Virus record (IMG/VR): IMGVR_UViG_2617270973_000013
Location: 1-7,648 of that record
Strand: one strand, 5' to 3'
DNA length: 7,648 bases
Source of the DNA: a virus
Taxonomy: Duplodnaviria > Heunggongvirae > Uroviricota > Caudoviricetes
Part shown: one piece after another, positions 1 to 7,648 of the stretch
Position numbering within the stretch: position 1 is the first letter of the stretch
How the letters are laid out: each line of letters begins with the position of its first letter
The notes under the pieces: generated by a model
What the model was told of the DNA's origin: nothing
The model's database searches: none
The model's input: only the letters and a program-made list of their open reading frames with translations
Position numbers and translations under genes: made by a program

Positions 1-801
1 TATGTTTCTGATGCGATGAAAGTGGTGGATTCTGCCGTATCGGATGCCGCCAGGCTGTTGCAGGGGGATATCTCGGTACTTCTGCCGCCACCATCGTCAG
101 GCAAAAATCTCGTTGAGCAGGTGCAGAAAATGTGGCGTACCGGGAAACGCCTTTATGGTAACGCCAGCGACCTGGTCACCATGATCAAAACGCTTTCCGG
201 TGTCAGCCTCGGCAGCGATCTGCAACCGCGCGGCGTCTGGAAAACGGACAGTAAAACCACCGCCACGGCGACGCAGCAGCGTAATGTGGTTGCCAGCACC
301 CTTCGTACGACCGCAATCAGCGAAGCGGCGTATGCCGTCACCCGATTGCCTGCGCCAACAACTTCCGCGGTGATGCAGAATTCCGCAGTGGGGCAGGCAA
401 CAACACCTGCGCAGAGCACTGGCTGGCCTTCCGTCACGCATCCGGCACTGAACAATGCACCGGCGGTGAAAAACACGGTTGACCTGCCGACGTGGGAAGA
501 ACTGACTGACATTCGCGACACACTGAATACGGCAATTGATAAGGAGTTGTCCCGTACAACCAGTGATGCGCTGTTTCTGGCGCTGCGCCGGGTGAAAGCA
601 GATCTGAATGCGGATATCAACACGCGCCTTGAACAGTCTGCACGGATCATTCAGCGCACACCGGATGAGGTTTTACCCGCGCTGGTGCTGGCGGCGACCT
701 GGTTTGATAACGCGGCGCGTGACGCGGACATTATCCGGCGTAATGCCATTACGCATCCCGGCTTTGTGCCGGTGATCCCTCTGAAGGTGCCAGTGCAATG
801 A
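1..801 (+). CDS. Tail protein, 5'-truncated at window edge; likely Mu gp43 (N, DNA-circulation)-like C-terminal portion
   Basis: The frame is open from position 1 with no stop, and there is no Shine-Dalgarno before the ATG at 16, so the gene probably starts upstream of the window. Its stop TGA (799-801) overlaps the next gene's ATG (798-800) as ATGA. Identity is inferred from position immediately upstream of a gp44/P-like hub gene, as in Mu; the Ala/Thr/Ser-rich sequence was not recognised directly. Confidence 0.5.
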   Translation, partial: YVSDAMKVVDSAVSDAARLLQGDISVLLPPPSSGKNLVEQVQKMWRTGKRLYGNASDLVTMIKTLSGVSLGSDLQPRGVWKTDSKTTATATQQRNVVASTLRTTAISEAAYAVTRLPAPTTSAVMQNSAVGQATTPAQSTGWPSVTHPALNNAPAVKNTVDLPTWEELTDIRDTLNTAIDKELSRTTSDALFLALRRVKADLNADINTRLEQSARIIQRTPDEVLPALVLAATWFDNAARDADIIRRNAITHPGFVPVIPLKVPVQ

Positions 802-1877
802 ACGACAATGTCACGCTACGGGTAAATGGCCGGGAGTGGAATGGCTGGACATCGGTGCGCATCGGTGCCGGTATTGAACGGCTGGCGCGGGATTTCAGTG
901 TGGAGATCACCCGCCAGTGGCCGGGAGATGAGGGTATCACCACGCTTCAGCCGCGCATTAAAAACGGTTCAAAAGTGGAAGTGCTGATTGGTGATGAGCT
1001 GGTGATCACCGGCTGGGTGGAGGCGACTCCCGTTCGTTACGATGCCCGTTCGGTCAGCACCGGTATTGCCGGACGTAGTCTGACGGCTGACCTGATTGAC
1101 TGTGCAGCCGAACCGACACAGTTTAACGGACGCTCGCTGGTGCAGATTGCGCAGGCGCTTGCTGCGCCTTTCGGCATTGAGGTGGTGAACAGCGGTGCGC
1201 CGTCGGGTGTTATTCCTGATGTTCAGCCTGATCACGGTGAAACGGTGATTGAGGTAATCAACAAAATACTCGGTCAGCAGCAGGCACTGGCTTACGACGA
1301 CCCGCACGGCAGGCTGGTGATTGGCGGTATTGGCTCAACGCGGGCACATACTGCGCTGGTACTCGGGGAAAACATCCTTTCCTGCGATACGGAGAAGAGT
1401 ATCCGGGAGCGATTTTCTGTTTACCAGGTGGCGGGGCAGCGTGCCGGAAACGACGATGATTTCGGTGAGACCACCACCACCGCGCTGCGGGCCCGCACAG
1501 AGGACGCATTTATTGCCCGTTACCGTCCGATGTATATCAGGCAGACAGGGCAGGCCACGGGGGCAGGCTGTATTGCGCGTGCTGACTTTGAAGCCCGACA
1601 ACGGGCGGCGCGGACGGATGAAACCACCTATTTGGTGCAGGGCTGGCGACAGGGTAACGGTACGCTGTGGCAGCCCAACCAGCGGGTGATTGTCTTCGAT
1701 CCGGTCTGTGGTTTCGACAATACCGAACTGCTTGTCTCGGAAGTCACGTTCACTCAGGACCAGAACGGCACCATGACGGAAATCCGTGTCGGCCCACCTG
1801 ATGCTTATCTGCCTGAACCCGAAGCCCCCGGCGCGCGGAAAAAGAAAAAAGCCAGAGTGCAGGAGGACCCGTTCTGA
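798..1877 (+). CDS. Baseplate hub / tail protein, Mu gp44 (P) / P2 gpD-like
   Basis: 359-aa ORF, close to the size I recall for Mu gp44, in the expected position. Start overlaps the upstream stop (ATGA) and the stop overlaps the next start (TGATG at 1875-1879). The C-terminus carries a Lys-rich tail (KKKKAR). Confidence 0.7.
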   Translation: MNDNVTLRVNGREWNGWTSVRIGAGIERLARDFSVEITRQWPGDEGITTLQPRIKNGSKVEVLIGDELVITGWVEATPVRYDARSVSTGIAGRSLTADLIDCAAEPTQFNGRSLVQIAQALAAPFGIEVVNSGAPSGVIPDVQPDHGETVIEVINKILGQQQALAYDDPHGRLVIGGIGSTRAHTALVLGENILSCDTEKSIRERFSVYQVAGQRAGNDDDFGETTTTALRARTEDAFIARYRPMYIRQTGQATGAGCIARADFEARQRAARTDETTYLVQGWRQGNGTLWQPNQRVIVFDPVCGFDNTELLVSEVTFTQDQNGTMTEIRVGPPDAYLPEPEAPGARKKKKARVQEDPF

Positions 1878-2425
1878 TGAGGACGATTGAAGCCATGCAG
1901 CGACAACTCCTCGGCCTGATTGGGCGGGCAGTGGTGAAAAGCATCAGTGCCGCCACGAAATGTCAGACCGTGGATGTGTCCCTGATTGCCGGTGAACCCA
2001 AAGCCGGGGTTGAACATCTTGAACCCTACGGTTTTACCGCAAGGGCAAACAGCGGTGCGGAAGCGGTGGTGTTGTTTCCGGATGGTGACCGTTCTCATGC
2101 GGTGGTTGTTACGGTGTCGGACCGGCGCTACCGCCTGAAAGGGCTGCAGACGGGTGAGGTGGCTGTCTATGACGATCAGGGGCAGTCCGTGACGCTGGCC
2201 CGGGAGGGGATCGTGGTGGACGGTGCAGGTAAAACGATCACGTTTCGCAATGCGCCTAAGGCACGTTTTGAAATGGACCTGGAAGTGACCGGACAGGTGA
2301 AAGACCTGTGCGACTCCACCGGCACCACCATGTCAGCGATGCGGCTTGCCTATAACGGGCATCGTCACAGAGAGAACGGTCAGGGCAGTAACACCGACAA
2401 ACCTGATAAAGCGATGGAGGCATGA
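1877..2425 (+). CDS. Baseplate assembly protein V-like (Mu gp45-like spike/centrepiece)
   Basis: 182-aa ORF in the expected size and order for a gpV/gp45-like protein. Translationally coupled on both sides (TGATG upstream; ATGATG at 2422-2427 downstream). Confidence 0.65.
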   Translation: MRTIEAMQRQLLGLIGRAVVKSISAATKCQTVDVSLIAGEPKAGVEHLEPYGFTARANSGAEAVVLFPDGDRSHAVVVTVSDRRYRLKGLQTGEVAVYDDQGQSVTLAREGIVVDGAGKTITFRNAPKARFEMDLEVTGQVKDLCDSTGTTMSAMRLAYNGHRHRENGQGSNTDKPDKAMEA

Positions 2426-2850
2426 TGGAACTGTGGCTGACGGTGAACGGTAAACGCACCTGCGCCAGCGCACAACTGGATCCGCTGACCCGCGCCGTGG
2501 TGATTTCCCTGTTTACCTGGCGGCGGGCGGAGCCTGATGACAACGCCGACGTCCCGATGGGATGGTGGGGGGATACCTGGCCTGCGGTACAGAATGACCG
2601 TTACGGCTCCCGACTGTGGCTGCTTCAGCGCAGCAAACTGACCAATCAGCTGGTGCAGACGGTAAGGGGGTATATCCGCGAATGCCTGCAATGGATGATT
2701 GATGACGGCGTGGTGTCCCGTATTGATCTGGATATCCGCCGCACCGGGATTAATGAACTGGGTAACAGTATCACTCTCTGGCGTCGTGACGGACCGGTAA
2801 TGATTTCTTTTGATGATCTGTGGAGTGCGATAACGCATGGCGGACAGTGA
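2422..2850 (+). CDS. Phage GP46-family baseplate protein (Mu gp46 / P2 gpW-like)
   Basis: 142-aa ORF containing a WWGD motif of the kind I associate with the GP46 family. It overlaps the next gene by 14 bp. Confidence 0.65.
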   Translation: MMELWLTVNGKRTCASAQLDPLTRAVVISLFTWRRAEPDDNADVPMGWWGDTWPAVQNDRYGSRLWLLQRSKLTNQLVQTVRGYIRECLQWMIDDGVVSRIDLDIRRTGINELGNSITLWRRDGPVMISFDDLWSAITHGGQ

Positions 2851-3895
2851 ATTTCAGCGCCCGACGCTGGCAGAAAATATCAGTATGCTCCGTAACGATT
2901 TATTCGCCAGGCTGGACGTCAGCGACACGCTCCGGCGCATGGATGAAGACGTGCGGGCAAAGGTGTATGCGGCGGCGCTGCATACGGTTTACGGGTACAT
3001 CGATTATCTGGCAATGAATATGCTGCCTGACCTGTGCGATGAGTCCTGGCTGGCGCGACATGCTGCGATGAAACGGTGTCCGCGCAAGGGGGCCACGGCT
3101 GCCAGCGGGTATATGCGCTGGGAAGGTGTCAGCGATGGCCTGAAGGTGACCGCCGGGAGTGTTATTCAGCGCGATGACCTGGTTCAGTACACGGCAACTG
3201 CCGATGCAACCAGCTCCGGTGGTGTCCTGCGCGTGCCGATCGCCTGCTCAAGTGCAGGTGCGGTCGGTAACGCTGACGACGGTACGGCATTAATCCTGGT
3301 CACGCCGGTGAATGGTCTGCCGTCTTCCGGTGTGGCTGACACCCTTACAGGCGGATTTGATACTGAAGAGCTGGAAACGTGGCGCGCCCGCGTCATTGAG
3401 CGGTATTACTGGACGCCTCAGGGCGGGGCTGACGGGGACTATGTCGTCTGGGCTAAAGAAGTGCCCGGCATTACCCGCGCATGGACATACCGTCACTGGA
3501 TGGGAACGGGAACTGTCGGTGTGATGATTGCCAGCAGTGACCTGATTAATCCCATTCCGGAAGAATCAACGGAAACGGCAGCAAGACAACATATCGTGCC
3601 ACTGGCCCCGGTGGCAGGCTCTGATTTGTATGTATTCAGGCCGGTGGCACATACGGTGGATTTTCATATCCGCGTGACGCCGGACACACCAGAAATACGA
3701 GCCGCCATCACCGCGGAGTTGCGTTCGTTTCTTCTGCGTGATGGTTATCCGCAGGGAGAACTGAAGGTATCGCGTATCAGTGAGGCGATTTCCGGTGCGA
3801 ACGGGGAATATAGCCATCAGTTGCTTGCACCGGCAGACAATATCTCCATTGCGAAAAATGAACTGGCGGTTCTGGGGACGATTTCATGGACGTGA
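2837..3895 (+). CDS. Baseplate J-like protein (Mu gp47-like wedge subunit)
   Basis: 352-aa ORF, matching the size and position expected for a Baseplate_J protein between gp46 and gp48. It overlaps the next gene by 10 bp (ATG 3886, stop 3893-3895). Confidence 0.7.
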
Positions 3896-4470
3896 CAAAC
3901 GATGATTACATCCGTCTGTTGTCGGCACTGTTGCCACCCGGTCCGGCGTGGTCAGCCAGAGATCCGGCGATTGCCGGTGCGGCACCGTCATTAACCCGCG
4001 TTCATCAGCGTGCGGATGCCCTGATGCGGGAGCTGGATCCGCGCACCACCACTGAACTGATAAACCGCTGGGAGCGTCTGTGCGGTCTGCCGGATGAATG
4101 TATTCCGGCGGGAACGCAGACTCTTCGCCAGCGTCAGCAACGGCTGGATGCGAAGGTTAATCTGGCGGGCGGCATCAATGAGGATTTTTACCTTGCACAG
4201 CTTGCTGCCCTGGGCAGACCAGACGCTACTATCACGCGATACGATAAAAGCACGTTCACCTGCTCATCGGCCTGTACTGACGCAGTGAATGCGTCGGAAT
4301 GGCGGTATTACTGGCAGGTCAACATGCCAGCCGCCACCAACACCACCTGGATGACATGTGGCGATCCCTGTGATTCCGCACTGCGTATCTGGGGCGACAC
4401 CGTTGTCGAGTGCGTGCTTAACAAACTCTGCCCGTCGCATACCTACGTAATTTTTAAATATCCGGAGTAA
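3886..4470 (+). CDS. Mu gp48 / P2 gpI-like tail protein (DUF2313, YmfQ-like)
   Basis: 194-aa ORF directly upstream of the tail fibre, the length and position I recall for YmfQ/gp48-family proteins. Stop TAA at 4468-4470 is followed 3 bp later by the stf ATG, with GGAG at 4464-4467. Confidence 0.65.
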
Positions 4471-4473
4471 TCC

Positions 4474-5238
4474 ATGCATCGTATAGACACGAAAACCGCG
4501 CAGAAGGATAAGTTCGGCGCGGGTAAGAACGGTTTTACCCGTGGTAACCCCCAGACCGGCACACCTGCCACCGATCTGGATGATGACTACTTTGACATGT
4601 TGCAGGAAGAACTCTGCAGCGTGGTGGAGGCATCCGGTGCCAGCCTGGAGAAGGGGCGGCATGACCAGCTGCTTACCGCGCTTCGTGCGCTGCTGTTAAG
4701 CCGCAAGAATCCGTTTGGTGATATCAAATCGGATGGCACGGTGAAAACGGCTCTCGAAAACCTTGGTTTGGGAGAAGGTGCTCCAGCTATTGGCGTTCCG
4801 TTCTTCTGGCCGTCCGCCGCAATGCCAGATACCGTAATCGAAAGCTGGTCCGGCATGGTGTTTTTGAAGTTCAACGGCGCGAAATTCTCTGCCACTGATT
4901 ACCCTGTGCTGGCGAAAGTGTTTCCTTCGCTGGTATTACCTGAAGCCCGCGGTGATTTCATTCGTATCTGGGATGATGGTCGTGGTGTAGATAGTGGACG
5001 TGGATTACTTAGTACGCAGTCTGACCTGATGAAACAATTTACTTTGCAATACTACGGTCCTTCTGCTGGTACTGGAACAAGAACGGTTTTCGCCCTCCAG
5101 AGTAATGCGAACGGCATATATACGAGTGGTATTAGTCAGAATGATGGTAGTGGCACCGCTGCGGCTTTTAATGTACCAGGCGGCACCGAAACACGCCCAC
5201 GTAACATTGCATTCAACTTTTTAGTAAGGGCTAAATAA
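4474..5238 (+). CDS. Tail fibre protein (constant N-terminus Sc, residues 1-~97, fused to variable C-terminus Sv in the present orientation)
   Basis: 254-aa ORF. The N-terminus has a [16 protein letters not shown] motif resembling Mu S / P2 H N-termini (from memory). The C-terminal part ([10 protein letters not shown]...[15 protein letters not shown]) resembles a phage tail-collar / receptor-binding domain. The crossover site sits in-frame at codons 94-101 (LENLGLGE). Stop TAA 5236-5238 overlaps the tfa ATG (TAATG). Confidence 0.8.
4751..4776. repeat. Left crossover site (Hin/Gin-type, 12-2-12): CTCTCGAAAACC-TT-GGTTTGGGAGAA
   Basis: Both half-sites fit the TTnTCnnAAACC pattern recalled for hix/gix/cix sites. 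A perfect 14-bp inverted copy of 4763-4776 occurs at 6608-6621. The site lies inside the stf coding sequence. Confidence 0.8.
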
Positions 5239-5831
5239 TGAAACCTGTTTTTGATAAAAATGGGCTGGCTACAGTGCCGGGTGATATGCGTTGTTTTTAT
5301 TATGATGCAGTAACGTCTGAATATACTGGCTGGTCTGATGAATATATTAATACTGGTGTAAGTATGCCCGCCTGTTCCACTGGTATTGACCCGGGCGAAT
5401 ACATTCCGGGGAAAGTGGCAGTATTTACGGGTAAGGGATGGAGCCATGAAGAAGACCACCGCAATGAGACTGCTTACTCAATCGAAAATGGCGCAGCTGT
5501 TACAGTGGATTATATCGGTGCCATCAAAGACGGTTATGTCACGCTTTCACCGTTAACGCCATACGATAAATGGGATGGTGAGAAATGGGTGACAGATACT
5601 GAGGCACAGCATAGTGCCGCAGTAGACGCGGCAGAAGCACAGCGCCAGTCGCTGATTGATGCTGCAATGGCTTCCATCAGTCTGATTCAACTGAAATTGC
5701 AGGCCGGGCGGAAGCTGACGCAGGCAGAAACAACCCGACTTAACGCCGTGCTGGATTACATTGACGCGGTGACGGCAACAGATACCAGCACCGCGCCGGA
5801 TATCATCTGGCCTGAACAGCCGGAGGCGTAG
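5238..5831 (+). CDS. Tail fibre assembly chaperone (Tfa / Mu U-like)
   Basis: 197-aa ORF coupled to stf. The C-terminus (LDYIDAVTATDTSTAPDIIWPEQP) carries the conserved tail-fibre-assembly motif and an N-terminal FYYD motif. Confidence 0.8.
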   Translation: MKPVFDKNGLATVPGDMRCFYYDAVTSEYTGWSDEYINTGVSMPACSTGIDPGEYIPGKVAVFTGKGWSHEEDHRNETAYSIENGAAVTVDYIGAIKDGYVTLSPLTPYDKWDGEKWVTDTEAQHSAAVDAAEAQRQSLIDAAMASISLIQLKLQAGRKLTQAETTRLNAVLDYIDAVTATDTSTAPDIIWPEQPEA

Positions 5832-6243
5832 GCCATTCAATATCTGGAGCACTGGAAATATCAACCATTTCCAGTGCGTCCAGATAATCAAGCCATGAAT
5901 TATATTGCGCCAGTTCCTCACCTTTCAGACGACCAATAGCAGCCTTTCCTGGCCACTGCTTACTGTTAATATATTCATTAACTCGATTTATGAGTGCCTG
6001 TTTTTTTCGTTCCGCTTCTGACAGTTGTTCTTCATGAGTTAGCGGCGGTACGTCATCCCATGCAGGATAGCCATCATCACCCGCAACTCTCACCTTCCCT
6101 GGAGGTGGGGACAGGTACTTAATAAATATATCCTCATCAACTTCAACTCCATTATGAGGCCATAACCCAGACTCCTTATACTGACTTTCCAGAGTAAATG
6201 GGTAAAACATATTAGTTTTAGCATCGTAAAGATATTTACTCAT
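5803..6243 (-). CDS. Alternative tail fibre assembly chaperone (Tfa' / U'-like) inside the invertible segment
   Basis: Begins MSKYLYDAKTNMFYPF, a typical Tfa N-terminus, and ends with the conserved LDYLDALEMVDISSAPDIEWPTPP motif. Start ATG at 6243-6241 is preceded by AGGAAG and lies 1 nt after the Sv' stop (TAA at 6247-6245). The 24 extra upstream codons in the ORF track (to 6315) overlap the end of Sv' and are judged not to be the real start. Confidence 0.8.
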   Translation of the reverse strand: MSKYLYDAKTNMFYPFTLESQYKESGLWPHNGVEVDEDIFIKYLSPPPGKVRVAGDDGYPAWDDVPPLTHEEQLSEAERKKQALINRVNEYINSKQWPGKAAIGRLKGEELAQYNSWLDYLDALEMVDISSAPDIEWPTPPAVQAR

Positions 6244-6244
6244 T

Positions 6245-6621
6245 TTATCTTCCTGTAGCAAACCAGCGGCAACCAGCGACAGTTGGAACATTGAAGGATG
6301 GATTTCCTTTATCAAGAGATCCCAGGTTCTCTGCTATGACATTTGAGTTAGTCAATTTATAGAATTGCCATACTGACATTTTCCCTGCCACAGGAGCCTG
6401 GTCATGTTCATTAATAGAAATGACGGCTGTCGGAAATGGGATAGGAAAATTAATCAAAACTTCATTTGTTGTGGCCCCAGTTAGCCCCCATTGTTCAATA
6501 TAACCATCCGGGCTTCGCCTCCATCCCGTCGTTGTATCTCCCCCACACTCCCACGCTGACATATCAGGAATTTGGTTTTGCCCGTTACCCACATCCCGTT
6601 TTGCCGCTTCTCCCAAACCAA
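6245..6621 (-). CDS. Alternative tail fibre C-terminal cassette (Sv'), start-less; expressed only as an in-frame fusion to Sc after inversion
   Basis: - strand ORF with no ATG; the track's initial 'M' is a TTG at 6616-6614. Directly stitching the sequence after inversion at the crossover core gives ...ENLGLGE-AAKRDVGNGQ..., in frame with stf codons 1-98. It is immediately followed by tfa' in the stf-tfa arrangement. Confidence 0.75.
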
Positions 6622-6633
6622 CCTTTCAAATAT
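6608..6633. repeat. Right crossover site: TTCTCCCAAACC-AA-CCTTTCAAATAT (inner half canonical, outer half degenerate)
   Basis: Positions 6608-6621 are the exact reverse complement of 4763-4776. The core AA is the complement of the left core TT, as required for inversion. The site ends 59 bp upstream of the invertase ATG. Confidence 0.8.
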
Positions 6634-6660
6634 TTTTCTGAATCAGGTGATATTTCGCCT

Positions 6661-6687
6661 CTTCTCCTGTTTTTACAACAGGAGAAG
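6661..6687 (+). promoter_or_regulatory. Perfect 10-bp stem / 7-nt loop hairpin (CTTCTCCTGT-ttttaca-ACAGGAGAAG) whose 3' arm contains the invertase Shine-Dalgarno
   Basis: Inverted repeat read directly from the sequence. No U-tract follows on either strand, so it is not a canonical intrinsic terminator. It could equally be a palindromic protein-binding site. Confidence 0.4.
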
Positions 6688-6692
6688 CACTC

Positions 6693-7256
6693 ATGATTTA
6701 CGGGTATGTACGTGTATCAACAAATCATCAGGATACAGAGTTGCAACGTCTTGCACTTGAGTCAGTTGGCTGTGAGCGAATTTATGAAGAATATGCCAGT
6801 GGCAGAACAGCTAATCGCCCTGTGTTAAAGGAATTAATTACGGTGATGAAAAGTGGAGATGAGTTGATTGTCTGGAAGTTAGATCGGATAGGGAGAAATG
6901 TGCTGCATGCGCTATTGATGTTTCAAAATCTGCACGAAAAAGGTGTTAATTTTCGGAGTATTACAGATGGCGTAGACCTGAAAACAGCAAGTGGTCGCTA
7001 TAATTTCCGTAATATTCTTTCTGCTGCGCAGTATGAATCTGATTTGAATAGCGAGCGAACTTTAGCTGGTTTGGCTATTGCCAGATCCAAAGGCCGGATT
7101 GGTGGGCGTAGACCGAAGTTTAGCGACGAGCAGTGGCAACAGATGGGAGCGCTCATAGCGGCAGGGAAATCACGGCGTTATGTTGCACGTATCTATAACG
7201 TTGGGCTATCAACCCTATATAAACGATTTCCTGTTACTGGCATTCAAACGAAATAA
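6693..7256 (+). CDS. Serine recombinase, DNA invertase of the Hin/Gin/Cin/Pin family
   Basis: 187-aa ORF with N-terminal YGYVRVSTNHQDTELQ (catalytic Ser in the YVRVST motif), VWKLDRIGRN, and C-terminal GRIGGRRPK and helix-turn-helix-like region (RRYVARIYNVGLSTLYKR). Strong SD GGAG at 6681-6684, 8 nt before the ATG. It lies directly outside the right crossover site. Confidence 0.9.
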   Translation: MIYGYVRVSTNHQDTELQRLALESVGCERIYEEYASGRTANRPVLKELITVMKSGDELIVWKLDRIGRNVLHALLMFQNLHEKGVNFRSITDGVDLKTASGRYNFRNILSAAQYESDLNSERTLAGLAIARSKGRIGGRRPKFSDEQWQQMGALIAAGKSRRYVARIYNVGLSTLYKRFPVTGIQTK

Positions 7257-7399
7257 TTTAAAAGCAATTTAAAGAGTTATTTGTCTAATGTTGGAAGCCG
7301 CAGCCACGTCGTATGCAAGAACGTGCTGCGGCTGGCTGGCGAACTTTCGATAGTGCGAGTATTGAATGATTTCCAGCCGTTACCGATTTTACGTGTTAA

Positions 7400-7648
7400 T
7401 TAGTGAACAAACCACTCGTCAGCAGATTCCCAGGTATCTTTCAGAGTCTCCTGAACAAAAGTTTTTGCAGAATCCTTATCTGCGGTGCGTGTAACAGAAA
7501 GGCCATCGTTGCTGGTGGCTTTTACGATCACCTCTACATCGTCATAACGTTTACTGATGCGTCGGGTTAATTCTTCCTTTAACGCATCCACAGCACCGGT
7601 TGGCATTTTAGTCATTTTTTCTTTGGCTATGCAGATTTCAATACGCAT
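7400..7648 (-). CDS. DinI-family protein (DNA-damage-inducible protein I-like)
   Basis: 82-aa ORF; the N-terminus MRIEICIAK and C-terminus [17 protein letters not shown] closely resemble E. coli DinI as I recall it. The ATG lies exactly at the window end (7648-7646), so its promoter and any LexA box are outside the window. Confidence 0.7.

Follow-up and report, generated by a model that had tools for sequence, protein, structure and literature searches.

A very probably active tail-fibre inversion switch in an Escherichia coli prophage, with a serine invertase of the PinL type

Results

Organization of the locus

The window (the whole 7,648-nt stretch of DNA analyzed here, positions 1 to 7,648 of IMG/VR record IMGVR_UViG_2617270973_000013) matches an E. 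coli draft contig at 100%. It is part of a seemingly complete prophage, integrated at dusA and akin to SfV, e14 and SKA5, in which baseplate and fibre operon are intact and the Mu-like baseplate is encoded by homologues of Mu gp44-48. The same module, at 98% identity, is present in phage SKA5, whose 37.6-kb genome was deposited as that of a complete phage. An initial annotation had described two crossover sites, two opposed fibre cassettes and an invertase gene at this locus, and all the elements that it named were found where it had placed them:

4474-4762, plus strand: Sc, the constant N-terminal part of the tail-fibre gene S (~96 aa), outside the invertible segment
4751-4776: left crossover site, pixL-like; crossover at 4763-4764
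4763-5238, plus strand: Sv, the currently expressed fibre C-terminus, of tail-collar type, in frame with Sc
5238-5831, plus strand: tfa, the tail-fibre assembly chaperone for Sv (197 aa); its start overlaps the S stop codon
5803-6243, minus strand: tfa' (146 aa), the chaperone that goes with the silent fibre end; 29 nt at its 3' end are shared with tfa
6245-6621, minus strand: Sv', the silent alternative fibre C-terminus, with a gp53-like C-terminal domain and without a start of its own
6608-6633: right crossover site; crossover at 6620-6621
6645-6688, plus strand: invertase leader with two hairpins, defined by fold and by conservation across PinL-type leaders
6693-7256, plus strand: serine DNA invertase (187 aa) of the PinL-type clade, with domains PF00239 and PF02796
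6714-6777, plus strand: stretch homologous to the classical Fis-dependent enhancer (gene nt 22-85), of doubtful function

The N-terminal 100 aa of ORF 4474-5238 match PHROG tail-fibre families. Pfam and NCBIfam searches with the present Sc-Sv fibre (254 aa) gave no match, and its assignment needed PHROGs and PDB similarity: Sv matches 'tail collar fiber protein' (PHROG 523, E 5e-51) and phrog_3100, and is weakly similar to the T4 gp37 tip (2XGF). Both chaperones are recognized by PF02413, tfa at E 4.8e-28 (with phrog_105 at E 4e-84) and tfa' at E 2.7e-34. RefSeq labels the fibre gene 'integrase' in some genomes.

The invertible segment, ~1.86 kb long, carries Sv-tfa on the plus strand and tfa'-Sv' on the minus strand. 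Flipping 4763-6621 in silico at the central dinucleotide leaves both junctions open and generates an uninterrupted, in-frame Sc-Sv' protein of 221 aa that matches PF21882 (Gp53-like_C, E 6e-12). Each of the two opposed cassettes, a fibre C-terminus with its chaperone, is in frame with the constant N-terminus, as expected from the earlier description of intact cassettes and in-frame junctions. The products of the silent cassette have counterparts in E. coli E4, where the segment is flipped: Tfa' is identical to the expressed copy there at 142/146 residues and Sc-Sv' to an annotated 221-aa protein at 212/221.

Recombination sites at the ends of the segment

The left site (4751-4776) reads CTCTCGAAAACC-TT-GGTTTGGGAGAA and the right site (6608-6633) TTCTCCCAAACC-AA-CCTTTCAAATAT. 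Both are 26 bp long, lie in inverted orientation and consist of imperfect dyad half-sites around a common 2-bp core (TT/AA), as tail-fibre inversion systems require. Compared in inverted orientation the two 26-mers are identical at 19 of 26 positions. The inner half-sites together with the core form an exact 14-nt inverted repeat that reaches 20 nt at 90%; the outer half-sites of left and right agree at 5/12 positions. The pair of inverted 26-bp sites that had been proposed is thus present, but the true repeat is limited to its inner 14-20 nt. The exact 14-mer occurs twice, once per strand, against a chance expectation of 0.01, and 0/200 shuffles reach two occurrences.

The left site matches the AAACCNNGGTTT core perfectly, is base-for-base the left site of K-12 e14, and includes TTGGTTTGGGAGAAGG, the repeat at which e14 is reported to invert (PMC12529663). 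On the right, the outer half-site departs from that of e14 (CGTTTATGAAAA), is shared unchanged with phi80, mEp237 and SKA5, and agrees weakly with the family half-site (ATATTTGAAAGG vs TTCTCnnAAACC).

Two other candidates were considered as sites and rejected. An inverted repeat at 4778-4792 / 5838-5852 (15 nt, 93%) has flanks that are not site-like, and is explained by similar peptides (GAPAIG vs SAPDIE). A 26-mer at 5234-5259 has two core mismatches and a TG core, and is a by-product of the conserved Tfa N-terminus.

Both orientations occur in natural genomes

The same segment, 98.7% identical, is flipped in E. coli E4, where the junctions read ...CTTGGTTTGGGAGAAGCGGCAAAACGG... and ...GGAGCACCTTCTCCCAAACCAACG...; flipped segments with exactly the predicted junctions are found in E4, TUM10008 and FDAARGOS_1250. 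Among complete E. coli genomes the right junctions that adjoin this invertase leader are of the window type in 39 instances and of the flipped type in 8. Four dusA prophages have the flipped arrangement, with invertase genes that differ from that of the window at 2-6 nt (of 564): in dusA prophages, near-identical invertase genes (at most 6 differences in 564 nt) adjoin either arrangement. PinL-type genes adjoin two-cassette segments in Serratia, Klebsiella, Citrobacter and E. coli, and one Serratia locus (L020) differs from a Klebsiella locus (L021), both with PinL-type invertases, by a site-bounded inversion. At the level of natural genomes, both orientations are thus found with their breakpoints at the sites, and these population data back the judgement of the initial annotation that the switch is probably functional.

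It could nevertheless be argued that the locus is a frozen remnant: an intact architecture that does not flip, the diverged invertase or the weak right outer half-site not being competent, with the orientations seen elsewhere due to PinE/PinQ-type invertases acting in trans or to recombinational exchange of modules. We consider this unlikely. The occurrence of near-identical invertase genes beside both junction types, of PinL-type genes beside two-cassette segments in four genera, and of a pair that differs by a site-bounded inversion all argue against it, as does conservation at two levels: the catalytic and helix-E residues are invariant in 119 representatives of the invertase clade from many genera, which points to purifying selection on an active enzyme, and the right site and leader are base-for-base the same in the window, phi80 and mEp237 (SKA5 differs at one leader base). 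What can be said for a remnant is that the right outer half-site agrees so poorly with its left counterpart, and that the flipped E4 copy adjoins pinE rather than a PinL-type gene, so that PinE could have made that flip. Beside PinL-type invertases in 5,426 complete E. coli genomes, neither the window's allele set nor that of GPEC1240 had an exact flipped twin at a coverage of at least 80%, which also suits a remnant, although the segments are too mosaic for such a search to test PinL activity; that mosaicism itself would suit exchange of modules. Decay of related loci is also on record: phi80, mEp237 and mEpX1 carry an orphan invertase with segment remnants, and the PinL of phi80 is truncated.

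The invertase belongs to a PinL-type clade

The invertase gene (6693-7256) begins 59 bp past the right site. Its 187-aa product has the catalytic serine domain (PF00239, E 4e-36), helix E and C-terminal HTH (PF02796, E 7e-12) of a small serine recombinase, falls in a PHROG invertase family and matches the Gin structure 3UJ3 at E = 4e-56. Every catalytic residue is kept, as the catalytic-serine motif noted earlier had suggested: S9, R7, D64, R65, R68, E121 and R122 are invariant in an alignment with Gin, Cin, PinE and Hin. In protein alignments identity is 54/52/49/44% to PinE (the strain E4 copy), Cin, Gin and Hin, respectively, and 52-55% to P1 Cin and other phage invertases annotated as Gin or Hin; it is 99.5% to the invertase of phage SKA5 and 78% to phi80 PinL. 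On these comparisons the enzyme is a member of a broad phi80-PinL-like clade, an uncharacterised branch of the family. Our literature search retrieved no experimental work on the PinL-type clade and no paper on the function of phi80 PinL.

Since a representative library at 50% identity merged the whole Din family in one cluster, searches were made with 90% clusters, and the signature residues of 119 clade representatives were compared with those of 120 PinE-type controls.

The published Fis- and enhancer-contact signature is missing

In the Fis/enhancer-dependent group inversion needs Fis and supercoiled DNA, and the 5' part of the invertase gene harbours a cis enhancer with two Fis sites spaced by 48 bp. 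In the P7 record this enhancer is annotated at cin nt 19-86. Judged by a degenerate Fis consensus from the literature, 5/5 classical genes have no mismatch at nt 23-37 and 71-85, while the window gene has 1 and 3 mismatches at these positions; Fis sites are degenerate by nature, so that Fis may still bind here. The first position of the distal Fis site is C for G in the window and in 11/11 PinL-type genes.

The helix-E lock of the same group is built from a Phe triad (104-106) and the hydrophobic residues Met109 and Leu112. The window invertase and 119/119 clade members have Y-N-F in place of the triad, followed by Ile and Ala; the residues of the clade are fixed as Y-N-F-R..I..A..Y, with Phe106 and Phe88 retained. 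A single change of this kind has been studied in Hin: F105N gave Fis-independent inversion in vivo with strong SOS induction, although ligated products in vitro still required Fis (PMC4513852).

The contact surfaces differ as well. In the helix-B patch that contacts the enhancer, the position of Hin K47 is always Lys, and positions 48 and 51 are always Lys or Arg (McLean et al. 2013, PMC3798978). The window invertase has K46, E47 and T50 here, so that the basic patch is incomplete; a basic residue is found at position 51 in only 9 of the 119 clade representatives and at position 48 in 95, whereas both positions are basic in 120/120 PinE-type controls. The Fis contacts in helix 1 of the Hin DNA-binding domain (Q151, R154 and L155) are conserved among Fis-dependent invertases, and R154A is nearly inactive (PMC3798978). 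The corresponding residues in the window are Q150, A153 and L154, the arginine being absent. Within the clade the glutamine occurs in 47, the arginine in 38 and the leucine in 68 of 119 representatives, as against 119/120, 120/120 and 120/120 in the PinE-type controls.

The variation of the contact positions, the rebuilt helix-E lock and the degraded matches to the Fis sites together make dependence on Fis and enhancer doubtful. Most likely, to judge from these residues, the PinL-type clade dispenses with the canonical contacts that Hin and Gin make to Fis and the enhancer. The label 'Hin/Gin-type' that had been given to the switch consequently holds as to homology, but not in the sense of a typical Fis/enhancer-dependent member, since the published contact signature is missing.

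The invertase leader is predicted to fold over the ribosome-binding site

The leader between the right site and the invertase gene contains two predicted hairpins, a small one (6645-6660) and one of 11 bp (6661-6687, arms CTTCTCCTGTT/AACAGGAGAAG), the second of which pairs the Shine-Dalgarno AGGAG. The predicted fold of the leader has -29.7 kcal/mol (z = -5.4). The hairpin is kept in all PinL-type leaders from four genera, with a compensatory change (C-G to T-A) at the stem base, and none is found in the leaders of gin and pinE. The hairpin, to judge by its predicted structure and conservation, appears to restrain the invertase by masking the ribosome-binding site. A sigma-70 scan of the leader returned no invertase promoter at the tool threshold. 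By eye, only an 8/12 match is seen, overlapping the right site.

Relationship to other inversion systems

The architecture had been likened to the Mu G, P1 C and e14 P segments, and the likeness bears closer comparison. The e14 P segment with PinE has the same gene order (ymfQ(gp48)-S-tfa / tfa'-Sv'-invertase), a left site that is identical throughout, a right site identical in inner half and core, and, as here, a 29-nt overlap between its convergent tfa genes. At the protein level Sc is 70% identical to StfP, Tfa 62% to TfaE, and Tfa' 67% to TfaP over the C-terminal 78 residues. Inversion has been shown by experiment for the e14 P segment, which has the same repeats (PMC12529663; PMC4272514). 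In contrast, PinE falls in another clade (54%), and the outer half of the right site, the leader and the Sv and Sv' alleles differ; e14 is, moreover, a decayed prophage at icd, while the window derives from a seemingly complete one at dusA.

With the Mu G segment (Gin) and the P1-P7 C segment (Cin) the locus shares a constant Sc joined to alternative Sv or Sv', each with its chaperone, 26-bp sites with AAACC-NN-GGTTT centres, an invertase gene directly outside one site, and, in the window, the homologues of Mu baseplate genes gp44-48. Its fibres (254 and 221 aa) are far shorter than S of Mu (504 aa), and its segment is 1.86 kb long as against ~3 kb in Mu and ~4 kb in P7. At the crossover core it has TT/AA, like cix and e14, where gix has TC/GA. 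Gin and Cin share the Fis- and enhancer-contact residues with Hin; the window invertase is without them.

Among the PinL relatives, identity to the window invertase is 78-79% for phi80, mEp237, HK225 and Omnitron, 73.6% for mEpX1 (a chimera) and 99.5% for SKA5. In Citrobacter phage Omnitron the right site and the leader with its hairpin are both present in variant form; mEpX1 has neither. The phi80-PinL relatives, SKA5 included, resemble the window in having a dinI-like gene and an integrase nearby. Lambdoid siphoviruses differ in that an orphan invertase lies beside attP with only a tail-collar pseudogene fragment and one site left, whereas the window and SKA5 have a full two-cassette segment beside the invertase.

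SfV, SfI, SfII and SfIV share the baseplate genes and Sc, both 97-98% identical in DNA, through the left site to window position 4777. Beyond it, a lone Sv-tfa cassette and then gtr genes follow in SfV, which has neither a second cassette nor an invertase and is a one-state version of the same fibre operon.

Discussion

Together the above analyses point to a complete site-specific inversion switch, very probably active, within a prophage tail-fibre operon of E. coli, a reading to which we assign a probability of about 0.85. A left site identical to that of e14, a flipped segment in E4, and near-identical invertases beside both arrangements mark it as a switch of a well-known kind, ordinary and in the style of e14 and Mu.

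The switch would operate as follows. The late operon would read Sc (4474-4762) into whichever cassette faces it, in the present state giving the 254-aa collar-type fibre with its chaperone Tfa. The invertase, by analogy with its characterised homologues, would bind both 26-bp sites and cleave the central TT/AA via Ser9; strand exchange would then flip 4763-6621, and the flipped state would give the 221-aa fibre with a gp53-like tip, together with Tfa'. The copy in the window presumably flips in its own strain, and the two fibre tips probably bind different receptors, in which case a population of lysogens would release particles of two receptor specificities. Being of the PinL type, the invertase would leave the canonical Fis and enhancer contacts unused and would be restrained by the leader hairpin masking its ribosome-binding site.

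That the switch mainly serves the host, inversion creating a fibre-derived protein that blocks adsorption of other phages (a recombinase-activated defence), seems to us very improbable: inversion of e14 P in K-12 (by PinQ; its repeats are identical to those of the window) does yield a chimeric StfE2 with a reported block of T2 adsorption (PMC12529663), but e14 is decayed, whereas here baseplate and fibre operon are intact, the module is 98% identical to that of a phage deposited as complete, and no start codon or promoter signal was detectable on the post-inversion outward fragment beside the invertase; defence and host-range roles are, in addition, not mutually exclusive.

The useful lead is the enzyme rather than the switch. 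Tail-fibre inversion is textbook host-range bet-hedging and is common in E. coli prophages, so that confirmation of the switch adds mainly annotation. Control by Fis and an enhancer, on the other hand, is the paradigm for safety and directionality of serine invertases, and enhancer-independent variants are known mainly as laboratory mutants, which have been used to engineer zinc-finger and TALE recombinases.

We tentatively propose, at somewhat less than even odds, that PinL-type invertases (that of the window, phi80 PinL and more than 100 sequence clusters from Enterobacteriaceae) form a lineage of natural tail-fibre invertases which recombine pix/cix-like sites of the classical kind and have abandoned the Fis/enhancer invertasome: the helix-E lock is rebuilt (Y-N-F-R..I..A..Y), the contact surfaces are drifting, and expression is throttled by a hairpin that hides the ribosome-binding site. 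If this is true, a widespread natural clade, acting at the same sites but devoid of the Fis-contact signature, would have solved the problem of control in another way. The PinL-type enzymes would then correspond, as wild types, to the 'hyperactive' laboratory mutants of Hin and Gin, and would be a source of ready-made, naturally 'activated' catalytic domains.

Organization of the switch

The locus is a tail-fibre inversion switch of the e14/Mu/P1 type, a very well-known kind and in that respect of low surprise. Every element named by the initial annotation, which had proposed a complete Hin/Gin-type switch at 4751-6633, is present: two opposed cassettes, comprising four coding pieces with fibre or chaperone family matches, lie between inverted sites, and gene order, sites and cassettes agree with the named systems.

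Features of the switch:
4474-4762, Sc, constant fibre N-terminus
4751-4776, left 26-bp site, CTCTCGAAAACC-TT-GGTTTGGGAGAA
4763-5238, + strand, Sv, facing fibre cassette; PHROG tail-collar and tail-fibre family matches
5238-5831, + strand, tfa, its chaperone; Caudo_TAP (PF02413)
5803-6243, - strand, tfa', silent chaperone gene; Caudo_TAP (PF02413)
6245-6621, - strand, Sv', silent fibre cassette; Gp53-like_C (PF21882)
6608-6633, right 26-bp site, TTCTCCCAAACC-AA-CCTTTCAAATAT
6693-7256, serine invertase, 187 aa, Resolvase and HTH_7 domains; start 59 bp past the right site

The invertase gene just outside the right site is intact, with Ser9 and every catalytic Arg and Asp residue in place. The junctions had been described as in frame, and this holds: once 4763-6621 is inverted in silico, Sc runs on without interruption into Sv' to give a 221-aa protein in place of the 254-aa Sc-Sv product. 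At their 3'-ends (5803-5831) tfa and tfa', which are convergent, share a 29-nt overlap, each strand encoding a conserved ...APDI.WP... C-terminus; the overlap recurs in e14, E4, SKA5 and other relatives. In several genomes RefSeq calls the homologue of the fibre gene (4474-5238) 'integrase', e.g., at 7474-8220 of locus L001 (NZ_CP087564.1, WP_274480369.1), which appears to be a misannotation.

The window is identical (100%) to nt 3-7650 of contig JNOZ01000066.1 from E. coli draft genome GCA_000703605.1. Upstream of the switch lie baseplate genes of Mu type (gp44-like, gp45, gp46, Baseplate_J/gp47 and gp48/YmfQ); 3' of the invertase a DinI-like gene is accompanied by a tyrosine integrase gene and by dusA, gene content that marks the element as a dusA-integrated prophage. 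The DinI-like gene (PF06183; 7400-7648, - strand) is directly 3' of the invertase and precedes the dusA-specific integrase of the source contig; the pin-dinI pairing is found again in phi80, mEp237 and other PinL-type loci (that is, loci of the invertase clade named after phi80 PinL). In the tail module, identity to Escherichia phage SKA5 and the Shigella phages SfV, SfI, SfII and SfIV is 97-98%. For the Shigella phages the similarity breaks off exactly at 4777, where the left crossover site ends; this site also marks a module-exchange boundary. SfV has Sc and the left site as in the window but lacks an invertase, and gtr genes come after its single cassette. G+C content falls at the switch: the baseplate genes have 57.8% and Sc 55.7%, the invertible segment 42-50%, and the invertase and dinI genes 43%; judged by composition, the history of the switch module (4474-7256) differs from that of the tail genes.

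Crossover sites

A repeat finder returned a 20-nt inverted repeat (90%; 4758-4777 and 6607-6626). The two inverted 26-bp sites proposed initially are present in that their inner half-sites and 2-bp core form an exact inverted 14-mer, with exactly two copies in the window, one on each strand (0.01 expected by chance), but the outer half-sites match at only 5/12 positions (19/26 across the whole sites). The e14 element of K-12 has the same gene order (ymfQ-stfP-tfaP / tfaE-stfE-pinE) and an identical left site; in its right site, identity covers the inner half and the core. In e14, the repeats TTGGTTTGGGAGAAGG and CCTTCTCCCAAACCAA have been mapped by experiment as the ends of the invertible P segment, which flips spontaneously in K-12 cultures and also under PinE or PinQ expression (PMC4272514; PMC12529663). 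The AAACC-NN-GGTTT centre is common to the window sites, Mu gix and P7 cix.

A further site-like 26-mer, AATAATGAAACC-TG-TTTTTGATAAAA, spans the S/tfa junction (5234-5259). It deviates from the site core at two positions and does not share the core dinucleotide (it has TG); its conservation in relatives probably stems from its coding for the N-terminus of Tfa (MKPVFD).

Inversion in natural genomes

When 4474-7300 is flipped in silico it aligns unbroken over Sc and the entire segment with E. coli E4, TUM10008 and FDAARGOS_1250 (98.5-99.3%); unflipped, the window aligns with these genomes between the sites only. The E4 junctions are exactly those predicted from the flip, and its annotated 221-aa fusion matches the in-silico product at 212/221 residues; the E4 invertase is PinE. 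Four dusA prophages (GPEC1240, ETEC1703, RM9088 and EC-07) have invertase genes 2-6 nt different from the window's, and all four express the gp53-type fibre with the collar type silent, the opposite of the window. Among complete genomes, a 201-bp probe for the right junction beside the window's invertase leader found 39 window-type and eight flipped-type arrangements. Outside E. coli, one Serratia and one Klebsiella locus with PinL-type invertases have collinear flanks and a cassette that is inverted between the two, with breakpoints at the sites.

The switch had been called probably functional. Its intact parts and the site-bounded flips in natural genomes bear this out, but no exact flipped twin of the window's own alleles with a PinL-type invertase was found in the E. 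coli genomes searched, and inversion by the window's own copy is for that reason strongly suggested and no more.

The sites, frames and cassettes, the intact enzyme and the site-bounded flips in nature are observed; the steps of the mechanism are proposed. By analogy with the family, Ser9 would attack at the 2-bp core and subunit rotation would exchange the strands, the identical cores permitting religation. The late operon would read Sc into whichever cassette faces it, and the two fibre tips may confer two receptor specificities.

A distinct clade of invertases

The window invertase is 99.5% identical to that of SKA5 and 78-79% to phi80 PinL and those of mEp237, HK225 and Omnitron. Identity to P1 Cin and other phage invertases annotated as Gin or Hin is 52-55% (tblastn); aligned as proteins, PinE scores 54%, Cin 52%, Gin 49% and a Hin sequence, whose numbering fits the residue numbers given in the papers, 44%. 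The best 120 90%-identity clusters of relatives are all at least 76% identical and have generic names only; hosts include Escherichia, Salmonella, Citrobacter, Enterobacter, Klebsiella, Serratia and Kluyvera. The protein is not a standard Hin/Gin enzyme.

Residue 25 (6765-6767) is Val in the window and in two draft contigs (L013, L014) with identical invertase genes. It is Ala in the other six close relatives checked (SKA5, strain CM2010-0578/1 and four dusA prophages of E. coli), in phi80 PinL and in the classical (Hin/Gin/Cin/PinE-type) invertases aligned.

In the lambdoid siphoviruses phi80 (L005 3733-4519), mEp237 (L016) and mEpX1 (L017) a PinL-type invertase adjoins attP as an orphan. Across the right crossover site and leader, phi80 and mEp237 match the window at 100%; mEpX1, whose upstream region differs, has neither. 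Next to the orphan, phi80 has a tail-collar pseudogene fragment as well as a dinI-like gene, and mEp237 an MsgA/DinI-like gene; phi80 PinL is cut short at 172 aa, without the recognition helix. These loci look like remnants of the same module. The mEpX1 invertase (L017 2501-3049) is a chimera: its first ∼60 residues are of classical Gin/Pin type, as is the enhancer-like DNA of that stretch, and it is PinL-type from about residue 62 on; the two clades therefore recombine.

Fis/enhancer signature

Activation of Hin by Fis and the enhancer requires a basic patch on helix B: in all of 15 invertases Lys occupies position 47, and either Lys or Arg positions 48 and 51, and the R48A/K51A double mutant is severely impaired (McLean et al. 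2013, PMC3798978). Residues Q151, R154 and L155 of the DNA-binding domain (DBD) are also required (R154A and L155A are nearly inactive), and their conservation is restricted to Fis-dependent invertases (McLean et al. 2013, PMC3798978). The inactive Hin dimer is locked by F105 and M109, and F106 is essential; in vivo, F105N gives faster inversion, Fis-free inversion and SOS induction (Chang and Johnson 2015, PMC4513852).

At the helix-B positions (47, 48, 51) the window invertase has K, E and T, and at the DBD positions (151, 154, 155) Q, A and L. Its helix E reads Y-N-F (104-106), with R for Hin H107, I for M109, A for L112 and Y for M115.

Signature residues in 119 PinL-type representatives and 120 PinE-type controls (Hin numbering)
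Helix E 104/105/106/107/109/112/115: Y N F R I A Y, invariant, in PinL-type; F F F H M L M, invariant, in PinE-type
Position 48 basic: 95/119 PinL-type; 120/120 PinE-type
Position 51 basic: 9/119 PinL-type; 120/120 PinE-type
Q151: 47/119 PinL-type; 119/120 PinE-type
R154: 38/119 PinL-type; 120/120 PinE-type
L155: 68/119 PinL-type; 120/120 PinE-type
Mean pairwise identity of the set: 0.82 PinL-type; 0.85 PinE-type

Sampling depth does not account for the contrast in residues, since the two sets are similarly diverse.

Two matches, 48 bp apart (gene nt 23-37 and 71-85), to a degenerate Fis consensus from the literature fall within the enhancer of the P7 cin annotation. Against this consensus, five of five classical genes have no mismatch at either position, and all 11 PinL-type genes have one mismatch at the first and one to three at the second. 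The first distal position carries C in place of G in 11/11. Fis sites are loose, and Fis may still bind in PinL-type genes.

Taken together, the three lines of evidence indicate that the PinL-type clade probably does not use the canonical Fis/enhancer contacts. In three sequence-level tests for membership of the Fis/enhancer-dependent group the clade fell outside it.

The invertase leader (6645-6688) contains two hairpins, the second of which (6661-6687) has an 11-bp stem, CTTCTCCTGTT-loop-AACAGGAGAAG, that pairs the Shine-Dalgarno AGGAG. The predicted fold of the 81-nt leader has an energy of -29.7 kcal/mol (z = -5.4). The 11-bp hairpin is present in all PinL-type leaders examined (Escherichia, Citrobacter, Serratia and Klebsiella), with a compensatory C-G to T-A change at the stem base; those of gin and pinE lack it. 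We infer that the hairpin limits invertase translation, as would suit a recombinase whose lock has been loosened; regulation may operate via leader structure instead of Fis.

What the locus adds to a familiar kind of switch is the PinL-type clade, which clearly works in the same architecture without the signature of the Fis/enhancer group, and as such is a testable lead.

Follow-up and report, generated by a model that had tools for sequence, protein, structure and literature searches.

Organization of the locus

The analysed DNA is a 7,648-nucleotide stretch (hereafter the window) of a tailed-phage genome, IMG/VR record IMGVR_UViG_2617270973_000013, in which a tail-fibre gene is followed by two oppositely oriented chaperone genes, a second fibre C-terminus and a serine DNA invertase gene (Table 1). 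Pfam places baseplate J and Mu gp48/YmfQ genes upstream of the fibre and a DinI-like gene downstream of the invertase, and the closest genomes show a tyrosine integrase, adjoining dusA, at the end of the element. Two 26-bp crossover sites delimit a segment containing two convergent arms, each composed of a fibre C-terminus and a chaperone gene, and the invertase gene begins 59 bp beyond the right site. This is the layout of a host-range segment: two C-termini with chaperones of their own, in opposite orientation, both in frame with a single N-terminus.

Table 1. Features of the fibre switch locus, with positions in the window.
Feature	Position	Strand	Details or basis
Expressed tail-fibre gene, 254 aa: constant N-terminal part and variable C-terminus Sv	4474–5238	+	ORF, PHROG
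Constant part of the fibre gene, codons 1–97, outside the invertible segment	4474–4764	+	Collinearity
Left crossover site, pixL-identical	4751–4776	+	Outer half CTCTCGAAAACC, core TT, inner half GGTTTGGGAGAA
Central dinucleotide TT	4763–4764		Probable place of 2-bp staggered cut and exchange
Invertible segment, 1,855 bp between core dinucleotides	4765–6619		Inverted alignment to E. coli E4
Fibre assembly chaperone paired with Sv, 197 aa	5238–5831	+	Caudo_TAP E 4.8e-28; PHROG 105 tail fiber assembly
Silent chaperone paired with Sv', 146 aa from ATG 6243	5803–6243	-	Caudo_TAP E 2.7e-34
Silent alternative fibre C-terminus Sv', gp53-like (123 codons at 6245–6616)	6245–6619	-	Pfam Gp53-like_C E 1.5e-12
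Right crossover site	6608–6633	+	Inner half TTCTCCCAAACC (as in pixR), core AA, non-canonical outer half CCTTTCAAATAT
Serine DNA invertase, 187 aa, phi80 PinL-like clade	6693–7256	+	Pfam Resolvase and HTH_7

The silent fibre piece Sv' has no N-terminus attached to it. An in-frame minus-strand TGA lies three codons outside the right core, and the silent copy therefore lacks a start of its own, while the ATG of its chaperone gene overlaps its stop codon. The N-terminal PHROG tail-fibre families matching the 254-residue product end at residues 98–104 and the C-terminal ones start at residues 72–106. A Pfam search of this fibre returned no match, and NCBIfam offered no specific family for either the fibre or the invertase. 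A promoter and terminator scan of positions 4300–7400 yielded fewer matches than shuffled sequences and no strong promoter in the segment.

The left site is identical to pixL

The left site starts at the second base of codon A93 and runs through codons L94 to E101 of the fibre frame, so that the peptide across it reads KTA and then L94-E95-N96-L97-G98-L99-G100-E101, and its central TT forms bases 2 and 3 of codon L97 (CTT, 4762–4764). A preliminary description of this DNA had given the site's letters, coordinates, codon numbers and peptide LENLGLGE, all of which agree with the sequence and the ORF translation. When the two half-sites are read as a dyad, 9 of 12 positions agree.

Published pixL is listed as TTCTCCCAAACC AA GGTTTTCGAGAG (Table 3, PMC3241671), and the reverse complement of 4751–4776 matches it at 26 of 26 positions. 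The same 26-mer occurs in stfP (ycfK) of the cryptic prophage e14 of E. coli K-12 MG1655, in the same gene and at the same codons. The likeness to e14 extends upstream, with window positions 3108–4778 aligning at 96.9% DNA identity from part of jayE through ymfQ into stfP; the N-terminal part of the fibre gene is itself 96.9% identical to stfP, and homology ends one or two bases past the left site. Judged by its letters and its gene, the left site is pixL itself in an orthologous position, and hence already known.

The right side of the locus has a different affiliation. Published pixR is TTCTCCCAAACC AA CGTTTATGAAAA (PMC3241671); the right site shares its inner half and core, agrees with its outer half at 6 of 12 positions and with the whole at 20 of 26. 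The window is thus e14-like on the left only, where it carries pixL, and has neither pixR nor PinE on the right.

Inversion of the e14 P segment at the repeats TTGGTTTGGGAGAAGG / CCTTCTCCCAAACCAA has been demonstrated by whole-genome sequencing and qPCR, with PinQ and PinE as the responsible enzymes (PMC12529663, NAR 2025) and with PinR added as an inverter in the Discussion of that paper. The window shares 15 of the 16 bases of these repeats at both ends of its segment. The published junctions were mapped to the resolution of the 16-bp repeats and not of the central dinucleotide (PMC12529663).

Pairing of the two sites

Reverse-complementing the inner half of one site gives exactly that of the other, and the cores read TT (left) and AA (right); the two sites are therefore inverted relative to each other, at a centre-to-centre distance of 1,857 bp. 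The longest inverted repeat in 4400–7300 pairs positions 4758–4777 with 6607–6626.

Scanning all 7,648 bases with the family consensus TTCNNNNAAACNNANGTTTNNNNGAA at up to three mismatches retrieved only the left and right sites, against 0.17 matches expected from shuffled sequences, and the left site fits the family pattern TTCNNNNAAACN-NA-NGTTTNNNNGAA with one mismatch on the minus strand. We also built a position weight matrix that excluded pix and drew on 15 published sites (hix, gix, cix, mix, nix and bix). Among 15,246 positions this matrix gave the highest score, 28.9 bits, to the left site and the second highest, 24.9 bits, to the right site, with the next unrelated position at 12.6 bits and a background of -26.8 ± 9.1. 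The consensus scan and the non-pix matrix together rule out chance as the origin of the left site, and the earlier proposal that it is a 12-2-12 site of the Hin/Gin family is borne out by this first rank and by the complete match to pixL. The further statement, that the left site but not the right is near-canonical, also holds, as consensus mismatches number one (on the better strand) and three, respectively. All three mismatches of the right site fall in its outer half, and its dyad agreement is 5 of 12 positions.

A third crossover site, as in Min-like multiple inversion, was sought in the window with both the full consensus and the half-site pattern, and none was found.

Flipped arrangements in related genomes

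We derived the junction sequences expected after inversion between the cores and looked for them in 5,426 complete genomes of E. coli. The flipped left junction, joining the constant part to the gp53-like end, was present at full length in seven genomes (97.8–98.6% identity), and the window's own left junction in 72. E. coli E4 is collinear with the window over the 4.7 kb on the left (98.0%) and has positions 4758–6621 inverted, at 98.7% identity over 1,864 bases. Embedding of the site in the fibre frame, as claimed in the preliminary description, is confirmed by reading through this junction: the flipped frame runs on into the silent C-terminus to give a fibre of 221 residues, and this predicted protein has an annotated counterpart in E4, with 96% identity along its entire length. 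The right side of E4 consists of pinE and pixR, so E4 differs from the window by an inversion and by a different invertase module, with the break at 6621/6622.

A full-length flipped right junction, accompanied by a window-type invertase, likewise occurred in seven genomes (95.6–97.4% identity). Three dusA prophages, those of TUM9754, PEC122 and RM9088, carry invertase modules 99.4–99.8% identical to that of the window; both 26-bp sites of RM9088 and the right site of TUM9754 are identical to the window's. In all three, the window's Sv–chaperone arm lies inverted by the right site and a different cassette occupies the expressed position. E4, TUM9754, PEC122 and RM9088 are each collinear with the constant part up to the left site, whichever way the segment is turned, and both orientations are thus seen across genomes.

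The exact flipped isomer, with both window cassettes and the same type of invertase, was absent from the 5,426 genomes. The lists of flipped-left and flipped-right genomes have no accession in common, and PEC122 and RM9088 share the Sv arm only; the evidence for activity with the window's invertase therefore comes from related prophages sharing a single arm. Since the two sites agree in their inner halves but not in their outer ones, these natural arrangements confine the exchange to the 15 shared bases 4763–4777, of which TT forms the outer margin. The differing inner half-sites of TUM9754 could have narrowed the exchange to the seven bases TTGGTTT, and the corresponding flipped right junction was absent from the same 5,426 genomes.

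Proposed mechanism of inversion

We favour, with a probability of roughly 90%, the reading that 4751–4776 serves as the left-hand recombination site in a tail-fibre switch of the e14 type (Pin, P segment), carried by a Mu/SfV-like, dusA-type prophage. This explanation is preferred because of the identity of the site, its rank under the formal matrix, the anatomy of the locus, the natural isomers, the inversion experiment in e14 and a drop in conservation at the site (see below).

As in Hin, Gin and Cin, a dimer of the small serine invertase would bind each 26-bp site with one subunit per 12-bp half-site, and the left site would pair with its inverted partner at 6608–6633. Cleavage of all four strands at TT/AA would produce ends with a 2-bp stagger; these would be rejoined after one half of the complex had rotated by 180 degrees, leaving the 1,855-bp segment 4765–6619 flipped. 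Constant codons 1–97 would then be joined either to the present C-terminus (a 254-aa fibre with a 197-aa chaperone) or to the gp53-like one (221 aa with 146 aa). The receptor-binding tip would change, and with it presumably the host range. The reading frame would survive a flip, since G98-L99-G100-E101 is encoded by either inner half-site, and the two fibre forms are the same in protein through residue 101. The earlier estimate of about 97 constant residues is accurate at the DNA level, where codon 97, with the central TT, marks the limit of the constant part, and is refined in this respect for the protein.

For Hin and Gin, 2-bp staggered cleavage of the core and exchange by subunit rotation are established (PMC3241671), and the core is the established place of exchange for Cin as well; in the P1 record the crossover is annotated inside cix. 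By analogy, cleavage in the window would fall exactly at TT. We infer that the segment flips in the source strain itself, presumably by means of the invertase encoded beside it and not of some other Pin enzyme that the cell may contain.

The sites as module boundaries

Matches of window positions 4300–7300 to thousands of E. coli loci start at 4752–4760 and end at 6621–6626, that is, at the two sites. The invertase module is at least 99% identical in about 77 genomes, in which homology starts exactly at the AAACC-AA of the right site and the DNA to its left is unrelated. The exact 26-mer of the left site is present in at least 120 IMG/VR contigs. Across 90 distinct IMG/VR contexts, per-column conservation over the roughly 55 bases upstream of the 26-mer is 0.8–1.0, with one column at 0.64; past the 26-mer it is 0.99 at the first base and about 0.5 from the next base onward. 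The same contexts contain 48 distinct 30-mers directly downstream and 18 directly upstream.

Fifty-one IMG/VR loci have at least 3 kb of sequence downstream of the 26-mer, and 38 of them contain one inverted partner at a distance of 1.5–1.95 kb, of the pixR type in 32 and of the window type in two. In the other 13, which resemble the fixed fibres of SfV, at least 3 kb of downstream sequence contains no partner site, which shows that the 26-mer can persist unused. SfV itself matches the window up to 4777 and has no invertase.

That crossover sites also serve in the exchange of cassettes is an old idea. The boundary pattern at the sites fits such exchange between phages, and one could go further and suppose that the left site mainly swaps fibre cassettes by site-specific or short-homology exchange, with in-place flipping being infrequent. 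The coincidence of homology boundaries with both sites speaks for this, as do the invertase module that begins at AAACC-AA in some 77 genomes, the greater diversity downstream of the site than upstream, and the joining of the segment to pinE/pixR in E4 and to a PinL-type module in the window, with the break at 6621/6622. Cassette swapping is, however, compatible with in-place inversion, and the anatomy of two sites, two cassettes and an invertase is what inversion needs; moreover, inversion at the same repeats has been shown experimentally in e14 (PMC12529663). We consider swapping as the main role of the site highly improbable.

Somewhat less improbable, though still very unlikely, is that the site is a relic: the 26-mer would be kept for the fibre peptide LENLGLGE as part of an e14/SfV-type N-terminal module, and the switch would be locked by a degenerate right site and an invertase gene without a recognisable enhancer. 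The partnerless 26-mers of the 13 IMG/VR loci and the invertase-free match to SfV agree with such retention, and the three consensus mismatches of the right outer half, together with the lack of a 48-bp Fis pair in the invertase gene or elsewhere in the window (see below), agree with a lock. Against this stands the Sv arm, which occupies the opposite position and orientation in related dusA prophages whose invertase modules are nearly identical to the window's, RM9088 having both sites and TUM9754 the right site unchanged. The invertase reading frame is intact, including S9 and D64/R65/R68, and the silent C-terminus and its chaperone gene are intact frames as well. In addition, related invertases in several genera keep a CCTTT outer half, which argues for use of the right site over decay.

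An e14-type inversion switch accordingly remains our preferred reading of the left site. Under it, the prophage carries a standard host-range switch, and annotators can attach the silent C-terminus at 6245–6619 to the fibre gene. They can also correct the name 'integrase', under which RefSeq lists the product in several genomes. The 26-bp site appears once more as a boundary for the exchange of fibre cassettes and invertase modules between phages. The left site is real and ordinary; what is less ordinary, and lies outside the finding of the preliminary description, is the invertase clade and the right half-site.

A divergent invertase clade

The invertase contains Resolvase (E 4.4e-36) and HTH_7 (E 7.4e-12) domains, aligns with the Gin structures 3uj3 and 4m6f at E 4e-56 and free of gaps over residues 1–181, and is 55% identical to PinE. 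Its motifs GYVRVS9TNHQ (with the catalytic S9), WKLD64R65IGR68 and GRIGGRRPK are intact, so that it has the catalytic motifs, GR-rich arm and C-terminal helix-turn-helix of a small serine DNA invertase. The closest named relative of its gene is pinL of phi80 (80.9% DNA identity over 578 bases).

We collected 12 further relatives, 64–82% identical to the window's invertase, from Kluyvera, Trabulsiella, Pseudocitrobacter, Morganella, Erwinia, Citrobacter, Shimwellia, Apirhabdus and one metagenome-assembled genome. All share an invariant, divergent helix-E motif, SGRYNFRNILSAAQYESDLNSERT, at a position where Gin has MGRFFFHVMGALAE(M/V)ERELIIERT and PinE the near-identical MGRFFFHVMGALAEMERELIVERT. 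In most loci of the clade that keep a recognisable site, the outer half on the invertase side carries CCTTT and not GGTTT or CGTTT.

Enhancer sequences also set this gene apart. The P1 record places the enhancer at bases 19–90 of cin. Inside that stretch, a loose Fis consensus detects two matches with a spacing of exactly 48 bp (gene bases 23 and 71), and gin and pinE contain the same pair. No such pair was found with this consensus in the window's invertase gene, in its 12 relatives or anywhere in the window; the homologous positions in the window's gene have one and three mismatches. No canonical enhancer is therefore visible. Synonymous variation is lowest in invertase codons 1–20 (0.36–0.40, compared with 0.5–0.75 elsewhere), and this stretch may contain some cis element.

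At the protein level, residues K47, R48, K51, Q151, R154 and L155 of Hin are reported to be uniquely conserved for activation by Fis and the enhancer (PMC3798978). The window has K46, E47, T50, Q150, A153 and L154 at these positions (Gin numbering), which is an incomplete set. The positions equivalent to Hin 51 and to Hin 151, 154 and 155 vary within the clade and are kept by PinE and Gin.

These sequence comparisons allow a tentative suggestion, which we regard as possible but doubtful, that the switch is run by a distinct PinL-like clade that is naturally independent of Fis and the enhancer or is regulated differently. We keep it at this level because the Fis consensus used is loose and because synonymous variation is low in codons 1–20. 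If true, a widespread enterobacterial clade of invertases may act on pix-type sites without a canonical Fis enhancer, which would matter for the control of directionality and timing in serine invertases and for the question whether other Pin enzymes in the cell can flip the segment, as PinQ does for e14.

The Fis-independent reading combines the motif SGRYNFRNILSAAQYESDLNSERT, a canonical pixL-type site together with a CCTTT half, and the lack of both a Fis pair and the Fis-contact residues. Hin, Gin, Cin and PinE, as examined here, carry an enhancer or are described as Fis-dependent.

Comparison with known inversion systems

The e14 P segment (stfP-tfaP-tfaE-stfE-pinE) and the window have in common the left site and the right inner half and core, as well as two fibre ends and two chaperone genes. 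The cassettes differ, with only about 400 bases around the ends of the chaperone genes matching at 91%, and the segment measures 1,797 bp in e14 compared with 1,855 bp in the window. In e14, stfE supplies a start and thereby a second chimera, StfE2 (PMC12529663), whereas a StfE2-like chimera is not expected in the window. The elements themselves also differ: the window belongs to a complete-looking prophage of the dusA-integrating type, and e14 is a remnant integrated at icd.

The Mu G (Gin, gix) and P1 C (Cin, cix) segments likewise have a 12-2-12 site inside a fibre gene, S, with a constant and then variable parts, paired chaperone genes U/U' and an invertase gene adjoining one site. The left site agrees with gix at 18 of 26 positions and with cix at 20 of 26, and the core in Mu is GA. 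Two Fis-consensus sites 48 bp apart distinguish the Cin, Gin and PinE genes from the window's invertase gene. Salmonella hix/Hin shares the site architecture (hixL, 20 of 26) and the enzyme family, and hixR resembles the window's right site in having one degenerate half-site with CC next to the core (PMC3241671); Hin, however, flips a promoter, whereas the window's segment carries coding cassettes.

In phi80, the source of the closest named invertase, an inverted repeat (IR3) is annotated just upstream of pinL, at the position of a hairpin that covers the ribosome-binding site in the window. The fibre piece by pinL is annotated there as a pseudogene fragment and phi80 has no complete invertible segment, in contrast to the complete switch of the window.

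A 15-base inverted repeat, 4778–4792 with 5838–5852, was considered as an extra crossover site and rejected, as no half-site motif adjoins it. It encodes ...APxI... in both genes, and by our own estimate about 0.2 such repeats are expected by chance.

The invertase clade and its crossover sites

The window invertase, a serine DNA invertase of 187 residues, falls in a phi80 PinL-like clade and shares 55% identity with PinE of the E. coli K-12 e14 system. The helix-E motif SGRYNFRNILSAAQYESDLNSERT is invariant across the window protein and 12 relatives in other genera. The Fis-contact residues known from reports on Hin, Gin and Cin are absent from the window protein, which has K46/E47/T50 and Q150/A153/L154.

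The right crossover site carries a CCTTT outer half next to the invertase gene, and this arrangement is also found in relatives from Trabulsiella, Morganella, Kluyvera, Shimwellia and one metagenome-assembled genome. This recurrence across several genera marks the non-canonical half-site as a conserved feature of the clade rather than a product of decay. At the other end of the invertible segment, the exact pixL 26-mer of the left site also occurs in L036 (a 37,074-bp IMG/VR contig; 952-977) and 12 more IMG/VR loci, within fibre genes for which at least 3 kb of downstream sequence contains no partner site. The similarity of SfV to the window ends at 4777.

Features of the window and related loci
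Feature	Locus	Coordinates	Strand	Remarks
Invertase	window	6693-7256	+	phi80 PinL-like clade
Right-site outer half	window	6622-6633		starts CCTTT (AAACC-AA-CCTTT); adjoins invertase gene
CCTTT-type site	L006	239-264
CCTTT-type site	L009	4900-4925
CCTTT-type site	L012	4882-4907
CCTTT-type site	L013	4893-4918
CCTTT-type site	L015	4922-4947
15-base inverted repeat	window	4778-4792 / 5838-5852		14/15
Unmatched fibre patch	window	5008-5196		residues about 179-241
In-frame TGA	window	6617-6628	-	silent fibre end
Hairpin	window	6661-6687		11-bp arms, loop TTTAC
Small inverted repeat	window	6646-6659		GGTGA-N4-TCGCC
DinI-like gene	window	7400-7648	-	reaches window end

Enhancer scan and upstream hairpin

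A scan with a loose Fis consensus detected a pair of sites, at bases 23 and 71 of the gene, in each of cin, gin and pinE; these positions fall within the annotated enhancer of P1. The same scan gave no pair at 48-bp spacing in the window invertase gene (6693-6900 region) or anywhere else in the window. Despite the missing pair, codons 1-20 of the invertase gene are the minimum of synonymous variation.

Immediately upstream, a perfect hairpin (arms CTTCTCCTGTT and AACAGGAGAAG; z -4.5 against shuffles) spans the ribosome-binding site, 6 bases ahead of the ATG of the invertase gene. Close relatives keep it, the C-G pair at the stem base being replaced by T-A in a compensating change, and phi80 has an annotated inverted repeat (IR3) at the same position upstream of pinL. 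One possible role of the hairpin is to hold down invertase translation. A further small inverted repeat lies nearby.

Fibre ends and prophage setting

About 190 bases of the expressed fibre C-terminus are unmatched in four related loci (L002, L003, L142 and L143) that are otherwise 92-98% identical to the window; the segment is a hypervariable patch that probably belongs to the receptor-binding tip. In the silent fibre end the reading frame meets a TGA directly outside the right site. Whereas e14 stfE has its own start, the silent end has none, and no second chimera like StfE2 is therefore expected from this locus.

The 15-base inverted repeat has one arm abutting the left site and the other where the two chaperone genes meet. 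Neither arm has a half-site motif beside it, and the repeat is probably explained by chance or by similar coding (APxI).

In related genomes the DinI-like gene is followed by a tyrosine integrase and dusA, which puts the window close to the right end of a prophage of the dusA-associated kind. In RefSeq, many E. coli genomes (for example L003, 5175-5921) carry the tail-fibre protein under the name 'integrase' and others under 'hypothetical protein'; the former looks like a propagated misnaming.

Follow-up and report, generated by a model that had tools for sequence, protein, structure and literature searches.

Non-homologous tail-fibre tips paired in a probable invertible P-segment element of an SfV-like prophage

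The P segment of the Escherichia coli K-12 prophage e14 is an element of 1797 bp whose inversion by PinE and PinQ has been measured and in which a gp53-like domain was noted (Kirigo et al. 2025, PMC12529663); among 562 E. coli genomes, it was inverted in 33% (PMC12529663). The G segment of phage Mu (S/U/U'/S', with the invertase Gin) is organized alike: the constant N-terminus of the fibre is encoded outside the segment, two alternative C-termini, each with a Tfa gene behind it, converge within it, and a serine invertase adjoins. The DNA analyzed here (the window) is a whole stretch of 7,648 nucleotides, positions 1 to 7,648 of the IMG/VR virus record IMGVR_UViG_2617270973_000013. Its tail-fibre locus represents an allelic form of the e14 P segment and a relative of the Mu G segment, that is, an already known system. 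The names Sv and Sv' that we use for the two variable tips are borrowed from Mu as an analogy; the locus itself belongs to the e14 P-segment family.

In e14, the gene order is the same (ymfQ-stfP-tfaP-tfaE-stfE-pinE), with a Pin-type invertase adjacent to the segment. The e14 YmfQ is 97% identical to the window homologue, residues 1-101 of StfP differ from the constant fibre part of the window (Sc) by one substitution, and the two loci share the crossover core TTGGTTTGGGAGAAGG as well as a 29-nt overlap of their convergent tfa genes. The pairing is also that of the window, since in e14 the gp53-like tip (StfP, Gp53-like_C) has a short Tfa as its partner and the collar-type tip (StfE, Collar) has a long one. 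However, the tip alleles differ, with about 21% identity in the gp53-like domain and about 18% in the distal collar-type part, and the segment of the K-12 reference stands in the orientation opposite to that of the window. Moreover, the window module lies in an apparently complete SfV-like tail operon, whereas e14 is a decayed, cryptic prophage.

The left part of the window carries baseplate and tail genes of the Mu type, and Mu N, P, Q, V, W, and R/YmfQ all have homologues there, between 16 and 4470. Shigella phages SfV, SfI, SfII, and SfIV match bases 1-4777 at 97.4-97.8% identity, and this similarity ends at base 4777 in each phage; Sc is 97.8% identical to the four phages exactly up to that base. 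From about position 4900 on, the G+C content drops from 57-60% to 42-45%. The features of the locus are as follows.

4474-5238, plus strand: tail-fibre gene S, an ORF of 254 aa that a 26-bp crossover site divides at codon 101/102.
4474-4776, plus strand: Sc, the constant fibre part (codons 1-101 of the ORF), outside the invertible segment.
4753-4778, plus strand: left 26-bp crossover site, CTCGAAAACC TT GGTTTGGGAGAAGG; it lies within the fibre ORF and codes for ...ENLGLGE(101).
4777-5238, plus strand: Sv, the 153-aa tip now fused to Sc; its first residue, 102, starts at 4777.
5238-5831, plus strand: U, a long, TfaE-like tail-fibre assembly protein of 197 aa, partner of Sv (Pfam Caudo_TAP, 4.8e-28).
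5803-6243, minus strand: U', a short, TfaP-like tail-fibre assembly protein of 146 aa, partner of Sv' (Pfam Caudo_TAP, 2.7e-34).
6245-6607, minus strand: Sv', the 120-aa alternative tip, currently an orphan.
6606-6631, minus strand: right 26-bp crossover site, ATTTGAAAGG TT GGTTTGGGAGAAGC as read on this strand.
6693-7256, plus strand: serine DNA invertase of the Gin/Pin/Hin/Cin family, 187 aa (Pfam Resolvase, 4.4e-36; HTH_7, 7.4e-12).
7400-7648, minus strand: DinI-family gene.

The gene layout and the Caudo_TAP matches show that a separate tail-fibre assembly gene lies behind each tip gene and that the two cassettes converge, the 3' ends of U and U' lying within the 29-nt overlap. In the orientation of the window, Sv' is the end of a convergent open frame on the minus strand (6245-6616) that lacks a proper start. 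The NCBIfam search gave no family for the fibre, the tips, or the chaperones, and its recombinase matches to the invertase are all below threshold. Databases often mislabel the 254-aa fibre as "integrase."

The segment boundaries are marked by a 20-nt inverted repeat (4758-4777 and 6607-6626, two mismatches), which is the sole such pair in the window, with zero expected by chance from 200 shuffles. The two 26-bp crossover sites that contain it are in inverted orientation, have a TT core and identical inner half-sites, and are exactly the two matches in the window, against 0 expected; in its outer half-site, the right copy departs from the left one at two adjacent positions (GG for CC). The left site contains TTGGTTTGGGAGAAGG, which is the repeat of the e14 P segment (PMC12529663). 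Next to the left site, we considered a 15-nt inverted repeat (4778-4792 and 5838-5852) as a third crossover site and rejected it because it does not match the crossover consensus; this repeat reflects the similar peptides GAPAIG and SAPDIE.

The initial annotation placed Sv at residues ~102-254 from position 4777 with a collar-like motif quoted in three pieces, and had Sv' diverging directly after the crossover; coordinates and motifs were found as quoted, and the frames of the two tips have ...LGLGE in common and differ from the next codon onward, the Sv' frame on the minus strand reading LGE-AAKRDVGNGQNQIPDMSAWECGGDTTTGWRRSPDGYIEQWG... (LGE then AAKRDVGNGQNQIPDM...). Flipping positions 4765-6619 (~1.85 kb) in silico yields an uninterrupted ORF of 221 aa in which Sc continues in frame into Sv'. 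The reading frame of the invertase is uninterrupted and includes the catalytic-serine motif GYVRVSTNHQ; the protein has Mu Gin as its best solved relative (3UJ3, E = 4.4e-56), aligned end to end over residues 1-181; it is 55% identical to PinE of e14, while its DNA is closer to pinL of phi80. Taken together, bases ~4765-6619 very probably constitute a Pin/Gin-type invertible element of the e14 P-segment family that acts as a host-range switch and lies among the tail genes of an SfV-like prophage whose contractile tail is of the Mu type.

The counterpart of this arrangement is found in nature. In E. coli E4, window positions 1665-4777 align in forward direction at 97.8% and positions 4758-6621 align inverted at 98.7%, the 20-bp site being exactly where both alignments overlap; the E4 fibre is a 221-aa Sc+Sv' protein about 94% identical to our in-silico product. 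At least 7 complete genomes of E. coli contain the predicted inverted junction (98.5-99% over 200 nt), and at least 12 contain the junction of the window type (96.5-99%). Among 80 IMG/VR loci that encode relatives of Sv', 57 have enough flanking DNA, and in 21 of these 57, a collar-type convergent partner and an invertase are present, with the two orientations represented 10 versus 11 times. Both orientations thus exist in natural populations. Phage SKA5 had been a candidate for a simple inverted copy, but within the segment it has only 5189-6066 in common with the window and its tip alleles differ, so we take E. coli E4 as the true inverted counterpart. In another genome, the same cassette stands behind a 400-aa P2-type fibre, and Sv' is found fused to several other constant regions at the same LGLGE joint; these contexts indicate that the cassette is a portable module.

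From these close relatives, we infer that this particular copy would also switch. It is unlikely that the copy is instead a frozen relic that no longer inverts, owing to an altered right site or a missing enhancer, and makes the collar-type fibre only. Such a relic would be in keeping with the single state seen in the window, with the two changed positions of the right outer half-site, and with the scan for Fis sites: the strict consensus has no match in the 5' end of the invertase gene, the loose consensus matches at 6802/6805 and 6858, a spacing of 53-56 bp versus the canonical 48 bp, and no convincing pair at canonical spacing was found there. However, the two sites agree in their inner half-sites and TT core, the outer half-sites of e14 are degenerate too, the invertase keeps its full reading frame, catalytic motif, and end-to-end alignment with Gin, and near-identical segments are seen in both orientations across many genomes and viral contigs.

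By comparing the two tips, we found no significant similarity at the sequence, profile, or fold level, and the earlier proposal that Sv and Sv' are unrelated is borne out. In BLASTP, Sv (153 aa) matches Sv' (120 aa) at best over 8 residues, with E = 0.19; their Smith-Waterman alignment scores 30, whereas shuffles average 28.6 +/- 4.5 (z = 0.3) and 351 of 1000 attain that score. With tip-only alignments, hhalign gives a probability of 0.24% over 8 columns, whereas, as an internal control, the untrimmed alignments are detected as related through the shared constant part only, which ends in NLGLGE. We also considered the 8-residue match as a relic of homology, but its E values are 0.19-0.25 (BLASTP and hhalign) and the DNA agrees at about half of the positions by eye, and we attribute it to chance. 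The absence of similarity in sequences and profiles is solid, though the tip profiles are shallow (Neff 1.6-3.7). At the level of structure, the match lists of Sv and Sv' do not overlap, and the two tips have different folds, which goes beyond mere divergence; they are non-homologous.

The alternative would be that Sv and Sv' are very divergent homologues with one fold, beyond detection by sequence, as in some other invertible segments. Sv and Sv' of Mu are indeed detectably related (z = 11.9, mainly in the last ~60 residues), both tips are gp53-like in three other invertible segments (L034, L022, and L038), the profiles are shallow as noted, and 58% of the Sv model is of low confidence. Nevertheless, this possibility is already largely refuted, the fold-level comparison essentially excluding it.

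Sv is a tip of the T4 gp37/gp12 collar type. Its collar is divergent and its middle shows no conservation, while the C-terminal strand is conserved; Sv resembles solved collar-type members in sequence and fold, including the returning C-terminal strand. Compared with T4 gp37/gp12 (2XGF, 5LYE), the collar of Sv is divergent and the stretch from collar to last strand is only ~90 aa long. T4 fibres have gp38/gp57A as helpers, whereas the helper of Sv is a Tfa-type chaperone. Against the Pfam collar profile PF07484, Sv scores 15.4 bits, below the cut-off of 24, whereas the alleles of e14 and SKA5 reach 56-58 bits and clear it; the SKA5 collar-type tip, used as a query, retrieved no match below 97% identity to itself and hardly broadened the set. 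The sequence of Sv contains no histidine, and it therefore has no HxH iron-binding needle, while the e14 collar-type allele carries one HAH. In the AF2 monomer of Sv, confidence is limited to residues 1-57, which form the collar, and to the C-terminal strand; residues 58-146, presumed to be the receptor-binding middle, have pLDDT below 50, as would be expected for an intertwined trimer, and of this model we could use the collar alone.

Sv' is a lectin jellyroll like that of the R-pyocin foot and AP22 gp53. It scores above the profile threshold for Gp53-like_C (PF21882) and has the eight-strand jellyroll fold, at only 19-23% identity to the solved R-pyocin foot and AP22 gp53 structures (6CU2, 6CL6, 6CXB, 4MTM). 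Here, unlike in the pyocin fibre, the domain lacks the pyocin head and shaft and is joined to the 101-aa Sc through a 16-aa linker. The foot domain of the R-pyocin folds into a lectin jellyroll of eight strands; sugars of LPS have been proposed as its ligands, and it requires a co-expressed chaperone (PMC6363177).

The chaperones share more than had been proposed. In the pairwise comparison, U and U' are 36% identical over the C-terminal 72 aa (E = 9e-12), while their N-terminal parts give z = 2.3 and nothing convincing; the statement that they have only a C-terminal motif in common therefore holds for pairwise likeness, which is confined to the last ~72 aa, but both proteins match Pfam Caudo_TAP across about 130 profile positions and are homologous Caudo_TAP domains, not mere carriers of a motif. 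The further proposal that each chaperone is specific to its own tip stands in part. The pattern of U and U' fits the published Tfa model, in which the N-domain varies and binds the fibre while the C-domain is conserved and drives oligomerisation (PMC9608196, which cites the Mu Tfa structure). Yet the match appears to be one of class and not of allele: between the window and phage SKA5, the N-domain of the long Tfa is 98% identical, while the distal parts of the collar-type tips are only 23% identical, so that a near-identical N-domain occurs with two very different collar-type tips. Within the gp53-like class, Tfa N-domain identity and tip identity fall together across loci. As judged from these alignments, chaperone and tip matching looks looser than one-to-one and seems to operate at the level of the tip class. 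U is 63% identical to TfaE of e14, rising to 98% over the C-terminal 90 aa.

The relationship to e14 also raises the question of whether the segment mainly serves the host rather than the phage. Inversion of the e14 P segment is reported to yield StfE2, which consists of an orphan leader and the gp53-like tip and whose production reduces T2 adsorption (Kirigo et al. 2025, PMC12529663). It is very unlikely that the orphan Sv' ORF (6245-6616) is an equivalent of StfE2, namely, a short stand-alone blocker of the adsorption of other phages such as T2. The orientation of the window does leave the gp53-like tip as an orphan, and AAAGG lies 5 nt upstream of a TTG at 6616. However, the e14 leader (MPFACYFFIFINVGLGE) is absent from the window, an in-frame TGA four codons upstream of LGE leaves that TTG, inside the crossover site, as the only start, and the surrounding tail module seems complete, unlike that of the cryptic e14. 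A promoter and terminator scan of 4300-7400 gave fewer sites than shuffled sequences, and thus no evidence for an internal promoter, with none better than chance on the strand of the orphan. It accordingly seems improbable, by analogy with StfE2, that the orphan gp53-like ORF would be expressed alone in the lysogen and mask receptors against other phages; if it were, the element would have a dual use, host range in one state and defence in the other, and the pairing of non-homologous tips would have been selected for it. A host-serving role is compatible with a role in host range.

In comparison with Mu, the segment of the window is smaller, as that of Mu is about 3 kb, with an Sc of 169 aa and tips of about 320-335 aa. 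The Mu tips belong to other families (Gp34_trimer/Phage_fiber_2 and gp37_C), and their mutual relationship contrasts with the unrelated tips of the window; U and U' of Mu are close paralogues (z = 78), whereas the window chaperones are pairwise alike only in the C-terminal domain, and the Mu crossover sequence differs from that of the window. Since the Mu tips are related and other segments carry two gp53-like tips, heterologous pairing marks the e14-type cassette and is no general rule.

According to the above analysis, the host-range switch that we prefer would work through the adjacent serine invertase, which is predicted to recombine the two inverted 26-bp sites; because one of them lies inside the fibre ORF, Sc would be joined in frame to either of the two tips. 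In the orientation of the window, Sc would carry the 153-aa gp37/gp12 collar-type tip followed by the 197-aa Tfa chaperone, and in the flipped orientation, it would carry the 120-aa R-pyocin-foot/gp53-like jellyroll tip followed by the 146-aa Tfa chaperone. Only the cassette behind Sc would be read within the late tail operon, so that expression should depend on orientation. As the tips are non-homologous and have different folds, virions in the two states most likely bind different surface structures, and it is reasonable to suppose that the two orientations correspond to different putative receptors and host ranges; for the lectin-like tip, the predicted target would probably be LPS or another glycan of the cell surface.

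In all likelihood, the locus is a phase-variable host-range switch of the textbook kind, and many E. coli genomes and phage records contain copies identical or nearly identical to it. The heterologous nature of its tips is a modest and descriptive point about a known type of element, and the locus matters little beyond its correct annotation, in which the tip now fused to Sc should be named as gp37/gp12 collar-type and the silent tip as a pyocin-foot-like lectin domain.

The two convergent tail-fibre assembly (Tfa) genes of the invertible segment overlap at their 3' ends, and another gene lies just past the invertase:

5803-5831, 29-nt overlap of the 3' ends of the two convergent tail-fibre assembly genes
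7400-7648, minus strand, DinI-family gene (Pfam, 1.1e-19)

The tfaP/tfaE overlap of the E. coli K-12 prophage e14 is identical in length to that of the window, and the convergent tfa genes of phage SKA5 also overlap by 29 nt. Beyond the invertase, phage phi80 carries a DinI-type gene as well (pinL-dinL), and in SKA5 the invertase is followed by a DinI-family gene, as in the window, and then by the integrase. The same invertible cassette is attached to a 400-aa H-type fibre in a P2-like prophage of NZ_CM135829.1, a 4.83-Mb sequence labelled E. coli DH5alpha; both this prophage and the size are out of keeping with the label of a K-12 DH5alpha derivative.

Base composition changes along the window: the baseplate genes have a G+C content of 57-60%, and this falls to 42-45% across the tips, the chaperone N-terminal domains, the invertase and the DinI region (about 4900-7648), a pattern that fits a horizontally acquired cassette. 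Many public copies of the 254-aa (or 251-aa) fibre protein, including the database relatives P0005, P0013 and P0176, bear the NCBI-source name "integrase". For these relatives of the 4474-5238 product, Pfam, PDB and the gene context all indicate a tail fibre, so the name appears to be a misannotation that has been propagated.

At its upstream end (within 6607-6700, minus strand), the orphan frame of the alternative tip Sv' is shut by a TGA that lies four codons before LGE, part of the joint peptide at the crossover. Relatives (P0125, 149 aa) have a Ser codon where the window has this TGA, and their ORF begins with MSASPVV, adjoining the invertase start. The orphan leader of e14 is different, MPFACYFFIFINVGLGE, and leads into the StfE/StfE2 proteins (Kirigo et al. 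2025, PMC12529663).

By comparing the long chaperone with that of SKA5, we found 98% identity in the N-terminal, fibre-binding domain (window 5238-5560 versus SKA5 locus 7300-7629), whereas the distal tip parts that this chaperone should serve share only 23% identity. The tip may have been swapped recently, or the chaperone may tolerate different tips, and either could explain this mismatch.

The breakpoints of similarity to other phages lie at fixed positions of the window, 4777, 5189, 5550 and 6066. The match of SfV-type phages ends at the crossover (4777), the common stretch with SKA5 inside the segment is limited to 5189-6066, and that with Klebsiella phages is 5550-6066. The conserved core consists of the two Tfa C-terminal domains, and this pair could serve as a recombination platform for half-cassette swaps.

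Follow-up and report, generated by a model that had tools for sequence, protein, structure and literature searches.

What does a sharp fall in base composition, partway through the tail-fibre gene of a prophage, record about the history of the DNA on either side of it? The locus that raises this question is a window of 7,648 nucleotides (the whole stretch that was analysed), part of an E. coli prophage of the SfV/e14 type whose baseplate is of Mu type. We propose that the break is, very probably, a recombination joint in a mosaic prophage, where conserved baseplate DNA adjoins an invertible host-range cassette. The left side would be a vertically inherited block of the SfV/e14 lineage, made up of Mu-type baseplate genes and Sc, the constant part of the tail-fibre gene S (its first 101 codons); the right side would comprise Sv-tfa and tfa'-Sv' between two 26-bp crossover sites, then the gene for a Pin-type invertase and one resembling dinI. 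These right-hand pieces would move independently through many lineages of enterobacterial phages and retain a lower-GC, non-host-like codon usage.

GC content is 57.8% over 1-4470 and 46.6% over 4474-7648 (46.0% for 4763-7256), and the sliding profile runs at 0.54-0.61 up to about position 4800 and at 0.39-0.55 thereafter. The maximum-likelihood single change point falls at 4854 (support interval at 2 log units, 4689-5005), inside S and some 300-400 nt past the start of that gene at 4474. Its log-likelihood ratio was 54.5, against a maximum of 27.3 among 1000 shuffles of 150-nt blocks, and in a recursive segmentation it was the sole significant break (p = 0.002, the lowest value attainable with 500 shuffles), with 1-4854 and 4855-7648 each homogeneous. 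That the difference is a chance fluctuation is close to inconceivable, and chance was rejected as the cause of the step by the log-likelihood ratio, the segmentation p value and the codon-usage chi-square given below. The point at which homology to related phages ends, 4777, is about 80 nt to the left of the change point, yet within its support interval, and the compositional break is the constant/variable joint of S near 4777, not the start of S. A sequence-only reading of this DNA had judged by eye that 1-4470 is GC-rich and the right part AT-richer, which the measured values and the single significant change point bear out. It had described the AT-richer region as running from inside Sv, in agreement with a joint near 4777, while also giving it a start coordinate of 4474, which does not hold. 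The sliding-GC and codon-usage analyses that it had proposed as a check both gave a non-uniform result, with GC dropping past about 4800 and codon usage differing at p = 2e-21.

The GC-rich side consists of Mu-type genes on the plus strand, in the Mu order gp43-gp48. It opens with the 3' part of a Mu gp43/N-like DNA circularization (tail) gene (1..801; an ORF whose 5' end is beyond the window start; GC 0.579, GC3 0.634), which aligns with a gene annotated in SfV, SKA5 and E. coli CM2010-0578/1 as 'DNA circularization protein'. There follow a Mu gp44/P-like baseplate hub gene (798..1877; Pfam GpP-like_1st, Gp44-like_2nd and GpP_4th; GC3 0.628), a Mu gp45-like baseplate assembly gene (1877..2425; Pfam Phage_Mu_Gp45, E = 1.5e-24; GC3 0.634), a Mu gp46-like baseplate gene (2422..2850; Pfam GP46, E = 5.8e-33; GC3 0.650), a Mu gp47 or Baseplate_J gene (2837..3895; Pfam Baseplate_J, E = 3.6e-52; GC3 0.603) and a Mu gp48 or YmfQ baseplate wedge gene (3886..4470; Pfam Phage_Mu_Gp48, E = 7.3e-27; GC3 0.610). 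The last of these is also the final complete gene in the GC-rich block. Both 1-4470 and 1-4777 are 97.4-97.9% identical to SfV, SfI, SfII, SfIV and SKA5. Even at low stringency 1-4470 matches only 27 phage records, all of one lineage; identity is about 98% for these five phages and falls to about 65% for ST64B, phiP27 and their like. Lambdoid early, regulatory and lysis regions would lie outside the window and are seen in the relatives alone (cI, O, Q and Rz in SKA5; cI, cro and Q in SfV).

The step is also one of codon usage. GC3 is 0.60-0.65 in the six baseplate genes and 0.62 in Sc (4474-4776), against 0.35-0.47 right of the joint (Sv 0.43, tfa 0.47, tfa' 0.35, Sv' 0.37, invertase 0.36, dinI 0.41). 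GC3 also changes inside S, from 63/101 upstream of the joint to 66/153 downstream (Fisher p = 0.003). The left and right blocks diverge in their use of synonymous codons (chi-square = 192, df 41, p = 2e-21), with no significant difference in control comparisons of odd against even genes inside each block. In RSCU, the left block correlates with flanking host genes at 0.83 and the right block at 0.40. One could suppose that such a step arises mainly from selection on these genes or from what they do, with no need for separate ancestry, for example through low-expression codon usage, through AT-rich DNA that favours H-NS/Fis binding or prophage silencing, or through the amino-acid composition of fibre tips. 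The fibre-tip, tfa and invertase genes are indeed AT-richer than their baseplate neighbours in Mu, in e14, in a P2-like and in another Mu-like prophage, and a shared constraint could yield AT-rich fibre modules recurring across backbones. We nevertheless hold this to be very unlikely as the main cause. GC2 is near-constant across the blocks while GC3 falls by about 0.2, so amino-acid composition is not the cause of the step; the low-GC tract takes in the functionally unrelated dinI and int; and the identity breakpoints and the spread among backbones, described below, show exchange directly. Gene-level constraint may contribute alongside exchange, but it is no substitute for exchange as the cause.

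Judged from its sequence, the right-hand part appears to be a Din-family (Gin/Cin/Pin/Hin) invertible tail-fibre switch with intact anatomy. In the orientation found, S encodes 254 amino acids on the plus strand (4474..5238), with a GC-rich Sc (4474-4776) and an AT-richer Sv (4777-5238), and PHROG tail-fibre families match it in two separate parts, residues 1-103 and 75-254. The left 26-bp crossover site, CTCTCGAAAACC-TT-GGTTTGGGAGAA, lies on the plus strand at 4751..4776 (core 4763-4764), and the right site, which reads ATATTTGAAAGG-TT-GGTTTGGGAGAA on the minus strand, at 6608..6633 (core 6620-6621). Each comprises two 12-bp half-sites and a 2-bp core; the two are in inverted orientation and share the TT core and an identical inner half. 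Crossover sites of 26 bp and the switching of fibre alleles have been published, and the sites here agree with that format (PMC4134206). Between the cores lies a segment of 1855 bp (4765..6619) in which two Caudo_TAP genes stand in mirror orientation, Sv and tfa on the plus strand, tfa' and Sv' on the minus strand. The first, tfa (5238..5831; Pfam Caudo_TAP, 4.8e-28; PHROG 105; GC3 0.465), is the chaperone for tail-fibre assembly cognate to Sv; the alternative chaperone tfa' occupies 5803..6243 (Pfam Caudo_TAP, E = 4.5e-34). We take the start of tfa' as the ATG at 6243, as against the TTG at 6315 of a mechanical ORF list, and relatives likewise annotate a product of 146 aa. The promoterless alternative C-terminal fibre part Sv' (6245..6619, minus strand; an ORF with GC3 0.367) is read only once inverted, and its frame is continuous with Sc across the crossover site. 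In-silico inversion of 4765-6619 yields an in-frame ORF of 221 aa joining Sc to Sv' (Pfam Gp53-like_C, E = 6e-12), with the tfa' ATG 2 nt past the Sv' stop. Beyond the right site are the Pin/Gin-type serine DNA invertase on the plus strand (6693..7256; Pfam Resolvase 4.4e-36 and HTH_7 7.4e-12; PHROG 125 'DNA invertase', 3.5e-72; GC3 0.362) and the DinI-like gene on the minus strand (7400..7648; Pfam DinI, 1.1e-19). The Gin, Hin and Cin systems have a Fis-dependent recombinational enhancer in cis, located inside the invertase gene, in its 5' part. By flipping the segment, the invertase would join Sc in frame to one of two distal parts, Sv (accompanied by tfa) or Sv' (accompanied by tfa'), and the receptor-binding fibre would exist in two versions. 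Inversion of e14 has been observed in culture (PMC4272514), and this particular copy may well continue to invert.

It is at the edge of this switch that homology ends. SfV, SfI, SfII and SfIV match 1-4777 at 97.4-97.8% and then stop, one base past the left crossover site, and near-identical prophages carry different cassettes beyond base 4777. Homology breaks at the edges of the 26-bp sites on both sides, at 4777 and at 6607. A probe across the joint matched 2011 of 5426 E. coli genomes, most of the matches terminating at window positions 4775-4778 and the joint being spanned in only 55 of the 2011. In SKA5 the flanks match at 97.7% and 99.6%; the content of the segment differs and is partly inverted, the tfa block (5188-6066) being in the opposite orientation. 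The homology between e14 and SfI has been reported to end at SfI position 17,234 (PMC3636060), which by our alignment of SfI is window position 4777.

Beyond the joint the matching records change in number and kind. Block 4778-7648 matches 285 phage records from several lineages, among them Peduoviridae, the lambdoid siphoviruses phi80, mEp237, HK97 and mEp460, Stx phages, and phages of Klebsiella, Salmonella, Citrobacter and Yersinia; pieces of it are also on phage-plasmids of about 93 kb. The AT-richer tract is at least five separately distributed pieces, not one module. Its pieces are common to P2-like phages, lambdoid phages, other myoviruses and phage-plasmids. One of them is the distal tip of Sv (5008..5196, plus strand), seemingly a separately exchanged sub-cassette, which is missing in three relatives (L003, L006 and L007) though both its sides match. 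A 226-nt probe spanning it (4990-5215) found it in 24 of 5426 E. coli genomes, with 100% identity in 20 of the 24, and the two carriers inspected were a P2-like prophage and a different prophage with a Mu-like tail. The breakpoints within the cassette, at 5007/5197, 5550 and 6066, are distant from any crossover site. At the far end, a mosaic block of about 7295-7648 that contains dinI is common to lambdoid phages; mEp460 matches 7295-7648 (probe 2518-2871) at 97.7% and Stx phages at 94-97%. The joint-spanning counts, the Sv tip and the 27 as against 285 records show that the right-hand module is distributed independently of the flanking backbone, and presence/absence and identity breakpoints together argue for cassette exchange. 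The prediction that the two halves would find their best relatives in different phage lineages thus proved correct, and the suggestion that the host-range module was acquired or exchanged separately from the structural core is supported; the AT-richer region would have been exchanged apart from that core, only not as a single module.

The AT-richer region had been taken to comprise the switch, the invertase and the dinI-like gene, and so it does within the window; in complete relatives it continues into the integrase and early region. Along the complete genomes of SKA5 and SfV, GC is 0.57-0.59 across the baseplate and then 0.42-0.48 over roughly the following 10 kb, past the host-range module and through dinI, integrase and early genes; the genome-wide mean is 50.7% in both. 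As low GC continues beyond the switch, the GC-rich Mu-type tail block is as much an outlier as the switch is, and the step may in part be the boundary between a late structural operon and an accessory arm. One may go further and read the break as the mere end of a GC-rich tail block, with the whole right arm AT-richer and the host-range module compositionally ordinary, the more so as SfV, which has no switch, drops at the same place. We regard this as possible but rather unlikely, since it describes the pattern without explaining it, although it is compatible with a recombination joint. Moreover, in P2-like prophages the same cassette is a GC trough flanked on either side by GC-rich tail genes, which indicates that the cassette brings its own low GC along.

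Four known systems stand closest to this one. The P segment and pinE region of e14, a defective prophage of E. coli K-12 (ymfQ-ycfK-tfaP / tfaE-stfE-pinE), shares the upstream backbone of gp47 and ymfQ, where a junction probe gave a 96.6% match that runs up to the left site, as well as a right site with the same inner half-site and the mirror layout Sv-tfa / tfa'-Sv' followed by an invertase; the left site is present as an identical copy in e14, SfV, SKA5 and other relatives. The GC step occurs in e14 too (GC3 0.63 in ymfQ, 0.34-0.41 in tfaP, tfaE, stfE and pinE). The cassettes differ in content: Sv of the window is about 40% identical to the corresponding part of StfE, Tfa is 62% identical to TfaE, and tfa' matches TfaP in its C-terminal half only. 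Moreover, e14 has been reduced by deletion to a remnant, integrated at icd, in which mcrA follows pinE, whereas the window has a full baseplate and dinI after the invertase, and the closest relative of its element sits at dusA. SfV, SfI, SfII and SfIV share all the baseplate genes, Sc and the complete left 26-bp site, but those inspected have neither invertible segment nor invertase. In SfV the fibre has one fixed end, 69% identical to the inverted S' of the window, and a single tfa is followed by the gtr genes and int; the crossover site of SfV is an orphan.

The G segment of Mu, with Gin, offers the same gene order from gp43 to gp48, then S-U / U'-S' between 26-bp inverted crossover sites with a serine invertase adjoining, and its GC is 0.43-0.47 in the fibre and invertase part as against 0.53-0.56 in the baseplate genes. 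The P1 C segment with Cin is a comparable system. Mu records are absent from the phage matches listed for either block, and Mu proteins gave no match at E <= 1e-3 to the S and Tfa proteins of the window. The G segment is 3 kb rather than 1.86 kb, its site core is TC rather than TT with GGTTTACAGGAA as the inner half-site, and com and mom follow gin where the window has dinI; in Mu, GC drops from the start of S (Sc is 47% GC), whereas in the window Sc is GC-rich and the drop comes at the crossover site. The P2-like (Peduoviridae) invertible regions, such as those of phage 500465-2 and the Phi2-type locus of E. coli EC958, carry Sv and tfa DNA 90-97% identical to ours, in a low-GC cassette with the same inner half-site, and the EC958 Phi2 sites have the '...TT GGTTT.GG.GAA' format of the window (PMC4134206). 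They do so on an unrelated baseplate (P2 V-W-J-I type), with a far longer constant fibre part (in 500465-2 the tail protein has 501 aa), the outer half-site TTCTCGCATACC and an invertase only about 70% identical at the DNA level.

How the exchange takes place, by homologous or site-specific recombination, and why the cassette pool is AT-richer, we can only infer. Three anchors are kept on every backbone, namely the Sc linker with the left site, the inner half-site, and the right site with the invertase, and recombination at these could replace the whole cassette or parts of it, so that the compositional step would stay sharp. A more specific proposal is that Din-family invertases of co-resident prophages swap cassettes in trans at the 2-bp core, which would make the joint a scar of site-specific recombination. 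The breaks at the site edges on both sides fit this, as do the orphan site that SfV retains without an invertase and the occurrence of the inner half-site and TT core on all backbones beside backbone-specific outer half-sites, and invertases have been reported to act in trans on the segments of other prophages (PMC12529663; PMC4134206). However, homologous recombination would likewise end similarity at the inner half-site, which is conserved because the function of the switch requires it, and the breakpoints within the cassette are so far from the sites that homologous or illegitimate recombination is needed there. Wild-type invertases such as Gin and Hin, moreover, strongly prefer inverted sites on a single supercoiled molecule, and to our knowledge invertase-catalysed replacement of cassettes between elements has never been demonstrated. 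We therefore think the proposal improbable, though the idea itself goes back to the fibre-evolution literature of the 1990s (Sandmeier 1994, as cited in PMC4134206). If it were true, the 26-bp sites would be portable docking sites for cassette replacement between elements, and the breaks at 4775-4778 and 6607 in some 2000 E. coli genomes, together with the orphan site of SfV, would be site-specific scars.

Whichever route is taken, the same GC drop accompanies the fibre module of e14, of Mu and of one P2-like prophage, and the break is thus known biology: the swapping of tail-fibre cassettes is ordinary, well-documented phage mosaicism.

The sequence-only reading had set a GC-rich block at 1-4470 against an AT-richer remainder beginning at 4474, from inside the variable part (Sv, 4777-5238) of the tail-fibre gene S, and this difference is real. 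GC content is 53.1% for the whole window, 57.8% for 1-4470 and 46.6% for 4474-7648, and in 300-nt windows it lies at 0.54-0.61 until about 4800 and at 0.39-0.55 beyond. Maximum likelihood placed a single change point at 4854 (support interval 4689-5005), with a log-likelihood ratio of 54.5 against 27.3 or less in 1000 shuffles of 150-nt blocks, and recursive binary segmentation of the window found no further significant break on either side. A GC bump at 5551-5850 (0.55) was considered as an extra compositional sub-block and rejected, as it coincides with the widely shared C-terminal block of Tfa and segmentation gave no second significant break. The break falls within S, in agreement with the wording of the sequence-only reading but not with its start coordinate 4474.

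Third codon positions account for the shift. The six baseplate genes have GC3 values of 0.60-0.65, and the first 101 codons of S have 0.62, against 0.43 for the remainder of S, 0.47 for tfa, 0.35 for tfa', 0.37 for Sv', 0.36 for the invertase gene and 0.41 for dinI; the step within S is itself significant (63/101 vs 66/153, Fisher p = 0.003). Amino-acid composition can be rejected as its cause, because GC2 is nearly unchanged while GC3 differs. Synonymous codon usage also separates the left and right gene sets (summed chi-square 192, df 41, p = 2e-21), with no significant codon-usage difference in odd-versus-even gene controls inside each set, and only the left set is similar to neighbouring host genes (RSCU r = 0.83, against 0.40 for the right set).

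The genes on the left are, by Pfam, Mu-type gp44/P, gp45, gp46, gp47 (Baseplate_J) and gp48/YmfQ, downstream of which lies S (4474-5238, + strand). This is followed by the fibre-assembly chaperone genes tfa (5238-5831, +) and tfa' (5803-6243, -), both Caudo_TAP, the promoterless alternative C-terminal part Sv' (6245-6619, -), after it a serine invertase gene (6693-7256; Resolvase and HTH_7 domains), and a DinI-family gene (7400-7648, -). The mechanically called open reading frame of tfa' (5803-6315, -) begins at TTG 6315, encodes 170 aa and overlaps Sv'; its start is likely ATG 6243, giving 146 aa, because this lies 2 nt past the Sv' stop and yields a length equal to that of the SKA5 and E. 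coli homologues. RefSeq/PGAP labels the S protein 'integrase' in two of the loci compared (L003 10474-11220 and L009 5482-6249; WP_274480369.1, WP_480001217.1), both corresponding to window 4474-5238; this is an annotation error, because S matches tail-fibre PHROGs and is without any recombinase domain. Overall, matches to the window come from the SfV family of temperate myoviruses (SfV, SfI, SfII, SfIV and SKA5) and from many E. coli prophages. At 97.7% across 98% of the window, the closest complete match is in E. coli CM2010-0578/1; it has a different Sv tip and continues from dinI to an integrase and then the host gene dusA. Nothing in the E. coli collection reaches 99% over the entire window.

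A 20-nt inverted repeat forms a portion of two 26-bp crossover sites, the left at 4751-4776 (CTCTCGAAAACC-TT-GGTTTGGGAGAA) and the right at 6633-6608 (ATATTTGAAAGG-TT-GGTTTGGGAGAA), both in the format of published Din-invertase sites (PMC4134206). In-silico inversion of 4765-6619 puts the constant part of S (Sc, 4474-4776) in frame with Sv', giving a 221-aa fibre (S') with a Gp53-like C-terminal domain and leaving the tfa' ATG 2 nt 3' of the S' stop. Judged by sequence, the two-state fibre switch is intact, and on all sequence criteria tested the region belongs to the Din-family invertible fibre switches. A 15-nt inverted repeat (4778-4792 / 5838-5852) adjoining the left site was rejected as a third recombination site because a pattern scan found it to be without the GGTTT...GAA half-site; it is a coding coincidence between GAPAIG of Sv and SAPDIEWP at the conserved C-terminus of Tfa'. 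A direct repeat (7055-7080 / 7339-7364, 73% identity) was taken as a chance match. Directly 5' of the invertase ATG (6693) we noted a perfect 11-bp hairpin, CTTCTCCTGTT-TTTAC-AACAGGAGAAG, at 6660-6686 (context 6634-6710), whose 3' arm holds an AGGAG Shine-Dalgarno motif (RNA fold -24.8 kcal/mol, z = -4.5). A stem over the ribosome-binding site, formed from other sequences, is also found in the invertase leaders of e14, two P2-like elements and others; covariation is weak (double changes in 3 of 9 pairs, 7-sequence alignment), and the hairpin may serve in translational damping of the invertase.

The compositional break marks a joint in homology, located at the left crossover site. SfV, SfI, SfII and SfIV match 1-4777 at 97.4-97.8%, ending one base past the site, and the published comparison of SfI with e14 stops at SfI position 17,234 (PMC3636060), which by alignment corresponds to window 4777. 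In 5426 complete E. coli genomes, a 1000-nt probe with the joint at its centre found matches in 2011, of which only 55 span the joint. In an evenly spaced sample, most matches ran from probe position 1 to 498-501 (window 4775-4778), and a smaller group ran from window 4666-4758 rightwards, out of another upstream gene. SKA5 matches both flanks (1-4777 at 97.7%, 6607-7648 at 99.6%); between the sites it has other content, with the tfa block 5188-6066 oppositely oriented.

To the right of the joint the window is a patchwork. The segment 4778-5007 is found at about 92% in the Peduoviridae phage 500465-2 and the myovirus vB_EcoM-611R5 and at 97.5% in L003, an E. coli prophage, all three of which lack 5008-5196, the distal fibre tip, and relatives without the tip match at 92-98% to its left and right. 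Of 5426 E. coli genomes only 24 contain the probe that spans the tip (4990-5215), 20 of them with 100% identity, and the two carriers inspected were a P2-like prophage and a different prophage with a Mu-like tail, which are unrelated backbones. The distal tip of Sv, probably the receptor-binding end, behaves as a separate mini-cassette. The segment 5197-6066 is common to many elements at 90-98%; within it, the core 5550-6066 is also present in Klebsiella phages (89.4%), and the tfa portion is matched by the tfa gene of HK97. Among the loci compared, 6067-6606 is present in L003 alone. The right site and invertase (6607-7294) match SKA5 at 99.6% and the phi80 pinL region at about 80%, the latter match extending into dinL, the DinI gene of phi80, and dinI (about 7295-7648) is found at 92-98% in lambdoid siphoviruses (mEp460, Stx phages, cdtI). 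The order of fibre fragment, crossover site, invertase and DinI gene at window 6560-7648 is found again, at about 80% identity, in the lambdoid siphovirus phi80 (22807-24432), where the genes are a tail-collar pseudogene followed by pinL and dinL; the invertase and dinI may thus move as one accessory unit close to the attachment-site end. Non-mobilizable phage-plasmids of about 93 kb carry parts of the cassette (Sv-tfa / tfa'-Sv', between the crossover sites) as well. For the baseplate block, on the other hand, even a low-stringency search gives no more than 27 phage relatives, and these belong to a single lineage, so the check suggested with the sequence-only reading, whether best hits of the two halves fall in different lineages, is positive.

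The cassette and its sub-parts are distributed independently among at least four kinds of backbone. Exchange would proceed by recombination anchored on the left in the conserved Sc linker and site, and on the right in the site and invertase, while the internal breakpoints, far from any site, would need homologous or illegitimate recombination. The inner half-site GGTTTGGGAGAA, or a one-base variant of it, is present in every relative examined and the outer half-site varies with the backbone. That the invertase itself catalyses cassette exchange is unlikely; such catalysis is unnecessary, because the inner half-site must be conserved for function under both models. The simplest reading is that the cassette pool stays AT-richer through rapid turnover among backbones of differing composition.

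The earlier suggestion that the host-range module was acquired or exchanged separately is supported by these data, with the refinement that low GC extends beyond the host-range genes. The genomes of SKA5 and SfV both average 50.7% GC, with Mu-type tail blocks at 0.57-0.59 and 0.42-0.48 in the 10 kb past the Sc joint; the tail block, on the GC-rich side, is therefore as much an outlier as the switch. The fall in GC and GC3 from baseplate to fibre and invertase is also seen in e14 and Mu, and in a P2-like prophage GC-rich tail genes flank the cassette, which is itself a GC trough. In SKA5 (locus L004, 27001-29000), beyond the stretch covered by the window, a pocket of 0.43-0.47 GC lies in the otherwise GC-rich tail block between the tape-measure gene and gene N; it contains a hypothetical protein gene and may be a moron-type insertion.

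Of the named systems, the P segment/pinE region of e14 is nearest, here on an SfV-like prophage backbone, although the cassette content differs and the invertase is followed by dinI in the window and by mcrA in e14. In Mu the GC fall starts at the start of S, whereas in the window Sc stays with the baseplate. SfV carries a complete 26-bp site identical to the window's left site (10751-10776 of the SfV locus compared, L001), inside its fibre gene orf21, but has no second crossover site and no invertase, which makes this site an orphan. The fixed fibre end of SfV shares 69% identity with the 'off' allele S' of the window, and it looks as though SfV descends from a switch-bearing ancestor and has become locked. 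A study of 2025 reports that PinQ, working in trans, inverts the e14 P segment and so yields a chimeric fibre, StfE2, which blocks T2 adsorption (PMC12529663); Sv of the window is only about 40% identical to e14 StfE. Exchange of fibre C-termini and chaperones among unrelated phages, with joints at crossover sites, is established (review by Sandmeier 1994, cited in PMC4134206).

The compositional observation is confirmed, its interpretation is supported with the refinements described, and the feature is one already known. Mosaic tail-fibre genes, invertible host-range switches and lower GC are textbook features of Mu, P1, P2 and e14. The finding carries little weight as a discovery and is of practical use in annotation: the GC step within the fibre gene shows exactly where the crossover site and the constant/variable joint lie, and also marks the swappable part of the fibre for retargeting phages or tailocins.

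Follow-up and report, generated by a model that had tools for sequence, protein, structure and literature searches.

The right crossover site of a tail-fibre inversion switch, at positions 6608–6633 of the 7648-nucleotide stretch of phage DNA analysed here (the window), is strongly supported as a functional pixR equivalent of the Din family. Its outer half is weak and makes up the initial 12 bp of a conserved cassette, which consists of the outer half, a 72–74 nt leader and the invertase gene. The explanation that best accounts for the whole, i.e. a functional site, a conserved cassette and a weak promoter that overlaps the site, with translation limited by a hairpin, is held with slightly better than even confidence.

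The window belongs to an E. coli prophage integrated at dusA and carries an invertible tail-fibre segment of the e14/Pin type (Din family). Genes for a Mu-like baseplate, a ymfQ-like protein and a tail fibre are present, together with two convergent assembly genes, an inverted fibre C-terminus, a serine recombinase and a dinI-like gene. The closest complete match is the dusA-adjacent prophage of E. coli CM2010-0578/1. The gene layout is that of the e14 P-segment switch, and the main features are:

4474–4764, plus strand: constant N-terminal part of the tail fibre (Sc), in the open reading frame 4474–5238; it reads into whichever variable arm faces it
4765–6619, unstranded: invertible segment, 1855 bp, with two Pfam Caudo_TAP matches and one Gp53-like_C match
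4765–5238, plus strand: Sv arm, within the invertible segment
5238–5831, plus strand: tail-fibre assembly gene, within the invertible segment
5803–6243, minus strand: second assembly gene, within the invertible segment
6245–6619, minus strand: Sv′ arm, within the invertible segment
6693–7256, plus strand: serine DNA invertase, 187 aa, with catalytic Ser9 and a C-terminal HTH

The segment thus carries alternative tail-fibre C-termini and assembly chaperones, as seen from the two Caudo_TAP genes and the Gp53-like_C arm. When it is flipped in silico, 4474–4764 joined to the reverse complement of 6245–6619 gives an unbroken open reading frame, with Sc in frame with Sv′. A strong hairpin at 5841–5886 was considered as a general mid-segment insulator and rejected, as it is confined to loci with the same assembly-gene allele.

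The invertase shows the Pfam domains Resolvase (E = 4e-36) and HTH_7 (E = 7e-12), and it keeps the VRVST motif with Ser9, the GRIGGRRPK arm and the STLYKRFP helix as in Gin, Pin and Cin. Its best solved relative is Gin (3uj3, E = 4e-56). Amino acid identity is 49–54% to Gin, PinE and Cin (54% to PinE) and 79% to the HK225 invertase.

The two crossover sites are as follows:

4751–4776, unstranded: left crossover site CTCTCGAAAACC/TT/GGTTTGGGAGAA, with the core at 4763–4764; its reverse complement is the published pixL (26/26)
6608–6633, unstranded: right crossover site, 26 bp, an inverted repeat with the left site; its inner half and core are those of pixR
6608–6619, unstranded: inner half of the right site, TTCTCCCAAACC, present at these positions
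6620–6621, unstranded: core AA of the right site, the point at which homology breaks among 92 related loci
6622–6633, unstranded: weak outer half of the right site, CCTTTCAAATAT, with a low score in a position weight matrix (PWM)

Both sites are 26 bp long, inverted with respect to each other, and consist of 12-bp halves around matching 2-bp cores (TT left, AA right), as is typical of the Din family. The inverted repeat 4758–4777/6607–6626 (20 nt, 90%) is the sole long one that joins the fibre gene to the invertase side, and the right site is far above chance. Published sequences are TTCTCCCAAACC AA GGTTTTCGAGAG for pixL and TTCTCCCAAACC AA CGTTTATGAAAA for pixR (Table 3, PMC3241671). Inverted repeat, identity with pixL and with the inner half and core of pixR, and asymmetry in PWM score together bear out the proposal of the earlier note that this is the invertase-proximal crossover site and that its outer half is weak; all the sequences that the note placed within 6608–6633 are present there.

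The strength of half-sites was scored with a PWM built from 28 distinct inner halves of related loci, which were themselves scored leave-one-out, with a median of 11.4 bits (n = 28). Outer halves compare as follows:

window left outer half: 11.8 bits
e14 right outer half: 8.9 bits
hixR outer half: 1.3 bits
window right outer half, read as ATATTTGAAAGG: 0.6 bits
commonest outer half of the clade, TTATAAAAAAGG: −0.4 bits

All outer halves of the clade are weak, ranging from −5.8 to 7.3 bits. The asymmetry is therefore real, similar to that of hixR and a clade-wide trait, not the decay of one copy. The earlier note had ascribed the same asymmetry to both hixR and gixR. This is correct for hixR, whose outer half, TTTTCCTTTTGG, is poor, but not for gixR, since gixL and gixR are the same (Table 3, PMC3241671); a check of the Mu sequence shows the two as an identical 26-mer.

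The term ‘degenerate’, which had been applied to the outer half, is apt with respect to its weakness but somewhat too strong: AAA at positions 6–4 and GG at positions 3–2 are retained, and it is the distal TTCTC/GAGAA part that is gone. The A at position 6 is invariant in 28/28 inner halves. The Gin catalytic domain has a strict need for A/T at positions 6–4 and tolerates CC, CG, GG and TG at positions 3–2 (PMC3616721), so that the right outer half still fits the catalytic-domain contacts. Nix sites of D. nodosus likewise have AA followed by CC (PMC3241671). The window sites have four halves, three of which match the consensus for dix sites, TTC---AAAC- / -GTTT---GAA; the right outer half agrees at 4/7 positions. 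This mismatch does not exclude membership of the Din family, as hixR, mix and nix sites also fail the consensus and yet work (PMC3241671).

Evidence that the segment inverts in nature comes from sequenced genomes. The predicted flipped junction (the reverse complement of 4765–4900 joined to 6620–6760) occurs as one unbroken sequence in 21 complete E. coli genomes, with identity reaching 97.5%, and the junction as found in the window is present in four. Strain RM9088 has the same dusA prophage with colinear flanks, and here the Sv arm and its assembly gene are reversed and adjoin the invertase; the flipped part is seen as matched stretches 4763–5011 and 5206–5865.

The 92 related loci were gathered from E. 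coli genomes, other Enterobacterales and IMG/VR. On the left side of the AA core the loci have 28 distinct inner halves, whose flanks are unrelated, and on its right side only nine outer halves and 22 leaders; homology among the loci ends exactly at the core. This break, together with the natural flipped isomer, indicates that the right site is functional. A break at the core is also what one would predict were segments reshuffled, by site-specific exchange at this point, next to an invertase cassette that stays the same. The distance from core to ATG is fixed at 72–74 nt, except in one metagenomic variant, where it is 63 nt and approximately one helical turn has been deleted. The leader itself is a shuffled module. 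It is 100% identical between the window and phi80, while the adjoining open reading frames are only 57–77% identical, and a metagenomic recombinant has its breakpoint within the hairpin that holds the Shine–Dalgarno sequence.

The fixed length may be accounted for by the position of an enhancer within the invertase gene:

6711–6778, unstranded: probable Fis-dependent recombinational enhancer, assigned by homology; it aligns with nt 19–86 of P7 cin, the annotated enhancer

These nucleotides (19–86 of the invertase gene) show unusually high conservation at the DNA level among the window, cin, gin and pinE, and they lie ∼90–100 bp from the right core. In Salmonella, hixL is ∼100 bp from the proximal Fis site (PMC3798978).

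Comparison with known systems places the window closest in layout to Pin of e14 in E. coli K-12. Gene order is the same (ymfQ-like, Sc, Sv, assembly, inverted assembly, inverted Sv′, invertase), the left site equals pixL, and the inner half and AA core of the right site equal those of pixR. The inverted-repeat core TTGGTTTGGGAGAAGG, which the window shares, has been reported for the 1797-bp P segment of e14 (PMC12529663). The right outer halves differ: that of e14, CGTTTATGAAAA, is identical to CCTTTCAAATAT at 6/12 positions and scores 8.9 bits against 0.6 bits. The e14 leader is unrelated to the window leader and has no significant hairpin at the Shine–Dalgarno sequence, and the backbone of the window, a dusA-integrated element with a Mu-like baseplate, is unlike that of e14.

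The hixR site of Salmonella Hin, like the window site, has one canonical half and one poor half, the latter with a core-adjacent GG, and the distance from gene-proximal site to enhancer (∼100 bp) is like that to the probable enhancer of the window. Unlike the window invertase gene, hin lies inside its own invertible segment, beside hixL, and the weak half of hixR is on the side far from hin. In addition, hixR has T's in place of the A-tract, whereas the window site keeps AAA at positions 6–4, and Hin switches a flagellin promoter, whereas the window system switches tail-fibre ends. In the G segment of Mu, the invertase gene gin is not part of the segment but follows the right site closely on its downstream side, with the same strand orientation, at a similar distance from site to start and with a Mu-like baseplate upstream, all as in the window. 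Mu differs in having gixL = gixR with no asymmetry, a GA core, longer inverted repeats and no hairpin that sequesters the Shine–Dalgarno sequence.

In phi80 (pinL) and mEp237, the right site and leader are 100% identical to 6608–6692 of the window, and HK225 has the commonest sister leader. Past the ATG, the phi80 invertase reading frame is ∼57–77% identical to that of the window, with one identical block at 6993–7052. Upstream of the right site, phi80 has only pseudogene fragments of a tail fibre. Records of phi80, mEp237, HK225, Mu and P7 have no annotated promoter for the invertase gene, and the leaders of pinQ and pinR of K-12, considered as a way to published transcription starts, are unrelated to the window leader.

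The leader contains two inverted repeats:

6645–6660, plus strand: small conserved palindrome or hairpin AGGTGA-N4-TCGCCT, consensus GGYGA-N4-TCGCC, predicted to form a stem
6661–6687, plus strand: 11-bp hairpin CTTCTCCTGTT-TTTAC-AACAGGAGAAG, a perfect inverted repeat with arms at 6661–6671 and 6677–6687

The second of these is the strongest regulatory feature near the right site. Its 3′ arm holds the Shine–Dalgarno sequence AGGAG (6680–6684), 6 nt before the ATG, and its predicted stability is −15.3 kcal/mol (z = −6.2). Across the clade it hardly varies, apart from a single compensatory C-G/U-A change at the base of the stem; the phi80 record annotates it as IR3, and neither e14 pinE nor Mu gin has it. 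The simplest reading is that it would throttle translation of the invertase. A role as intrinsic terminator was rejected, as no T-run follows on either strand and a scan gave no terminators. In the smaller element, 95% of alignment cells are paired. One of its pairs varies as C-G (14), U.G (5) and U-A (1), with single G.U pairs elsewhere, and such variants suggest pairing at the RNA level. Covariation was rejected as proof of the leader hairpins, since there are only one to two independent compensatory events, which are suggestive at most.

Three other assignments in this region were also considered. A LexA box, prompted by the neighbouring dinI-like gene, was rejected because the palindrome is CTGT-N7-ACAG and not N8. 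A coupled upstream open reading frame at 6466–6696 (ATGA overlap) was rejected because this frame has stops in all other leader classes examined except one (L101). The leader shows no match to a known RNA family in Rfam; the sole match in the window is sub-threshold, at 7275–7330.

From the end of the right site to the ATG there are only 59 nt, 27 of which are in the hairpin. Thus, any promoter in the leader must set its −35 hexamer in or against the right site. There are two candidates:

6625–6654, plus strand: candidate sigma-70 promoter P-b, with −35 TTCAAA at 6625–6630, an 18-nt spacer and −10 GATATT at 6649–6654; predicted start ∼6661
6608–6636, plus strand: alternative candidate P-a, with −35 TTCTCC at 6608–6613, a 17-nt spacer and −10 TATTTT at 6631–6636; predicted start ∼6643

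P-b is the promoter that the earlier note had proposed to overlap the right site. Its hexamers are at the positions given, and it falls in the best-conserved promoter-like column of the leader; against it are a consensus match of 8/12, a score that by itself is not above chance, and its loss in one group of leaders. The match is under the 9/12 threshold at which a consensus scan lists sites, although A2 and T6 of the −10 are present. Promoter scores are from a simple log-odds model whose hexamer frequencies approximate published compilations of E. coli promoters. By this model P-b reaches 7.6 bits, a value equalled or exceeded at 38 positions in the window, i.e. ∼2.5 per kb per strand, so that ∼0.2 sites of this grade are expected in an 85-nt interval.

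Conservation adds to this. Over 12 diverged leader classes, the column of the P-b −10 has the top mean promoter score upstream of the ATG (7.1 bits), and the only rival column with a similar mean extends over the start codon, where it would be of no use to the invertase gene. Ten of the 12 classes have TTTATA, TTGAAA or TTGATA as −35 inside the outer half, with a GAYNYT −10 at 16–19 nt, mostly 17–18. The same fraction (10/12) scores at least 5.5 bits at this column, a figure confounded by the half-site and the palindrome, which occupy the same positions. A natural variant, C6627G, changes the −35 to TTGAAA and raises the score to 9.9 bits. In class C leaders, P-b is lost, with GATCTC or GTTCTC at its −10 and 2.8 bits. 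The −35 could resemble a promoter element simply because the half-site is rich in A/T. The −10 is enclosed by the 6645–6660 element, which may be paired as RNA, and this is mildly against P-b: if the stem is transcribed, the start is upstream of 6645 and not at ∼6661. A local promoter overlapping the right site, either P-a or P-b, is put at close to an even chance; that the hexamers of P-b specifically drive the invertase gene is a more tentative assignment.

A different reading is that there is no promoter at or near the site, and that the invertase is transcribed from antisense promoters in the AT-rich segment or by read-through. In that case an extended 5′ leader would take in both hairpins and the right site, the weakness of the outer half would reflect relaxed constraint on the non-coding side, where a strong half and a cooperative dimer suffice, and expression of the invertase might depend on the orientation of the segment. 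The top plus-strand promoter score in the window is indeed at 6336–6365 (ATGACA-18-TAGAAT, 12.0 bits, 10/12), and several further sites with at least 7.5 bits inside the segment face the invertase; comparable ones face outward from the other arm. The C-G, U.G and U-A variants of the 6645–6660 element fit a transcribed hairpin and therefore an upstream start, and the chance-level score of P-b points the same way. However, AT-rich foreign DNA abounds in matches of this kind (2.7 ± 1.8 in shuffled versions of the region), and the same leader is found behind many unrelated upstream sequences, including those of phi80-type phages with mere pseudogene debris. A promoter borne by the cassette is a simpler way to keep the invertase expressed in these settings, and the conservation of the P-b column also argues against transcription from upstream, which on balance is unlikely.

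It is improbable that the crossover site is itself the promoter, in the form of P-a. Its −35, TTCTCC, is at the distal end of the inner half and, as part of the inverted repeat, would be present in both orientations; with a start at ∼6643, both hairpins would be transcribed and a bound dimer would cover the promoter. P-a scores marginally higher than P-b in the window (8.0 bits), its start just upstream of the 6645–6660 hairpin agrees with pairing at the RNA level, and Mu has a similar layout, with TTTCCT-16-GATAAT across gixR (7.6 bits). Yet its −35 matches at only 3/6 positions, and P-a was rejected as a conserved promoter, since other leader classes score only 2.5–5.2 bits, their spacer being 15 nt and their −10 TATAAC or TAAAAC, without a T at the end; e14 scores 3.5 bits.

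Very improbable is the reading that the downstream palindromes are operators at the DNA level and that autoregulation occurs there instead of at the true site, with the 25-bp TTCTCC-N13-GGAGAA (6662–6686) as an invertase-bound pseudo-crossover site over the ribosome-binding region and GGYGA-N4-TCGCC as the operator of some other regulator: the real half-site does have TTCTCC as its distal hexamer, the copies of this hexamer are 13 bp apart against 14 bp in the true site, and there is a 13/15 direct repeat (6599–6613 with 6653–6667), but the centre of 6662–6686 has neither an AAACC/GGTTT core nor the invariant A at position 6, TTCTCC simply complements the Shine–Dalgarno GGAGAA, and the G.U-type variation favours RNA pairing.

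With the functional site, conserved cassette and weak overlapping promoter taken together, the following picture emerges. It is strongly supported that an invertase dimer binds 6608–6633, brings it together with the left site at 4751–4776, cuts at the AA/TT core and flips 4765–6619, presumably at the Fis-bound enhancer. As the outer half has no distal contacts of the GAGAA type, binding there would probably depend on cooperativity with the strong inner half. The likeliest source of invertase transcripts is a weak promoter overlapping the right site, with TTCAAA-18-GATATT as the best-conserved candidate.

The earlier note had also suggested that invertase bound at the site could regulate its own transcription. 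The geometry makes this plausible, as the −35 of P-b (6625–6630) is inside the site (6608–6633). By occluding the promoter or acting as a roadblock, bound invertase would reduce transcription of its own gene. Were transcription to come from upstream, the right site would lie in the transcribed path, and a bound dimer could still cut expression of its own gene. Any such repression would be lessened if the outer half is poorly bound. The hairpin that buries the Shine–Dalgarno sequence would throttle translation further, and promoter occlusion and hairpin together would hold the level of invertase, and hence the rate of flipping, very low. An overlap of promoter and crossover site may have come up in work on Gin or Hin from the 1980s, a point given no weight here. 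The literature searched gave no reports of a promoter or of autoregulation for hin, gin, cin or pin.

Tail-fibre inversion switches set the host range of phages, and the rarity of flipping depends on a low output of invertase. Such switches have been suggested to aid prophage-encoded defence as well (PMC12529663). A bolder and rather doubtful proposal is that the MIYGY... invertase clade of enterobacterial prophages represents a self-limiting cassette, in which the weak outer half doubles as the −35 element and autorepression depends on occupancy. If this is true, the transcript begins at or just before the 11-bp hairpin that buries the Shine–Dalgarno sequence, and the degeneracy of the half-site is a selected compromise between binding of RNA polymerase and of recombinase, which sets the rate of flipping. 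The edge of the cassette at the core dinucleotide would allow it to be grafted site-specifically onto any tail-fibre segment. A promoter in the weak half-site, combined with a hairpin that limits translation, would constitute a compact and transplantable self-dosing recombinase, and this could be of some use in understanding phase-variation rates and in the design of synthetic inversion switches. At present, the main gain is a better annotation of a known system, namely the crossover point and the clade-wide asymmetry; in addition, the leader, annotated in phi80 only as ‘IR3’, is identified as a conserved regulatory module.

Two other elements offer analogies. The Tn3/gamma-delta resolvase, which is likewise a small serine recombinase and belongs to the same superfamily, binds sites in res within which its own promoter lies, and so shuts that promoter down (PMC7157771). 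The earlier note proposes this mechanism for the window. The likeness to res is one of analogy and not of membership: res has three binding sites and mapped promoters, whereas the window has a single crossover site and a candidate promoter. The second analogy is the fold-back inhibition of the IS10 transposase, where the leader pairs with the ribosome-binding site and poor translation keeps a DNA-rearranging enzyme scarce. In IS10, the inhibitory arm is found only in read-through transcripts from outside; in the window, by contrast, a transcript from the predicted local start (∼6661) would still include the whole hairpin.

The leader of the invertase gene (6693-7256, plus strand) folds into a hairpin that buries the Shine-Dalgarno sequence. 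The secondary structures and sequence motifs considered here are, by position in the window:

5841-5886: very strong hairpin in the middle of the invertible segment (-28.1 kcal/mol, z = -8.0)
6336-6365, plus strand: promoter-like match ATGACA-18-TAGAAT (10/12; 12.0 bits)
6599-6613 and 6653-6667: direct repeat matching at 13/15 positions, TTTTGCCGCTTCTCC and TTTCGCCTCTTCTCC
6661-6687: Shine-Dalgarno hairpin of the invertase leader, perfect 11 bp stem (-15.3 kcal/mol, z = -6.2)
7306-7341: GC-rich stem GCCGCAGC...GCTGCGGC (minus-strand fold, z = -3.75)

The Shine-Dalgarno hairpin is almost unchanged among about 90 related loci, and its sole annotation is 'IR3' in phi80. The hairpin is absent from both e14 pinE and Mu gin, and it is probably a clade-specific translational throttle of the invertase.

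The right crossover site and leader (6608-6692) are 100% identical to phi80 positions 3049-3133. Directly 3′ of the ATG, the phi80 and window invertase reading frames share just 57-77% identity, and there is only a single identical block (window 6993-7052). The leader is exchanged independently of the invertase reading frame. The metagenomic locus L147 is a recombinant, whose breakpoint falls within the Shine-Dalgarno hairpin.

Metagenomic relatives also display variant leaders. In L148 (contig OGVH01001382.1) the distance from the crossover core to the ATG is 63 nt vs the usual 72-74 nt, a shortening of about one helical turn. This leader has neither the GGYGA element nor the -10 sequence (GATATT, 6649-6654) proposed in the earlier note as part of an invertase promoter, and it retains the Shine-Dalgarno hairpin. 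Such a length fits with constraints on helical phasing between the crossover site and the enhancer. A second metagenomic locus, L136, has an unrelated leader, which lacks the hairpin, 5′ of a related MIYG-type invertase. At least some related invertase loci clearly have their own leader-borne promoter, because the L136 leader contains a near-consensus extended -10, TGCTATAAT, about 25 nt 5′ of the ATG.

The lead-in to the Shine-Dalgarno hairpin resembles the lead-in to the inner half-site, and these two sequences form the direct repeat. The repeat may be the remnant of a duplicated crossover site or fibre gene start in an ancestor.

Within the invertible segment, the promoter-like match has the top plus-strand score of the entire window. 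It is antisense relative to Sv′ and directed toward the invertase. If the promoter is real, segment orientation would govern invertase transcription; the match may equally be a chance occurrence in AT-rich DNA. The central hairpin lies within the 3′-terminal part of the minus-strand assembly gene, directly beyond the stop codon of the plus-strand assembly gene, and is restricted to loci with the same assembly-gene allele (the window, L022 and L089). No T-run is found 3′ of it. The hairpin could insulate the invertase against late-operon read-through.

The GC-rich stem sits between two convergent genes: the invertase gene, past whose stop codon it lies, and the minus-strand dinI-like gene (7400-7648), whose start is the final base of the window. 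There is no clear T-run after the stem, which may mark a transcript end common to both genes.

With respect to annotation, a homologue of the tail-fibre gene (4474-5238) in locus L003 (positions 6075-6821; RefSeq NZ_CP087564.1) is labelled 'integrase'. The label comes from an automatic pipeline, is found in several RefSeq genomes, and looks like a misannotation.

Follow-up and report, generated by a model that had tools for sequence, protein, structure and literature searches.

Introduction

Site-specific inversion that switches the tips of tail fibres has been known for decades from the G segment of phage Mu, the C segment of P1 and the P segment of the E. coli prophage e14. In the Mu G segment (S/U, S'/U', Gin) and the P1 C segment (Cin), a constant part of the fibre gene, Sc, lies outside the segment, start-less Sv and Sv' parts with their chaperones lie inside it, a serine invertase is encoded beside it and the crossover site falls within the fibre frame; the Mu and P1 records annotate Sc as outside and Sv' as 'expressed when in (-) orientation'. 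PinE and PinQ invert the e14 P segment, as measured by qPCR and sequencing (Kirigo et al. 2025, PMC12529663), and phase variation of this segment has been described in clonal cultures (PMC4272514, citing Plasterk and van de Putte 1985 as well as Mehta et al. 2004); between them, the two articles document the inversion by PCR/qPCR and sequencing. StfE2, a chimeric e14 product that begins outside the P segment, reportedly blocks adsorption of T2 (PMC12529663).

The same architecture is present in the locus described here, which is closely homologous to the P segment of e14 and has uncharacterised variants as its cassette alleles and invertase. A start-less frame on the minus strand, Sv', is very probably joined in frame to Sc when the adjacent invertase flips a segment of 1859 bp, an event that would exchange the fibre tip together with its chaperone. 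The locus is one more case of the Mu/P1/e14 fibre switch, with the crossover site as a module boundary.

The prophage and its tail genes

The window (the whole stretch of DNA analysed, 7,648 nt) comes from an SfV/e14-type prophage that has a Mu-like baseplate, and it contains the distal tail genes. The gene for a DNA-circularisation protein, cut at the window start, is accompanied by baseplate genes similar to gp44, gp45, gp46, gp47 and gp48 of Mu, and the rest of the window comprises the fibre gene (4474-5238), two convergent assembly genes, the Sv' frame, a serine recombinase gene and a DinI-like gene. Near-identical prophages reside in complete E. coli genomes, the best match being that of CM2010-0578/1 (98% coverage, 97.7% identity), whose element ends with a tyrosine integrase adjoining dusA. 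The closest deposited phage is Escherichia phage SKA5 (OR670062; 76% coverage, 98.0% identity).

Crossover sites and the invertible segment

The fibre and chaperone genes, together with the sites that bound the invertible segment, are as follows.

4474-5238, plus strand: tail-fibre gene S as now assembled (Sc and Sv), 254 aa, an open reading frame
4474-4767, plus strand: Sc, constant N-terminal part (aa 1-98), outside the invertible segment or at its edge
4751-4776: left crossover site, CTCTCGAAAACC-TT-GGTTTGGGAGAA, core TT at 4763-4764, lying inside the S frame and reading ENLGLGE
4763-6621: invertible segment of 1859 bp, with a core at either end; reversed in FDAARGOS_1250 (99.4%)
4778-5238, plus strand: Sv, variable fibre tip now expressed, from the inversion analysis and matches to T4 gp37 and StfE
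5238-5831, plus strand: U, tail-fibre assembly chaperone for Sv, 197 aa (Pfam Caudo_TAP, E 5e-28)
5803-6243, minus strand: U', assembly chaperone for Sv', 146 aa, ATG at 6243 (Pfam Caudo_TAP, E 3e-34; a CDS of 441 nt in the related prophage L001)
6245-6621, minus strand: Sv', presumably silent alternative fibre tip, 123 codons, beginning at the crossover block and ending with TAA (6247-6245), from the list of open reading frames and in-silico inversion
6608-6633: right crossover site, TTCTCCCAAACC-AA-CCTTTCAAATAT, core AA at 6620-6621

Two inverted sites of 26 bp, each an imperfect dyad around a 2-bp core, bound the segment. Their shared block of 15 nt, TTGGTTTGGGAGAAG, has exactly two copies, at 4763-4777 on the plus strand and at 6607-6621 on the minus strand; only 0.03 matches are expected by chance, and none of 200 shuffled sequences contained two copies. 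A repeat finder extends the inverted repeat to 20 nt at 90% complementarity. Between the sites lie two convergent pairs of a fibre tip and a Caudo_TAP chaperone, with all four genes open and with U and U' overlapping tail to tail by 29 bp (5803-5831). A longer version of U' that starts at a TTG and reaches 6315 is a mechanical extension of the reading frame.

The DNA encoding Sc is 96.8-97.8% identical to that of e14 and SfV-type phages up to positions 4777-4781, and phages SfV, SfI, SfII and SfIV match from window position 1 up to 4777, where the crossover block has its last base, and no further. The site is therefore a module junction even in phages that lack the switch.

A third crossover site, as a shufflon-like system with multiple inversions would possess, was also sought; one additional match was obtained, which has three mismatches, lies inside the invertase gene and is within chance expectation. 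A separate inverted repeat of 15 nt (14 of 15 positions; 4778-4792 and 5838-5852) begins directly after the left crossover block, and both of its arms encode (G/S)APxI, one at the start of Sv and the other near the C-terminus of U'. Since no site-like sequence flanks the second arm and the repeat is missing from e14, it is probably a chance similarity. RNA families scoring above gathering thresholds were absent from the window.

The Sv' cassette and its predicted fusion product

On the minus strand, no stop interrupts the Sv' frame between 6625 and its TAA (6247-6245). An in-frame TGA (6628-6626) precedes it, three codons 5' of the TTG at 6616 with which translation could first begin. The head of the frame contains no ATG, this TTG being the sole candidate there, and its first residues (K-V-G-L-G-E) are encoded inside the right crossover site; an in-frame ATG is first reached at codon 19 (6562), which has no Shine-Dalgarno (SD) pairing. 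The preliminary description had placed Sv' at 6245-6621 on the minus strand, without an ATG of its own and starting at the crossover block. The coordinates were recovered when re-derived from the list of open reading frames, and the account of the frame head is correct.

In-silico inversion of 4763-6621 yields one uninterrupted frame of 221 aa in place of the present fibre of 254 aa, with the junction ...ALENLGLGE|AAKRDVGNGQ... and the protein end ATGR. Neither cassette has a start of its own, each is accompanied by its own chaperone gene, and at the core both share the frame of Sc. The residues and lengths are exactly those predicted earlier (Sc(1-98)-LGE-AAKRDVGNGQ..., 221 versus 254 aa), and neither the frameshift nor the stop codon at the junction that had been named as counting against the prediction appeared on re-translation. 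The earlier claim that Sv' is in frame with Sc only after inversion is likewise borne out by the in-silico inversion, as well as by the contiguous fusion genes described below.

The two tips belong to different families. In the fused fibre, residues 134-221 match the Gp53-like_C domain (PF21882, E 6e-12) over profile positions 3-84 of 84, at 46.3 bits against a gathering cut-off of 24.9, and weaker sequence matches in the PDB connect Sv' to the short tail fibre gp92 (E 6e-6) and to R2-pyocin fibres (E 0.01). Sv matches the tip of T4 gp37 (PDB 2xgf, E 5e-9) and a short tail fibre. NCBIfam holds no family for the fibre or the chaperones and returns the invertase only below threshold.

In the proposed switch, the invertase (6693-7256) would bind the two 26-bp sites, cut at their 2-bp cores, exchange strands and flip 4763-6621. 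S has its start codon and first 98 codons outside the segment, and any S promoter must lie upstream of them; because of this position, inversion would replace the tip and chaperone that follow Sc. Whichever pair faces Sc (Sv with U or Sv' with U') would be transcribed and translated with it, so that a fibre of 254 aa with a T4-gp37-like tip would give way to one of 221 aa with a Gp53-like tip. By the precedents of Mu, P1 and e14, Sv' is probably silent in the present orientation, and receptor specificity, and with it host range, presumably changes with the switch.

Both orientations in other genomes

Seven complete E. coli genomes contain the in-silico fusion gene (667 nt) as an unbroken CDS, at 97.6-99.0% identity. 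FDAARGOS_1250 has a 99.4% identical copy of window positions 4754-6621 that is reversed with respect to Sc, and the in-silico inverted window is colinear with this genome over 2714 nt that span both junctions. The inverted right junction, in which reverse-complemented Sv lies beside this type of invertase, was found in seven genomes, and the present right junction was found at full length in one. TUM9754, whose prophage is integrated beside dusA, and phage SKA5 have invertase flanks that are 99.6-99.8% identical and carry parts of the segment in the opposite orientation. Such variants show, by between-strain comparison, that both arrangements occur in nature with breakpoints at the predicted cores and that inversion of the segment has taken place within this lineage. 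Inversion of this particular copy would be expected from the behaviour of Mu, P1 and e14.

A search of 5,426 complete E. coli genomes for the whole S gene as it now stands gave no match covering at least 80% of its length in a single place. This reflects the mosaic tip and the orientation and not novelty, since the tip is present in FDAARGOS_1250 at 99%. The Sv tip is a mosaic; its C-terminal third (5008-5196) falls in an alignment gap against the L001 prophage, which is otherwise 97.5-98% identical.

The cassettes also travel between elements. In FDAARGOS_1250 (L004/L007), the 99.4% identical segment adjoins a different invertase of 184 aa, the size of PinE, and a GIY-YIG gene replaces the DinI-like gene, so the segment and the invertase have been exchanged independently. 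The Sv'-U' cassette is found at an identity of at least 99% in P2-like prophages (L009, 2464-3888; L010, 3469-3882), which indicates cassette exchange between tail types.

The invertase and its putative control elements

The invertase gene and the two candidate control elements at its 5' end are as follows.

6660-6686, plus strand: perfect 11-bp hairpin, CTTCTCCTGTT/AACAGGAGAAG, over the invertase SD AGGAGAA, just 5' of the ATG at 6693
6693-7256, plus strand: serine DNA invertase of the Gin/Cin/Pin group, 187 aa, from Pfam and Gin structures
6711-6782, plus strand: putative recombination-enhancer position, compare nt 19-90 of P1 cin; partially conserved, from the P1 annotation and alignment

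The reading frame is intact and encodes a serine recombinase beside the segment, with Ser9 kept in the motif YVRVST and a C-terminal helix-turn-helix (Pfam Resolvase, E 4e-36; HTH_7, E 7e-12). The protein shares 55% of its residues with PinE, 52% with Cin and 51% with Gin, whose structures 3uj3 and 4m6f it matches at E 4e-56. RNA folding of 6634-6705 gives -24.8 kcal/mol (z -4.8), and the hairpin at 6660-6686 might keep translation of the invertase, and hence the rate of switching, low.

The window aligns with the annotated cin enhancer and retains C at +7 in both putative Fis sites. At the distal one, positions 6763-6777 (nt 71-85 of the invertase gene) read CAGTTGGCTGTGAGC, with C in place of G at -7. 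Because of this substitution the strict Fis consensus has no match in the window's invertase gene, while cin, gin and pinE each match at nt 71. The recombination enhancer may thus be weakened or altered.

Alternative explanations and annotation

That the open frame and the repeat are mere chance features is refuted. The frame is short, and nothing else speaks for coincidence; against it stand the expectation of only 0.03 matches for the repeat, the Pfam match at E 6e-12 and the conservation of the cassette at an identity of at least 99% in many genomes. It is somewhat easier, if still improbable, to regard the switch as a fossil, this copy being locked and Sv' a permanently silent remnant: the enhancer positions depart from the Fis consensus, a strong hairpin buries the SD of the invertase, and decay is common among related prophages, L008 and L011 having frameshifts and truncated fibres. 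Against this, the invertase frame is intact with its catalytic Ser9 and helix-turn-helix, both crossover sites are intact and the four segment genes are open; moreover, both orientations are found beside this type of invertase in different strains. A functional switch joining Sv' to Sc accounts best for the locus.

A different explanation would make Sv' a small gene in its own right, translated in any orientation from the TTG at 6616 into a free Gp53-like protein of 123 aa that might, for example, mask a receptor. The TTG is preceded at 5 nt by the SD-like GAAAGG, whose pairing with the 16S rRNA tail (-6.3 kcal/mol) lies beyond the 10th percentile of the background (median -2.7) and within the range of real genes here (-4.3 to -7.4); PGAP annotates a CDS, and the e14 product that starts outside the P segment offers a parallel in its reported block of T2 adsorption (PMC12529663). 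The SD-like bases are, however, already explained because they form the outer half of the recombination site. The frame has no ATG and an in-frame stop three codons 5', the ATG leader of e14 (MMPFACYFFIFINV) is absent, and full-length fibres of other prophages have this cassette as their C-terminus. Promoter signals directed into the Sv' cassette do not exceed chance, the only leftward promoter-like match (6720-6693, 9 of 12 positions) being within chance expectation (4 found, 5.2 expected). Independent expression of Sv' is therefore unlikely, and such a gene would be a very surprising outcome. Equally doubtful is a variant that could coexist with the switch, in which the outer half of the crossover site doubles as the ribosome-binding site of the TTG, so that the parked cassette always yields a little free tip domain. 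If this were true, the free tip would be the 123-aa Sv' at present and a 157-aa Sv after inversion, and it could mask a surface receptor and exclude other phages, as a start-codon-poor analogue of the e14 StfE2 effect.

For the inversion-dependent fusion of Sv' to Sc, which remains the preferred reading, the main value lies in annotation, since the silent cassette regularly appears in annotations as a spurious gene with a TTG start. Such misannotation had been anticipated in the preliminary description, and PGAP indeed calls a 372-nt TTG-start 'gp53-like domain-containing protein' of 123 aa (L001 7727-8098, corresponding to window 6245-6616). The combination of GAAAGG and TTG probably explains this call. 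In the same prophage (NZ_CP087564.1, 5974-6720, WP_274480369.1) RefSeq/PGAP names the expressed fibre 'integrase', and several other genomes carry the same label, which is a propagated misnomer for a tail fibre. Given these calls, host-range prediction should weigh both fusion products.

Comparison with known systems

The switch shares its plan with Mu and P1 and differs from them in scale. The segment measures 1.86 kb, compared with about 3 kb in Mu and 4.2 kb in P1 (record coordinates), and the fibre 221 or 254 aa, compared with 504 aa for Mu S, the N-terminus of which is only marginally similar to Sc (E 0.04-0.2). Phage SKA5 carries an invertase that is 99.5% identical beside a segment deposited in the opposite orientation and holding other tip alleles. 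SfV (L012) has a single fibre and chaperone followed by gtr O-antigen genes, and no invertase.

The Sv'-U' cassette, at least 99% identical and bounded by the same site, occurs in P2-like prophages in both an expressed and a silent position. In FDAARGOS_1248 it is expressed as the end of a fibre of 474 aa; in E. coli W it is silent beside an invertase. The constant part of the fibre is different and longer in these prophages, and their tail and baseplate module is also different.

The closest parallel is the P segment of e14 in E. coli K-12 MG1655, which has the same gene order (ymfQ, stfP, tfaP, tfaE, stfE, pinE). StfP differs from Sc by one substitution in residues 1-98, the left crossover site is the same in both elements, the right site agrees in its core and inner half, and both elements carry the repeat core TTGGTTTGGGAGAAG; the published e14 repeat, 5'-TTGGTTTGGGAGAAGG-3', is the window's site sequence (PMC12529663). 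The genes tfaP and tfaE overlap by 29 bp, as do U and U', and within the segment conservation with e14 at the DNA level is confined to 5803-5831 and its flanks (89%). The stfE ATG leader MMPFACYFFIFINV, which lies outside the segment in e14, is missing from the window, where a stop is found instead. e14 is a remnant, whereas the element in the window has the full Mu-like baseplate set seen in SfV; because of this set, and because the near-identical L001 prophage lies beside an integrase and dusA, the window prophage is not considered a remnant of the e14 type. The same two tip families, Gp53-like and gp37/collar-like, are represented in both elements by diverged alleles, Sv being 40% identical to StfE and Sv' weakly and patchily similar to the StfP tip. 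The two are also set differently, as the MG1655 e14 reference expresses the Gp53-like tip and the window carries the gp37-like tip in the expressed position.

Follow-up and report, generated by a model that had tools for sequence, protein, structure and literature searches.

A leader hairpin over the ribosome-binding site of a prophage tail-fibre invertase gene and its putative role in translational control

Serine invertases of the Gin/Pin family set the rate at which tail fibres are flipped, and hence the host range, of temperate phages and prophages, and to our knowledge the control of invertase level has been little studied in comparison with the Fis/enhancer control of the recombination reaction. 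The locus described here raises the question of whether a hairpin that lies directly in front of such an invertase gene is formed in the mRNA, hides the ribosome-binding site and thereby holds the synthesis of the enzyme down, or whether the same palindrome serves some other purpose in DNA or RNA.

The invertible segment and the hairpin before the invertase gene

The window, i.e. the whole stretch of 7,648 nucleotides that was analysed, is the tail end of a Mu/SfV-like E. coli prophage, and a 99% identical copy of it lies beside dusA in E. coli strain CM2010-0578/1. The order of genes is baseplate genes, tail fibre, two assembly genes, an alternative C-terminus, a serine recombinase and a DinI-like gene (Table 1). 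A 20-nt inverted repeat (4758-4777 / 6607-6626, 90% complementary) marks both crossover sites, and the segment between the sites holds alternative tail-fibre C-termini together with the assembly genes. Judged by its sequence features, the arrangement at 4751-6633 is a classic Gin/Pin-type invertible tail-fibre segment, in a genomic context like that of Gin, Hin, Cin and Pin. The invertase matches Pfam families PF00239 (E = 4e-36) and PF02796 (E = 7e-12), and its start codon is fixed at 6693 because the N-terminus M-x-x-G-Y-x-R-V-S-T is conserved. The tail-fibre ORF that holds the left crossover site (L001:5933-6679, corresponding to window positions 4474..5220) is called 'integrase' in RefSeq, which looks like a misannotation.

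Table 1. Positions of the genes, crossover sites and leader elements in the window
Feature	Position	Strand	Sequence	Remarks
Tail-fibre gene	4474..5238			Contains left crossover site
Left crossover site, 26 bp	4751..4776		CTCTCGAAAACC TT GGTTTGGGAGAA	Within tail-fibre gene 4474..5238
Tail-fibre assembly gene 1	5238..5831	+		Caudo_TAP; convergent with assembly gene 2
Tail-fibre assembly gene 2	5803..6315	-		Caudo_TAP; convergent with assembly gene 1
Alternative tail-fibre C-terminus	6245..6616	-		Gp53-like_C; promoterless
Right crossover site, 26 bp	6608..6633		TTCTCCCAAACC AA CCTTTCAAATAT	Identified from inverted repeat and sequence
Upstream hairpin	6645..6660	+	AGGTGA-TATT-TCGCCT	Abuts Shine-Dalgarno hairpin directly; conserved in clade A
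Shine-Dalgarno hairpin, 5' arm	6661..6671	+	CTTCTCCTGTT	Contains anti-Shine-Dalgarno CTCC
Shine-Dalgarno hairpin, loop	6672..6676	+	TTTAC	Two positions variable among relatives
Shine-Dalgarno hairpin, 3' arm	6677..6687	+	AACAGGAGAAG	Shine-Dalgarno AGGAGA at 6680-6685
Spacer, hairpin to ATG, 5 nt	6688..6692	+	CACTC	Variable among relatives
Serine DNA invertase gene, 187 aa	6693..7256	+		Resolvase and HTH_7 domains
DinI-like gene				Downstream of invertase gene and convergent with it

Between the right crossover site and the invertase ATG lies a fixed leader of 59 nt, in which the hairpin is placed 27 nt outside the site on the side that does not invert; among relatives, the sequence upstream of the right crossover site differs whereas the leader is constant. 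Positions 6661-6687 read CTTCTCCTGT-TTTTACA-ACAGGAGAAG. An earlier note on this DNA had described a perfect 10-bp stem with a 7-nt loop that ends 5 nt before the invertase ATG and carries GGAG in its 3' arm, and this description is confirmed by the sequence, with the refinement that the minimum-free-energy fold also pairs T6671 with A6677, which makes it a perfect stem of 11 bp around a loop of 5 nt (-14.9 kcal/mol; z = -6.5 relative to 200 shuffles). The Shine-Dalgarno sequence, of which GGAG occupies 6681-6684, stands 7 nt before the ATG, and AGGAGA is predicted to form a duplex of -6.9 kcal/mol with the anti-Shine-Dalgarno sequence.

The hairpin also withstood the folding of the 5' UTR that the same note had proposed as a check, being the dominant feature in folds of both 81 nt and 161 nt with the Shine-Dalgarno sequence buried; the unpaired probability of the Shine-Dalgarno hexamer is about 0.000, compared with 0.32 on average for shuffled upstream sequence, and none of 60 shuffles was as low. 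A pairing of the start codon with 6716-6722, which appears in the 161-nt fold, was dismissed since it is not conserved in phi80-type coding sequences. By itself, a stem of 10-11 bp is just moderately unusual, because among 1000 dinucleotide-preserving shuffles of the 7.6-kb window (loop of 3-10 nt) a perfect stem of at least 10 bp was found somewhere in 6.3% and one of at least 11 bp in 1.8%; it is the placement exactly over the ribosome-binding site, together with conservation, that lifts the hairpin above chance. No Rfam match overlaps 6600-6700, even at E <= 5. The adjoining hairpin at 6645-6660 may be stacked coaxially on its Shine-Dalgarno neighbour or belong to a 5' structure.

Stable structures are present elsewhere in the window as well. 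The + strand hairpin at 5841-5887, in the middle of the invertible segment, is much larger (-28.1 kcal/mol, z = -8.8); its 19-bp stem, interrupted by a single bulge and closed by a loop of 7 nt, includes a perfect 11-bp core at 5849-5877, and it has no U-tract. It begins 10 nt past the stop codon of the + strand assembly gene, within coding sequence at the 3' end of the assembly gene that converges on it, and may serve as a terminator-like or 3'-end structure. Where the invertase and DinI-like genes converge, a further G+C-rich stem (13-14 bp, 7297-7336, -22 to -28 kcal/mol, z about -2.3) is probably a 3'-end hairpin that both genes share, and a weak, sub-threshold Rfam match to CssrB spans 7275-7330 (22 bits versus a gathering score of 76).

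Conservation and variation of invertase leaders

For the clade of invertases to which that of the window belongs (clade A, 78-100% identical), leader versions were obtained from a protein-based search of IMG/VR, from a DNA-pattern search and from the same pattern applied to metagenomes; the pattern constrained only GGAGA, a spacer of 6-8 nt and the first codons, and left the left arm free. All 22 distinct leader versions from clade A have the hairpin, and occlusion of the Shine-Dalgarno sequence exceeds the level of upstream shuffles in 17 of the 18 versions tested. Among the hosts of clade A are lambdoid phages (phi80, mEp237, HK225) and both Mu/SfV-like and other prophages. Of 5,426 complete E. 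coli genomes, about 600 have sequence matches to the 241-nt region around the hairpin, and about 150 have the leader in full. In the phi80 record, an identical sequence upstream of pinL is annotated as the inverted repeat 'IR3' without a stated function. The phi80 locus (L002, 2866-3652) has the right crossover site, the identical leader hairpin and pinL beside only a tail-collar pseudogene fragment, and is an invertase module without an intact invertible segment.

Variation within clade A is found in the 27 nt between crossover site and hairpin, in the loop and spacer positions marked in Table 1 and at synonymous sites. The ten inner pairs of the stem are essentially invariant in the alignment and the outermost pair of the arm varies, being U-A in 17 leader versions, C-G in 2 (the window included) and U.G in 1; a further outer pair beyond the perfect stem is either G.U or G-C. 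When the named structure is imposed on the clade-A alignment, 96.5% of cells are paired, as against 44-62% with the 3' partners slid by 1-3 columns. In one variant an inner pair was lost through a change of G to A and an outer G-C pair was gained. The upstream hairpin (6645-6660, GGYGA-NNNN-TCRCC) varies at its third pair, which is C-G in 15 versions, U.G in 4 and U-A in 1. Covariation statistics are modest, the variable pairs reflecting few independent evolutionary events, and 8 of the 12 pairs of the Shine-Dalgarno hairpin never vary in clade A and are uninformative in this respect; within these bounds, the substitutions suggest that pairing, and not just sequence, has been maintained in evolution. 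Because those eight pairs are invariant, most of the conservation of the hairpin is equally compatible with a site in DNA or RNA that is recognised by its sequence.

The comparison with the Gin, Cin and Pin leaders that the earlier note had called for gave a divided answer, with occlusion in e14 Pin and P1 Cin and none in Mu/D108 Gin. The invertases of e14 (pinE of K-12) and of a P2-like/Cartapus/Klebsiella clade are about 50-54% identical to that of the window and use the same crossover sequence, and at an equal distance from the crossover site their leaders carry a homologous hairpin of different sequence, typically ATCATCTCC-(13 nt)-GGGGGATGAT followed by C-ATG. It is the weaker of the two, at about -4 to -15 kcal/mol versus -15 kcal/mol for the perfect and much stronger hairpin of clade A. 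At the pair homologous to T6665-A6683, the e14/P2-like clade has U-A in 10 distinct rows, U.G in 10 and C-G in 8, and the Shine-Dalgarno sequence is still buried in variants that have a bulged U or that pair in a shifted register by recruiting the upstream GGCATC. A mixed-clade MAFFT alignment yielded no structure with RNAalifold, since the two clades have their arms in different registers, and counts on the named structure and folding of individual sequences were used in its place.

The P1 cin gene has an analogous 9-bp hairpin of unrelated sequence (GCUUGCUAU...AUAGUGAGC) over the annotated ribosome-binding site, with an unpaired probability of 0.003 for the Shine-Dalgarno sequence and 0 of 60 shuffles as low; the arrangement of the locus differs in that cixL is at the 3' end of cin, and an enhancer is annotated at +19 to +90. 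The gin genes of D108 and Mu start with GTG and, unlike the invertase gene of the window, have no Shine-Dalgarno hairpin (unpaired probability 0.67). The hairpin is also lacking at three Morganella/Kluyvera loci, the invertases of which are 68-71% identical to that of the window, and in approximately 75 distant serine-recombinase homologues of diverse genomic origin the Shine-Dalgarno sequence is not systematically occluded, which rules out a general property of serine-recombinase leaders. Given its absence from all three of these sets, occlusion is not intrinsic to the inversion system; it is a recurrent solution in this group of invertases, strongest in the clade of the window and not universal.

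Seven gut-metagenome contigs (L357, L360, L372, L376, L378, L400 and L428) contain, at about 55 nt upstream of the recombinase ATG, unrelated, AT-rich serine-recombinase leaders in which CCUUCU or CCUCC, about 25 nt upstream, is predicted to pair with the Shine-Dalgarno sequence GGAAGGAG. Recombinase leaders thus seem to offer a second, independent instance of an occluded Shine-Dalgarno sequence.

Strand, nature and transcription of the element

As regards the form in which the element acts, the substitutions themselves are asymmetric between the strands: U.G pairs are major alleles, and C.A variants occur only in rare leader versions. For instance, TCTCC/GGGGA is the commonest form in the e14/P2-like clade, and GGTGA/TCGCC is found in the two commonest leaders of clade A. 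As a U.G pair corresponds to a C.A mismatch on the - strand and is asymmetric in a DNA palindrome, its frequency argues for selection on the + strand RNA, and the compensatory and wobble changes as a whole are consistent with such an RNA. In addition, the three stem sequences (clade A, e14-like and P1 cin) have only the coverage of the Shine-Dalgarno sequence in common. The comparative data thus point to a + strand RNA structure.

A DNA palindrome may also be an operator for a dimeric protein, such as the invertase itself acting on a pseudo-crossover site and repressing its own gene, in the manner in which resolvase represses its own gene at res. The stem sequence is invariant in clade A, as would suit an operator, and the outer 7 nt of the arms (CTTCTCC / GGAGAAG) recur exactly at the outer end of the crossover half-site CTTCTCCCAAACC. 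However, the pairing with the Shine-Dalgarno sequence demands CTCC in any case, so that just 2-3 extra matching bases are left; the palindrome measures 25 bp and not 26 bp (12-2-12) and lacks the inner AAACC of the half-site; and the sister clade, which has the same crossover half-site, has the arms ATCATCTCC/GGGGGATGAT, in which U.G breaks the symmetry of the DNA and not the pairing of the RNA. An operator is on these grounds very unlikely. As a true crossover or binding site of the invertase (12-2-12, half-site TTCTCCCAAACC) the palindrome was rejected, since only the outer TTCTCC fits and the inner part reads TGTTTT versus CAAACC. A LexA (SOS) box, CTGT-N8-ACAG, was likewise rejected, as the window has CTGT-N7-ACAG (6667-6681), i.e. 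CTG-N9-CAG where N10 is needed; the e14-like clade does not have even the CTGT-N7-ACAG motif.

The transcripts that reach the hairpin may come from some distance. No terminator-like site was found on either strand in 6200-7648, and an intrinsic (Rho-independent) terminator at the hairpin itself was rejected because the tails, CACTCATGATT on the + strand and AGGCGAAATAT on the - strand, form no U-tract, which bears out the view of the earlier note that this is not a typical terminator. As no terminator-like site was seen on the + strand from the tail-fibre assembly gene up to the leader, late transcripts could extend into the latter. It is conceivable, then, that the hairpin acts by fold-back inhibition as an insulator, productive mRNA starting inside or after the 5' arm and only transcripts from upstream being silenced. 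This absence of a + strand terminator would be in keeping with such a role, as would the combination of a strong Shine-Dalgarno sequence with a near-absolute block, which suggests that some transcripts must escape. A weak promoter-like pair read by hand, TTCAAA (6625-6630) and GATATT (6649-6654) with a spacing of 18, would start transcription at about 6661, and the P1 annotation puts the -10 of P1cin at a position from which transcripts would begin at the base of the P1 hairpin.

Several observations speak against an internal start. The promoter scan of the leader found no convincing promoter and nothing at the hand-read pair, the -10 of which sits in the variable loop of the upstream hairpin and has C in place of its key last T in 5 of 20 leader versions; the pair was therefore rejected as a promoter, and a start at 6661 would in any case still include the whole 5' arm. 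The C-G, U.G and U-A variation at the third pair of the upstream hairpin suggests, in addition, that 6645-6660 belongs to the transcribed part of the leader and that RNA upstream of 6661 is under selection, which argues for a start further upstream. On this RNA-type covariation, transcripts would start upstream of 6645 and so include both arms, and we regard fold-back insulation as unlikely. The start of the e14 pinE leader was not found in the supplements of the Cappable-seq and SMRT-Cappable-seq papers.

It may also be asked whether the hairpin serves transcription or RNA stability, as a U-tract-less terminator or attenuator of transcripts from the invertible segment or as a stem-loop at the 5' terminus by which the invertase mRNA is protected from decay. 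Its stability and its place where two transcription units meet would suit the former, and the hand-read promoter would place it at the extreme 5' end of the mRNA as required by the latter. Such roles seem extremely improbable, as there is neither a U-tract on either strand nor a terminator call and as they leave unexplained why three different hairpin sequences overlap the Shine-Dalgarno sequence in so precise and conserved a manner.

Further features of the region were considered in turn. The + strand ORF 6466..6696 ends in a TGA that overlaps the invertase ATG (ATGA); translational coupling to this ORF was rejected, since TAA interrupts its frame in the other leader type that is most common, and the ATGA overlap only reflects the Ile codon. 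That other leader type has an in-frame upstream GTG-ATG, which is out of frame in the window. Matches to the promoter consensus are no more numerous than expected by chance. One at 6336-6365 (+) lies within the invertible segment and points toward the invertase gene, which would make transcription of the latter dependent on orientation, and another at 6720-6693 (-) lies in the first invertase codons and points back through the leader, which would give an antisense RNA.

Proposed translational control of the invertase and its parallels

The explanation that we consider reasonably probable is a cis-acting leader stem-loop that blocks translation of the invertase. The leader RNA would fold into two adjacent hairpins, the second of which would hide the ribosome-binding site: on transcription, the anti-Shine-Dalgarno sequence of the 5' arm would lock the ribosome-binding site into the 11-bp helix of -15 kcal/mol, to which 30S subunits would hardly be able to bind. 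The invertase that flips the tail fibres would consequently stay very low at any level of transcription that enters the leader, and since the block would also cover read-through from the tail-fibre operon, a burst of invertase during strong late transcription would be prevented. The structural part of the earlier reading, a buried Shine-Dalgarno sequence, stands on the folding and comparative data; for its remaining part we infer that the hairpin is present in translated mRNA, that translation is lowered and that the frequency of inversion is limited thereby.

At -15 kcal/mol the modelled block would be near-complete and not merely 'low'. As such a helix should cut initiation by many orders of magnitude, it is a puzzle how any invertase gets made, and the missing piece may be a start site that is internal, a factor that unmasks the site, or standby binding. 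Alternatively, an extremely rare opening of the stem may suffice for an enzyme that is needed in only a few molecules; this possibility was ranked below the simple damper model, as were models with a minority of transcripts that lack the 5' arm and models in which the stem is opened.

Among the models of stem opening, a conditional switch would have a trans-acting factor, such as an RNA-binding activator, an sRNA or a helicase, open the stem and couple tail-fibre switching to a signal. It would account for a near-consensus Shine-Dalgarno sequence that has been kept and not weakened, for a block too strong for passive leakiness and for a stem whose sequence itself, beyond its pairing, is invariant, as expected of a recognised element. 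However, the window offers no candidate factor and no complementary sequence, ACAGGAGAAG being matched at <=1 mismatch by only the two arms, and as the same leader is carried in lambdoid (phi80, mEp237, HK225), Mu/SfV-like and other prophage backgrounds, a phage-specific partner is improbable. Such a trans-acting factor is quite unlikely, and equally so is the broader version in which the switch would normally be fully off and be opened by an RNA-binding factor or sRNA, by processing or by a change of promoter, with host-range switching coupled to a signal and not purely stochastic.

The blocking stem-loop has parallels in other genes of mobile elements. Translation of IS200 tnpA is strongly repressed by a leader stem-loop in which a near-perfect Shine-Dalgarno sequence is sequestered, and it rises strongly on disruption of the lower stem (PMC4513863). 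The two cases are alike in having a cis stem-loop that buries a near-consensus Shine-Dalgarno sequence in the leader of a gene for a DNA-rearranging enzyme, and in that a potentially harmful recombinase is kept, or would be kept, at a very low level. They differ in that the IS200 enzyme is a transposase and not a serine invertase, and in that its stem-loop is about 70 nt long and acts together with an antisense sRNA and Hfq, whereas the hairpin of the window is a compact perfect stem of 27 nt known here without an antisense RNA.

For IS10 and IS50 transposases, fold-back inhibition is brought about by upstream sequence that pairs with the ribosome-binding site, so that transcripts from outside are not translated; the own promoter of IS10 starts inside the structure, and its own mRNA thus escapes. 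Read-through from the tail-fibre operon would be a plausible equivalent of the transcripts from outside, but an internal start as in IS10 is unsupported here, and the covariation of the upstream hairpin argues against one. A third parallel comes from the same phage world, in which the leader of the phage Mu mom gene has a translation-inhibiting stem that hides the translation start region and is opened by Com. The mom gene adjoins gin in Mu (D108 record); it is a different gene, and it has a dedicated activator in Com whereas no activator is evident for the hairpin of the window.

Leader hairpins that occlude a Shine-Dalgarno sequence are textbook knowledge, and the inverted repeat was already known from phi80 as the unexplained 'IR3'. 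A literature search, in which the older literature was covered only in part, found no report of translational control of gin, cin, pin or hin invertases, and as far as found this familiar class of mechanism is apparently undescribed for the Gin/Pin family; it may thus interest the specialist rather than surprise. If the near-absolute and conserved leader block is true, it would offer a simple account of low inversion rates and would insulate the invertase from strong late transcription; should it turn out to be conditional, phage phase variation would be seen to receive a regulatory input.

Follow-up and report, generated by a model that had tools for sequence, protein, structure and literature searches.

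Why would a temperate phage carry, beside the DNA invertase of its tail-fibre switch, a gene of the DinI family? The question arises from a stretch of phage DNA of 7,648 nt (here called the window), whose final 249 bases are an intact 82-codon dinI ORF with the terminal three bases as its start codon. The remainder of the window is a baseplate and tail-fibre module of the SfV/Mu type (Table 1). The segment from 4758 to 6626 and the adjacent invertase constitute a host-range switch of the Gin/Pin type. The invertase, which matching genomes annotate as a recombinase family protein, is convergent with dinI, and a gap of 143 bp separates the two genes. A preliminary description of the window had proposed that the last gene encodes a DinI-like protein, that it occupies a cargo slot next to the switch and that prophage proteins of this kind can modulate RecA and the SOS response, and thereby the behaviour of the lysogen. 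The analysis presented here confirmed that the finding is real and was correctly interpreted; it also confirmed that the gene is ordinary and already known.

Table 1. Features of the window and of the related chromosomal remnant. Positions refer to the window unless a locus (L number) or genome is named.
Feature	Position	Strand	Description
dinI-like coding sequence	7400..7648	minus	Complete, 82 aa; ATG 7646-7648, stop 7400-7402 (ORF list)
Conserved core of the dinI 3′ UTR	7334..7399	minus	ACGTAAAATCGGTAACGGCTGGAAATCATTCAATACTCGCACTATCGAAAGTTCGCCAGCC; nearly invariant across cassette copies
GC-rich hairpin between convergent dinI and invertase	7296..7333	strandless	Fold -35.5 kcal/mol, z = -4.1
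Weak CssrB match	7275-7330	plus	Rfam; terminal hairpin only; CssrB is a Shigella sRNA
Serine DNA invertase (Pin/Gin type)	6693..7256	plus	Pfam Resolvase E 4e-36, HTH_7 E 7e-12
Inverted repeats, 20 nt, 90% complementary	4758-4777 and 6607-6626		Bound an invertible segment of ~1.87 kb
Alternative pairs of tail-fibre C-terminal and tail-fibre-assembly genes	5238-5831; 5803-6315 and 6245-6616	plus; minus	Inside the invertible segment
ecpE-ykgJ remnant	L011 3001-3152; K-12 MG1655 spacer 304183-304494 (L013)		Downstream of the ecp fimbrial operon

A DinI paralogue at the end of the window

The product of the last ORF matches the Pfam DinI family PF06183 over the complete profile (E 1.1e-19; 70.9 bits, the curated cut-off being 24.2 bits; positions 1-63 of 63), PHROG 189, 'RecA filament binding protein DinI' (E 5.7e-31), and the E. 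coli DinI entries 1GHH and 7YWA of the PDB (E 3.7e-13, residues 1-81). These matches are far beyond chance and bear out the assignment of a DinI-like protein to this interval. A poor alignment to DinI, which would have spoken against the assignment, was not seen: the two proteins align end to end with 46% identity (BLASTP), and the residues that contact RecA are kept. The structural comparison points in the same direction. An AF2 model built from the single sequence, of moderate confidence (pLDDT 77), displays the elements E-H-H-E-E-H-H in a beta-alpha-beta-beta-alpha layout, and its sole significant PDB matches in Foldseek were 1GHH and 7YWA (probability 1.0, TM 0.64-0.68), so that the window protein is predicted to adopt the DinI fold. 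On the other hand, the score against NCBIfam NF007893, the equivalog of chromosomal DinI, was 73 bits versus a cut-off of 111, which indicates that the protein is a paralogue and not the orthologue of chromosomal DinI. The name 'DinI-like family protein' that the identical protein bears in RefSeq accords with this score.

The contacts between DinI and RecA have been described from a cryo-EM structure of the two. Residue F203 of the RecA L2 loop enters a pocket of DinI formed by L13, L21, W71, W77 and F78, the acidic residues E24, E69 and D76 of DinI face K232, R243 and K245 of RecA, and mutation of the DinI contact residues impairs filament stabilisation (Gao et al. 2023, PMC9926225). In the alignments, the pocket corresponds to M15, L23, W73, W79 and F80 of the window protein and the acidic patch to E26, D71 and E78; five of the eight contact residues are identical and the other three are conservative replacements. 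Judged by these residues, the window protein is a putative binder of the RecA filament.

The profile of PHROG 189 is 151 positions long and the window protein aligns only to positions 71-149, which implies that the family includes longer, two-part members. These members favour another reading of the gene, namely that its product belongs to an antirepressor system and inactivates the prophage repressor rather than modulating RecA. Prophage induction is indeed driven by LexA-controlled loci with a DinI module in 186, Fels-2/PSP3 and Gifsy prophages (PMC3121763), and Tum of phage 186 resembles the window gene in being a LexA-controlled prophage gene with a DinI-like module. However, Tum is a protein of 146 aa with an N-terminal antirepressor part, whereas the 82 aa of the window protein are the DinI part alone, and in the Gifsy prophages the antirepressor activity was mapped to a neighbouring gene and not to dinI (PMC3121763). 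Such a neighbour would have to be co-transcribed with dinI, and no minus-strand ORF of at least 20 aa was found between the dinI stop codon and position 7157; instead, the hairpin and then the convergent invertase follow directly. With neither a fused antirepressor domain nor a downstream minus-strand ORF of that size, an antirepressor operon was rejected.

The repressor itself also argues against this reading. The prophage of E. coli CT02 (locus L001), one of the near-identical genomes described below, has a repressor that its record annotates as a LexA-family protein. The C-terminal part of this repressor gave sub-threshold matches to the LexA model (44.7 bits against a threshold of 110.95) and to the UmuD autoproteolytic model (36.7 against 110), and the repressor may be a substrate of RecA-dependent self-cleavage; if it is, an antirepressor is not needed. 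An antirepressor function for the window protein is thus extremely improbable.

Promoter, LexA operators and integrase linkage

The window ends at the dinI start codon, and the upstream DNA was taken from genomes that are 99.7-99.8% identical to it over the stretch from invertase to dinI: E. coli CT02, the enterotoxigenic strain (ETEC) H10407 (L002) and phage SKA5 (L003). Each of the three encodes a tyrosine integrase of 365 aa upstream of dinI and on its strand. The gap between integrase and dinI is 61 bp and reads, in L001 and in the dinI sense, cTTGACActgtttatctatacagttAAAAATaatactgtatacaaacacagtatagaGGGActtttATG. It contains a sigma-70 promoter (TTGACA-18-AAAAAT, scoring 10/12) and two perfect CTGT-N8-ACAG LexA boxes, 16-31 and 44-59 nt 5′ of the dinI ATG. 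One of the boxes is located within the promoter spacer; the other, whose end is 15 nt from the ATG, follows the -10 hexamer and precedes the ribosome-binding site. Extrapolated to the numbering of the window, they would occupy about 7664-7679 and 7692-7707, beyond its end. The preliminary description had suggested a search for a LexA box past position 7648, and this search succeeded, as read in the 99.8% identical genomes: a promoter was found there with a box overlapping it, as expected of a gene in the LexA regulon.

The significance of the two boxes was evaluated in several ways. They are the only perfect LexA boxes in the 25-kb locus. A relaxed pattern with one mismatch was not enriched there (12 sites versus 7.2 expected), and consequently only the two perfect boxes carry weight. 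When the boxes and their flanks were compared with the 20-nt consensus, TACTGTATATATATACAGTA, agreement was found at 16 and 17 positions. Among the viral contigs of IMG/VR, both perfect boxes were present in all 57 that had at least 70 nt of upstream DNA. Other promoter positions vary among these contigs, TTGACA being replaced, for example, by TTGATA or TTAACA, and the boxes are retained even behind different upstream genes. Since the promoter of dinI bears two perfect LexA sites in the near-identical genomes, the gene appears to be an ordinary prophage gene inducible by DNA damage, and the window copy is likely to be under SOS control through boxes situated just outside it. Binding of LexA and induction by damage have been demonstrated only for the Gifsy homologues (PMC8072944, PMC3121763).

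The border between integrase and dinI has a peculiarity of its own. The -35 hexamer of the dinI promoter (L001 13109-13114, just past window position 7648) shares bases with the stop codon of the integrase, and no terminator lies between the two genes in L001. In the absence of a terminator, integrase transcripts may read into dinI, and LexA bound to the operators could block them.

The comparison with known systems places the gene among its relatives. Chromosomal DinI of E. coli (1GHH; 7YWA) resembles the window protein in length (81 versus 82 aa), in its LexA-box promoter and in the predicted fold. In contrast, chromosomal dinI is located between bssS and pyrC, whereas the window gene is a prophage-borne paralogue between integrase and invertase and has two perfect LexA boxes. 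In the Salmonella prophages Gifsy-1, -2 and -3, a LexA box stands 19 bp from the ATG of the dinI homologue, nalidixic acid induces these genes 4.6- to 23-fold, and the Gifsy DinI protein accumulates after treatment with mitomycin C (Mérida-Floriano et al. 2021, PMC8072944; PMC3121763). Gifsy dinI and the window gene have in common a sigma-70 promoter overlapped by a LexA box, the box lying 15-19 bp from the ATG. They differ in what surrounds this promoter: Gifsy dinI lies downstream of replication genes and opens an operon that also includes an antirepressor gene and irsA, whereas the window gene lies beside an integrase and is monocistronic, being followed by the hairpin and a convergent gene. 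Another relative is dinL of phi80, a MsgA-like gene beside pinL, which is likewise a DinI-family gene near a Pin-type invertase and whose TTGACA promoter contains a predicted LexA site. It differs in being found on the other side of the invertase with pseudogene fragments in between.

The same protein is widely distributed. It corresponds to WP_001217553.1 of RefSeq E. coli genomes; at least nine phage records contain a 100% identical protein under the annotation DinI, and 133 phage records match. The identical protein is labelled DinI in phages mEp460, cdtI, SKA5 and phiSTEC1575 and in many Stx-converting phages, and the mEp460 record already annotates the dinI promoter. The backbones that carry the cassette include the SfV-like myovirus SKA5, the lambdoid phages mEp460 and cdtI, and Stx phages; these phages share the order integrase-promoter-dinI, and the backbones differ here only in which gene lies downstream of the cassette. 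The invertase junction of the window recurs in SKA5, which covers 76% of the window at 98% identity. The full cassette was detected in 1408 of 5426 complete E. coli genomes, about a quarter, with up to nine matching places per genome, a count that includes a core-genome remnant of ~150 nt.

The prophage of CT02 is itself defective. A cro-like gene directly adjoins there a baseplate gene that is annotated as partial, without its N-terminus (L001 6480-7260), from which it follows that most early and morphogenesis genes have been deleted. Integrase, dinI, invertase and the end of the tail fibre remain intact in CT02, and ETEC H10407 retains the full tail module.

Which neighbour does the gene travel with? 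A scan of IMG/VR retrieved 80 contigs that encode a 99-100% identical protein, and the statistics of context were drawn from these viral contigs because a scan of genome contigs gave only four loci. The integrase stands directly 5′ of dinI in 52 of 57 contigs, whereas a convergent invertase homologue occurs within 400 bp downstream in 27 of 80; the latter calls (tblastn, E <= 1e-10) had no identity filter and do not necessarily represent the junction of the window itself. Wherever an invertase context had readable upstream DNA, the integrase was directly upstream (21 of 21). The integrase adjoins dusA, which serves a described family of integrases as attachment gene (PMC4482086). The usual partner of the cassette is therefore the integrase and not the invertase. 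The gene is convergent with the invertase as had been described, but it is better regarded as part of an integrase-linked cassette than as the occupant of a 'cargo slot next to the switch'. The parallel that had been drawn with e14 is correct to the extent that in K-12 mcrA follows pinE, with the prophage end after it, but mcrA is co-directional with the invertase gene and not convergent. The limits of the mobile unit were revealed by four loci with a different upstream gene (L006-L009), in which homology extends from exactly the -35 hexamer to just past the hairpin. This defines a unit made up of promoter, two operators, dinI, 3′ region and hairpin.

Very probably, temperate E. coli phages carry a compact, self-contained SOS cassette that has this ORF as its payload. 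The parts of the cassette would be a sigma-70 promoter bearing a pair of LexA operators, then a ribosome-binding site, the 82-aa DinI-family gene, a conserved 3′ UTR and a hairpin. It could be argued instead that dinI is expressed and binds RecA and yet is a neutral passenger, kept by its linkage to the integrase: the host already has a chromosomal dinI, deletion of the Gifsy homologues does not significantly change induction, and copies that are 99-100% identical are possibly just young. Against this, every copy examined has an intact ORF and two perfect LexA boxes while nearby promoter positions vary, the cassette is kept across different phage backbones and behind different upstream genes, and divergent DinI-family genes such as phi80 dinL have the same architecture. 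Neutrality is for these reasons highly improbable, and the reading of the ORF as the payload of an SOS cassette is retained.

The conserved element downstream of dinI

The region between the dinI stop codon and the invertase contains a ~95-nt element (7296-7399) formed by the core and the hairpin. The hairpin is a probable transcription stop. In other contexts its stem is followed by GGTTTTTC, whereas no T-run flanks it on either strand in this one. For lack of a T-run, the consensus scan gives no terminator call, and the 3′ end of the dinI transcript is uncertain. Among 18 variants of the hairpin, three stem pairs show compensatory changes. The core (~60 nt) is less variable than the adjoining hairpin, which exists in several versions that preserve pairing.

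The element is not confined to the cassette and recurs across many lambdoid phages. It follows phi80 dinL with 93% identity (L005 3513-3584), although the dinL protein is only 30% identical to the window protein and the coding DNA can barely be aligned. Elements without dinI are found in lambda, between ea31 and ea47 (L094 2501-2597), and in HK97, where the element comes right behind the annotated sib site (L095 2501-2600). Among the 95 viral contigs that had the core and enough upstream DNA, 48 showed no DinI-like gene upstream of it, and these 48 comprised 36 distinct upstream sequences. Finally, nearly all E. coli, K-12 included, contain an unannotated remnant of ~150 nt between ecpE and ykgJ. 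In the K-12 copy, the decayed 3′ part of the dinI coding sequence retains 52 of 70 positions (74%) and the core 63 of 68 (93%), and the pairing of the hairpin has been kept through compensatory changes. No literature was found on a terminator between ea31 and ea47 of lambda. The element could be a terminator module, a mosaic recombination joint or a functional RNA. It is unlikely that it is a functional non-coding element of lambdoid phages, such as a regulatory RNA, a protein-binding site or a recombination joint, and not an ordinary 3′ UTR.

A rival reading of the cassette holds that selection acts mainly on an RNA product, with the 3′ UTR giving rise to an sRNA or to antisense regulation and the protein being secondary. 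Consistent with it, the core is conserved above the coding sequence in two comparisons, with the K-12 remnant and with phi80 dinL, and it varies less than a hairpin whose own changes are compensated. There is also a precedent in Klebsiella, where the Hfq-dependent sRNA DinR is cut out of the dinI mRNA's 3′ end and represses ftsZ (PMC10907235). The features of a DinR-type RNA, pairing with ftsZ and a Rho-independent terminator with a U-tail, were not found here. The predicted duplex between the core and K-12 ftsZ (-21.5 kcal/mol) is weaker than the mean of the shuffled controls (-24.0 kcal/mol), its pairing with the ftsZ translation start is equalled or bettered by 70% of shuffles, and a DinR-like sRNA acting on ftsZ was accordingly rejected. 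The hairpin in the window lacks the U-tail that Hfq-dependent RNAs normally need, and half of the element copies do not stand behind any dinI gene.

Other candidates for an RNA identity were also rejected. No Rfam family fits the element: a search of the whole window (E <= 1) returned only a partial match to CssrB (22 bits, E 0.3). A full-length CssrB (230 bits) is present 1.1 kb from another dinI cassette (L009 5368-5547); as it sits apart from that dinI copy, the two have only the type of hairpin in common. A second, upstream stem, GGCTGG/CCAGCC, was predicted by RNAalifold but is not supported: the changes observed in it break the stem and none compensates.

One more observation in favour of an RNA comes from O157 Sakai, where EcOnc47, an Hfq cross-link peak on the minus strand at 2896476-2896522, lies antisense in the homologous dinI of prophage Sp15 (Tree et al. 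2014, PMC4104026, Table S2). By homology, its equivalent in the window would be at about 7412-7458 on the plus strand. EcOnc47 is the only one of the O157 EcOnc sRNAs to overlap a homologous dinI; EcOnc42, EcOnc08, EcOnc21 and EcOnc22 were considered as identities for the element and discarded, being located elsewhere in O157. EcOnc47, however, is on the opposite strand and has no northern validation, and it may represent read-through from the convergent operon. A consensus scan for promoters that could drive an antisense RNA detected none in the element and none on the strand equivalent to that of EcOnc47. Taken as a whole, this evidence makes an RNA a very unlikely main product, and the protein remains the preferred payload of the cassette.

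The missing T-run has a further implication, since SOS-induced transcription of dinI could continue past the hairpin and run antisense into the invertase gene. Transcription of the invertase might likewise run antisense into dinI (window 7257-7399). It is conceivable that antisense read-through of the first kind couples DNA damage to the tail-fibre switch.

RecA filaments and the behaviour of lysogens

DinI stabilises RecA filaments and has been reported to inhibit the co-protease functions of RecA at high dosage. If the prophage paralogue acts in the same manner, the cassette would operate as follows. In an undamaged lysogen, LexA would occupy both operators and keep dinI silent. DNA damage would lead to the formation of RecA filaments and to the self-cleavage of LexA, and dinI would be switched on. 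The window protein would then sit in the groove of the RecA filament, like chromosomal DinI, with the L2 loop of RecA inserted into its hydrophobic pocket and its acidic patch opposite K232, R243 and K245 of RecA. Such binding would stabilise the filament and block the site used by UmuD, LexA and repressors of the CI type. The outcome would be an extra dosage of DinI under which SOS outputs, the processing of UmuD among them, change in timing and strength, and which perhaps alters the cleavage of the prophage's own LexA-like repressor. Any effect on the lysogen is inferred, above all in its direction and size, and its sign is not predictable.

The only direct test found in the literature is the deletion of the Gifsy dinI homologues, in which non-polar deletions had no significant effect on induction (Lemire et al. 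2011, PMC3121763). This result tempers the claim that prophage dinI genes shape the behaviour of lysogens.

In conclusion, the window dinI is a widely distributed and already annotated prophage paralogue whose SOS promoter has the textbook double-operator form. The gene adds little to what was known, given that identical DinI proteins are annotated in many phages and present in roughly one in four complete E. coli genomes, and that LexA-regulated prophage dinI genes had already been described; if further study might be worthwhile anywhere, it is only at the conserved element after dinI. For the biology of E. coli, the wider consequence concerns lysogens of several prophages, which, with as many as nine matching places (the remnant included), carry extra SOS-inducible dosage of DinI. 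This dosage could alter the stability of RecA filaments, mutagenesis and the induction threshold of Stx and other prophages.
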